Assembly: GCA_945872565.1 (NCBI GenBank)
Contig: CAMBZN010000004.1
Coordinates: 20,190 to 84,189, forward strand
DNA: 64,000 bases
Direction: 5' to 3'
Source: Chlamydia trachomatis
Lineage (GTDB): Bacteria > Chlamydiota > Chlamydiia > Chlamydiales > 2-12-FULL-49-11
This document shows positions 1 to 64,000 of the stretch, piece after piece. The position numbers and the translations under genes are program-made. The notes beneath the pieces are model-generated. The model had not been told where the DNA came from and did no database searches. It saw only the letters and a list, made by a program, of their open reading frames with translations. Each line of letters begins with the position of its first letter. Position 1 is the first letter of the stretch.

Positions 1-395
1 TTTTTAGAAGGGATCCGAATAGAATCGACTTGCTTTCCAGTCAGCGGAGTGGCTTTTTCACGGATTTCTGATATTGTAGAGGTGTCTAATTGCTTTACTA
101 TTTCAAGCACATCCATTGTTCTAACACGTACTATATGTCTTGCTAATTTAAACGGGTCTTTAATATCAGTGACTAATAAATTTTTTAGTTTTGTTGGATT
201 TAGATCTGCTCCTTTAGCTGTTTGTGGTAAAGGCTTATCCGAAGAAGAAACATTCCCATGAGCTTTATTGAAAACCCCGGTTAAAGATTGATTGGGGTTT
301 GTAACCACCTCGCATTTACGCTCATTATCTTTACCAGCCGGGCCATCGGGCAAATTAGGCCCTTGACCTGCTTGCGACACTCCTAAATCAGACAT
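1..395 (-). CDS. hypothetical protein, 5' part only (runs off the left edge of the window)
   Basis: ATG at 395-393 on the minus strand is followed by a stop-free frame down to base 1 (131 codons). It is missing from the ORF track only because it has no stop inside the window. It begins MSDLGVSQAGQGPNLPDGPAGKDNERK. The N-terminus is polar and Pro/Gly/Asn-rich, and I recognise no domain. Confidence 0.45.
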   Translation of the reverse strand, partial: MSDLGVSQAGQGPNLPDGPAGKDNERKCEVVTNPNQSLTGVFNKAHGNVSSSDKPLPQTAKGADLNPTKLKNLLVTDIKDPFKLARHIVRVRTMDVLEIVKQLDTSTISEIREKATPLTGKQVDSIRIPSK

Positions 396-492
396 AAAAA
401 AACTCCTATTTACAACAATCTTTATAATCATTATATCATAATTATAATCAATTGTTAATAAGAATTTTTTTATTTATAAGGTAATTTAAGGT

Positions 493-1065
493 TTAAGTAA
501 AAAAGTCTATAGGTTTAATTACCTGTCGTTTAGTTGTTAAGGTTTTATTTTCGACATTAATTAAGGCTGGTTTAATTTTTTGTAGCTCTTTTTCTGAAAG
601 GTGATCAAAATAAAGAACTCCATTAAGGTGATCTATTTCATGCTGAATGCACTTAGCCCTCCACCCTGTTTCCTTGACCCCTTTGATTCTTTCCCCCTTA
701 AGATTTGAGTACTCTATCTCAATATCATACGCTCTTTCCACCCTTGCAGAGACCCCAGGAATGGATAGACACCCCTCTGAAGTGGTGAATTTCTTTTTAG
801 AAAATTTAGTAATCACAGGATTGATATAAATTTCAGGCTGCTCAAGGCAAAGTGCAAAGCCCTCCTCATCAACTTCATGCGAATAGGCATTAACAAAAAT
901 TCTTAAAGGATATCCTATTTGTGGTGCAGCAAGGCCTGCACCATTATGTGCTCTTACAACTTGGATCAACTCCTCCACTACTTTCTTGATTAAAGGGGTG
1001 ATTTCTCCCACCTCCCTACACATTTCACGCAAGACAGGCTCACCTAAATAACATAGTTTCCTCAT
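493..1065 (-). CDS. def: peptide deformylase
   Basis: 190-aa ORF with all three deformylase motifs: GLAAPQIG, EGCLSIPG and HEIDHLNG. Confidence 0.95.
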   Translation of the reverse strand: MRKLCYLGEPVLREMCREVGEITPLIKKVVEELIQVVRAHNGAGLAAPQIGYPLRIFVNAYSHEVDEEGFALCLEQPEIYINPVITKFSKKKFTTSEGCLSIPGVSARVERAYDIEIEYSNLKGERIKGVKETGWRAKCIQHEIDHLNGVLYFDHLSEKELQKIKPALINVENKTLTTKRQVIKPIDFFT

Positions 1066-1070
1066 TCAAT

Positions 1071-1352
1071 TTACTCCGACTGAATTTCAACCACAGGGGG
1101 AACTGGAGCCTTTGAAAGAGCGTGGGACCAATAAGTTAAAAGCAATGAACCGGCAAGAAAAGCAACAGCTAGGTATGCTGTGATCTTTTTCACAACCTCT
1201 GCGGTGGAGGCTCCAAATAAAGAAGAGGAACTATCCCCTCCAAATGATGCACCTAAACCTAAGCTTTTACTCTCTTGTATTAAAATCAGTAAAGATAATA
1301 CAACCCCAACGCCTAGAAATAAAAATATAAATAGAAAAAACATTAATGACAT
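1071..1352 (-). CDS. secG: preprotein translocase subunit SecG
   Basis: 93-aa two-TM protein. LLILIQESKSLGLGASFGG...SLFG matches the SecG signature. It is tightly packed between def and tpiA. Confidence 0.8.
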   Translation of the reverse strand: MSLMFFLFIFLFLGVGVVLSLLILIQESKSLGLGASFGGDSSSSLFGASTAEVVKKITAYLAVAFLAGSLLLTYWSHALSKAPVPPVVEIQSE

Positions 1353-1354
1353 AA

Positions 1355-2095
1355 TTAACTTACCGCCTTATTTATCAACTGATTAAATGATAGAGTATCT
1401 AGAGAGGCTCCGCCTACTAGTACGCCATCGACATTTTGAATAGAGAGAATTTCTGAAATAGTAGAGATCGAGACAGATCCTCCGTAAAGGATGGGAACGT
1501 TTACTCCCATTTCGGCATCAAAATCTATAAGTTTTTCTCGAATCATCGCATGTACTGTTCTTATACAACTGGAATCTGCAACCTTTCCTGTACCAATTGC
1601 CCAGACTGGTTCATAGGCTACAGTGAGAAGTTTAAAGTGATTTCCAAATAAGTCAGACAATGGCTCATCAAGCATTCTATCGATCACCTCTTCGGTTTGC
1701 CCAAGATTTCTTTCTTCAAGAGTTTCTCCAACGCACAAGATAAATGGCATATTTTCTACAACCGCCCTTTCAACTTTTCTTCCAATACAGTGGTTATTTT
1801 CAAAAAAAATCTTACGTCTTTCACTGTGACCTAAAAGAACAAAATCACATCCCACATCTTTGAGCATACTAGCTGAAATCTCCCCTGTATAGGGGCCGTG
1901 GCTATACTCAGACATATTTTGAGAGCCTATGCGAATGTTTTTTGAGATGGCCATATTTTTTGCCTCTCGTATTGAAAGGAAAGGGGGAATAATAGCAATA
2001 TTAACATCGTTTTGTAAGGGCATCTTGCAGATAAAATCAGAAGTTTCCCTCTGAAGCTTGTTCATTTTCCAGTTTGCAACGATTGTTTTTTTCAT
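1355..2095 (-). CDS. tpiA: triosephosphate isomerase
   Basis: 246 aa with ANWKMN, GHSERR and AYEPVWAIGTG motifs. Confidence 0.95.
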   Translation of the reverse strand: MKKTIVANWKMNKLQRETSDFICKMPLQNDVNIAIIPPFLSIREAKNMAISKNIRIGSQNMSEYSHGPYTGEISASMLKDVGCDFVLLGHSERRKIFFENNHCIGRKVERAVVENMPFILCVGETLEERNLGQTEEVIDRMLDEPLSDLFGNHFKLLTVAYEPVWAIGTGKVADSSCIRTVHAMIREKLIDFDAEMGVNVPILYGGSVSISTISEILSIQNVDGVLVGGASLDTLSFNQLINKAVS

Positions 2096-2164
2096 AGGTG
2101 CTGATTATAGCAAATCGTCAGGGTCATTTTCAAGTTGAAAATTTGGCTACAATAGCTTATTCTC

Positions 2165-3454
2165 ATGGCTATGGAAAAAACTCTAAAAAATATTCACACA
2201 GTATCCTCCCTTACTTACGAAATCAAACATCTTTTTGAAGTCAATTTTAAACTAATACAGGTAAAAGGAGAGGTGTCGAATTTAAAAAAACAATCTAGTG
2301 GGCATATCTATTTTACCTTAAGCGACAAGTCAAGCTCCATTTCTGTCGCATTATTTTCGAGTTTTGCAAGTAAAACACTTCTTCCTAAAGATGGAGATGA
2401 GATCATTGTTGAAGGAGAAATTTCTGTTTATGCACCTCGAGGAAGTTACCAAATCATCGCTCAAAAAATCTCTAAAACAGGGACGGGCGATCTTTTACTC
2501 AAGTTGCATATGTTGAAAGAGGAGCTTTCAAAGCTTGGGTATTTTAATCCAGAAATAAAAAAGCCCCTTCCAAAATTTCCAAAAAGAATCGGCGTGGTGA
2601 CCTCCCCTACTGGGGCAGTGATCAAAGATATCATCAACGTATTATCCAGAAGATACCCAAATTTTCAACTCATTTTAAACCCTGTTGCTGTGCAAGGGGT
2701 GGGGGCTGAGCTTGAAATTGCAAGAGCAATTGATGATTTTAACAAACACCAATTGGTTGATGTGATGATAATTGGTCGTGGTGGTGGCTCCTTAGAAGAC
2801 CTTTTTTGCTTTAATGAAAGAGTGGTAGCCGAAGCAATTTTTAGATCAAAAATTCCAATTATTTCCGCCTGTGGTCATGAAACAGATTTCACAATAGCAG
2901 ATTTTTGCGCTGACGTAAGAGCTCCAACCCCCTCCTCTGCAGCAGAACTTGTGGTAGTTGATAAACAACTAGTTCAAAATCAGCTGAGCAAACTTAAAGA
3001 ATCGATCTCTAAAGGTGCATTTACCCACCTAAAAAACTTCAAAACAGCCTTGCATAAAATCGCTTCTTGCCGCGCTTTTGCCTCTCCTTACTCGATGCTG
3101 TCCATATTTATTCAAAACGTGGATCAAATCACCCAAAACATAGATAAAAGCATGGTCAGGTCAGTACAGATTAAAAGATCTTTTATCAAAGAGAAGAAAA
3201 AAACTCTCCTTCTTTTTTCCCCTATGGCAAAAATCAAGGCTTTGAAAGAAAAAATTGCGGCAATAGGGGAGCATCTTATTTCAGTAAATCCAAATAATTT
3301 AGTAAAAAAGGGGTACTGTCTACTTTTTAAATACCAAACAAAACAGCTAATCACCTCATTATCTCAATTACAAGCACAAGACAAGGTGCAAATCAAAGTG
3401 AGCGGTGGTGAGGCTTTAGCAACCATAGAAAACCTAAAGGAAATATCACTATGA
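2165..3454 (+). CDS. xseA: exodeoxyribonuclease VII large subunit
   Basis: 429 aa with an N-terminal OB-fold (VKGEVSNLKKQSSGHIYFTLSD) and a GRGGGSLEDL motif. The stop overlaps the xseB start (ATGA). Confidence 0.9.
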   Translation: MAMEKTLKNIHTVSSLTYEIKHLFEVNFKLIQVKGEVSNLKKQSSGHIYFTLSDKSSSISVALFSSFASKTLLPKDGDEIIVEGEISVYAPRGSYQIIAQKISKTGTGDLLLKLHMLKEELSKLGYFNPEIKKPLPKFPKRIGVVTSPTGAVIKDIINVLSRRYPNFQLILNPVAVQGVGAELEIARAIDDFNKHQLVDVMIIGRGGGSLEDLFCFNERVVAEAIFRSKIPIISACGHETDFTIADFCADVRAPTPSSAAELVVVDKQLVQNQLSKLKESISKGAFTHLKNFKTALHKIASCRAFASPYSMLSIFIQNVDQITQNIDKSMVRSVQIKRSFIKEKKKTLLLFSPMAKIKALKEKIAAIGEHLISVNPNNLVKKGYCLLFKYQTKQLITSLSQLQAQDKVQIKVSGGEALATIENLKEISL

Positions 3455-3708
3455 CAAAAGAACAAACATTTGAAAAATCTTACGCAAGGCTTGAGGAAAT
3501 CCTTGAAAAAATCAATCACGGTGAAGTGTCGCTTGAAAATTCACTTTCCCTTTATGAAGAAGCTGACAGTCTCATTCAATCTTGCAATAAGAAAATTGAT
3601 TTAGCTGAAAAAAAAATCACCACTTTAATGAAAAACAGAGAAAAGGAACTCGTTCTTGATGAAGATGGAAATCCACTTCAAAAAAACTTTGTTCACGATA
3701 AAGACTAA
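3451..3708 (+). CDS. xseB: exodeoxyribonuclease VII small subunit
   Basis: 85-aa helical protein translationally coupled to xseA. FEKSYARLEEILEKI...LSLYEEA is typical of XseB. Confidence 0.85.
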   Translation: MTKEQTFEKSYARLEEILEKINHGEVSLENSLSLYEEADSLIQSCNKKIDLAEKKITTLMKNREKELVLDEDGNPLQKNFVHDKD

Positions 3709-3743
3709 ACATGCTAGTTGTTAAGAAAACAAAGAGATAAGCT

Positions 3744-4583
3744 ATGCGCATTGGAATCTGCCCCAGTTATGATAAAATTCCTGCAAAAAACTTTGTTTTC
3801 CCCATCATGGAGCATTTGCATCGACATAATGTTGAAGTGTTTATCGATGATGAGGTCAAAGGACTATTCCCTCTTCCTCTCATAGAAAAAGATACGCAAA
3901 TAGACCTTTTTATCACCCTTGGCGGTGATGGAACCCTTTTATATTTTGTAAGTAAATACAAAAACCATAAAAACGCCCTCTTTACAGCCATTAACTTTGG
4001 GTCCCTTGGATTTATGGCAGATATTCGTATCGAAGAGTTTGAAGGGTATCTTGACGACATTATTAGCGGCAAGTGGAAAATTCACAACCGAATTATGCTC
4101 GACGCTGTTTCTCCTGATGGGAGAACTTATTTTGCTGTTAACGACATTGTTCTCCATAGGGGAGAAACAAAATCAATGGTAGAGCTTGAAGTGACTATTG
4201 ATGGGGAGTACTTTAATACTTTTCAGTCTGACGGACTGATCATTTCAACCCCAACTGGATCAACAGCCTATTCCTTAGCAGCGGGCGGTCCAATTATAGT
4301 TCCTACCCTCAACGTTTTTGTAATCACCCCCATCTGCCCCCATACACTCACCACAAGACCCTTTGTCATCCCAGACACCTCCATCATAGAAATTAAATCC
4401 ATTTCAAAAAACAGCTCTATCACCTCTACCGTGGATGGGTTAACTTCCTATCAGCTTGAAAAAGATCAAATCACCACCCTAAAAAAGTCTCCCTCCACCT
4501 TCAACCTGATTTTTTTTCCGGGCAAAGATAATTCTTTTTACTCTACTTTACGGCAAAAGCTTGGCTGGAAGGGCTATCATTAA
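3744..4583 (+). CDS. nadK: NAD kinase
   Basis: 279 aa with GGDGT, NFGSLGFM and TPTGSTAYSLAAGGPI motifs. Confidence 0.9.
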   Translation: MRIGICPSYDKIPAKNFVFPIMEHLHRHNVEVFIDDEVKGLFPLPLIEKDTQIDLFITLGGDGTLLYFVSKYKNHKNALFTAINFGSLGFMADIRIEEFEGYLDDIISGKWKIHNRIMLDAVSPDGRTYFAVNDIVLHRGETKSMVELEVTIDGEYFNTFQSDGLIISTPTGSTAYSLAAGGPIIVPTLNVFVITPICPHTLTTRPFVIPDTSIIEIKSISKNSSITSTVDGLTSYQLEKDQITTLKKSPSTFNLIFFPGKDNSFYSTLRQKLGWKGYH

Positions 4584-4653
4584 AATGTAGATTTTAATAT
4601 CAATTGGATCGATTTGAAATTTGTTGCTACAAATTCTAATATTGTCGTAATGT

Positions 4654-4690
4654 ATTGTTTATCAGTGTTTAGCAAAAAATTAACAAAAAA
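4654..4690 (+). promoter_or_regulatory. conserved upstream block of the small-protein cassettes (candidate promoter or 5' leader)
   Basis: ATTGTTTATCAGTGTTTAGCAAAAAATTAACAAAAAA ends about 10 nt before the ATG. It is identical at 5770-5806 and closely similar at 6497-6533. It contains TTGTTT, 17 nt, then AATTAA, which is only a weak sigma70-like match. Confidence 0.3.
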
Positions 4691-4699
4691 GGGCATTAT

Positions 4700-4978
4700 A
4701 TGAACGTAACCTCAATAGGACAACAAACAGTAAATCAAGCACAAAATAAAACAGGATACCTAGGTGGGTATTCTTTTTCTTTAGCAAATATTCCAGGAAA
4801 TATTCGTAAACATGCAATTGCTCTTACTGCTTTAATTGTACAAGCAAACATCGATCTTGCAGCAGCAGGTCCCATGGCATACGGTATCTGTGTAGGGGGA
4901 TGTTTTGTTTTATGTCCACCCTTGATACCACTATGTCTAGTTGAATGTTTACCTCTTCTAGCAGTTCCAACGCCATAA
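4700..4978 (+). CDS. small twin-CX3C hydrophobic-tail protein, paralog A (92 aa)
   Basis: One of four paralogs sharing TGYLGGYSFSLxNIPGN and C-X3-C-X10-C-X3-C. A hairpin terminator follows. I recognise no homology. Confidence 0.7.
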   Translation: MNVTSIGQQTVNQAQNKTGYLGGYSFSLANIPGNIRKHAIALTALIVQANIDLAAAGPMAYGICVGGCFVLCPPLIPLCLVECLPLLAVPTP

Positions 4979-4988
4979 TTTCTTCAAA

Positions 4989-5022
4989 GCTACTAATTTG
5001 AAGTATTAGTGGCTTGTTTTAT
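4989..5022 (+). terminator. intrinsic terminator after paralog A
   Basis: The GCTACTAAT (4989-4997) / ATTAGTGGC (5005-5013) stem has one G-U pair and a 7-nt loop, followed by TTGTTTTATT. Confidence 0.6.
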
Positions 5023-5070
5023 TCAACAGTCATTAAATGATTGAAACCATGATAGTAATAACTAATATTA

Positions 5071-5449
5071 TTAAGAGGAGTCTGTTAGTTTTGTTTTCTC
5101 TTTAAATATTGTGTATAAAATCGTTCCGTATAAAAAAACAAGCGGTAGCCCCATTGCGGCTATAAACATCGTCACTATTAAAGTGATCCTTTGAGCTGAG
5201 GAGTTGTAGATTGTAAGGCTATTGCTTGCATAGTCAATAGATGAGGGGATCATATTTGGAAATGTCCCTATCAAGACAAGTAGAAATAAAAACACAATTG
5301 TTGCCATAGAAGAGATGAAGCTATACCCATAACGTCGTTTAGAAAGAGTAACGGGCAAAAGACCTATAAAGATCTGCATTACAAGTGGAACAAGAAAAAA
5401 GAATTTATATGTAATAAAAGCCTCAGTCATCCTTGGCACCGATCCCCAT
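5071..5449 (-). pseudogene. cydB 3' fragment (duplication remnant)
   Basis: Copy of the last ~125 codons of cydB (compare VPRMTAAFITYKFFFLVPLV in the full gene). It lacks the first ~215 codons and ends exactly at the duplication junction. Confidence 0.85.
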
Positions 5450-5699
5450 CTGCCCTCATAGACTCACCACCCGCCCATTTGTCATCCCAGACACCTCCAT
5501 CATAGAAATTAAATCCATTTCAAAAAACAGCTCTATCACCTCTACCGTGGACGGGTTAACTTCCTATCAGCTTGAAAAAGATCAAATCACCACCCTAAAA
5601 AAGTCCCCCTACACCTTCAACCTGATTTTTTTTCCGGGCAAAGATAATTCTTTTTACTCTACTTTACAGCAAAAGCTTGGCTAGAAGGGCTATCATTAA
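5450..5699 (+). pseudogene. nadK 3' fragment (duplication remnant)
   Basis: Copy of the last ~83 codons of nadK (ICPHRLTTRPFVIPDTSIIEIKSISKNSS...). It has no N-terminal catalytic part. The TGG codon near the end has changed to TAG (5682-5684). Confidence 0.85.
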
Positions 5700-5769
5700 T
5701 ATGTAGATTTTAATATCAATTGGATCAATTTGAAATTTGTTGCTACAAATTCCAATATTGTCGTAATGT

Positions 5770-5806
5770 ATTGTTTATCAGTGTTTAGCAAAAAATTAAC
5801 AAAAAA
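5770..5806 (+). promoter_or_regulatory. conserved upstream block (copy 2)
   Basis: Identical to 4654-4690 and at the same 46-nt offset from the ATG. Confidence 0.3.
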
Positions 5807-5815
5807 GGGCATTAT

Positions 5816-6094
5816 ATGAACGTAACCTCAATAGGACAACAAACAGTAAATCAAGCACATAATAAAACAGGATATTTAGGAGGATATTCATTTTCTCTAT
5901 TGAATATTCCAGGAAATATTTGTAAATATGCAATTCCCCTAACTGCCATGATTGTGATGGCAAACATCCCAAAGGTCGATAGCGGACCTTTAAGTTATGC
6001 TGCTTGTTGCCTAGCATGCACCGCATCCCTACCTCCAGCTGTTCCTGCTTGTCTCACTTTGTGTGGAATAATTCTTTTTTTCCCATCACCATAA
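5816..6094 (+). CDS. small twin-CX3C hydrophobic-tail protein, paralog B (92 aa)
   Basis: This is the most divergent paralog. Its tail is ACCLACTASLPPAVPACLTLC, yet the C-X3-C-X10-C-X3-C spacing and central PP are retained. No terminator follows, and it is 44 nt upstream of paralog C. Confidence 0.65.
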   Translation: MNVTSIGQQTVNQAHNKTGYLGGYSFSLLNIPGNICKYAIPLTAMIVMANIPKVDSGPLSYAACCLACTASLPPAVPACLTLCGIILFFPSP

Positions 6095-6138
6095 TATTTT
6101 TAACAACCAAACTTTTATAAACTTCAAAAGGAGACTTT

Positions 6139-6423
6139 ATGTCAGCGATAACATGCGTAACAACAAATCAAAATGCAAATCCACAACCAATCAAAACAGG
6201 ATACCTGGGTGGGTATTCTTTTTCTTTAGCAAATATTCCAGGAAATATTCGTAAACATGCAGTGGCCCTTACTGCTTTAATTGTACAAGCAAACATCTCT
6301 CTTGCAGCAGCAGGTCCCATGGCATACGGTATCTGTGTAGAAGGATGTTTTCTTTTATTTCCACCTCTAACACCAATCTGTGTAGTTGGGTGTTTACCTC
6401 TTCTTGCAGCTCCAACCCCATAA
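6139..6423 (+). CDS. small twin-CX3C hydrophobic-tail protein, paralog C (94 aa)
   Basis: A strong AAGGAG lies 8 nt upstream of the ATG. The body is nearly identical to paralog A from GYLGGYSFSL onward. A hairpin terminator follows. Confidence 0.7.
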   Translation: MSAITCVTTNQNANPQPIKTGYLGGYSFSLANIPGNIRKHAVALTALIVQANISLAAAGPMAYGICVEGCFLLFPPLTPICVVGCLPLLAAPTP

Positions 6424-6433
6424 TTTCTTTAAA

Positions 6434-6468
6434 GCCACTAATTTGTATTATTAGTGGCTTATTTTATT
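6434..6468 (+). terminator. intrinsic terminator after paralog C
   Basis: GCCACTAAT (6434-6442) / ATTAGTGGC (6450-6458) form a perfect 9-bp stem, followed by TTATTTTATT. Confidence 0.6.
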
Positions 6469-6496
6469 CAGCAGTGCATAAGATTATTTAACTCAG

Positions 6497-6533
6497 ATTG
6501 TTTATCAGTCCGTAGCAAAAAAATTACAAAAGG
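6497..6533 (+). promoter_or_regulatory. conserved upstream block (copy 3, diverged)
   Basis: ATTGTTTATCAGTCCGTAGCAAAAAAATTACAAAAGG precedes paralog D. Confidence 0.3.
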
Positions 6534-6540
6534 CTATTTT

Positions 6541-6822
6541 ATGAACGTAACTTCAGTAGTAGAAAAAGCACTAAATCAAATAGAAAAAAATGTAACAGGA
6601 TATTTAGAAGGGTACTCATTTTCTTTATGGAACATTCCAGGAAATATGCGTAAGCATGCAATTGCTCTTGCTTCTTTAATTCTAGATGCAAACACTACCT
6701 TTGCCGAAGTAAGTCCTATGGCCTACACAATCTGTCTAGGGGGATGTTATCTTTTATATCCACCCTTTGTACCAATATGTCTATTTGAATGTTTACCTCT
6801 TTTACCGGCTCCATCCTCATAA
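6541..6822 (+). CDS. small twin-CX3C hydrophobic-tail protein, paralog D (93 aa)
   Basis: The ORF-track start (GTG 6454) lies inside the preceding terminator hairpin. The internal ATG at 6541 gives MNVTSVVEK, which aligns with MNVTSIGQQ of paralogs A and B. Confidence 0.7.
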   Translation: MNVTSVVEKALNQIEKNVTGYLEGYSFSLWNIPGNMRKHAIALASLILDANTTFAEVSPMAYTICLGGCYLLYPPFVPICLFECLPLLPAPSS

Positions 6823-6833
6823 TTTCTTTAAAT

Positions 6834-6868
6834 CCACTAATTTGTAGTATTAGTGGCTTGTTTTATTC
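6834..6868 (+). terminator. intrinsic terminator after paralog D
   Basis: CCACTAAT (6834-6841) / ATTAGTGG (6849-6856) form the stem, followed by CTTGTTTTATT. Confidence 0.6.
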
Positions 6869-6902
6869 AACGAAGCATTAGACTATTGAACCAAGGAATA
6901 TC

Positions 6903-6997
6903 AGACCTTTTTCGAAACTCCATTTGCTCACTAAAACAGCAATTTTCGCACCTTTACCATCAATTTTTTCGAGCAAAGCGAATTTCGAAAGAGGTCT
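6903..6997. repeat. long-range inverted repeat just downstream of the cydB stop
   Basis: AGACCTTTTTCGAAA (6903-6917) pairs with TTTCGAAAGAGGTCT (6983-6997). The arms are 15 nt with one mismatch and a 65-nt spacer. This segment is absent from the duplicated copy near 5030-5070. Confidence 0.4.
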
Positions 6998-6998
6998 A

Positions 6999-8027
6999 TT
7001 AATAAGAAGAGTCTGTTAGTTGCGTTTTCCCTTTAAATATTGTGTATAAAATCGTTCCGTATAAAAAAACAAGCGGTAACCCCATTGCGGCTATAAACAT
7101 GGTCACTATTAAAGTGATCCTTTGAGCTGAGGAGTTGTAGATTGTAAGGCTATTGCTTGCATAGTCAATGGATGAGGGAATCATATTTGGAAATGTCCCT
7201 ATCAAGACAAGTAAAAATAAAAACACAATTGTTGCCATAGAAGAGATGAAGCTATACCCATAACGTCGTTTAGAAAGAGAAAAGGGCAAAAGACCCATAA
7301 AGATCAGCATTACAAGTGGAACAAGAAAAAAGAATTTATATGTAATAAATGCCGCAGTCATCCTTGGCACCGATCCCCATGTCCATACAGTTGCAGTAAG
7401 GAAAAAAAAGTAAAACAAGGGAGTCAGATATTTTGCAAAGCCATGCAGTTTTTCTTGCAACTCCCCTTCTGTCTTCATAAGAAGAAAAATTGCACCATGA
7501 GTAGCAAAAAGGGAAATGGCAAACATCCCCATAAAAATAGAGTAAGGGTGGAAAATTTCACTAAAAGAAATAATCATCTCCCTTTCAGCATTCACCGGAA
7601 CACCCACTAGAAGATTACCCAGCATCACACCCAATGAAAAAGTAATAATCACTGAAGCCAGCCAAAAAGCTCCATCCCAAAAATATCTCCAAGTCAAAGA
7701 CTTTTCTTTTGATCTAAATTCAATAGCAACACCCCTAATAATGAATCCAAGGAGCATAAGCATAATAAGTAAATAAAAACCTGACAATAAAATTGCATAC
7801 ACATCTGGAAATGCTACAAATAATGCCCCAAAAATAGCAATTAACCACACCTCGTTACCATCCCAAAAAGGGCCGATAGAATTAAGAAGAATTCGACGAT
7901 TTTCATCCTTACCTACAAAAACCTGTAAAATTCCCACACCCAGATCAAAGCCGTCTAAAACAACATACAAAGCAACCGATGCCCCGACAATTAAATACGC
8001 TAATATTTGCAAAACTTGTGTTGACAT
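6999..8027 (-). CDS. cydB: cytochrome bd ubiquinol/menaquinol oxidase subunit II
   Basis: 342-aa polytopic membrane protein immediately downstream of cydA. It has a typical CydB N-terminus (LDGFDLGVGIL...WDGNEVWL). Confidence 0.9.
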   Translation of the reverse strand: MSTQVLQILAYLIVGASVALYVVLDGFDLGVGILQVFVGKDENRRILLNSIGPFWDGNEVWLIAIFGALFVAFPDVYAILLSGFYLLIMLMLLGFIIRGVAIEFRSKEKSLTWRYFWDGAFWLASVIITFSLGVMLGNLLVGVPVNAEREMIISFSEIFHPYSIFMGMFAISLFATHGAIFLLMKTEGELQEKLHGFAKYLTPLFYFFFLTATVWTWGSVPRMTAAFITYKFFFLVPLVMLIFMGLLPFSLSKRRYGYSFISSMATIVFLFLLVLIGTFPNMIPSSIDYASNSLTIYNSSAQRITLIVTMFIAAMGLPLVFLYGTILYTIFKGKTQLTDSSY

Positions 8028-8035
8028 ATCCCACC

Positions 8036-9406
8036 TTATTTTTTATTTAATTCTAAATATGGATCTTTATACTCTGAAATTAAGTCTTTTTCATCATCAA
8101 AAACCGGACCTTTTTGTATCTTCTTATTCAAAAGGTAGAAAAACAATGTTCCCATCATGCTATACATCACAACAAACATAATCAAAGAGGCAATCACATC
8201 AGATCGACTGATCACTCTTGAGACCCCTTCGGTTGTTCTCATAACATTATATACAATCCAAGGTTGCCTTCCCACCTCTGCTGTAAACCATCCCGCCATG
8301 TTTGCTATGTATGGAAACGCAATGCCCACCATTGCAAACCAAAGAAACCACTTTCTTTTAAGAAAATCCTTTCTAAAGTAAAGTCCTAAAATTGCTATAA
8401 GGACCATCCCCCCCCAGCAATAAATCATCATATGGTAACAATAAAAGACAGTAGGTACATGCGGCCAATTCTCTTTTGGAAATTCATTTAAGCCGGGCAC
8501 TGCCTGGTGTAAATTACGGTATGTTAGCATACTAAGCCCTGAAGGGATGGAAATTCCATATACTTTCTCTGTTTTCATATCCACAATACCAATTAATGTG
8601 ATCGGAGTGTTTGGCTTTGTCTCAAAAATCCCTTCAAGTGCTGCAAATTTCACAGGTTGGTCTTTTGCAACCCCCCTTGCACTACTATCTGCTGACCAAA
8701 GCTGTAGCATAAGGGTAACAAGGGCTACCCAAAGCATCGACGTGAGCATTTTTTTCGCAAAAAAATCATGTCTTTTTTTGAGCACATAATAGGCACAAAT
8801 ACTAATTACAAAAAATATACCTATTAAGAAGCATCCTAAAAGCACATGGCCAAGCCTTGTGAGAAATGATGGGGAAAAATAGACCTGCCACAAATCTGTA
8901 ATCACAGCCCTTTTATAAATCCCCTCACCTACAATTTTATATCCAGCCGGTGTTTGCATCCATGAATTAGCCATAACAATCCACGTAGCGCTAAAAGTTG
9001 CCCCCAAAGAGACCATGATTGTCGCAAAATAGTGAGTAAGCGGCTTTACCCTTGTCCAGCCAAATATCATGATGCCTAAAAACCCCGCCTCCATAAAAAA
9101 TGCAAATACACCTTCTGCTGCAAGCATGGAACCAAAAACATTACCAACAAATTTTGAAAATTGCGACCAGTTATTTCCAAAAGCAAACAGCTGCACAAAA
9201 CCTGTTGCCACTCCCATTGCAAAAAAAAGACCGAAAATATTTACCAAAAAACGGGTGATTTTGTAGTAATCTTTGTTTTTTGTTTTTACATACATCCCTT
9301 CCATGAACATAATCACCCAAGCAAGTCCTATAGTCATAGGGGGGAATAAATAATGAAAAGAGATGTTCAACGCAAACTGAATACGAGATAGCATCGTAAC
9401 GTCCAT
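8036..9406 (-). CDS. cydA: cytochrome bd oxidase subunit I
   Basis: 456 aa with the GWFTAEVGRQPW signature and conserved N-terminal FHYLF(P)P. Confidence 0.95.
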   Translation of the reverse strand: MDVTMLSRIQFALNISFHYLFPPMTIGLAWVIMFMEGMYVKTKNKDYYKITRFLVNIFGLFFAMGVATGFVQLFAFGNNWSQFSKFVGNVFGSMLAAEGVFAFFMEAGFLGIMIFGWTRVKPLTHYFATIMVSLGATFSATWIVMANSWMQTPAGYKIVGEGIYKRAVITDLWQVYFSPSFLTRLGHVLLGCFLIGIFFVISICAYYVLKKRHDFFAKKMLTSMLWVALVTLMLQLWSADSSARGVAKDQPVKFAALEGIFETKPNTPITLIGIVDMKTEKVYGISIPSGLSMLTYRNLHQAVPGLNEFPKENWPHVPTVFYCYHMMIYCWGGMVLIAILGLYFRKDFLKRKWFLWFAMVGIAFPYIANMAGWFTAEVGRQPWIVYNVMRTTEGVSRVISRSDVIASLIMFVVMYSMMGTLFFYLLNKKIQKGPVFDDEKDLISEYKDPYLELNKK

Positions 9407-9439
9407 AAATAAAAAAACCCTCTTTAGTAAAGTAAAATT

Positions 9440-10444
9440 TTACAATAAAGCTTTTTCTATTTTAGAACAATTGTTTAGTAAGAGATGATCTACTAGCACA
9501 AGTGCTGTCATCGCCTCTACAATTACAGTCGCCCTGAGCGCAATGCATGGATCATGCCTTGTATCATCCTTTAATTTGGAAATTGTGTTTCTACCATCAA
9601 GTGTGATTGTCTTCATTTCACGACGTATGGATGATGTTGGTTTAAACGGTGCCCTAAAAATAATGTCCTCACCAGTTGTTATTCCCGCTAAGATACCGCC
9701 GTGGTGGTTTGTGATAAACCTTCCATCCTCCATCTGGTCATTGTGTAATGACCCCCTCATTTTTGCAGAATTAAAGCCTGATCCAAATTCAATTCCTTTA
9801 CATGCATTAATGGAAAGGATCGCTTTGCCAAGATTTGCCTCTATCTTCTCATAGATTGGATCTCCAAGCCCCGCAGGTACATTTTTAACAACACACTCTA
9901 TCAATCCACCAAGCGAGTCATTTTCCTCCATCACATGCTCTAAAAGCTCATTAAATCCCTCCTTATACCCCCCTATTTCTATCACTTTGGCCTCAATTGA
10001 AATTGGATCGATGATTAGCTTTGCAATAGCTCCTGCTGCAACTCTTGCTGCGGTCTCTCTTGCTGATGCCCTTCCACCGCCTCTGTAATCAAAGTTTCCA
10101 TATTTTTTAAGATAGGAGTAGTTAGCATGCCCCACCCTGATTATATCTTTTACATCTGCATAGCATGCGCTGTCGTGATTGGTATTTTTTATCCAAAGGG
10201 TAATTGGAGCCCCTGTTGATTTTCCTTCAAACACCCCAGAAAGAATTTCCACCCTATCCTCTTCCTTTCGAGGGGAGGTTAATGGGCTGTATCCTGGCCG
10301 CCTTCTATCCATTTGCTTTTCAATCATCTCTTTGTTTATCAATACACCCGATGGACACCCATCGATTACGCAGCCTACGCCCTTTCCATGAGATTCCCCA
10401 AAGGTTGTTACCACAAATTGCCTACCAAAAGAATTTGATCCCAT
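9440..10444 (-). CDS. aroC: chorismate synthase
   Basis: 334 aa with TTFGESHG and GGGRASARETAARVAAG motifs. Confidence 0.95.
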   Translation of the reverse strand: MGSNSFGRQFVVTTFGESHGKGVGCVIDGCPSGVLINKEMIEKQMDRRRPGYSPLTSPRKEEDRVEILSGVFEGKSTGAPITLWIKNTNHDSACYADVKDIIRVGHANYSYLKKYGNFDYRGGGRASARETAARVAAGAIAKLIIDPISIEAKVIEIGGYKEGFNELLEHVMEENDSLGGLIECVVKNVPAGLGDPIYEKIEANLGKAILSINACKGIEFGSGFNSAKMRGSLHNDQMEDGRFITNHHGGILAGITTGEDIIFRAPFKPTSSIRREMKTITLDGRNTISKLKDDTRHDPCIALRATVIVEAMTALVLVDHLLLNNCSKIEKALL

Positions 10445-10878
10445 CTGCCCTCCACTTGACTGTTACAACAAATTTTATACATTTTACATCTTCTTTCAAA
10501 CACCCCCTCGATTGAAGCTGCTTGATAAAAGCTCCCCTTGCCCGTCCACCTTTTTTTTAAACTCTCTAAATCGTTATGCAAATATACTACATGCCCTAAC
10601 CCCTGGAGTAAAGTTAAAGCCCCCTTGATTTCTACCACTCCACCGCCTGTTGCTATTATAGTATTATTCATTCCATACAATTGTTCGATCACGGTTTTCT
10701 CTTCTTTTCTAAACGCCACTTCTCCAAGCCTTTTATAGAGCTCTCTGACACTCTCTCCAAATTTACTCTCTAGTAGTTCATCGGTATCTATAAATGTTCG
10801 ATCAAGCACCTTGCTTAGTTTTTTTCCGTAATAGGTTTTACCCACCCCCTGATAGCCAATTAATACAATATTTCTCAT
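10408..10878 (-). CDS. aroK: shikimate kinase
   Basis: 156 aa with the P-loop GYQGVGKT, then DTD and GGG(V)V motifs. The 3' end overlaps the aroC start by 37 nt. Confidence 0.85.
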   Translation of the reverse strand: MRNIVLIGYQGVGKTYYGKKLSKVLDRTFIDTDELLESKFGESVRELYKRLGEVAFRKEEKTVIEQLYGMNNTIIATGGGVVEIKGALTLLQGLGHVVYLHNDLESLKKRWTGKGSFYQAASIEGVFERRCKMYKICCNSQVEGRWDQILLVGNLW

Positions 10879-12159
10879 CTAGTGCATTTCAAGCTCTAAA
10901 TTCATCCCACAGTTGATAAATTCATAGATAGCTGTTGGAAAAGTTTTTACTAAGGCCTCTGACCCAGTTAATACTGTTTCTCCTTTAGCGGCAGATGCTG
11001 CAACCATTAAAGAAAGAACAACCCTATGATCATCGGCCCCATCTAATCTTGCTCCTGTTAATTTAGAGGGGTAGATAGTCATTCCATCACAGTTGCTTTC
11101 GATGTTTGCTCCCATCTGTTTTAATCGATTTGTCATTACCTCTATCCGATCACATTCTTTTAATCGGGCAATTCCTGCACCTGTAATTATTGTCTTTGTC
11201 TTCGCAAAAGCTGCAACAACTGCTAAAATGGGTAGTGAATCGATACAATGATTGATGTTTACCTCCACCCCCTTTAATCCATCCCCACCCCTTGCAATAA
11301 GAACTCCCCCTTCAAAATGAATCTTTGCCCCCATTTGTCGAAAAATATCAAGAGTCTTTTGATCACCCTGCATACTCTGCTCTTCTAGTCCGTGAATTTT
11401 GATTTCACCCCCTGATATTATTGCCGCTGCAATTGGAAACAAAGCTGTGGAATAATCACCCCCTATTGATAGAGAAAACCCCCTATAAGAGGCCCCCCCT
11501 TCTACTTCATACAAACGATACCCTTCGTGATAAACAGGGGCTCCCACAAATTCTAACCAGTGCATAGTTAGATCTACCCAAGGTTTTTCCCCAGCGTTTA
11601 AAACAAATATTTCTGAAGGGGAATCTAAAAAGGATGTGGTAAAAAGCATTGATGATACAGGCTGAGAATCCTCTCCATGGATCATCATAGATCCTGGCTC
11701 TAATTTTCCTTTTATCGACAACATTTGATCCTCCCTTTCTTCAAATGAGAGGGCGACCATACCGCTTTTTTTATACACATCTAAGAGGGGTTTTACAGGT
11801 CTTCGAGTTTTTATCGAGTGATCCCCAGTAATTAAAACTTCCCCCTCTACAAGGGCTGCAAATCCTAACATAAATCTAAGGGCCAAGCCAGAATTTCCCA
11901 CATCGATAGGATGATCCGGCAAAGATGGTTTTCCACCCACTCCAACAATTTTTAAAGTTGTCCCCTCCTGGGTTACCTTCGCCCCAAAAGACTTTACCCC
12001 CTCTATCATAGCAAAAGAGTCTGGAGAGAGTAGGATATTTTTAATCAAGGATTCACCAGTTGCCATGCTTGCAAATACTATAGCTCTCATTGTCTCTGAT
12101 TTTGACGGGGGGATAAACATTTCACCAGTTATACAAGATGGTTTTATCCTACAAAGCAT
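10879..12159 (-). CDS. aroA: 3-phosphoshikimate 1-carboxyvinyltransferase (EPSP synthase)
   Basis: 426 aa with PPSKSETMRA and VGNSGLALRF motifs. Confidence 0.95.
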   Translation of the reverse strand: MLCRIKPSCITGEMFIPPSKSETMRAIVFASMATGESLIKNILLSPDSFAMIEGVKSFGAKVTQEGTTLKIVGVGGKPSLPDHPIDVGNSGLALRFMLGFAALVEGEVLITGDHSIKTRRPVKPLLDVYKKSGMVALSFEEREDQMLSIKGKLEPGSMMIHGEDSQPVSSMLFTTSFLDSPSEIFVLNAGEKPWVDLTMHWLEFVGAPVYHEGYRLYEVEGGASYRGFSLSIGGDYSTALFPIAAAIISGGEIKIHGLEEQSMQGDQKTLDIFRQMGAKIHFEGGVLIARGGDGLKGVEVNINHCIDSLPILAVVAAFAKTKTIITGAGIARLKECDRIEVMTNRLKQMGANIESNCDGMTIYPSKLTGARLDGADDHRVVLSLMVAASAAKGETVLTGSEALVKTFPTAIYEFINCGMNLELEMH

Positions 12160-13154
12160 TCTTCCTCCTTACACATTTTCTCAAGGGTTCCTATTATCAA
12201 CTCCCTTGTCACCTGGTGAGTTATTTTATCTTGAATTTGATGTATAGAGCCTATTTTTCCGAGTAAAATAAAGCAAGGCTTTCCCTCCTTATTTTTTTTA
12301 TCTAGGCACATTGCCCTGTAAATTGCCTCTTTATCTAAATCTAAGGGGAAAATCTTCTGTGGGTAACTTAGTAAATACCTTTGAATGATTCTCCACTCCT
12401 CCTCCTTTAAAATATGTAGACAGTAACTTAAGAGCGATTCAAAATAGATCCCCACAAGCACCGCCTTTGCATGGCTTACTTTGTAATCTGAAACTTTCTC
12501 ATAGGCATGGGCAAAGGTGTGGCCAAAGTTGAGGATTGCCCTTGCATTTGTATCCATTGGATCCTTTTCCACCACCTGTATTTTTAACTCTCTTGCTCTT
12601 AAGATTGGATTTTCCATGGAAAAAAACAAATCTCTATCTGAGGTTAGTGCGATTTTAATCACCTCTGAAAATTGCTCCTCATAGAGATCTTTGGGTAGAG
12701 TCTTTAAAAACACCTGGTCAAGGCAAACATCAATTGGTGCGTAAAAGGTCCCTATTAGATTTTTCCCCATGTGTGTATTGATTCCATTTTTCCCCCCGAT
12801 GCTTGCATCGACAAAGCAGGTAATGGTTGTGGGAATAATAGAAAACGGCACCCCCCTCATAAAAGTTGCCGCTACAAATCCTACAAGGTCTGAAATGACC
12901 CCTCCGCCAAAAGCGATTAGCTCTGTATCTCTACTGTATCCATTTTTTAGTAAATGATCTTCGATAGCAGCTTTTCTCTCTCTTGATTTTTCTTTTTCTC
13001 CCGCAGGAATGATTAAATAAGGAAATCCCAGTTCTTTAATAAACTCAAAATATATTAAAGCGATGTTTTCATCTGTGATTAAGAGAACTTTATTTCCTCT
13101 ATTTTTTATCGCCTCACAAAAAGCAACAATTCGACATAAGTTTCGATGTTCCAT
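12144..13154 (-). CDS. aroB: 3-dehydroquinate synthase
   Basis: GGGVISDLVGFVAATFMRG and DASIGGKNG motifs. I place the start at ATG 13154 (MEHRNL...). The ORF-track extension to 13328 would overlap the divergent aroD and adds non-homologous sequence. Confidence 0.85.
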   Translation of the reverse strand: MEHRNLCRIVAFCEAIKNRGNKVLLITDENIALIYFEFIKELGFPYLIIPAGEKEKSRERKAAIEDHLLKNGYSRDTELIAFGGGVISDLVGFVAATFMRGVPFSIIPTTITCFVDASIGGKNGINTHMGKNLIGTFYAPIDVCLDQVFLKTLPKDLYEEQFSEVIKIALTSDRDLFFSMENPILRARELKIQVVEKDPMDTNARAILNFGHTFAHAYEKVSDYKVSHAKAVLVGIYFESLLSYCLHILKEEEWRIIQRYLLSYPQKIFPLDLDKEAIYRAMCLDKKNKEGKPCFILLGKIGSIHQIQDKITHQVTRELIIGTLEKMCKEEECFVG

Positions 13155-13220
13155 GTAAATAAAAAGATGTGAATTATTATTCACTCGTATAGAATATACG
13201 CAAACTAAATAATTTTGACT

Positions 13221-13850
13221 ATGGAATTTGTTGTAATCACAGGTCCTACCTACAAGACCGCTCAAAAAAAAATCCTCAAAGCACTTAAACTGCTTGATGG
13301 AATAGAGCTTCGCCTTGACTTGTTTCATGGGATTACAAAAGAGGAGGTTAGGGAAATTGTTTCCGTTTGTAAAGGGGCTGGAAAAAAAATCATCTTAACA
13401 ATGAGGTCGCTAGAAGGTGGAGGCGGGTATAAAAGATCTATTTCCTCGCTAGAAAATGAAATCTATGAACTCTCAACTACAATGCCCGATTACATGGACA
13501 TTGAGTATACTCTTTCTGATGATCTATTTACTTCTTTATCAGGGATAAACATTATCGCCTCTTTTCATGATTTTGAAAGAACACCTAATTTAGACTTGGT
13601 TTTAAGAAAAATGCAGAACAAAAAGGCTTATGCTTATAAAGTTTGCACTACCTCTAACCTGTTATCTGATTCCTACCGAATGCTAAATTTCATTCACAAG
13701 CAAACCAATTTAGGATTAAGGTTCATCGGCATTTGTATGGGGGAAAAAGGTAAGATTACTAGAGAGGATGGGCTTAAAGTGGGGAACTATTTAAATTACA
13801 GAATTCTACATCTTGGCGACAAAGTAGCTCCGGGGTTAGATTTTGCTTGA
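13221..13850 (+). CDS. aroD: 3-dehydroquinate dehydratase, type I
   Basis: About 209 aa with GIELRLDLF and AYKVC(T) regions typical of type I DHQase. It is divergent from aroB. There is no fused shikimate dehydrogenase domain. Confidence 0.8.
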   Translation: MEFVVITGPTYKTAQKKILKALKLLDGIELRLDLFHGITKEEVREIVSVCKGAGKKIILTMRSLEGGGGYKRSISSLENEIYELSTTMPDYMDIEYTLSDDLFTSLSGINIIASFHDFERTPNLDLVLRKMQNKKAYAYKVCTTSNLLSDSYRMLNFIHKQTNLGLRFIGICMGEKGKITREDGLKVGNYLNYRILHLGDKVAPGLDFA

Positions 13851-13906
13851 AATTATTGATGGAAAAGGTAACAAGGGATCTATATATTGAGAGGTAAGTT
13901 TAAGCG

Positions 13907-14701
13907 TTGAGTATATTTTCGTTCATTAATCCGCTTATTGAAATCGTTATTATCACGGTAATGATCAACTACTTACTTTCTTTTTTTTGGAATACAAGGT
14001 CTATGGACCTCATCTTAGGTTTTTTAGCCTTCATTTTTATCTTTGCATTCTCCTCCCTTCTACCCTTTCCTGTGCTGCATAGAATTATGCTTCTTGTAGC
14101 AAATGTCGCTGTGATTGCTGTAATTGTCATTTTTCAGCCCGAACTTCGAGTTGCTCTATCTAAATTGAGCTTTAAAAATAAACGTTTTAAACAGGTAAGT
14201 GAGTTTGATGCTTTTTTAGAGGAGCTTACCACCTCTGTATATAACTTAGCGGCCAAGCAAACTGGTGCTTTGATCGTTTTGGAAAAAGAGGACTCTTTGG
14301 ATGAGTACATCAATAAATCAAGCATTATCGGAGCACATTTTAGTGCAGAGCTTATCGACGCTATTTTTTCCAGGTACTCCCCTCTGCATGATGGGGCAAT
14401 CATCATTAGAGACCAAAAAATTGCAGCAGCACAAGCAATTCTCCCCCTTGCAGACACCCCCCATGTACAGAAAAATCTTGGAACAAGACATAGAGCTGCT
14501 GTGGGTTTATCTATTGCCACAGACGCTGTTGTGATTGTTGCCTCTGAAGAAAGTGGCAAAATATCTATCGCAAGAGAAGGGATTATCACAAGGGGCATTA
14601 AAGTTGAACGCTTCAAAGTGATTATTCGCAGCCTTTTTAGCTCAGAGGAGGAGGTCACAGACGAACCGAAAAAACGATTTAATTGGTGGTTGAAAACATG
14701 A
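13907..14701 (+). CDS. cdaA: diadenylate cyclase (c-di-AMP synthase), membrane-anchored
   Basis: 264 aa with three N-terminal TM segments followed by a DAC domain (HDGAIIIRD, GTRHRAAVGLS). Confidence 0.9.
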   Translation: MSIFSFINPLIEIVIITVMINYLLSFFWNTRSMDLILGFLAFIFIFAFSSLLPFPVLHRIMLLVANVAVIAVIVIFQPELRVALSKLSFKNKRFKQVSEFDAFLEELTTSVYNLAAKQTGALIVLEKEDSLDEYINKSSIIGAHFSAELIDAIFSRYSPLHDGAIIIRDQKIAAAQAILPLADTPHVQKNLGTRHRAAVGLSIATDAVVIVASEESGKISIAREGIITRGIKVERFKVIIRSLFSSEEEVTDEPKKRFNWWLKT

Positions 14702-14856
14702 CCCTTTTACTTAAAAAAATTTTTATCGATAACTGGCTGCGCAAAATCATCTCTTTTTTTGTCGCTATCATCATTTGGTTTATCGTAAACGATTCATTTA
14801 CAAAACCAAGAGACTACACCTCCTTAAGCTCTGAAAACACTGAAGAAGTGAGGTAA
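14698..14856 (+). CDS. 52-aa single-TM protein resembling only the N-terminal anchor of CdaR/YbbR
   Basis: Below the ORF-track cutoff. Its ATG overlaps the cdaA stop (ATGA), and its stop lies 1 nt before the rsmE ATG. DNWLRKIISFFVAIIIWFIVNDS resembles B. subtilis CdaR NRWAVKIIALLFALLLYVAVNSN. Confidence 0.5.
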   Translation: MTLLLKKIFIDNWLRKIISFFVAIIIWFIVNDSFTKPRDYTSLSSENTEEVR

Positions 14857-14857
14857 T

Positions 14858-15517
14858 ATGCCCCATAGATACTTTTATGCTGGCCCATTAGAGGTGGGGG
14901 GTACAGTTAACTTAAACGAAGAAGAAAGGCGCCACATCAAACAGGTGATGAGAACAAAAGAAGGAGCAACCATTGAAGTGATCAATGGGCGTGGTGATCT
15001 TGCTCAAGCAGCTTTTGGCGATAGGATCGTTGTAAAAAGCCTCGAGCATGAATCCCCTAGCAAAGAGGTTAAGGGGCTTGCCCTAGCACTTACTGAGCCA
15101 AGGAATCTTGAACTTGTGATTGAAAAAGCAACTGAACTTGGAATTGACCAATTCTACATTTTCCCCTCAGCAAAAAGTAAATTAAACAATCTCTCCAAGA
15201 ATAAAGAGGAAAGAATTCACAAGATCTTAATATCGGCTATCAAACAATCTAAAAGACTCCACCTTCCAACCGTCCACTTCCTCTCAAGTAAGGAGCAGTT
15301 GCCCCAGGGGACGTATCTTCTTGCTGATTTTGATGGAGCTTGTTTTAATAAAGTTACATCTTCTGCAACATTTATTATTGGACCTGAAAGTGGATTTACC
15401 CCCAGTGAGATCGAGTTTTTTAAAACAAAGCTGCGAGCAAGTTCAGTTTTGCTTTCAAAAAACACCTTAAGAACCGAGACGGCGGCAATTTGTGCCGCAA
15501 CGTTACTTTTTGTTTAG
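14858..15517 (+). CDS. rsmE: 16S rRNA (uracil1498-N3)-methyltransferase
   Basis: 219 aa with an N-terminal PUA-like region (HRYFY...EE.RHI) and a C-terminal IGPESGF...LRTETAA SPOUT motif. Confidence 0.85.
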   Translation: MPHRYFYAGPLEVGGTVNLNEEERRHIKQVMRTKEGATIEVINGRGDLAQAAFGDRIVVKSLEHESPSKEVKGLALALTEPRNLELVIEKATELGIDQFYIFPSAKSKLNNLSKNKEERIHKILISAIKQSKRLHLPTVHFLSSKEQLPQGTYLLADFDGACFNKVTSSATFIIGPESGFTPSEIEFFKTKLRASSVLLSKNTLRTETAAICAATLLFV

Positions 15518-17269
15518 ACAGAGCATCTGATTTTTAGACATTTCCCCTTCTTTAAACACTAATCCTAAAGCAGGCTCTAACCTAACAACCTCCGCCTCTT
15601 TTATCAGTGACATCGCTCCGTCTGCCCTTGTGATATAAGGGATTTGATATCTTTTTGAAAACTGTGCAATTGCCTCTTCTGAAAAATGATCTATGGAGGG
15701 GTTTTGTAAAATAATCCCACTTGCCTCTTTTAATAGATCACTCTCCATAAAAAATTCAGTTGTAATCACAATTTTCCCTCTAAAGTCAAAAACCTCCCTA
15801 CTTCCCCTTGGAAAGTAGTAGATCACCTGACCGATAACAGCCTTATCGCCCCCTTGCATAGGTAATCCCCGAACAATTGCATTGCCAATACTTTCTATAC
15901 GAATGGTGTTTGTAGTGTAACTTAAGCCATAAGGAACGCCCATGGTAATTACGATTAGATCTCCATAATTTGCCCAACCCTTTTGAAGCATCAAACACAT
16001 AAACGGATTGAAGTTGTTATGGTTGCATTCATGAGTCTCTTTCATGGAGATTGCACCATAAAGAAATGCCGATTGGTGAAAAGTGGTTTCATGGGGGGTA
16101 ACTACGATCACTTTTGCTCGAGGGCGAAGGGAGGCAATTCTTCGTGCAGTATTGCCTGATTTAGAAAAGACTAAAATTGCTGCTGCATCGATATCATTTG
16201 CTGTTTGCACAGCAGAGGCAGCTATTTTTGATGTAACGGTTTTATTTGTTTCACTACCTCTTCTATTTTCAATTGCTACTTTTTCAGCCTCTTCAATGAT
16301 TTCGCACATAATTGATAGTGTGTGGGCTGGATGTTCCCCCATGGCAGTTTCTGCAGAAAGCATTGTGCAGGAGGTTCCATCAAAGACGCTATTTGCCACA
16401 TCTGAAACCTCCGCTCTTGTTGGGGACATATTTGAAACCATCGTTTCAAGCATTTGTGTGGCAACAATTACAGGCTTTCCCTTGATGTTGCATTGATTGA
16501 TCATCATTTTTTGCATGGGAGGGACTTGGGCAAAACTGCACTCAACAGCTAAATCACCACGAGCTACCATAATTCCATCGGAAACTTCTAATATCTCATC
16601 AAAATTAGCAATTCCTTGTAAGCTTTCGATTTTTGCAAATACTAATAACTCCGGGGCATTTGCCGACCGTAGCAACTCCTTTATACTGAGTATGTGCTCT
16701 GCGGACATGGCAAATGAGGCAGCAATTGCATCCACCCCCATTGCGACACCAAACAAAATGTCTTCCTTATCTTTTTCTGTAAGAAATGGAATGCTTAATT
16801 TTACCCCAGGGAAATTAACACTCTTGTTTGATTTTAACGTCCCTGGATTGATAATCTTAACAGTAACTGAAGCTTCCGATTTCTCAGTGATTTCCCCTTT
16901 GATCGTCCCATCATCAAAAAGAACCACGTTGCCTATACTTAGATCTTTAATGATTGATTTTGGAGCAATCGAAATACCTTCTGAAGATTCCCCCCCATGA
17001 AGTTTAAAAAAATCCCCCTTCTTCAAAAGTAGAGGATGGGTGTTTTTTGTCCTAACTTCAGGTCCTTTGGTATCTAATAAAATAGCAAGGGGTCTTTCTA
17101 AGCATCTTCTCTGTTCTTTAATATCAAGAATAACTCGCCTGTGGTCATCGTACGAGCCATGACTGAAATTTAACCTGCAGACGTCCATCCCTGCATCTAT
17201 TAATGATTTAAGCCCCTCTTTAGAGGCAACAGCAGGCCCAATTGTACATATTACCTTAGTTTTTCTCAT
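15503..17269 (-). CDS. pyk: pyruvate kinase with a C-terminal PEP-utilizer-like extension
   Basis: 588 aa with TKVICTIGPA, NFSHG and MVARGDL motifs. The last ~110 aa align with the extra C-terminal domain of Geobacillus-type pyruvate kinase. Confidence 0.95.
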   Translation of the reverse strand: MRKTKVICTIGPAVASKEGLKSLIDAGMDVCRLNFSHGSYDDHRRVILDIKEQRRCLERPLAILLDTKGPEVRTKNTHPLLLKKGDFFKLHGGESSEGISIAPKSIIKDLSIGNVVLFDDGTIKGEITEKSEASVTVKIINPGTLKSNKSVNFPGVKLSIPFLTEKDKEDILFGVAMGVDAIAASFAMSAEHILSIKELLRSANAPELLVFAKIESLQGIANFDEILEVSDGIMVARGDLAVECSFAQVPPMQKMMINQCNIKGKPVIVATQMLETMVSNMSPTRAEVSDVANSVFDGTSCTMLSAETAMGEHPAHTLSIMCEIIEEAEKVAIENRRGSETNKTVTSKIAASAVQTANDIDAAAILVFSKSGNTARRIASLRPRAKVIVVTPHETTFHQSAFLYGAISMKETHECNHNNFNPFMCLMLQKGWANYGDLIVITMGVPYGLSYTTNTIRIESIGNAIVRGLPMQGGDKAVIGQVIYYFPRGSREVFDFRGKIVITTEFFMESDLLKEASGIILQNPSIDHFSEEAIAQFSKRYQIPYITRADGAMSLIKEAEVVRLEPALGLVFKEGEMSKNQMLCLNKK

Positions 17270-17465
17270 AACTCTAGTGTACTAGAGTTACATTACTTTG
17301 CAAGGCATTCCTGTTTAACAAATATCAGATATTTTAACAAATAAGACCTGAGCACCCCTTACATCAGCTTTGGAATTATGGATTTTATGCAAAGACTTTT
17401 CTCTTTTTCTTTACAAAAAAGGATCATTTAGCTCATATTATTTGGAATAAAAAAGAAGGTAAATC

Positions 17466-17792
17466 ATGGAATCATTAGGCTCATCTACAGGGGCTCTACC
17501 TAACAATAATTTTATTATTAATGCGGCCCTTTACCGTGCTGTTGCATCTTTAAATATAGAAGAAGTCGAAAGGATTACCTCCCAATACTGGAGAGTAATC
17601 AATCCTTGGTTGAGAGAATATGACTTTTCTGTTTGGGAGATTCTTGACTTCAGCACAAAATACACAAAAGACCTGCTAGGACGAATTAGCTCACAGCACC
17701 TCCACTATGATCGAGCTCAACTTGAGTTAGACCTTGCTAAACAACAGCAGATCTTTGCTTTGCTGAGCAAAAATTTGTCATATATTTTTTGA
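17466..17792 (+). CDS. hypothetical protein (108 aa)
   Basis: ATG preceded by AAGAAGGT. No recognisable domain. The 3' end overlaps the convergent 120-aa ORF by 56 nt. Confidence 0.4.
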   Translation: MESLGSSTGALPNNNFIINAALYRAVASLNIEEVERITSQYWRVINPWLREYDFSVWEILDFSTKYTKDLLGRISSQHLHYDRAQLELDLAKQQQIFALLSKNLSYIF

Positions 17793-18099
17793 ATGAATCT
17801 TTATCGTTTTTAACCTTTCCAAGTTTAAATAGGCGATCATTTGACAATCTATTTACAGCACCCTCACAAGACTCTGCTAATTTAATCATTCCTAGCGATT
17901 TAAAAATTGTTTGAAAAAAACTGATTAATTTTTCACCAACACTTTCTTTTCTTAACTCCTCAATCCTTTGATTTGCATTCTTTAAATCTATTTTCACCGA
18001 TTCAAAGGTGGGATTTTTAACTTCTGTCATGTGAAAGTCCATAAATTTAACACAAGCCCTTCCACCGTAATCGCCTTCTGGTCTATTTGGATCTATCAT
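17737..18099 (-). CDS. hypothetical protein (120 aa)
   Basis: ATG preceded by AAGGAG (AATAAGGAGTTTTATC ATG). No recognisable domain. Confidence 0.45.
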   Translation of the reverse strand: MIDPNRPEGDYGGRACVKFMDFHMTEVKNPTFESVKIDLKNANQRIEELRKESVGEKLISFFQTIFKSLGMIKLAESCEGAVNRLSNDRLFKLGKVKNDKDSFKKYMTNFCSAKQRSAVV

Positions 18100-18267
18100 G
18101 ATAAAACTCCTTATTGTTTTAATTATAGTTTAATTATAACATTTATACATTTAATTTGAAACAACCATTCCATTTACTTGACTTAAGCAACTAACTATCA
18201 ATTTTTAAGGATAAGGGCATTTGTAGCTGTTTACTAAAAAGAGTAATTGATACATACTCATCCCTCT

Positions 18268-21200
18268 ATGAGCAAGAGTCGAAAAATCATTTTAAAGGGC
18301 GTATGCGTACACAATTTGAAAAATGTAGATCTTTCCCTTACAATAGGGGAAATGATTGCATTTACTGGGGTCTCTGGGTCTGGTAAATCCTCCCTTGCTT
18401 TCGACACTTTATTCATTGAAGGGCAAAAACGATATATTGAATCCTTATCCAAAAGTGCCCGTCGGGGCATTGGAAAGTTACAATCCCCCCAGGCGGAAAA
18501 AATTACAGGCCTTCCCCCCACTATTGCCATTGAACAAAAAACCCTTTCCCATAATCCTAGATCTACTGTTGGTACAATTACCCATCTTTACGATCACCTA
18601 AGGCTCCTTTTTTCAAACCTTGCGGTCTGTTATTGTCCAATTAGCGGTGAAAAAGTAACCCCCGCCACTGAAAAAGAGATCCGTGACAGCATCTATGAGA
18701 TAGAAGCTGGGACTAAAGTGGTTTTTTTAGCCTCGTTTGTAAAAGGGAGAAAAGGCGCCTTTAGAGATGACCTTGTTTCACTTGTAAAAAAGGGCTTTAC
18801 TCGCCTGTATATAGATGGTGATTTTTACAACCTAAGTGACAATATCCCCGATCTTGACAAGGAAAAAGCTCACAGTATTGATATTGTAATTGACAGACTC
18901 ACTCTTGAGCAATCGACATCAAGGGTGGATGAGGCAATCAACCAAGCCCTAAAAGTTGGTGAGGGGGTATTTTCAGTGTTGATCCCCCATTTAAAAGAGA
19001 TAAAAGTCTACTCTTTATACAGTTTTTCTCCAAAATCGGGTGTCTACTACAAGACCTTAGAGAGCGAAGATTTTTCTTTTAACCATCCAAAGGGAATGTG
19101 CACCCGTTGTAAAGGGCTGGGGGTATGTGAAGATTTTGATTTGAATAAAATCATCAATAAAGAGGCCTCTATCAACCAAGACTTATGTCTAATTGCGCCG
19201 AGTTTTGATACAGTTTCTTTTGGAAATATCTACAAAAACCTAGCAAAACTCTATAACTTTAAGGTTACAACCCCCTGGAAGCTGCTGTCAAAAAAAGCAC
19301 AAGAAGTCTACCTTTACGGAACAGAAGAAAAGTGGGTTAAAATGAAATTTACCCACCCAGACACTGGATACACATGGATGGATCAAGTGGAGTGGAAGGG
19401 GGTCATTAACATTGCTAAAAGTCGCCTTAGTGAATCCACCTCCGACTCCTACAAAGAACGAATGAGAGAGCTTATGGACATCTTCCCCTGTCCAGATTGC
19501 AAGGGTTCTTGTTTAAAACCCTATCCAAGTGCAGCAAAATTTAAAAACAAGACCATCCAAGAGTGGACGGCACTTTCTGCCCAGGAACTACTCGATGAGT
19601 TATCCAAAATAACACTGTCAAAAAATGAAGCAATTCTTGCCAAAGAAATTTTAAAGGAAATGATCTCTCGCCTCCAATTTTTAATCGATGTGGGACTCTC
19701 ATACCTTACAATCAACAGAACCAGCCCTACACTTTCTGGCGGCGAGGCCCAGCGCGTTCGGCTCTCGGGGTTAATTGGATCCTCTCTAACAGACGTCTTA
19801 TATATTTTAGATGAACCTTCTATTGGTTTGCATCCAAGTGATAACTTAAAACTGATCAAAAGTTTAAAAGCACTGCAAAAACTTGGCAATACCATCATCA
19901 TTGTTGAACATGATGAGGAGACCATCCTTGCTGCAGACTCTGTTGTGGATATTGGACCAAAAGCAGGCGTTGAAGGGGGAAACATCCTATATAATGGCAG
20001 CACTAAGGACTTTTTAAAAGAGGAGGGATCCTTAACAGCTGGTTACCTATCCGGCAGAAAAACAATTTTTATCCCTAAAAAAAGACCGGTCGACCTTAAA
20101 AAAGCAATTACCATCAAGGGCGCCTCCCATCACAATCTTAAAAACATAAGTGCAGTGATACCACTTCATGTAATGACTGCAATCACTGGAATTTCTGGAT
20201 CTGGTAAATCTTCCCTAATCAGTCAAACTCTCTACCCCTATTTGAATAACACCCTCCACAACACATCACTACCAGTAGGAGAGCATACATCCATAACAGG
20301 TGTAGAACAAATTGAAAAGGTAATCAACATCGATCAATCACCAATTGGTAGAACACCAAGATCAAATCCTGCAACGTATGTTGGGGTTTTTACCGATATA
20401 AGAAAGTTTTTTGCATCACTTCCCTCTGCAAAAGCTGCCGGATTTTCTGAAGGGAGATTTAGCTTTAATGTAAAAGAAGGGTCATGCCCCCACTGCTCAG
20501 GAATTGGCTCAATAAAAGTGGATATGGATTTTTTAGCAGATGTGTGGGTTACATGTGAAGAGTGTAAGGGAAGGCGTTTTGACCACTTGACACTTTCAAT
20601 CATGTATAAGGGCAAGCACATTTCAGATGTATTAGACATGTCTATAGATGAGGCGTGCTCCTATTTTGAAAATATCCCACAAATTCACAAGAAAGTAGAG
20701 CTGCTCTCCAAAATGGGCCTTGGGTATATCACCCTTGGTCAATCTGCAACAACCATTTCTGGTGGGGAGGCCCAAAGGATTAAACTCACCTGTGAGCTTT
20801 TAAAAAAACGGGGAACAAAAACACTGTATATTCTTGATGAACCCACAACAGGGCTGCATTTTTATGACATTGCAAAACTCTTAACCATCCTTCATGAGCT
20901 AGTTGATAATGGTAACACTATTGTTGTTATTGAACATAACATGGATCTTGTAAAAACATGTGATTATGTAATCGACTTAGGCCCTTTTGGTGGAAAAGGT
21001 GGTGGAGAGATCATCGCAAAAGGTACTGTAGAAGAGGTTGCAAAACTTTCCTCCCCTACTGCTCCATTTATCAAAGCTGCTTTAGAGGGAACACATGCAA
21101 CTTTTCCTTCGGTTTCTAAAAAAAGCTTTGAAAAAAAATGTATCAGTATAGAAAATGCCCATGAACACAATTTAAAAAACATCGATGTAGACATCAACAA

Positions 21201-23619
21201 AGGAAAAATCACCATCTTTACCGGTCCTTCTGGATCTGGTAAAACAAGCCTTGCATACAACACTATTTACGCAGAAGCTCAAAGGCGCTTTGTTGAAACC
21301 CTCCCCCCTTTTACAAGAAGATTTGTTCATGCTCTGCCAAAACCTAAATATAGCCGGATGAAAAATCTCTCTCCAACCATTGCAATCGAGCAAAAAACCC
21401 GCAGCATGAACCCCAGAAGCACCTTGGGGACAATGACAGAGGTCTATGATCATTTAAGGTTGATCTATGCACAAATCGGCACCCCCTTTTGTCCAGAGAC
21501 AAAATATCCCATTGTACAAATTACTAGTGAGCGCATCGCAAATGGGTATAAAAACACCCCTCAAGGGGCAAAAATCACCATCCTTGCCCCAATCAATACA
21601 AATAAAATACTCGACTTTGAAGAATGGAAAAATAGAACTCTTGCAAGTGGTTTTTTGCGCATACGCCTCAACGGAGTGTTTTATGAGCTAGATCAAGAGA
21701 TTCCCTTTCGACGTCTTAGAAAAAATACTTTAGAACTTGTTGTAGATAGACTTGTTTTCACCCCAGCCTCAATTGAGAGAATCATTTCAGGGATCGACCT
21801 TGCCACCATGTATTCAAATGCAGAGGTGATCATCTTATGCGACCATCAAGAGCAATACTACAACCTCTCTTTCTCTGTAAAAGAAACTGGAAAATCCTAC
21901 CCAAAGATCACCCACCATACATTCTCCTTCAACCAGATCGAAGGGCAGTGTACTCACTGCAATGGACTTGGAATTTTAATTGATATTGATGAGGAAATGT
22001 ACACCTATTTTGGATGTGGGAGCGAAGAAATTTGCCCCAGATGTGAGGGCGGCAGATTAAACCCCCTTGCCTCAAACGTTCTTATCAACAACTTAAGCCT
22101 TCCTGCCTTTTGCTCCCTTTCTTTACAAGGCGCACTTGAGGTAGCGCTCAAAATGCCCCCCTCAAGTGTAATCAAAGAGCCTCTAGCAAGGCTCATCTCC
22201 ACTTTAACGTTTCTAATCGATATTGGCCTGCACTATTTATCCATCAATCGGATGACAAGAACACTAAGTACAGGTGAGCTCCAAAGGCTCCGTCTTGCAA
22301 AAGAACTGCACAAAGAACTCACCGGTGCCTGTTACATCCTTGATGAGCCAACAGTAGGTCTTCATCCCGCAAATAGTGATCTTCTCCACCTTTCTTTAAA
22401 AAAAATGCGCGATCGAGGAAATACGTTAATCATTGTCGAACATGATCCACTGACTATGAAAATTGCCGATGACATTTTAGACTTTGGTCCAGGATGTGGG
22501 AAAAATGGGGGTACAATTGTTGCAAGAGGAACCTACGAGGAGATTAAAGCAAACAAAAACTCAGTAACAGGACAGTACCTATCGGGAAAAAAACAAATCC
22601 GGCGCTCCACCCCTTCCATCACCCCCACTGACTTTTTAGAGGTAAAAAAAGCATCTATCCATAACATCAAAAACTTAAACATCAACATCCCTTTAAATGG
22701 AATCACTTCATTTACCGGCCTCTCTGGCGCTGGAAAAACCTCTCTTGTAATTGATCTGTTGTGCAAGCATTTAGAGGAAAATCTAAAGAGAAATAAGCCC
22801 CAAGCATCGCTTAAAAAAAGCAATTGCGAAATTGATAATTGCAAAAAGATCTCTAAAGTGATTCACATCGATCAAACACCGCTTTCCCACTCCTCTAGAT
22901 CCGATATCTCCACATACCTAGACATCTTAACTCCACTTCGAACATTTTATTCAGCATTACCCGAAGCTAAAATACGAGGGCTAAAGCCAGGTCATTTTAG
23001 CTTTAATTCGCAAACAGGATTCTGCAAAAGGTGCAAAGGTCTTGGGTCTGAATTGGTCGATCTACACTTTTTGCCCCCCGTTATGCTCGAGTGCACATCC
23101 TGTAATGGCCTCCGTTTAAATCCACTTAGTCTTTCCATCAAATATAAAGGGTTGTCCATTTCTGAACTTTTACAATCTGATGTTGAAACCGCCTTAAAGA
23201 TCTTCCCGCCGATTGCAAAAATACACAAGGCACTATCTTTAATGATCGACACAGGATTAGATCATCTTTCACTAAATAGAGGGGTAAAAACCCTTTCCGG
23301 GGGAGAATCATCTAGATTAAAAATCTCTCAAGAGTTAATGAAAAAAGATATAGGGCACACCCTTTATATTTTTGATGAGCCCACAACAGGGCTGCATTTT
23401 TCCGACGTAGAACTTTTAATAAAATTATTTGACACTTTGCTTAAAAAAGGGCATGGGCTGTGGATTATTGAGCACAACACAGATGTTATTTCAAACTCCG
23501 ACACCATCATCGATCTGGGCCCATTTGGAGGGCAAGAGGGGGGCAAAATCGTAGACATTGGAACCCCAACTGAGATAATTAAAAACAAGAAAGCATTGAT
23601 AGCAAACTACCTTGTGTGA
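18268..23619 (+). CDS. uvrA: excinuclease ABC subunit A, tandem double-length form (two complete UvrA modules in one polypeptide)
   Basis: Four Walker A boxes (GVSGSGKSS, GISGSGKSS, GPSGSGKTS, GLSGAGKTS) and four ABC signatures (LSGGEAQR, ISGGEAQR, LSTGELQR, LSGGESSR), plus CxxC zinc modules in both halves. I chose the start at ATG 18268. The ORF track uses TTG 18247. Confidence 0.95.
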   Translation: MSKSRKIILKGVCVHNLKNVDLSLTIGEMIAFTGVSGSGKSSLAFDTLFIEGQKRYIESLSKSARRGIGKLQSPQAEKITGLPPTIAIEQKTLSHNPRSTVGTITHLYDHLRLLFSNLAVCYCPISGEKVTPATEKEIRDSIYEIEAGTKVVFLASFVKGRKGAFRDDLVSLVKKGFTRLYIDGDFYNLSDNIPDLDKEKAHSIDIVIDRLTLEQSTSRVDEAINQALKVGEGVFSVLIPHLKEIKVYSLYSFSPKSGVYYKTLESEDFSFNHPKGMCTRCKGLGVCEDFDLNKIINKEASINQDLCLIAPSFDTVSFGNIYKNLAKLYNFKVTTPWKLLSKKAQEVYLYGTEEKWVKMKFTHPDTGYTWMDQVEWKGVINIAKSRLSESTSDSYKERMRELMDIFPCPDCKGSCLKPYPSAAKFKNKTIQEWTALSAQELLDELSKITLSKNEAILAKEILKEMISRLQFLIDVGLSYLTINRTSPTLSGGEAQRVRLSGLIGSSLTDVLYILDEPSIGLHPSDNLKLIKSLKALQKLGNTIIIVEHDEETILAADSVVDIGPKAGVEGGNILYNGSTKDFLKEEGSLTAGYLSGRKTIFIPKKRPVDLKKAITIKGASHHNLKNISAVIPLHVMTAITGISGSGKSSLISQTLYPYLNNTLHNTSLPVGEHTSITGVEQIEKVINIDQSPIGRTPRSNPATYVGVFTDIRKFFASLPSAKAAGFSEGRFSFNVKEGSCPHCSGIGSIKVDMDFLADVWVTCEECKGRRFDHLTLSIMYKGKHISDVLDMSIDEACSYFENIPQIHKKVELLSKMGLGYITLGQSATTISGGEAQRIKLTCELLKKRGTKTLYILDEPTTGLHFYDIAKLLTILHELVDNGNTIVVIEHNMDLVKTCDYVIDLGPFGGKGGGEIIAKGTVEEVAKLSSPTAPFIKAALEGTHATFPSVSKKSFEKKCISIENAHEHNLKNIDVDINKGKITIFTGPSGSGKTSLAYNTIYAEAQRRFVETLPPFTRRFVHALPKPKYSRMKNLSPTIAIEQKTRSMNPRSTLGTMTEVYDHLRLIYAQIGTPFCPETKYPIVQITSERIANGYKNTPQGAKITILAPINTNKILDFEEWKNRTLASGFLRIRLNGVFYELDQEIPFRRLRKNTLELVVDRLVFTPASIERIISGIDLATMYSNAEVIILCDHQEQYYNLSFSVKETGKSYPKITHHTFSFNQIEGQCTHCNGLGILIDIDEEMYTYFGCGSEEICPRCEGGRLNPLASNVLINNLSLPAFCSLSLQGALEVALKMPPSSVIKEPLARLISTLTFLIDIGLHYLSINRMTRTLSTGELQRLRLAKELHKELTGACYILDEPTVGLHPANSDLLHLSLKKMRDRGNTLIIVEHDPLTMKIADDILDFGPGCGKNGGTIVARGTYEEIKANKNSVTGQYLSGKKQIRRSTPSITPTDFLEVKKASIHNIKNLNINIPLNGITSFTGLSGAGKTSLVIDLLCKHLEENLKRNKPQASLKKSNCEIDNCKKISKVIHIDQTPLSHSSRSDISTYLDILTPLRTFYSALPEAKIRGLKPGHFSFNSQTGFCKRCKGLGSELVDLHFLPPVMLECTSCNGLRLNPLSLSIKYKGLSISELLQSDVETALKIFPPIAKIHKALSLMIDTGLDHLSLNRGVKTLSGGESSRLKISQELMKKDIGHTLYIFDEPTTGLHFSDVELLIKLFDTLLKKGHGLWIIEHNTDVISNSDTIIDLGPFGGQEGGKIVDIGTPTEIIKNKKALIANYLV

Positions 23620-23633
23620 TACTCTTATTATTT

Positions 23634-23727
23634 GCTGGGGACTTTGTGGAATAAGCCTTGCGAATCAGGTCAGGACTGGAAGGTAGCAGCCTTAAGGAAG
23701 TAGTTTTTGTCATAAATACTCCCCAGC
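23634..23727 (+). ncRNA. ffs: signal recognition particle RNA (small 4.5S type)
   Basis: 5' GCUGGGGA pairs with 3' UCCCCAGC. The apical region UCAGGUCAGGACUGGAAGGUAGCAGCCUUAAGG matches the conserved domain IV of E. coli 4.5S RNA (CAGGUCAGGUCCGGAAGGAAGCAGCCAAGG), including the GGAA tetraloop. A UUUU run follows. Confidence 0.85.
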
Positions 23728-23733
23728 ATTTTA

Positions 23734-24777
23734 TTAAAAATGAACTCCTACACCTGCAAGAATGCTTGCTAGGGTAAAATTATCACAGGCATTGACCGCA
23801 GTGATGTTGTTTCTTTTAATTTGATCTATCCCCTGGCTGATACCATAGACATACAAATAACTTCCGCCAATGTAGACATACATCCGACCAAAATGAATCT
23901 CCATATGGGGCGCAGTTTCTACACTTGCTGCTCCAAACACCCTTGTTTTATTCTGATCTGTGAGGGTCTTTAAAAAATAAGTATTTGTATCGTTAGGATC
24001 AAGAGCTGGATATCCCACAGCTATTGAATAATCCAGTAGATTACCGTATCCGCCACACTTAAGGGGAATTTCTAGGTAAATTCGTTTGGTCATTCGATAC
24101 CTTAGATTTCCACCAAGCTGGAGGCCAATTAAACGATTTACATTGTTTAATGACATCAAAGCATTAACATCGTTACGTGGACCACCAAGGAGGGGGTCTG
24201 GCAATCCAGAGAGCTCTATTTTATTATCCTGTTGCATCCCACGAACGCCATAGAGAATGGAAACGGAAAAGTAATCATAATACCTGGGGGTTGGGTGTTG
24301 TAGATAACTTGCTTCTGCAGAATTAAAGTGTTCAAGATATTGAACATTTACTTCCCTAAATGTTTTAAATGTATGAGAAACCCCAAATGCCTCCTGCCCA
24401 AAAGGGGCAATTGAAAATCCTATCCTCTCTTCATTAGCCTCTTCTATCAATCGGTTAAAGTTCCATTGATACAATCCAAAAAAAATCGCCTGCACAGAAC
24501 CTTTTCTATTTGCAGATAAATCAGCACGAACTTTTAAGCCAGGAGCAAATTCTTCACACCCTTGATTCATTGCAAACAAAGTCTTTCCAAACCTTAAGCC
24601 CAACTCCCCTGAATTGTTTATTTCTGTTTTATAAACAAGGGGGGTGGCTGGAAAACAACCTCTCCAAGAAGGTGCGTATGCTGCATCAAAATATAAGCCT
24701 ACTCCCGCTTTAGAAAATACCCCTGAATTACCAAAAATAGTTCCACAAAAAATAGTTAAAAAAAGTAGTTGTTTCAT
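23734..24777 (-). CDS. putative outer-membrane beta-barrel (porin-like) protein
   Basis: From ATG 24777 the product begins MKQLLFLTIFCGTIFGNSGVFS, which is signal-peptide-like. It has alternating Gly/aromatic-rich segments and a C-terminal ...GVGVHF (terminal Phe), as in OMP beta-barrels. Confidence 0.6.
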   Translation of the reverse strand: MKQLLFLTIFCGTIFGNSGVFSKAGVGLYFDAAYAPSWRGCFPATPLVYKTEINNSGELGLRFGKTLFAMNQGCEEFAPGLKVRADLSANRKGSVQAIFFGLYQWNFNRLIEEANEERIGFSIAPFGQEAFGVSHTFKTFREVNVQYLEHFNSAEASYLQHPTPRYYDYFSVSILYGVRGMQQDNKIELSGLPDPLLGGPRNDVNALMSLNNVNRLIGLQLGGNLRYRMTKRIYLEIPLKCGGYGNLLDYSIAVGYPALDPNDTNTYFLKTLTDQNKTRVFGAASVETAPHMEIHFGRMYVYIGGSYLYVYGISQGIDQIKRNNITAVNACDNFTLASILAGVGVHF

Positions 24778-24807
24778 CGATTTTACATTATGTGAAGCAG
24801 TAAATAA

Positions 24808-27800
24808 TTGCACGGTAAATTTATAGTTTTTTCTATGCTAAATCCTTTTATTTATATCTTATTTCATTTACAATCTTTGAAAAAAGGGAAAAATATTTTG
24901 TTCTTAATGGCTCCACTTATTGCTTTTGGTGCGTATAAAGGCATGGGTGCATACTTCTATTTACAGGACGTTTTAAAAACTGTAAATACATATGTAACAC
25001 AAGCAAGGGCAGTACACTCCTTTGTAGTCGAAGGTGCTGGAACCTTTTTTGAGCAAGATTTTCCAAAAATAGGCGATCTAAAAGGAAATGGTGAACCCCC
25101 ATCAGCTCTCTCTATCGAATTATTTACAAAAGTATTAGCAAGGATTTCGGCAGGGCAAAAATCATCTGAAGCAAAAGCTCTTCTTGACAGGTGTATAGAA
25201 CAAATCCAAACAAATCAAAAAGCCCCCCTTCGAGTAATTAAGGATCTACTCGCTCAAAATCCAGTAACCATAGATGGATTCTCTCTCCCCACTCAAGTGT
25301 TTTCAGGCCCTTCCCAACAAGAATCTTTAGAGGAGCTCTATCAAAGGTACAAAGAGCAACCCCCCCACCCACTTTCTTATAAAGATGATGAGCACCTAGA
25401 CAGCAGAGCTGAAATTTCATCCCAGCTTAAGCACCTTGAAGAACTGCTAACTTTAAAAGGGCTCTATAGTGTGTTCACATTATTTGGGGGTGTTGCAAGC
25501 CCCTTTGAAGCGATTATCTTCAAAACTCAGGCAAAAATGGGACACAAATTAAACGGAAATTTAGATGCAAGTATTATAAGCTTTAAAGAAGTGTTAATAG
25601 CAAGCATGAAAGAGGCCGCCTCCACTTCATCGTTTCAAAAATTTACCCTCATTCACCTCATTCTTCCAGGTGCTGTAAGTCAAATATCTAGTCATGCAAA
25701 ATACGCAACAAGGGCACTGTTTGGTCACTTAGATGCAAGGGTAATAGAACATAAAAAAAACGGAAATCATCCAAGTTCAGATACAAGCTTACTAAAGAAA
25801 TTAATCATGATTTTTGACAAGTATTCCCATGTTTTAAAAAATGCAGAGCGGCAACATTGCGATCCTATGGATAATCGAACATTTCCTCAATATGTTTTTG
25901 ATGCATTAAATGGAACCCCCTTACAAAGGAGGGCGCAGTTTAAGGAGCTAACGGTAAAATTTATCGACTCATGCATGTTTAAACCAATAAGACTTGGTTC
26001 AACACTTAAAGAAATTAGAAAAAACCTTAAAAAGGACGTCGAAGGCTCAAAATTTAACACCTCTCTTAGAACGTTTTTAACCCCTTTTTATTACGTAGCA
26101 ATCACTGTGATCTTTCTTTTTGAAATGATTATTGTTAAACCAACTGAAGCCCTCTTAAATTTTGTGCTAGTTAAAATGATCAAGCATTTTGCAGTAAAAA
26201 CCAATTTAGCTGGATATATCGCCGAGGAAACTCTAGCTGTTCTTTCCGGAAAAGATGGGGAAAGGGAGACGAAATTATTAGATAACATTTTTCTCATTAT
26301 TTTAAACAAGGCAAATACAGCCCTACAAAAGGAGCTAAGCGCAAAAAGTTCTGTAACAGAAACTAAAGCCCAAAAAGAGGTAAGCCACGCTGAAAAGCAG
26401 GAGGTAAAGGAGTTTCTTCGATCTTTATTTAAAGTGGCAAGTCTTCATCACAAAAAAACCTCTAAAACATTTGAAGAACAAGCATCAGAACTGCCTTTTG
26501 GAATTGGTGAATCTGCTTTTGAAAAAGGATTAGAGGAGGTTGCCCCCTTGCTTGTAAATTTATATAAACAAATCACCTCTAAAAAGTTTCTTGAAAAAAC
26601 TCTTGCTAGTTCTTTAGTTGCCCTAAATCGATCCCTTGCTCAAGGGCTTGATACTGCAACGTCGCACGCTGAACAGGAAGTTAAAAATAAAAAAGCCCAG
26701 GCAAGATCAATTGCAATCAAAAACTCCCTTAAAACAACCGGACAGAGGCTTTTGACATTGCTTAAAAAGACAGTAGAGGAACCTGCAGACAACTTAATTC
26801 AAGAACATAGCCAGCGTTTAAGAGGACTTCTTCTAACAAAATTGTCAAAAATACAAGACCGCATTGAAATCAATTTAACCGACATTAGGAAAAGCACCTA
26901 CTCTAACGAGGATAGGGAGGAAAAGCTTGGGGTAATTGACTTATTACTTGATCATTATGTAGAAGAAATGATTGAAGAAAGGGCTAAAGCTCCTGAAATA
27001 GACTTTCAGTTAAATAAAGCACTCTCCTTTGTTTTAAAAGAAATGATGGCCTTAAAAAAAATAATATCACAAACTAGGGTGATTTATTCTGCAAACCTTA
27101 CCCTCCCTTCTTGCTCCCTTTTAGTTGAAAAAATTCAAAATCTGAACTTAAATGACTTGCGTTTTTTAGAAAAGTTACACATAGAACCAGATGGGGTTAC
27201 AAAACGACACGACCTACATCATAAGTTATTAGACGCCTTAAACAAAATGAAAAAAATAAAACATAAAGAGATTGAATGGAAGGAGCAGGCTGAATTATAT
27301 ACTCAAGCTTTAACGACGCTTGAAAACTCAACAAGCCGATTGTCTATCAAAGAATATTTAGCAACATTCCCTGAGACAAAAAATCCTGTCGAGGAGAAAA
27401 TTTACGATCAACTTAACAGTAAACTCCTACACTTGCCTTTTAAAAAAGAAACTTTTAAAAAAGAGCTTTGTCAACTTGTCGATCAATACAAACGTTTAAA
27501 AAAATGTGCTTTAGAAAAGCGGGTGGCATGGAGCAAAACATTAGAACAGGTGCTAACCTCTTCCAAAGAGGATGCCGAAGATTTTCTTGCATTTCTTGCG
27601 GAGGGGAAGAAAGTGATCAACCTTAATCAATTCTCATATGAATGCACAGACAAATTAGAATCTATCAAAGAGCTGCTGCACCTTGTTAAAATAACCCCTC
27701 CGGTTCAAATTTTTACAGGAGGTCTAAATGTTGCATCCCGTGCAATAGGGGCCGCTGCCCCTTTTGCAACCAACCTATTTGAATCCTGGGCAGATGCACT

Positions 27801-27894
27801 TCTTAATTTGATAAAAGATCCTGCATTTTGCGGAGCAATTTTACATAAAATAATAGCCCCTGCCCTTCTTCCTAGTGCAGCGGCAAAACCCTAA
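24808..27894 (+). CDS. large (about 1,000 aa) helical protein of unknown function with hydrophobic N- and C-terminal segments
   Basis: Long uninterrupted ORF that is Lys/Glu/Leu-rich with internal hydrophobic stretches (FYYVAITVIFLFEMIIV). The start is uncertain (TTG 24808, ATG 24836 or ATG 24907). I recognise no domain. Confidence 0.6.
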   Translation: MHGKFIVFSMLNPFIYILFHLQSLKKGKNILFLMAPLIAFGAYKGMGAYFYLQDVLKTVNTYVTQARAVHSFVVEGAGTFFEQDFPKIGDLKGNGEPPSALSIELFTKVLARISAGQKSSEAKALLDRCIEQIQTNQKAPLRVIKDLLAQNPVTIDGFSLPTQVFSGPSQQESLEELYQRYKEQPPHPLSYKDDEHLDSRAEISSQLKHLEELLTLKGLYSVFTLFGGVASPFEAIIFKTQAKMGHKLNGNLDASIISFKEVLIASMKEAASTSSFQKFTLIHLILPGAVSQISSHAKYATRALFGHLDARVIEHKKNGNHPSSDTSLLKKLIMIFDKYSHVLKNAERQHCDPMDNRTFPQYVFDALNGTPLQRRAQFKELTVKFIDSCMFKPIRLGSTLKEIRKNLKKDVEGSKFNTSLRTFLTPFYYVAITVIFLFEMIIVKPTEALLNFVLVKMIKHFAVKTNLAGYIAEETLAVLSGKDGERETKLLDNIFLIILNKANTALQKELSAKSSVTETKAQKEVSHAEKQEVKEFLRSLFKVASLHHKKTSKTFEEQASELPFGIGESAFEKGLEEVAPLLVNLYKQITSKKFLEKTLASSLVALNRSLAQGLDTATSHAEQEVKNKKAQARSIAIKNSLKTTGQRLLTLLKKTVEEPADNLIQEHSQRLRGLLLTKLSKIQDRIEINLTDIRKSTYSNEDREEKLGVIDLLLDHYVEEMIEERAKAPEIDFQLNKALSFVLKEMMALKKIISQTRVIYSANLTLPSCSLLVEKIQNLNLNDLRFLEKLHIEPDGVTKRHDLHHKLLDALNKMKKIKHKEIEWKEQAELYTQALTTLENSTSRLSIKEYLATFPETKNPVEEKIYDQLNSKLLHLPFKKETFKKELCQLVDQYKRLKKCALEKRVAWSKTLEQVLTSSKEDAEDFLAFLAEGKKVINLNQFSYECTDKLESIKELLHLVKITPPVQIFTGGLNVASRAIGAAAPFATNLFESWADALLNLIKDPAFCGAILHKIIAPALLPSAAAKP

Positions 27895-27914
27895 TGCTTT
27901 AAATTGATCGCGTT

Positions 27915-28067
27915 TTAAGAATTATATCTTCTGTGACTTGATCTTGACTCACTAGGTTTTTTCTTACCCTCTTCTCTCTTATCCTCATCTTTTTTACTCA
28001 TCATTGAGCAAGATGCAAGAGATAAGCAAAAGGCGCTAAGTAAACTATACACTACGAATTTTTTCAT
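27915..28067 (-). CDS. 50-aa lipoprotein-like peptide 1
   Basis: Below the ORF-track cutoff. The product is MKKFVVYSLLSAFCLSLAS-C-SMMSKKDEDKREEGKKKPSESRSSHRRYNS, with lipobox LASC and Cys at residue 20. GAGGG lies 8 nt upstream of the ATG. Confidence 0.5.
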   Translation of the reverse strand: MKKFVVYSLLSAFCLSLASCSMMSKKDEDKREEGKKKPSESRSSHRRYNS

Positions 28068-28080
28068 AAATACCCTCATT

Positions 28081-28112
28081 TTTTATTAAAAATGAGCCCT
28101 ATTAAAGGGCTC
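28081..28112 (-). terminator. hairpin plus U-run between the two mini-lipoprotein genes
   Basis: GAGCCCT (28094-28100) / AGGGCTC (28106-28112) form the stem with a 5-nt loop. On the minus strand it is followed by AUUUUUAAUAAAA. Confidence 0.45.
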
Positions 28113-28119
28113 TGCTGTT

Positions 28120-28272
28120 TTAAGACACTCTGTCATAGCTAACTTGCACAAGAGATGTGCATGTTTTGCATTTTGGTTTCTTGCATTTTTTTTCTTCGTT
28201 TCTTTCATCTTGGCAAGACAATGTCATTACAGCGATGATTGAAAAAACAGCAAATGTTGCGAACTTTCTCAT
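28120..28272 (-). CDS. 50-aa lipoprotein-like peptide 2
   Basis: Below the ORF-track cutoff. The product is MRKFATFAVFSIIAVMTLS-C-QDERNEEKKCKNQKCKTCTSLVQVSYDRVS. The lipobox (TLSC) is relaxed, and Cys is again at residue 20. AGGGGA lies upstream of the ATG. Confidence 0.5.
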   Translation of the reverse strand: MRKFATFAVFSIIAVMTLSCQDERNEEKKCKKPKCKTCTSLVQVSYDRVS

Positions 28273-28390
28273 AACTTTCCCCTAAATTTAGTTTTTATTC
28301 ATTCTCCACAAACTGAAGGTAAATACTTACCTCAATTGCATGAGATCTAATTTCACTAAACTACTCAGGCTTATTAAATGCAAACATTAG

Positions 28391-28445
28391 ATAAAAAAAG
28401 AACACATCTACCACATAATTAAAAACATGCGGCAAAGGTGTTCTT
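28391..28445 (-). terminator. possible ssb terminator (large-loop hairpin plus U-run)
   Basis: AAGAACAC (28398-28405) / GTGTTCTT (28438-28445) form the arms with a 32-nt loop. On the minus strand UUUUUUUAU follows. The loop is unusually large. Confidence 0.3.
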
Positions 28446-28479
28446 CACTTTTTTTGTAAAAAATATCCCAGAGTGTTGT

Positions 28480-28935
28480 CTAAAATGGAATTTCTTCGTC
28501 AGAAATTTCCCCACTAAATCCACCACCTGCTGGCTCAAATGAATGCTCATTATAAGAAGGCTCAGAAGGTGAATACCCAGAGGATCCCCCTTGAGAGAAG
28601 TTTCCCTCTTCATTGGATTTTGGTTTGCCAAATGGACTAAATGAGATGTGATTGGCTGTAAGTGAAAGAGATAGACGTCCCTGACCATCTTTACCTGTGT
28701 ACATTTCTGGAGGTGTCATCTCACCACATACAACAATTGGGCTTCCCTTTTTAAAATAAGGGATAATTTTATCAAAACTGTCACCCCAAACAGTAACTCT
28801 CCACCACATTGTTTCATCTTTACCATTTTTTCTTGATTTACAAGCAACTCTAAGGGAAGTTACTTTCTTTCCAGATGGTGTAAATCTTGTTTCAGGATCA
28901 GAACCCAAGTGACCTGCTATCCATGTATAATTCAT
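28480..28935 (-). CDS. ssb: single-stranded DNA-binding protein
   Basis: 151 aa with an OB-fold N-terminus (IAGHLGSDPETRFTPSGKKVTSLRVA), a Gly/Ser-rich linker and the acidic tail DEEIPF. Confidence 0.95.
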   Translation of the reverse strand: MNYTWIAGHLGSDPETRFTPSGKKVTSLRVACKSRKNGKDETMWWRVTVWGDSFDKIIPYFKKGSPIVVCGEMTPPEMYTGKDGQGRLSLSLTANHISFSPFGKPKSNEEGNFSQGGSSGYSPSEPSYNEHSFEPAGGGFSGEISDEEIPF

Positions 28936-29167
28936 CTCACAACCTCTTTTTGTTTTTTTTAGAAATCATCTTAGTCTATCATTTTTTTCTTTTCATAAAA
29001 AGGAACTTTTATAAAAGAACAAATCTCGTAACATAAACTAGGTAAAGGGTTAGAGAAGTCGGGGTATTAATTAAAAAAACCTCTTATTAAATAAGTAATA
29101 TAACGTTAGACAAAAAAGCAAATATACTATAGAACAAAGCTTAACGTAAAAATTATTTTAGAAAAAA

Positions 29168-31045
29168 ATGTCAGAAAATAATAATGAAAAATCACCTACC
29201 CTTCCAGATGCATTAAACCGCATCTATTCCAAGGGGGATGAACAAGCTCTGACTAAACACGGATTTTTATATCCCGTTGAAGAGGCAAATGATTTTCACG
29301 ATCCATTTTCTGAACTTTCCTTATTTCTTGCCAAACGTCTTAAAAAGGAAATTCTTAAAGAGGGCCTTCCTAAAACATGGTCGCAAAATATTCAAAAAAC
29401 CCTCCTTGCAGAGGTTCTTCCAGAATTTCGAGCGCACTTTCCCCACTACCGATTAGGAATCTCTGCTCTTAAAAAAACATGGGAAAAGATTCATTACTAC
29501 GTAAAGTACTTAGAGAAACATTATGCTTATCATCAAAATGGGAAACTCGACATTTCTTATTTAATAAAAGAAAACCTCTCTGTTTTTTTTGAAAAAGGGC
29601 TCTTACCCTCTCACTCCTCCTTCCATTTTGCTCACCACCTTACCGGGAAAATCTCTGAATGTATTGCTGCAATTGATGGTGAGTCGATTGAAAAAAACAA
29701 ATTGACAAAAGTGATTTGGGCTATGCAAAAGCAATTGATTCCCTCTTTTGATAAAACCTCATCCCCTTATGAATCTATTGATACACTAGACAAGCTCCTT
29801 ATCCGATTTCAATTAGAGCTTATCATGGAAAATCCCCTGCAAAGTCAGCAGACCCTTCAAGAGAAGCTAATAAAAAAAATCAACGCTCTCCTCTCTATTA
29901 ATAGAATAAGAAACTTTCGAGAGCTAACCCCTCAAATTTCATCGATTCTTGCAGAAAAAATGTACGCAGTATCTCCCCTAATGAGCGTATACCCAAGAAA
30001 AGATTTATCTTTGGTGGAAAATTTTATACAAGAAGAGCGAGCCCTTCTTGTAAAAAAAGAAAAAAAAATATCCCCATCCACTCAACTTGCATTTACCAAG
30101 CAATTTTTATTTACTCTTCGTCTAAAAGAATCCCTCCCAAGGGAGGAGGCTGTGCAGGGGCTTAAATCTGCTATTGAATACATCTACTCCCTTAGATCTA
30201 GTGATTTCAATTTAGGCAAGCCTGTCATTCGAAGAGAAATCTTTCATTTTATCAATGGAGAAATTTTACTCGCTGAAAAAAAAGGGATCAAAAATGTGAA
30301 AACCTATCTTATTGATCGGTTGATTTCATTGTTTGACAGAATGCAAACTCTTCCCGCCTTTCCTGTAGAAAATATTCACCTTTTGGAAATTGTCCTTTGG
30401 AAAAATATGAAGGATGATTTACAAGATAGCTGGAAAATTCCCGTTCACCTTATCCAGACTATCGAAGATGAAATTGCCTCTTTATATTTAGATCACTCAA
30501 AACTACCGTTTTCAGAAATTGTAGAGCTTAGCATCAAGCATCTTAAACGTATAAGTGAATTAAAAACTGCCGATTTAAATGAGCGCACCCATTACTGGAG
30601 CGTTCAGAACTTAACCCTTGCCTCTCACTTAAAATTTTCTCAAGATCACTCCATCTTTAAAGTGCTCCTTGAAGAGGTCAAATCACCCCTTCTTCAAAAC
30701 CTATCTCATGAGGAAATGATCTCTAGCATCACAGGTACTTTTTTAAAAAGACATCCGGGACTAATTCCCTGGAAGACCTCCATCAAAAAGCGTGTGTCGC
30801 TTTATTTCCTCTACTACTATTTTTCCTATTTGAAGGAAAAAAATGAAACACCATTTGATAGATTTCAAAAATGGCACCTATATAACCTCACTCACGATAA
30901 GCAGGCTGTATTTAAAGAATTTTATATCGCAGAGCTTTGTTCAATAACAAAATCACTTCTTCCTTACATTCCATTTATAGAATCTTATGTTACAAAAATT
31001 TTACAAACTGAAGATTCTAAACCAGCGCAAGCTCGTTATTTATGA
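29168..31045 (+). CDS. hypothetical protein (625 aa)
   Basis: Long uninterrupted ORF encoding a helical protein. I recognise no motif. Confidence 0.6.
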   Translation: MSENNNEKSPTLPDALNRIYSKGDEQALTKHGFLYPVEEANDFHDPFSELSLFLAKRLKKEILKEGLPKTWSQNIQKTLLAEVLPEFRAHFPHYRLGISALKKTWEKIHYYVKYLEKHYAYHQNGKLDISYLIKENLSVFFEKGLLPSHSSFHFAHHLTGKISECIAAIDGESIEKNKLTKVIWAMQKQLIPSFDKTSSPYESIDTLDKLLIRFQLELIMENPLQSQQTLQEKLIKKINALLSINRIRNFRELTPQISSILAEKMYAVSPLMSVYPRKDLSLVENFIQEERALLVKKEKKISPSTQLAFTKQFLFTLRLKESLPREEAVQGLKSAIEYIYSLRSSDFNLGKPVIRREIFHFINGEILLAEKKGIKNVKTYLIDRLISLFDRMQTLPAFPVENIHLLEIVLWKNMKDDLQDSWKIPVHLIQTIEDEIASLYLDHSKLPFSEIVELSIKHLKRISELKTADLNERTHYWSVQNLTLASHLKFSQDHSIFKVLLEEVKSPLLQNLSHEEMISSITGTFLKRHPGLIPWKTSIKKRVSLYFLYYYFSYLKEKNETPFDRFQKWHLYNLTHDKQAVFKEFYIAELCSITKSLLPYIPFIESYVTKILQTEDSKPAQARYL

Positions 31046-31446
31046 TAGGGAGATCCTTTAGCGATCTCAAAAGCTCTGTAAATTTGCTCTATTATCATTA
31101 ATCTGACCATCTCATGGGGAAAAGTAAGGTTAGACAAGCTTATTAATCGGTCTGCACCATCAATAATTGCTTGAGGTAAACCCTCCGCCCCTCCGATAAC
31201 AAAATTCCAAGAAAGAGCCCCTTCTATCATTTTGGAAAAACTAACGCTTGTGTGCGCAACCCCTAAAACATCCAAACAAGTGTAAGAGAGATTAGAGAGC
31301 TTTTTCTCTAAATCCAAGTCTTTTTTTAAAATAATCCACTCAAGCAAACAGTGGCCAGAAAGCCTTTTTGCATAAGACTCAATAGCCTCCTTAAGGTGCG
31401 GCGGGTGAGGCCTTCCTACACAGTAGATTTTGATTTTATATCCCAT
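31036..31446 (-). CDS. rlmH: 23S rRNA (pseudouridine1915-N3)-methyltransferase
   Basis: 136 aa with the C-terminal LSLSNLTFPHEMVRLMIIEQIYRAFEIAKGSPYHK, which matches the RlmH SPOUT signature. Confidence 0.85.
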   Translation of the reverse strand: MGYKIKIYCVGRPHPPHLKEAIESYAKRLSGHCLLEWIILKKDLDLEKKLSNLSYTCLDVLGVAHTSVSFSKMIEGALSWNFVIGGAEGLPQAIIDGADRLISLSNLTFPHEMVRLMIIEQIYRAFEIAKGSPYHK

Positions 31447-31507
31447 GAAACAAGGGTATCATTAAAAGGAAAAAACATCTATAGTAAGGAAAGGTTTACT
31501 GAGGTGA

Positions 31508-32545
31508 ATGATGGATTTTTTTTTACTATGGATTCGATTTAATTGTGATCCCATCGCATTTACCATTCCGTTTATTGATCATCCTATTGCTTGGTATGGG
31601 TGTATATTTGCCCTCTCTTTCTATTTAGGGCATAAAATTTTTATTTGGATGTATGTTAGACAATCCCTGCCTAAGGTTGCAATCCCTGAAAAATACAAAA
31701 GCCTTAAAGTTCCTGGTTCATTTATTTTAAATAAACGTAACCAAAAGCTCTACACTTTCTTGCTCAAGCGAACTTCTAATAAAGATTGTTTAGAAACGCT
31801 TAAATTAAAATTATTTATTGAGGAAACCTTTCCAAAAGAGGTTGAATCCATTCAATCTATTGGGACAAAATTTAGTGATTCGGCACTTCTTTATATTATT
31901 ACAGCAACCATCATTGGAGCACGTCTTGGTCATATTCTTTTTTATGAAGAGATTGGGGCATTTATACAATCCCCTCTTTTGATCATTAAAACATGGGAGG
32001 GGGGTCTTGCAAGCCATGGGGGCATTTTTGCCATTATTGTTGCAAGCTTACTATTTACTAAAAAAAACAAAACGATTTCCTTTCTATCCTTTATGGATTT
32101 ACTAAGTATCCCCACAATGTTTGTATGTGCCTGGATTCGAATTGGAAATTTTATCAATCAGGAAATTCTTGGGAACGTAACCTCGTTACCCTGGGCTATC
32201 ATTTTTATGAATCCGGCCATTAAAGGGCCTCTTTATCCGCGCCATCCAATTCAATTATATGAGTTTTTTTTGTATATGGGAGTTTTTACGCTACTATTTA
32301 TTCTTTGGTATAAAAACACCTATCGGAAGCGGCGGGGTCTGTTTCTAGGGCTTGCTTTAACAGTTTCCTTTTCTGCACGTTTCTTTTTAGAATTTTTAAA
32401 AGAACCACAATCCATTTATGATACAAGCGACATTTTTCAAATGGGACAATTGCTAAGTCTGCCCATGATCATTTGTGGGTTCTTCCTTATCAATCAATCA
32501 CTGAGGTTAAAAGAGAGTCTCGACAAAAAAGTTCTTGAAGATTAA
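31508..32545 (+). CDS. lgt: prolipoprotein diacylglyceryl transferase
   Basis: 345 aa with HWYG-like IAWYG, GGLASHGG and RIGNFINQE motifs. The loop after TM1 is longer than in E. coli Lgt. Confidence 0.85.
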   Translation: MMDFFLLWIRFNCDPIAFTIPFIDHPIAWYGCIFALSFYLGHKIFIWMYVRQSLPKVAIPEKYKSLKVPGSFILNKRNQKLYTFLLKRTSNKDCLETLKLKLFIEETFPKEVESIQSIGTKFSDSALLYIITATIIGARLGHILFYEEIGAFIQSPLLIIKTWEGGLASHGGIFAIIVASLLFTKKNKTISFLSFMDLLSIPTMFVCAWIRIGNFINQEILGNVTSLPWAIIFMNPAIKGPLYPRHPIQLYEFFLYMGVFTLLFILWYKNTYRKRRGLFLGLALTVSFSARFFLEFLKEPQSIYDTSDIFQMGQLLSLPMIICGFFLINQSLRLKESLDKKVLED

Positions 32546-32576
32546 TATACACTAACCCCTAACCTAAGGATTGAAA

Positions 32577-33668
32577 ATGAATTTCCATGCACCCTTTGCC
32601 CGTCTTACATCCTCTTTGATAGCATCCTTTTTTATCTGCATGTTTGTTCTTATTGGTAGACCCCTCCCTCAAGAATCCTTATTACTTCACATCCTTTTTG
32701 CCGCTTGTTTAAGCGGCGTGTTTTCCTTGTTTCTTGCTGGGTTAGATCTTTTGGTGAAAAAATTTGACGTTAAAATTTTCAATACAATTGTTCTTGGGTT
32801 GTGCATTGGAATTTTTTTCGGCAATAGTTTAGTAAATATTTTTGAGACCATTATTAGAATCACAAATTTTGCAGACATTTCCGTTTTGTGGACGGGCATA
32901 TTTAAGGTTTTTTTCTATTTTACAGGCGTTCATCTTGGAATTGCCCTTACTCAACACTATCAGGAGAGTTTGCACCTTTCCATTCCGTTTGTTCGATTTA
33001 GCGAAGGGGCCCAAAGTAAAAAAGATATTGTTTTAGATGAGACAATATTATCCGATCCTAGAATTTTAGATTTTCTCTCTACAGGAATTTTAAATAATCG
33101 ATTGATTCTCCCCTCTTTTGTTTTAAAGCATCTTCAAGACAAAACTGAAAATTCAGAGGAACATGTTAAGGCTAATGCTAGAAAACTTCTTTGTGTGATT
33201 GATAAACTAAAAGCGATGAAAAACCTTGAGCTAAAAGAGAGCAAAACAGATTTTTCTGACTTATTTGATGTGCAAAAAAAGATATTAAGACTTGCGAAAA
33301 TGACTAAATCTAATGTTTTAGTGGGCGATAGCTCAAAACTCGACCTTGAAAACGGCGAAGTGCAGTACTTAAATTTAAACAATATTGCAAATTCTCTAAA
33401 AAATGTCATGTCAACTGGTGAAACCATAGAAATAAAAGTCCAAAGGTACGGCAAAGAGCCTAAGCAGGGAGTTGGTTACCTTGAAGATGGGACAATGGTT
33501 GTGATCAATAATGGGGGCGAATTTATTGGAGAAACAATAGAAACTCAAGTGATCTCAGTAAAGCAAACTTCTGCAGGACGGATTATTTTCACTAATGCAT
33601 TAATTGAGAGTCACGAGGGTGAGTATGCTTATGAAAGTAGCCATGTTTATGACCACGGTCATAACTAG
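32577..33668 (+). CDS. membrane-anchored PIN/TRAM-domain protein (YacL-like)
   Basis: Four N-terminal TM segments, a central PIN-like region (VLDETILSDPRILDF) and a C-terminal TRAM-like beta domain (GETIETQVISVKQTSAGRIIF). An alternative TTG start lies at 32571. Confidence 0.6.
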   Translation: MNFHAPFARLTSSLIASFFICMFVLIGRPLPQESLLLHILFAACLSGVFSLFLAGLDLLVKKFDVKIFNTIVLGLCIGIFFGNSLVNIFETIIRITNFADISVLWTGIFKVFFYFTGVHLGIALTQHYQESLHLSIPFVRFSEGAQSKKDIVLDETILSDPRILDFLSTGILNNRLILPSFVLKHLQDKTENSEEHVKANARKLLCVIDKLKAMKNLELKESKTDFSDLFDVQKKILRLAKMTKSNVLVGDSSKLDLENGEVQYLNLNNIANSLKNVMSTGETIEIKVQRYGKEPKQGVGYLEDGTMVVINNGGEFIGETIETQVISVKQTSAGRIIFTNALIESHEGEYAYESSHVYDHGHN

Positions 33669-34052
33669 ATGATGGAGAATAAAATGAGCATCCTCGGAAT
33701 TGGTACTGATATTATTGCAATCGATCGATTTGCAAAAACTGTTGCTAAACATGATCAGAAATTTCTTGATAAAATTTTCACAAGACAAGAGCAGGATTAC
33801 TGCAATAGACACTCTGATCCAATCCCCTTTTTTGCTGCACGCTTCAGCGCTAAGGAGGCAATTTCAAAAGCCCTAGGTTGTGGTTTAGGAGAAAAACTTA
33901 CGTTTCTTGATATGGAAATAGTTAAAGATGCAGCCGGCAAGCCCCATGTAATTCTCTCCAAAACAGCTTCAGAAAGATTTAATCACCCAAAAATCCATCT
34001 TTCCTTGTCCCATTGTAAACAGTACGCTACAGCTACTGCAATAGCCCTATAG
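33669..34052 (+). CDS. acpS: holo-[acyl-carrier-protein] synthase
   Basis: 127 aa with GIGTDIIAIDRF and FAARFSAKEA motifs. Confidence 0.9.
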   Translation: MMENKMSILGIGTDIIAIDRFAKTVAKHDQKFLDKIFTRQEQDYCNRHSDPIPFFAARFSAKEAISKALGCGLGEKLTFLDMEIVKDAAGKPHVILSKTASERFNHPKIHLSLSHCKQYATATAIAL

Positions 34053-35117
34053 ATTAAGAAGCAGTTTTTTTGCTTCTGCTAAAAAAAATATACTCCCGCA
34101 GACAAGGATAATATCAGAGCTCTGTCCTGAATATTCCTTAATACCTAATATGGCAGCCTCCTCCTTGGAAATAAGCCAATCAAGCTCATGAGGAAAGAAA
34201 AAAACCTCCTCACAATAGGATCGCAATATTTCTAGACAGGTGTGTATGGATTTATTCTTAGACATATTCCACAATGAAATGACCTTTTGACCTGGATACT
34301 GCTTTTGTATCTTTCTTTTTAAGGCTAAAAATCCATCCTCATTATGCGCCATATCAAAGATGATGTTTCCATGAGTTTCAAAACGAGCTGGCAGTTTAAA
34401 TACCTCAGAAAGTTGTTTCATTTTTAGGATTTCTAAACAGGTGTCTGCGATATTTTTATTCTCTTGGATATAATCACAATCTGAGGCCCTCACTTCATAA
34501 ACATTAGCATCCAAGGCTTTTGCTGCTTTATAACATTCTGGGTGCTGTGCATGATATCCTAGTACCACAGGCGTATTGGGTTTAATAATCCCCGCTTTAT
34601 TATAGGCAATATCGGCAAGAGTTGGTCCTAAAAGCTCCACATGATCGTAGCTAAGATTTGTGATCACACAAAGGTTTGGATTGATCACATTTGTTGGATC
34701 TTTTAAACCTCCAAGGCCTACCTCAATCACTGCATAATCAACCTCCTGTTCTTTAAAGTACAAAAATGCAATAAATGTCAACAGCTCAAAAAAAGCAAGT
34801 CCCGCTAAAATTTCTTTATTCTCCGCATAGATTGCCTCTAGTCTCTTGTTGGAAATGTTTATTCCATTCACCGAGATTCGCTCTGTTTTGCATTCAAAAT
34901 GTGGGGAAGTTAAAAGCCCTGTTTTATAGCCTGAAGCTTCGATACCTTTAGCAATATTGAGCGAAACTGTTCCCTTTCCATTTGTTCCGGCAACATGCAC
35001 TGTTTTATATCTGTCACTTGGAGACCCAAGAGCTTTGAAAATATCCAATAATTCTGAAAAATCTCTCGAATTAAAATTCCCACGCTTGAAATTTTTATAA
35101 CATTCTGAAAAGTTCAT
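34047..35117 (-). CDS. folC: dihydrofolate synthase / folylpolyglutamate synthase (short form)
   Basis: 356 aa with the Mur-ligase P-loop HVAGTNGKGT, plus VIEVGLGG and DHVELLG. Confidence 0.85.
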   Translation of the reverse strand: MNFSECYKNFKRGNFNSRDFSELLDIFKALGSPSDRYKTVHVAGTNGKGTVSLNIAKGIEASGYKTGLLTSPHFECKTERISVNGINISNKRLEAIYAENKEILAGLAFFELLTFIAFLYFKEQEVDYAVIEVGLGGLKDPTNVINPNLCVITNLSYDHVELLGPTLADIAYNKAGIIKPNTPVVLGYHAQHPECYKAAKALDANVYEVRASDCDYIQENKNIADTCLEILKMKQLSEVFKLPARFETHGNIIFDMAHNEDGFLALKRKIQKQYPGQKVISLWNMSKNKSIHTCLEILRSYCEEVFFFPHELDWLISKEEAAILGIKEYSGQSSDIILVCGSIFFLAEAKKLLLNL

Positions 35118-35944
35118 AAAAGCGATCTTACCCCACTTTCTGTTGTGAATGAAGATCCCATCGATACAAACACCCGATGCTCTCCATGGTAATCCGACCC
35201 CCCTGTTTTTTTCAAGTTTCTCTGGTCTGCCATTTTTAATAAATACTCAATTTCAGATAGCTTGAAGTTTCCGTAATAGCATTCTAATCCATCAAATCGA
35301 TAGGTGTCCAAAAGTTTTCTTAGCACCTTCTGACCCTTAATAAGAATTGGATGAGCAAGAACAACTTTTCCCCCTGCCTTTCTAATCACAGCGATTGTTT
35401 CATCTATTGAAGGCATTACAGATTTGACATAATACGGCGCTTTTTCCCCTAAAAATCTTTTAAAGGCATCTTTCATATCCGTTGCATACCCCTTTTCAAT
35501 CAGACACAAAGCAATGTGAGGTCTTCCTACTGACTCTTTACCCAAAATAAACACCTCCTCTGCTAGAAGGGAGAATCCACTAGCTTGTAACTTATTGATC
35601 ATCTCTTTTATCCTAACATGTCTGCGCAATCGATGCTTGTTACAAAATTTTATAAGCTGATCATTTTTTACATCTATCCCATACCCTAAGATGTGCACTG
35701 ACTCAAATAAATCCTTTTTTTCATAAGCTGTAGAAAACTCTACCCCGGAAATAAGCTCCACCTCTAATTGGTTTGCATAAGCAAACACATCATCTGAGTA
35801 GGCAGATACTGTGTCGTGGTCTGTAATAGAAAATCCCTTTAGACCTTGATTTTTACACATATCTATCAACTCAAAAGGGGTCTTTGTCCCATCAGAAAAT
35901 GTACTGTGGGTGTGTAAATCAAATGATCCTAACTTCGCACTCAA
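35114..35944 (-). CDS. PHP-domain phosphoesterase (TrpH/YciV-like)
   Basis: 276 aa with DLHTHSTFSDG, ITDHDT, LAHP and GGSDYHG metal-binding motifs. Confidence 0.8.
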   Translation of the reverse strand: MSAKLGSFDLHTHSTFSDGTKTPFELIDMCKNQGLKGFSITDHDTVSAYSDDVFAYANQLEVELISGVEFSTAYEKKDLFESVHILGYGIDVKNDQLIKFCNKHRLRRHVRIKEMINKLQASGFSLLAEEVFILGKESVGRPHIALCLIEKGYATDMKDAFKRFLGEKAPYYVKSVMPSIDETIAVIRKAGGKVVLAHPILIKGQKVLRKLLDTYRFDGLECYYGNFKLSEIEYLLKMADQRNLKKTGGSDYHGEHRVFVSMGSSFTTESGVRSLL

Positions 35945-36773
35945 GCTTTACCCCCACTTCTTCCAAAACCCTCTCTTGAACCTTGTTCATTAGATTAAAT
36001 ACATCGGCAAATGTTGCATTGTTTTGATTGTTAATAAAATTTGCATGCTTGGTACTTACCTCTGCTCCCCCACATGTTAGCCCTTTAAGGCCACATTGAT
36101 CAATCAACTGCCCTGCAGCAAATTCATGCACAGGATTTTTAAAAACACACCCTGAATTTTTCATTTCTATGGGCTGGGTTTTTACCCTTTGCTTTAAATA
36201 TTGGTTGATCATTTGTTTTGCCTCTGCCGAGTGGCTTAATGAAAAAGTAGCCCCAAGCAGTAGGTCTGTTCCTTCATGAAAAATGGATTTTCGATAGGCA
36301 AATGCGCACTGATTTTTATCCATTATAATGATTTTTCCATCCTCTTTTAAAACTCTTACTGAAATCAAATGTTTTGATATTTCATTTCCAGAAACTCCCG
36401 CATTCATGAATACACTTCCGCCAACAGTTCCTGGAACCCCCACTAAAGCCTCTAATCCTGAAAGATCGTTTTTTGCTGTCTTTCTACAAAGTAGCGGAAG
36501 GGACACCCCTGATTCTGCATAAACAGTTGTCCCTGTAATTTGGTATGCAGTCATTTTATTAACAATGATTAGGCCAGGGTAATAATCATTACGAAAAAGA
36601 AGATTAGACCCTTTGCCTAAAAACAAATATTCTAGTTTTCTTTCTTTTGCAAACGCTATAGCAACTTGTAATTCACCCTCAGATGTTATAGAGGTTAAAA
36701 ACCTTGCCTTGGCATTAATTCCATAACTGTGATACTTGCTTATATTTTGCTCTTCTTTAAAGCGCTGCTCCAT
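35919..36773 (-). CDS. murB: UDP-N-acetylenolpyruvoylglucosamine reductase
   Basis: 284 aa with an FAD-binding GKGSNLL and GVPGTVGGSVFMNAG, and a C-terminal SGCVFKNP. Confidence 0.9.
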   Translation of the reverse strand: MEQRFKEEQNISKYHSYGINAKARFLTSITSEGELQVAIAFAKERKLEYLFLGKGSNLLFRNDYYPGLIIVNKMTAYQITGTTVYAESGVSLPLLCRKTAKNDLSGLEALVGVPGTVGGSVFMNAGVSGNEISKHLISVRVLKEDGKIIIMDKNQCAFAYRKSIFHEGTDLLLGATFSLSHSAEAKQMINQYLKQRVKTQPIEMKNSGCVFKNPVHEFAAGQLIDQCGLKGLTCGGAEVSTKHANFINNQNNATFADVFNLMNKVQERVLEEVGVKLECEVRII

Positions 36774-37185
36774 GCTTCATCTCTTTATAAATAGCGTCTA
36801 TCATAGCATGAAGGTATTTTGGAGCTCCATAACTACTGAATTTTTTTGCTATTCTAATTGCCTCTGCTATTGCAATTTCTACGGGGATGCTTTCTTGAAT
36901 CAATTCATAGAGCACAACCCTTAAAATTGCTAAATCAACTTTTGCTATTCTATCCAATGAATATTCTACTGATATATTCGACAGATAACAATCAAAAGTT
37001 TTTTTACTATGAAAAATTTTTTCGGCATGCTTGATAAAAACCAACATATTTTTTCTGCTCACCTGAAAAATGGACATAAAAAATTCTACAGAATCAATAT
37101 TAATTTCTCCAACTTCATTGAATACATACAGTAATTGTACATAGATTTCACGAGTTTTTCTTGGGTTTGCTTCCATTTTTTGCAT
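36757..37185 (-). CDS. nusB: transcription antitermination factor NusB
   Basis: 142 aa with an N-terminal R..TREIYVQLLY and LAILRVVLYEL, both typical of NusB. Confidence 0.8.
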   Translation of the reverse strand: MQKMEANPRKTREIYVQLLYVFNEVGEINIDSVEFFMSIFQVSRKNMLVFIKHAEKIFHSKKTFDCYLSNISVEYSLDRIAKVDLAILRVVLYELIQESIPVEIAIAEAIRIAKKFSSYGAPKYLHAMIDAIYKEMKHGAAL

Positions 37186-37246
37186 CTCTACACAGTTGTT
37201 TCAAAGAGTGTAACATACTAAGCAGTTTTTTTAATAGCACAGATTT

Positions 37247-38029
37247 TCAACTTTTCCTCACTACTAAGCCATCGTCTTCATTGTAGTCAAATAAACGACA
37301 AACTTCCAATGAAGAGCCGAGAATTGTAACATTATCGGAGTCCTCTTGAACGCAATCGTAATCTTCTTCATCTAAATCATTCCATCCAGAGGTATGCGTG
37401 AAAGGCATTGCTAATTTACAAGGACTACAGTCTAATTCACCTGGTATAAGAAACCTGCCATATTGAATATCTTCATCATTCTGAAAACCCGATCGCGTGT
37501 CTTCGTAATCGCCATCTTCTATACCTGCAGGAGTCCGATTCCGGTCAAACTTAAACCTATTAAATGTTAGGTGATGCCATGTCACTAGATAATCATCTTC
37601 ATCAAAACCTAATATCTTTGCGAAAACACATTCTCTTGGACCTCTCTTCCAAGGCTCCCCGGTATTAATATTGATAATTTCTAGGGGGTCTTCATTTTCT
37701 TGCTCGTAAATATAGTGAGAATTTTCTCCTTCTTCAATATCTTCAAACCTAAATGTGACTTGTAATGTTAATTCACCAAAATGAAGAATCTTTGTACAAA
37801 CTTCATCCTCGTGACATCTAAAAGTATTTTTGCTAATAGGCAAAGAAATGGGTAATGCAGAAGCTGCTTGAGCACCTAAATTAGCAAAAAACTTTGCTGC
37901 CACCCCATTTGTTTTTAGATCTCCCTCAGGTAGTTGAGCGGGAGCAGCTCCTTGCCTTTTTCTAACTGTATTCGTGAATTCTGAATTGGGGATATGCTTT
38001 GACTCATAATTTCCTCCTGTTTTTTTCAA
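37247..38029 (-). CDS. hypothetical acidic protein (260 aa)
   Basis: Uninterrupted ORF, very Asp/Glu-rich in the C-terminal two thirds. I recognise no motif. Confidence 0.5.
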   Translation of the reverse strand: MKKTGGNYESKHIPNSEFTNTVRKRQGAAPAQLPEGDLKTNGVAAKFFANLGAQAASALPISLPISKNTFRCHEDEVCTKILHFGELTLQVTFRFEDIEEGENSHYIYEQENEDPLEIININTGEPWKRGPRECVFAKILGFDEDDYLVTWHHLTFNRFKFDRNRTPAGIEDGDYEDTRSGFQNDEDIQYGRFLIPGELDCSPCKLAMPFTHTSGWNDLDEEDYDCVQEDSDNVTILGSSLEVCRLFDYNEDDGLVVRKS

Positions 38030-38163
38030 AAAAAGATGATCGCATTATTTAAAAATAAAGGTCAACCCTTTTTATTTTCTTAAAGAAATCTTTTTTCGTT
38101 GACCTTGTCTTTATTTTTAGATAAAGTTGTAAACAACTGCTTTTTAAACAAAGGAATCTCTTT

Positions 38164-38535
38164 ATGAGCACAACACCTGTATCAGGATCATTACACTTTC
38201 CAACAGTATCTGAACTTGCACGTTTATTAGATGAAGTTATCCCCAACACTACCACAGACGCTAAAAAAAATAAAATTATTCATTTTGCGTCTACATTTTT
38301 TGGTGATAAACCGTTTACATTACTTGAAAATGAAAATATTATTAAGAATATTGCTATTATAGTCACTATACAGATTGAGATTATCGTGAATGATAGGTCC
38401 TTGACAGGTGAAGATTTGAATAACGTTTTAGGGAATGTCCCAGAAAGTGAAGTCTTATTGGTTGCTGAGATTGTAAAGGCTGCTTTACATAATATCGCAA
38501 GCTTCCCTTTTAGCTTGAAGCAAGAAATAAACTAA
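38164..38535 (+). CDS. hypothetical protein (123 aa)
   Basis: Divergent from the 260-aa ORF. AAAGGA lies upstream of the ATG. I recognise no motif. Confidence 0.45.
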   Translation: MSTTPVSGSLHFPTVSELARLLDEVIPNTTTDAKKNKIIHFASTFFGDKPFTLLENENIIKNIAIIVTIQIEIIVNDRSLTGEDLNNVLGNVPESEVLLVAEIVKAALHNIASFPFSLKQEIN

Positions 38536-38635
38536 AAAGTGGCCTTCTAGTGCCTTTTTCTCATGCGCATTTCCCCCTTTATTTAAAAAAGTTTTTACTC
38601 TATGATTTAAAATTCTTTCTTTTTCATAAAATGAG

Positions 38636-39238
38636 GTGATAGTTTTGCTTGGTGTATTTTTAGACTCTGAAACAAACGGTTTAGATTGGACTACACATGT
38701 TATTTTAGAGATTTCCTTTATTATTAAAAACTTAATCACAGGCGAAAAAATCCTTTCATACAACACTTTGATTCGACCAAGCAATGAACAGTGGGCAAGT
38801 AGCAACCGGGACAGTTTAGAGTTTACAGGAATTTCGAAAGAATCTTTGGAAAAATTTGGAAAGGAGAGACTTTTTGTGAAAAAAGAGATTCTTGAAATTT
38901 TTGAAAATAATAATATTAAACGGGGAAATGCTGTATTTATTTGCCAAAACCCAAGCTTTGATCGTATTTTTTTCTCAGGTATTATTGATGTGATAACCCA
39001 GGAACGATTCAACTTACCCTATTACTGGCTTGATCTTGCATCAATGTATTGGAGTAGACGGATATTAGAAGGGACAAAAATAGAAAACCTATGTATCTCA
39101 AAAGATGCAATAGCTAAAAATTATGGACTTGCTGAAGAGGCAAAGCCCCACCGCGCAGAGGCGGGGGTGAATCACTTAGTTACGTGCTATAGAGCTGTTG
39201 TTGGCTTTCCAGGAAAAGATTCTCCAAAATGTGTTTAA
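38636..39238 (+). CDS. DnaQ-like 3'-5' exonuclease (DEDD family)
   Basis: 200 aa with Exo I FLDSETNGLD, Exo II QNPSFDRIF and an Exo III-like PHRAEAGVNHL. Confidence 0.7.
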   Translation: MIVLLGVFLDSETNGLDWTTHVILEISFIIKNLITGEKILSYNTLIRPSNEQWASSNRDSLEFTGISKESLEKFGKERLFVKKEILEIFENNNIKRGNAVFICQNPSFDRIFFSGIIDVITQERFNLPYYWLDLASMYWSRRILEGTKIENLCISKDAIAKNYGLAEEAKPHRAEAGVNHLVTCYRAVVGFPGKDSPKCV

Positions 39239-39953
39239 TTGAAATGTTAGTTTGAAATCCTTGCAAAGAAACTTGTATTAATTGTTCAATCTTCAAGGCG
39301 TTTGCGCTGGTTAAATGGGGGGCTTTTTTCATTTGGATAAACACAGACATAAAATCTTCTAGAAATATCCGAAGGTTTTTTTCTGACAATTCACTATTTT
39401 CGGTGATGGACTTTTCTATCTCAATAATTATTTTAAAAAAAGAATCATACTTTCTTGTTGATAATAACAACATTAGCTCTTGTATCTTGGTAGTGTAACT
39501 TACAAGCTGGCCAAGGCCACTGACATACTCCTTTTGGACGCGAGATAGGATCGTTGGAAGAATATCATCATAACAAACAGTTGTTAACAAAAGGACAAAG
39601 TTTGAAGGTGCATCCTCTAATGTCTTTAGCAAAGCATTTGCGTGGACTTTTTGCATTCTATCGATTGCAAGCAACGCAATCACCCGCTTTTTTGCCCGAA
39701 ACGGGGGGAGAGATGCTTCGGCTACCACAAGTTGAATTGTATCCATTGAATAGAGGTAGCTTTTGGATGTGGGTGCTACTTGTTGATAGTCCCCATGATT
39801 CATTAAGGCTTCTAGTGAATTTACCCCAAGGATCTCCATCGCGTGACTTTGCATTCGCTTAACCACTAAATCATGATCTTCACCATGAAATACTATTCCC
39901 GAAGCCATAGCATCCTTAATATTTATATCTTTAGTAATTTTGACTGCAACCAA
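39180..39953 (-). CDS. holB: DNA polymerase III delta-prime subunit
   Basis: NALLKTLEDAP and ILSRVQ motifs with a degenerate P-loop. It is adjacent to tmk as in other Chlamydiae. The start may be ATG 39908 (MASGIVFHGE). Confidence 0.7.
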   Translation of the reverse strand: MVAVKITKDINIKDAMASGIVFHGEDHDLVVKRMQSHAMEILGVNSLEALMNHGDYQQVAPTSKSYLYSMDTIQLVVAEASLPPFRAKKRVIALLAIDRMQKVHANALLKTLEDAPSNFVLLLTTVCYDDILPTILSRVQKEYVSGLGQLVSYTTKIQELMLLLSTRKYDSFFKIIIEIEKSITENSELSEKNLRIFLEDFMSVFIQMKKAPHLTSANALKIEQLIQVSLQGFQTNISIKHILENLFLESQQQLYST

Positions 39954-40567
39954 GTATCTACATGGCCTATTGCAGAGTGTAACACATTTTCAATAGATTC
40001 GTCAGCATTAATCACTACAATTCTATGAGGATTTTCTTCGGCAAGCAATAGGTAGCCTTTTCTAACCTTTTGGTGAAAAGCGATGGTTTCGCTTTCTAAT
40101 CGATCTTTTGGGCGCTTGATTCTATCCAATGCTTTTTCTGGAGAGACATCTAAATAAAATGTTAAATCAGGACAGAGCCCCTTTGTTGCAACAAGACTCA
40201 TTTGTTCGATGTCTTTCATCGGAACAAAGTCTCTACCAGCGCCTTGATAAGCTACAGAGGAGTCTGTAAATCGATCACAGATCACAACCTTACCCTCTTG
40301 AAGAGCTGGGATGATTACATTTTCTACATGGTAAGCTCTATCGGTAAGGTAGAGAAAAAACTCAGCCTCTGAAGGCATCGTATTTTTTGGATCTAGTAAT
40401 ATAGAACGAATGGTTTTACCAAATTCTGTGGCACCTGGTTCAAAGGTGACACATAGTTTTTTTTGTTTAGAAAGTAGGTGCTTTTCCAATCCTTTGATAA
40501 GGGTTGATTTTCCCGCACCTTCACCCCCTTCTAACGTGATAAAAAAACCAGATGTTCTCATTTTCAC
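39923..40567 (-). CDS. tmk: thymidylate kinase
   Basis: 214 aa with the P-loop LEGGEGAGKST, DRF.DSS.AYQG and a lid region. Confidence 0.95.
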   Translation of the reverse strand: MKMRTSGFFITLEGGEGAGKSTLIKGLEKHLLSKQKKLCVTFEPGATEFGKTIRSILLDPKNTMPSEAEFFLYLTDRAYHVENVIIPALQEGKVVICDRFTDSSVAYQGAGRDFVPMKDIEQMSLVATKGLCPDLTFYLDVSPEKALDRIKRPKDRLESETIAFHQKVRKGYLLLAEENPHRIVVINADESIENVLHSAIGHVDTWLQSKLLKI

Positions 40568-43023
40568 TCAACTTCTGCTACGATGTTTTCTATCCTTTGT
40601 ACTGCCACCAAATGATCATCACTTCCCAACTGAACAATTTTTACTCCTTGAGTGGTTCTGCCCATGATGCGAATATCCTTCATAGAAGTTCTCAAAGTTT
40701 GCCCAGAGTTTGACATCATCAAAGCACTGTCTTCATCAGTCACAGTGATTGCTCCAACTACCAAACCATTTCGTTTATTTGTGATAATGGATCTAACTCC
40801 CTTACCACCGCGGTTTGTTTGTCTAAAGTCTATTACTTTTGATCGCTTTCCGTGTCCGTGTTCACAGACTACAAGCAATGACTGCCCTTCTTTAACAACC
40901 ACACAAGATACAACGTAATCTTCCTCATTTTTTAAAGATACACCCCTTACTCCACGGGCTGTTCTTCCAATTGCTCTTACAAGAGTCTGATCAAATCTTA
41001 CAGCCATTCCGTGTCTTGTAAAGAGCATAATTTGATCCTTTTCATTTACAAGTTCTGCAGAAATCACTTTATCGCCCTCGTCAATAGAGATTGCATAAAC
41101 ACCTTTTTTTCTAGGATTGGAAAAACTATCCAATAAGGTCTTTTTGATCACACCCTTTTTGGTAGAAAGTAAAATCGATGCCTCTTGATCAAAGCTTGCA
41201 ACTCGAAGTACCGCTGCAATTTGCTCATCTTTTGCAATTCCTTCAAGAAGGTTTACTAAAGCCTTACCTTTAGACTTTCTAGACCCTTCTGGAATTTGCC
41301 ATGCTTTAAGCCAATAGCATCTACCAAAACTTGTAAACACAAGTAAATGATCATGAGTGCTTGCTACGTAGGCATTTTTAACTCCATCAGTATCTTTTCT
41401 CATATCAATTCCGATTACACCATGACCACCACGTTTTTGTTCACGGAAGGTGTCTATTGGCATTCTTTTGATATAATCATCTGTTGAAATAGTGATAATG
41501 ATTGGCTCATTTGCGATAAGATCTTCCATTTCAAGACCCTCTTCTTCTGAAGGTGCAATGGTTGTCATTCTCTTTGTTTTATCATGCTTGCGCATCTCTT
41601 CAAGTTCTGCTTTTATAATATCAAAAACCATCTGTTGAGAAGCTAAAACAGCAATATAATGTCTAATTTTTGCTAAAAGTTCTTCATACTCTTTTTCTAA
41701 CTTGTCTCTTTCAAGACCTGTAAGTTGGTATAAACGGAGCTCTAACACTGCATCAGCTTGTCTTTCGGAAAATTCATATTTTGCAATCAGAGCAATCTTT
41801 GCTTCCTGTTTGTCGGAACTTTTTTTGATGAGTGTAACAATATCATCAAGTTTATCAAGCGCCTTTAAATACCCCTCTAACACATGAGCACGAGACTCTG
41901 CCTTTTTCAACTCAAAACGGGTACGACGTCGAACCACTTCATTTCTATGATCGATCCAACAAGTGATCATATGTTTAACGTTCATAAGTCTTGGAAGGCC
42001 ATTGTCAAGCGCCAACATATTGCACCCAAATGTCACCTGAAAATCGGTATAATTATATAATTGATTTACAATTACGTCAGGAATTTCTCCCCTTTTTAGA
42101 TCTAAAACAACACGCAATCCTTCCCTGTCTGATTCGTCACGAATATCAGAAAGTCCAGTCATTACCTTGTTATTCACAAGTTCGGCAATTTTAATGATCA
42201 ATTGCGCCTTATTTACACCATAGGGAAGCTGATCGATGATCACTGCAGATCGATCCCCTTTTAATTCTTCGACATGAAATATTCCACGTACACGTAATTT
42301 ACCACGCCCTGTATGATAGGCCTCTTTAATTCCTTTTCTTCCACAGATGATACCCCCTGTTGGAAAATCAGGCCCTGGCATTACATCCATAATTTCATCA
42401 ATGGTTGTATCAGGATTATTGATGATTAAAATTGTTGCATCTATTAACTCAGTAAGATTATGGGGAGGAATGTTTGTTGCCATTCCCACTGCAATTCCTG
42501 TTGATCCGTTTGCTAATAAGTTTGGAAATTTAGAAGGGAAGACTACTGGTTCTTTTTTCGTCTCATCATAGTTGGGGACATAGTCAACGGTTTCTTTATC
42601 TAAATCATCCATCAAGGCCATGGATGGCCCTGTAAGCCTTGCTTCAGTGTACCGCATTGCAGCTGGTGGATCACCATCTACTGAACCAAAGTTTCCCTGC
42701 CCGTTGACAAGAGAGTAACGCATAATCCATTCTTGCGCCATACGAACAAGGGTTGGGTAAATTACACCCTCACCGTGAGGGTGAAAATCTCCTGATGTAT
42801 CACCGGCGATTTTTGCGCACTTTCTGTGTTTTCCGCCAGGGGAGAGATTAAGCAGCCTCATTGCATAAAGAATTCTTCTTTGCGAAGGCTTTAATCCATC
42901 ACGAACATCTGGAAGTGCTCGAGATATAATTACTGACATTGAGTAACGGAGATAACTTTCTTTCATCTCCTCTTCAATATTTCTATCTACTACCAATCCT
43001 GAAGCTTGTTCTTCATCACTCAT
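40564..43023 (-). CDS. gyrA: DNA gyrase subunit A
   Basis: 819 aa with DGLKPSQRRILY, AAMRYTEARL (active-site Tyr) and a C-terminal beta-pinwheel repeat region. Confidence 0.97.
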   Translation of the reverse strand: MSDEEQASGLVVDRNIEEEMKESYLRYSMSVIISRALPDVRDGLKPSQRRILYAMRLLNLSPGGKHRKCAKIAGDTSGDFHPHGEGVIYPTLVRMAQEWIMRYSLVNGQGNFGSVDGDPPAAMRYTEARLTGPSMALMDDLDKETVDYVPNYDETKKEPVVFPSKFPNLLANGSTGIAVGMATNIPPHNLTELIDATILIINNPDTTIDEIMDVMPGPDFPTGGIICGRKGIKEAYHTGRGKLRVRGIFHVEELKGDRSAVIIDQLPYGVNKAQLIIKIAELVNNKVMTGLSDIRDESDREGLRVVLDLKRGEIPDVIVNQLYNYTDFQVTFGCNMLALDNGLPRLMNVKHMITCWIDHRNEVVRRRTRFELKKAESRAHVLEGYLKALDKLDDIVTLIKKSSDKQEAKIALIAKYEFSERQADAVLELRLYQLTGLERDKLEKEYEELLAKIRHYIAVLASQQMVFDIIKAELEEMRKHDKTKRMTTIAPSEEEGLEMEDLIANEPIIITISTDDYIKRMPIDTFREQKRGGHGVIGIDMRKDTDGVKNAYVASTHDHLLVFTSFGRCYWLKAWQIPEGSRKSKGKALVNLLEGIAKDEQIAAVLRVASFDQEASILLSTKKGVIKKTLLDSFSNPRKKGVYAISIDEGDKVISAELVNEKDQIMLFTRHGMAVRFDQTLVRAIGRTARGVRGVSLKNEEDYVVSCVVVKEGQSLLVVCEHGHGKRSKVIDFRQTNRGGKGVRSIITNKRNGLVVGAITVTDEDSALMMSNSGQTLRTSMKDIRIMGRTTQGVKIVQLGSDDHLVAVQRIENIVAEVE

Positions 43024-43037
43024 AATCTCATTTTTCC

Positions 43038-45542
<2,505 letters not shown>

Positions 45543-45545
45543 TCA

Positions 45546-45866
45546 TTACCTCCGGTAAACAATCTTTTTAATAGAAGGAAAGCTGCCTTGCCTTTGCAAC
45601 ATTGAGATCATCTCACCTGTCCCAATCATCGCTAAGTCGGCGTATATCGCGCCAGACAGAACCTTCACATATAAAGTGTCCCCTAAAATTTTTTCAACTC
45701 GTGTATATTTAGCAAACTTTGGATCGATAACTGCATTCCAGATCGCATCAATATTTTTTGGACGGGCATTTCGAGTTTTTACAATTTTACCTAAAACTGA
45801 ACCCAATACATCCCCTAGATTCGTCCAAGGTGTTTCGATTGCACTTTTTTTAATTCGCCTGGTCAA
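45546..45866 (-). CDS. DUF721-family protein (conserved upstream partner of gyrB)
   Basis: 106 aa. The call rests on its position immediately 5' of gyrB and its size and charge pattern, so it is moderate only. Confidence 0.6.
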   Translation of the reverse strand: MTRRIKKSAIETPWTNLGDVLGSVLGKIVKTRNARPKNIDAIWNAVIDPKFAKYTRVEKILGDTLYVKVLSGAIYADLAMIGTGEMISMLQRQGSFPSIKKIVYRR

Positions 45867-45947
45867 ACAATACGTCCATTTGCTTTCATACCAAACTCGC
45901 AGTATAGTAAAATGCGATCTAAAAAGCTACCTTTTCTTTTCAAGAAA

Positions 45948-47117
45948 TTAGATAGCAACCGTTGGTGATTCTAGATCTTGATCTGGATCATCAACTTTTG
46001 CATACTCCCCTCGAAGCGCCCTTAAAATCCTCTCACCTAATTCCAGTATTTTTTGCCTTGTTGTAGAATCTGCAGACTTTAAACCATCGTCTATTACAGT
46101 TTGAACTTTTTTCAACGCCCCTTCCATAACCTTTTTTTGGAGATCACAACGATCTGAGAGGGTGGAAATTTGTCGCCTAAACTCTTCTAATTCCTCTTTG
46201 GTTAGATCAAAATCAGCATTTAAAAGAGCGAATTGTTTAATGTTTTCCTCTAACTCATCACTTACTTTCATTAAACGGTTGGATAATTTCTGATGAGTAA
46301 TAAGGGACTTCTGTTGCATCTCATTTAATTCCTTTTCCTTTTCTAGGTTGGCATCGGCATCCTTTAGATTTTGCGCACCCAAGTCGATCTGATGAACAAA
46401 TTGTCGCACCAAAATTTCAGCTCTGTGGGCAATTCCCCGATTCTCCTCTAATTTTTTTTCATAGAGAGTTAAGCACCTTTCTAACCGACTTTCAAGCGAC
46501 TCTAATTCTCCTGCCGATTTTTCCACCCGGCCGTGTTGCTCTGAAAGATCTTTTGCTGTCATTTGGATCTTACCTTCAAATATTTCAACAAGAGATTCAT
46601 ATTTTTTAAGCGCTGATTGGTAGCCTTGCAAAGCTTCTTGTAATTGTTGATTTGCTGTCACTTGTTTTTCAACTTCCATTTTTAATTGATCAACAATTTT
46701 TTCATGGTTTACATTTGCTTCCACATACCTTGCATTTTCTCCGCGCAAATCATTTGCTGTTTGCTCAAGATTTGTAACAAGCCCGTTAAGGTTAGTTATC
46801 TCCTCTTGCAATTCATCTACTACTGCTTTTAAAGTTCCTAAAATAATGTACGCTCTGTTATAAGCAATTCCCACCGAAGCTGCTATTGCAATAGTAATCA
46901 CTAAAGCAATTCCGGCGTATAACCATGGTACAACAGCTGTTGCTCCTAAAATAACTAAAACAACAGCGGCAACAATCAACGCAACCTCTACAACCATAGC
47001 AAATTCATGAACGCACCCACAGCATCCTTTGGTGTTTGCTCTTTGATTTGCATCGTTAACCATATTTTGCAGCCTTGCTACATTTGCCCCTCTTATTAAA
47101 GGCGATGTTTCATTCAT
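45948..47117 (-). CDS. Inc-like membrane protein: bilobed hydrophobic domain plus long coiled coil
   Basis: 389 aa with a polar N-terminus. A ~55-aa hydrophobic block split in two follows (FAMVVEVALIVAAVVLVILGATAVVPWLYAGIALVITIAIAASVGIAY). The remaining ~290 aa are heptad-rich, Glu/Leu/Gln-rich sequence. Confidence 0.65.
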   Translation of the reverse strand: MNETSPLIRGANVARLQNMVNDANQRANTKGCCGCVHEFAMVVEVALIVAAVVLVILGATAVVPWLYAGIALVITIAIAASVGIAYNRAYIILGTLKAVVDELQEEITNLNGLVTNLEQTANDLRGENARYVEANVNHEKIVDQLKMEVEKQVTANQQLQEALQGYQSALKKYESLVEIFEGKIQMTAKDLSEQHGRVEKSAGELESLESRLERCLTLYEKKLEENRGIAHRAEILVRQFVHQIDLGAQNLKDADANLEKEKELNEMQQKSLITHQKLSNRLMKVSDELEENIKQFALLNADFDLTKEELEEFRRQISTLSDRCDLQKKVMEGALKKVQTVIDDGLKSADSTTRQKILELGERILRALRGEYAKVDDPDQDLESPTVAI

Positions 47118-47272
47118 ATAGATTCCTTTGCTGTATTGTTAATATACAGTAAAATGTAAACCTATTAAACTGTTAAATTCAATAAAATAATATTAGAAAC
47201 CGGCAACGTAATCATACGCGCCTAAAAAAGAATAGGATACAAATTAAAAAAAATAGAAAAAGCTCGCAAAGC

Positions 47273-64000: not shown

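Follow-up and report, generated by a model that had tools for sequence, protein, structure and literature searches.

The four small genes located between nadK and cydBA in the window (i.e. the whole stretch of 64,000 nucleotides analyzed here) belong to an undescribed protein family. Judging from the sequences of its members, this family most likely corresponds to exported, very hydrophobic hairpin peptides of 37 residues that carry four invariant cysteines. We see about even chances for the complete reading, namely a Sec-exported, signal-peptidase-cleaved and disulfide-stapled envelope hairpin that exists as paired subtypes and plays a role of the phage-accessory type.

The array of the window and its putative expression signals

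As originally predicted, four same-strand ORFs of about 93 codons lie between nadK and cydBA; their coordinates were confirmed and their products range from 92 to 94 aa (Table 1). A six-frame scan of the window with the family HMM retrieved exactly these four paralogs, A to D (E 1e-24 to 1e-30), and no further member in the window. Their alignment includes 35 invariant columns, among which TGYL.GYSFSL.NIPGN and the four cysteines. The C-X3-C-X10-C-X3-C spacing around a central PP is indeed kept in all four, and the cysteine strings initially quoted for them are right. The gene of paralog A has a mosaic structure, with a 5′ end identical to B, a roughly C-like middle and, near the 3′ end, a stretch that is closer to D. 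The claim that selection acts on a translated product also held. Within the invariant peptide block, the codon differences between paralogs are synonymous, and the dN/dS between paralogs ranges from 0.32 to 0.74; this supports translation of the plus frame of the paralogs. When only A-type paralogs are considered, dN/dS is fairly high (0.57-0.74), which counts against the favoured export and hairpin reading.

The stop of B and the start of C are separated by 44 nt, and C has an AGGAG ribosome-binding site. No terminator was found after B; therefore, co-transcription of B and C is probable, and the terminator-like hairpin found after C would mark the end of this putative B-C unit.

Table 1. Coordinates of the features of the nadK-cydBA region (positions within the window)
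Feature	Positions	Strand	Remarks
NAD kinase (nadK)	3744-4583	+	Flanks the array
Promoter-like TTGAAA-17-TAATAT	4614-4642	+	Upstream of A
Conserved upstream element (~45 nt)	4676-4699		Recurs before B, and before D at 74% identity
Paralog A	4700-4978	+	92 aa, A-type
Paralog A predicted mature peptide	4868-4975	+	GPMAYGICVGGCFVLCPPLIPLCLVECLPLLAVPTP
Intrinsic-terminator-like hairpin and T-run	4987-5025	+	After A; 11-bp stem
cydB 3′ pseudogene fragment	5071-5439	-	96% identical to 6997-7296
nadK 3′ pseudogene fragment	5433-5684	+	96% identical to 4328-4627
Duplicate promoter-like site	5730-5759	+	Upstream of B
Paralog B	5816-6094	+	92 aa, B-type
Paralog B predicted mature peptide	5984-6091	+	Tail: GPLSYAACCLAC...LFFPSP
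Paralog C	6139-6423	+	94 aa, A-type
Paralog C N-extension	6139-6249	+	
Paralog C signal-like segment	6250-6312	+	
Paralog C predicted mature peptide	6313-6420	+	
Intrinsic-terminator-like hairpin and T-run	6432-6470	+	After C
Paralog D	6541-6822	+	93 aa, A-type singleton
Paralog D tail	6712-6819	+	
Intrinsic-terminator-like hairpin and T-run	6834-6866	+	After D
Cytochrome bd subunit II (cydB)	6999-8027	-	Flanks the array
Cytochrome bd subunit I (cydA)	8036-9406	-	Flanks the array, beyond subunit II

Origin and mobility of the array

Two pseudogene fragments that were absent from the original prediction are located between A and B. The cydB fragment is left over from a tandem duplication that covered the entire nadK-array-cydB junction, and the nadK fragment represents the other side of the duplication junction. 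In a relative (L011, CydB 79% identical), the stops of nadK and cydB are 1 bp apart and synteny is otherwise conserved. The array is a lineage-specific insertion that was afterwards tandemly duplicated and recombined. The contexts of the family genes vary by genome (dapB/asd, topoisomerase IV/Sel1, GspD/YidD, Kdp/PDH). Overall, the unit appears to be an accessory cassette that brings its own promoter and terminator, has no conserved neighbours and moves between genomes. A CydX-type subunit of cytochrome bd was also considered and rejected: the genes and cydB are in convergent orientation, L011 has no such array and the contexts elsewhere are unrelated.

Size, distribution and signature of the family

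The family includes 92 clusters (50% identity) at E ≤ 1e-3, this number being a lower bound. As each cluster holds just 1-4 sequences, all from metagenomes, the family is seemingly missing from cultured, well-sequenced chlamydiae. All its named cellular carriers are chlamydial. Members are also found on at least 10 phage-like contigs, the tailed-phage contigs (35-41 kb) encoding portal, terminase, RusA, ERF/RecT and Rep_O. One of these phage contigs (L131) carries a degenerate member that is flanked by RusA and terminase and has small membrane proteins as neighbours, including a possible lipoprotein-plus-TMD protein. In other phages, the family genes occupy early/accessory positions or are carried by the opposite strand.

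The absence of any nameable family was borne out, since searches of Pfam, NCBIfam, PHROGs, PADLOC, PDB sequences and fold libraries (Foldseek) gave no family match. The signature, AxA↓GP-x2-Y-x2-CX3C-(PP)-CX3C-...APTP (the arrow being the predicted cleavage site), is very sharp. Conservation of the cysteines extends beyond the window: all four are invariant in an 86-sequence alignment, and no other feature is as strongly conserved among 86-119 distant members. Of the 109 short members, 104 have the twin CX3C, the spacer being mostly 10-11 residues long, and the central PP is common family-wide, yet not universal. The TGYLGGYSFSL block is conserved across A-D, as had been noticed, but is specific to the source genome; family-wide, it relaxes to about G-[RK]-[YF]-S-x-x-L-P-x-I-x-x-N-x-N-K.

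Signal-like segment and predicted cleavage site

The proteins were initially described as devoid of signal peptide and as having a hydrophobic tail split in two. The former statement holds for the extreme N-terminus: the signal of about 18-30 aa in total that a classical Sec substrate carries there is lacking in nearly all members, the median N-extension being 36 aa. However, a signal-peptide-like segment is located at residues ~37-57 in the paralogs of the window. It consists of a basic residue and ~11 hydrophobic ones, then a break of Pro/Gly, and closes with AxA, after which GP follows. The latter statement has to be revised, as the first lobe has only ~11 hydrophobic residues and is followed by a polar stretch of 10 residues with the AxA site.

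Alignment of 119 members on GP provided the site statistics. Position -3 is occupied by A (n = 90), V (n = 23), T (n = 5) or S (n = 1) and position -1 by A (n = 93), G (n = 21) or S (n = 2), i.e. in 116 of the 119 members, paralog D being exceptional with V. Position -2 varies, the residues found most often at -5 and -4 are P and G, respectively, and position +1, where no Pro occurs, is G in 117 members. The hydrophobic region (-19 to -9) has the consensus IAIPAIALFAL and a median Kyte-Doolittle value of 2.45, and 63 of the 119 members have K at -20. In total, 98-100% of the 119 members follow the -3/-1 rule of signal peptidase I, and the segment has the classical n-, h- and c-regions of the substrates of this enzyme. 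Furthermore, in three members (P0088, P0093 and P0066) the GP...CX3C domain is immediately preceded by a short signal peptide of the classical kind, which argues for Sec export and cleavage rather than for an Inc-type bilobed anchor. The first (via an identical cluster member) and the second are carried by contigs of 8-12 kb and the third by a 910-bp contig; they are the only three with such a short signal among 116 complete members.

Some data count against this interpretation. Some phage-borne members have weakly hydrophobic, Glu-containing h-regions (Kyte-Doolittle 1.25-1.45), and the -1 residues of paralog D and P0028 are poor. The predicted site of D (AEV↓SP) is atypical, with an alternative (TFA↓E) three residues upstream. 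Moreover, an extension of ~36 aa before a Sec signal is unusual. The N-extension is rich in S (14.5%), T (7.8%), Q (7.5%), N (6.5%) and also Ile, and acidic residues are scarce. Since it is under protein-level constraint in the source genome, it may serve elsewhere, e.g. in chaperone binding or as a type III signal. It should also be mentioned that an OmcA-type lipoprotein was rejected: there is no lipobox ([LVI][ASTVI][GAS]C) at the end of the signal segment, the first Cys is preceded by Y-[AGS]-[AIVS...] (Y in 115 of the 119 members) and is located 16 residues past the h-region.

Predicted hairpin and subtypes

The predicted mature peptide (~37 aa) is almost uncharged and rich in Ala, Pro, Leu, Cys and Gly. 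K and R account for 0.2% of the mature part, and 74 of the 119 members have no charged residue in it; under the positive-inside rule, this near-absence of K/R fits a translocated segment. The hairpin initially proposed is recovered in AlphaFold2 models, in which the tails of C (helices 58-73 and 75-84/86-90, pLDDT 87-89) and B (helices 57-70 and 73-88, pLDDT 72-79) are predicted to form a helix-PP-helix hairpin, the N-extension being disordered in both. According to residue numbering, the cysteines would be symmetric about the turn (66 + 85 = 70 + 81), as a twin-CX3C staple requires.

The differing tail residues of paralog B had been considered as an indication of selection on a translated product. 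This selection stands, but B actually represents a distinct conserved subtype, and its membership in this subtype, paired with the A-type in other genomes, explains its divergence. B-type genes followed by A-type genes were found in at least four genomes; this adjacency occurs in the window (B-C), L002, L004/L005 and L091, and both types are fused in P0012. When same-type mature parts from different genomes are compared, their identity is 58-82%, against only 36-44% for A-type versus B-type in one genome. Leaders are 36-63% identical inside a genome and 25-45% across genomes. Leader and tail thus evolve as separate modules. Since the B/A pairing is conserved, the peptides may form a two-component system.

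Proposed mechanism

The pre-peptide would consist of a polar disordered N-extension (~36 aa), a Sec-type signal segment and a tail of ~37 aa. After export of the precursor via Sec, signal peptidase I would cut between AxA and Gly-Pro, and the tail would adopt the helix-PP-helix fold predicted by AlphaFold2. The chlamydial periplasm is oxidising and has Dsb systems. Two intramolecular disulfides, an outer one (C1-C4) and an inner one (C2-C3), would form in this compartment and lock the hairpin, and the stapled hydrophobic hairpin would then enter an envelope membrane. B-type and A-type peptides (here B and C) probably cooperate as a hetero-oligomer, A and D being additional A-type copies. Since the cassette is self-contained, mobile and also phage-borne, a cell-autonomous envelope role such as membrane modulation or exclusion is favoured. 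We infer this phage-accessory-type role, rather than a housekeeping or host-cell-targeted one, as the least certain step of the proposal. It could in principle relate to that of two-peptide membrane-active hairpin peptides. No conserved partner, immunity or receptor gene adjoining the pair was found, which counts against such a role.

Alternative interpretations

The proteins could be uncleaved small membrane proteins with an N-in signal anchor, a cytoplasmic N-extension and a Cys-rich hairpin that would form, on the periplasmic side, either a re-entrant or a second membrane element. AlphaFold2 predicts residues 34-53 as a 20-residue helix, the N-extension motif is kept at the protein level inside the genome, and neither paralog D nor P0028 has a suitable -1 residue. 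We nevertheless consider this topology as unlikely, because the substitutions at -3/-1 match precisely what signal peptidase I accepts and a simple turn needs no such pattern: V, L, I or T at -1 occur nowhere but in D, and G never occurs at -3. Moreover, the hydrophobic core has only ~11 residues and the leader and tail modules evolve separately. In either topology, cleaved or uncleaved, the four thiols of the hairpin could instead make up a tetrathiolate site, located within or at the membrane, for Cu, Zn, Hg or Fe-S. Chemically, such a site is just as compatible with the cysteine motif as a disulfide staple, and this counts against the staple. The four invariant cysteines have an i/i+4 geometry on two helices that face each other in the models, the array of the window adjoins cytochrome bd genes, and vicinal CC, of which the B-type has one, is known from Mer-type membrane proteins. 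However, the cydAB linkage is not conserved (the insert is missing in a close relative, and contexts elsewhere are different), there are no conserved His, Met or Asp ligands and an exported domain is expected to oxidise in the chlamydial periplasm, which makes a metal site quite improbable.

The original prediction also mentioned mini Inc-like type III substrates, whose polar N-terminus would be a type III signal and whose hydrophobic part would enter the inclusion membrane. The proposed disulfide-stapled envelope hairpin is favoured over this reading. The family shares with Inc proteins a polar N-terminus rich in Ser, Thr, Gln, Asn and Ile and poor in acidic residues, a ~50-aa region that appears two-lobed in hydropathy profiles, chlamydial cellular carriers and a lineage-specific variable content; furthermore, the nadK/cydB spot of another relative (L010) is occupied by a typical Inc-like gene of 244 aa. 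A true bilobed domain is lacking, since lobe 2 is a PP-broken hairpin and lobe 1, an 11-residue h-region that ends in a predicted signal-peptidase site, is below the length of a transmembrane helix. No cytosolic domain is found downstream, and the three members with ordinary short signal peptides have no polar N-terminus. Inc proteins are expected in chlamydial genomes only, whereas this family recurs on tailed-phage genomes, a poor fit to a dedicated chlamydial inclusion-membrane effector, and it is apparently missing from cultured chlamydiae. Inc-like substrates therefore appear very doubtful. It is highly improbable that the genes encode precursors of a modified or dedicated-transporter bacteriocin, with a leader of ~57 aa cut at (A/G)-G↓P and cysteines engaged in thioether or other cross-links. 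Tandem multi-copy genes, genome-specific leaders with conserved cores and the resemblance of the A/G-G motif to a double-glycine site would suit such precursors, and thuricin CD and other sactipeptides are brought to mind by hydrophobic CX3C peptides. By contrast, no gene encoding the modifying enzymes of RiPPs such as sacti-, ranthi- or lanthipeptides (radical SAM, LanM/LanBC, YcaO), a C39 peptidase or an ABC transporter was found among the Pfam-labelled neighbours of the pair in nine cellular and phage contexts; there is no NHLP, Nif11 or bacteriocin-family match, and the hydrophobic core of the leader is uninterrupted, which sets it apart from double-glycine leaders, these being amphipathic. 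The least probable of these alternatives is a phage lysis or holin-type membrane protein, the chromosomal copies being prophage remnants. It would account for the location of the L131 member among small membrane proteins, and P0028 has a weak PHROG holin match (E 0.16). Nevertheless, the proteins end in ...APTP without a charged C-terminal domain, no endolysin was recognized near the phage copies, locations in the other phages differ from that on L131, and the chromosomal pairs are conserved between genomes in non-prophage contexts.

Comparison with known systems

As gallocin A illustrates, helical-hairpin peptides that are poorly charged and disulfide-stapled can work in pairs on membranes (PMC10100652). 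Like its peptides GllA1/GllA2, those of the present family are encoded by two adjacent small genes, have a leader modelled as disordered and a long mature part that is very poor in charges, and are modelled as antiparallel alpha-helical hairpins, those of gallocin being held by an intramolecular disulfide (PMC10100652). Gallocin A peptides insert into membranes and act together (PMC10100652), which is here proposed only. There is no sequence or Pfam relationship between the two systems. Gallocin has a 23-aa double-glycine leader, a dedicated ABC transporter, one disulfide and adjacent immunity and regulatory genes, whereas the family has a Sec-type AxA after a ~36-aa extension, two proposed disulfides and no such genes. 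The gallocin producer is Gram-positive and its peptides antibacterial, while the family belongs to chlamydiae and phages. The B/A pairs have the two adjacent complementary-peptide genes of class IIb bacteriocins; assignment to this class (Bacteriocin_IIc, PF10439) was rejected, as there is no Pfam match and no C39-ABC transporter or immunity gene in the contexts.

Twin CX3C motifs on antiparallel helices, with an inner and an outer disulfide and a similar spacer length, are known from the small Tim proteins (Tim9/Tim10), which are soluble, charged chaperones of the eukaryotic intermembrane space oxidised by Mia40. The peptides of the family are uncharged, hydrophobic, encoded by bacteria or phages and have a predicted signal peptide. 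Despite the twin CX3C, membership in zf-Tim10_DDP was rejected: there is no Pfam match even at E ≤ 10 and the mature part is uncharged. Plant alpha-hairpinins (CX3C-Xn-CX3C) are helix-loop-helix peptides of ~35 aa with two disulfides that derive from a larger precursor; unlike the family, they are soluble and mostly cationic and serve in defence or as trypsin inhibitors, with no homology, another biogenesis and other taxa. Phage morons and superinfection-exclusion proteins (T4 Imm/Sp, HK97 gp15) are small exported or membrane proteins that temperate phages encode in self-contained cassettes at module boundaries. The family resembles these systems in the absence of partner genes and differs from them by the lack of homology and by its twin-CX3C hairpin.

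Significance

A broader proposal, which we regard as rather unlikely, is that the family constitutes a novel type of two-component hydrophobic hairpins, Sec-exported and stapled by two disulfides, common to environmental Chlamydiae and to 35-41 kb phages with a P22-type portal, and would be a phage-derived envelope module. To our knowledge, only small ssDNA microviruses are established as chlamydial phages. If the proposal is true, the P22-portal carriers would be tailed phages of chlamydiae, and the module, phage-derived, would serve exclusion, lysis or membrane remodelling and be adapted to the disulfide-cross-linked chlamydial envelope. The family points to accessory envelope functions in organisms with such outer envelopes, and its presence on tailed phages offers a concrete means to connect uncultured phages with chlamydial hosts. 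It would also extend the twin-CX3C alpha-hairpin of mitochondrial small Tims and plant peptides to bacteria and phages, where the hairpin would be hydrophobic and directed to membranes. The length of the predicted peptides makes them synthesisable, so that the structural and membrane hypotheses are directly testable.

Four genes of the family between nadK and cydBA

The presence of four paralogs in the window is confirmed and far exceeds what chance would give. The four small ORFs of the original prediction (paralogs A to D) were all confirmed exactly, and their alignment contains 35 invariant columns, including T-G-Y-L-x-G-Y-S-F-S-L-x-N-I-P-G-N, the four cysteines and the central PP. Scanning of all six frames of the 64-kb window with a family HMM returned A to D (E-values of 1e-24 to 1e-30) and no further member. 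The codons of the paralogs differ synonymously within the invariant peptide block and dN/dS between paralogs ranges from 0.32 to 0.74 (Nei-Gojobori). Therefore, the + frame is the selected one, which bears out the earlier argument for selection on a translated product.

Coordinates in the window of the four paralogs, their flanking genes and the gene fragments found between A and B
Feature	Coordinates	Strand	Remark
NAD kinase	3744-4583	+	flanking
Paralog A	4700-4978	+	ORF
cydB 3′ fragment (truncated cydB′)	5071-5439	-	96% identical to parent gene
nadK 3′ fragment (truncated nadK′)	5433-5684	+	96% identical to parent gene
Paralog B	5816-6094	+	ORF
Paralog C	6139-6423	+	ORF
Paralog D	6541-6822	+	ORF
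Cytochrome bd subunit II	6999-8027	-	flanking
Cytochrome bd subunit I	8036-9406	-	flanking

Terminator-like hairpins with a T-run are located 3′ of A, C and D, and a promoter-like TTGAAA-17-TAATAT is common to A and B. Since B is devoid of terminator and C starts 44 nt downstream with an AGGAG site ahead of it, B and C look like a single transcription unit. Rfam gave no match in positions 4300-7200 of the window. Terminator-like inverted repeats with a T-run also occur within the coding sequences of A (4753-4774) and C (6198-6219), over the TGYLGGYSFSL codons; synonymous changes remove this repeat from B and D, and it is probably a by-product of repeated Gly-Tyr codons.

Extent and conservation of the family

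When 1.84 billion proteins were searched with a profile of A to D, 92 representative clusters (formed at 50% identity) matched at E ≤ 1e-3, and word-indexed searches added members beyond these clusters. All the clusters are tiny (one to four sequences) and metagenomic, and all carriers with a named source are MAGs of Chlamydiales or Anoxychlamydiales. The 209-kb carrier contig L004 shows the gene order sodM-accD-dut-ptsN-ptsN, as in Chlamydia trachomatis. Of the 109 short members, 104 have the twin CX3C motif, mostly with a 10-11-residue spacer. In an alignment of 86 sequences, the four cysteines are the only invariant columns, and the G, P and Y of GP-x2-Y and the C-terminal Pro reach at least 90%.

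The earlier statement that these proteins match no known family holds against all the databases searched. Scans of window and phage-borne members with Pfam, NCBIfam, PHROGs and PADLOC gave only noise (E > 0.05), the profile search against PDB sequences gave no match even at E ≤ 10, and Foldseek searches of the paralog C model against PDB and BFVD returned nothing significant (best E of about 1-4). No paper was found for the motif strings, nor for twin CX3C with chlamydia. Furthermore, the pattern of one tail subtype (A-type) hit 67 stretches in GTDB representative genomes, none of them confirmed as a member; therefore, the GTDB species representatives yielded neither the genome of the window nor any close carrier of the family.

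A signal-like segment ahead of a predicted uncharged hairpin

Anchoring of 119 members on the near-invariant Gly-Pro (GP), with positions counted upstream from it, revealed A (n = 90), V (n = 23), T (n = 5) or S (n = 1) at -3 and A (n = 93), G (n = 21) or S (n = 2) at -1, position -2 being free (D/E/S/A/N). They are preceded by G at -4, P at -5, an 11-residue hydrophobic core from -19 to -9 (consensus IAIPAIALFAL, median Kyte-Doolittle 2.45) and, in 63 of the 119 members, K at -20. V and T are tolerated at -3 but essentially excluded from -1, whereas G is tolerated at -1 and absent from -3, an asymmetry that is missing from the other Ala-rich columns of the same region. Signal peptidase I has these preferences, allowing V or T at -3 and not at -1, and G at -1 and not at -3. 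The positions upstream of GP read as a textbook signal-peptidase-I site. Most members carry a polar N-extension (median 36 aa), and in three (P0088, P0093 and P0066) a short ordinary signal peptide lies immediately ahead of the same GP...CX3C domain. The original prediction of proteins with no signal peptide fits these data poorly, and the two-lobed hydrophobic tail that it described has a different anatomy: two hydrophobic parts are present, but the first consists of the 11-residue core followed by an AxA site before GP.

The part located after the site (median 37 aa) is composed mainly of A (19%), P (15%), L (12.5%), C (12%) and G (9%), includes only 0.2% of K/R and is devoid of any charged residue in 74 of the 119 members. 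According to the positive-inside rule, a translocated segment is expected to lack positive charge, as this tail does. A lipoprotein was rejected because there is no lipobox.

AlphaFold2, run on paralog C with a 44-sequence alignment, predicts a disordered N-extension, a helix (34-53) over the signal-like segment, then a helix (58-73), PP and a helix (75-84/86-90), with a pLDDT of 87-89; the paralog B model gives the same picture (pLDDT 72-79). The cysteines of paralog C (66, 70, 81 and 85) are symmetric about PP (66 + 85 = 70 + 81 = 151), so that an antiparallel hairpin would bring C66 opposite C85 and C70 opposite C81, and these pairs may form the disulfides. The Cys-stapled envelope hairpin that had initially been proposed is plausible.

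Two tail subtypes travelling as a pair

B-type tails (GPLSY-x-ACC-x-AC...LFFPSP) have orthologs 64-78% identical in other genomes and A-type tails (GPMAYG-x-CVE-x-CF...C-x-P-x-L-x-AP[TS]P) have orthologs 58-82% identical, whereas A and B share 36-44% identity within one genome. These identities indicate that paralog B is more than a divergent copy and represents a separate subtype with orthologs elsewhere. A B-type gene with an A-type gene 20-60 nt downstream of it on the same strand was found in the window (B-C) and on contigs L002/L003, L004/L005 and L091, and several short contigs carry one gene of each type. In P0012 (201 aa, on a 5-kb ENA contig), read-through of the B-type C-terminus places a B-type and an A-type in a single ORF; whether this reflects a natural fusion or a frameshift in sequencing, it confirms the B-then-A order.

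The N-terminal halves show the opposite pattern, with identities of 36-63% inside a genome and 25-45% from one genome to another. The clearest case is a Chlamydiales MAG (GCA_030681135.1, contig L009, 1227-2080) with two divergently oriented members, adjoining YidD and the type II secretion secretin (GspD), whose first 55 residues are near-identical and whose Cys-rich tails are different. Therefore, leader and tail evolve as separate modules, a pattern that fits removal of the leader, with the tail as the functional product. On contig L132, member P0096 (5390-5644) is immediately followed by a convergent gene (5696-6295, - strand) encoding a 199-aa protein. The final 65 aa of this protein are uncharged and Gly/Ala-rich (GGGPLGAVG...AAIAPTP*), with the GP start and APTP C-terminus of the family but a single Cys. 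From this one case, the tail module may also be attached to larger proteins.

Carriage by phages

This work delineates a sharply defined, testable and undescribed family with an unexpected chlamydia-phage distribution. Members are carried by phage-like contigs of 35-41 kb from metagenome assemblies (L006/L007, L008, L090 and L131), which harbor P22-type portal, terminase, RusA, ERF/RecT, YqaJ and Rep_O genes. A scan of IMG/VR with the phage-subtype alignment found nothing; a degenerate DNA pattern (GP-Y-CX3C-X10/11-CX3C), with chance matches filtered out using the HMM, identified true members on seven IMG/VR viral contigs (L092, L094, L095, L097, L108, L110 and L117). Two different members lie side by side on four phage contigs (L008, L090, L092 and L110): they form an opposite-strand insert between replication and packaging genes on L008 and are located at the edge of the recombination operon on L090 and L110. 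L131 (41.2 kb) carries between RusA and terminase (7001-7938), in this order, a degenerate member (P0129) devoid of the first CX3C, a 62-aa protein that combines a lipoprotein-like N-terminus and a C-terminal transmembrane segment, and an 86-aa protein with one TMD and a charged tail. This group of small proteins could be a lysis-type cluster; no recognizable endolysin accompanies it.

Deposited phage genomes contained no tblastn match to a phage-borne member, and the portal of its phage shares only ~22% identity with known ones. The family-carrying phages are far from any deposited phage, and no host can be assigned from the portal. Since blastp of the phage loci against the chlamydial loci examined found no shared genes besides the family, there is no independent host link for these phages either. 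On L006 (Logan SRR22808078), four consecutive ORFs of 47-114 aa (6777-7789), nearly all Gly/Asp/Ala/Glu repeats (GDGxG-type) and without family match, are located immediately upstream of the phage-borne member.

Proposed biogenesis and role

The best-supported reading is that of a pre-peptide exported by Sec and cut before Gly-Pro by signal peptidase I. The released product would be a ~37-aa uncharged helix-PP-helix hairpin, stapled by two disulfides in the oxidizing periplasm, which would embed in an envelope membrane, B-type and A-type peptides acting together. The data establish the site statistics, short-signal variants, charge depletion, predicted hairpin, pairing, modular evolution, mobility and phage carriage; export, cleavage, oxidation, membrane residence and hetero-oligomerization are inferences.

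An uncleaved signal-anchor protein is a possible alternative to this cleaved product, favored by the protein-level constraint on the N-extension motif in the window genome and by the poor -1 residue of paralog D. By contrast, the Inc-like reading of the original prediction is weakened, and now unlikely, given a first lobe of only 11 residues, the AxA site, the existence of members with short signal peptides and the phage carriage. The four cysteines could also constitute a four-thiolate metal site, which is chemically possible. For an origin as a RiPP or with a dedicated transporter, no modifying enzyme or transporter is present in the nine contexts examined, and a RiPP was rejected on this ground. 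For a phage lysis role, the L131 context is suggestive but several other contexts argue against it; a holin was rejected since there is no charged tail.

The gene unit is a self-contained mobile cassette without conserved neighbors and is shared with temperate-looking phages, which points to a cell-autonomous accessory role in the envelope, as with phage morons (exclusion or membrane modulation, for example). The same context would also allow a membrane-active two-peptide system. The closest described analogs are the two-peptide bacteriocins of the gallocin A subclass, which consist of two poorly charged peptides, each a disulfide-stapled helical hairpin, that permeabilize membranes only when together (PMC10100652). 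There is no homology to these bacteriocins, leader and export route are different, and no immunity or transporter genes lie beside the family. Small Tims and alpha-hairpinins already exhibit the motif and the fold principle, and gallocin-type bacteriocins that of the two-peptide hairpin.

Rearrangement and variability of the nadK/cydB junction

The truncated cydB′ and nadK′ lie back to back between A and B, and belong to two pairs of repeats that are 96% identical (4328-4627 and 5444-5743 for the nadK 3′ end; 5066-5365 and 6997-7296 for the cydB 3′ end). These fragments indicate a tandem duplication of the nadK-array-cydB junction (4328-5440 / 5444-7370), with putative break-points inside nadK and cydB. 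However, the family-gene bodies located between the repeats (74-88%) are far more diverged than these pseudogene flanks, so that one simple duplication is insufficient as an explanation. Furthermore, paralog A is a mosaic, 100% identical to B in 4640-4745, 90-100% identical to C in 4745-4890 and nearer to D in ~4895-4940. This pattern (within 4640-5070) indicates a recombinant generated by gene conversion or unequal crossing-over among paralogs.

A CydB scan of GTDB representative genomes, used for relatives, taxonomy and synteny, identified uncultured Chlamydiia MAGs as the nearest genomes (L010, 81%; L011, 79%; L012, 70%), none of which carries a family member near cydB. The junction is empty in L011, where only 1 bp separates the cydB and nadK stops (4904-4906), and the neighbors xseB, xseA, tpiA, secG and def keep the order that they have in the window. 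In L010, the same junction (7026-8291) harbors unrelated genes, one of which encodes a protein of 244 aa whose long bilobed hydrophobic domain is of the classical Inc-like kind. An empty or different junction in relatives argues that the array is a recent lineage-specific insertion at a variable spot, rearranged and functionally unlinked to cyd or nadK. The nadK/cydB junction is a hot spot of lineage-specific gene content. A CydX-like subunit of cytochrome bd was rejected because the linkage is not conserved. L010 (CAMDFS010000031.1) was deposited as "MAG: Chlamydia trachomatis isolate MiH-16apr19-145"; since its locus gene content and ~37.5% GC resemble those of the other environmental Chlamydiia MAGs found, this species label looks wrong.
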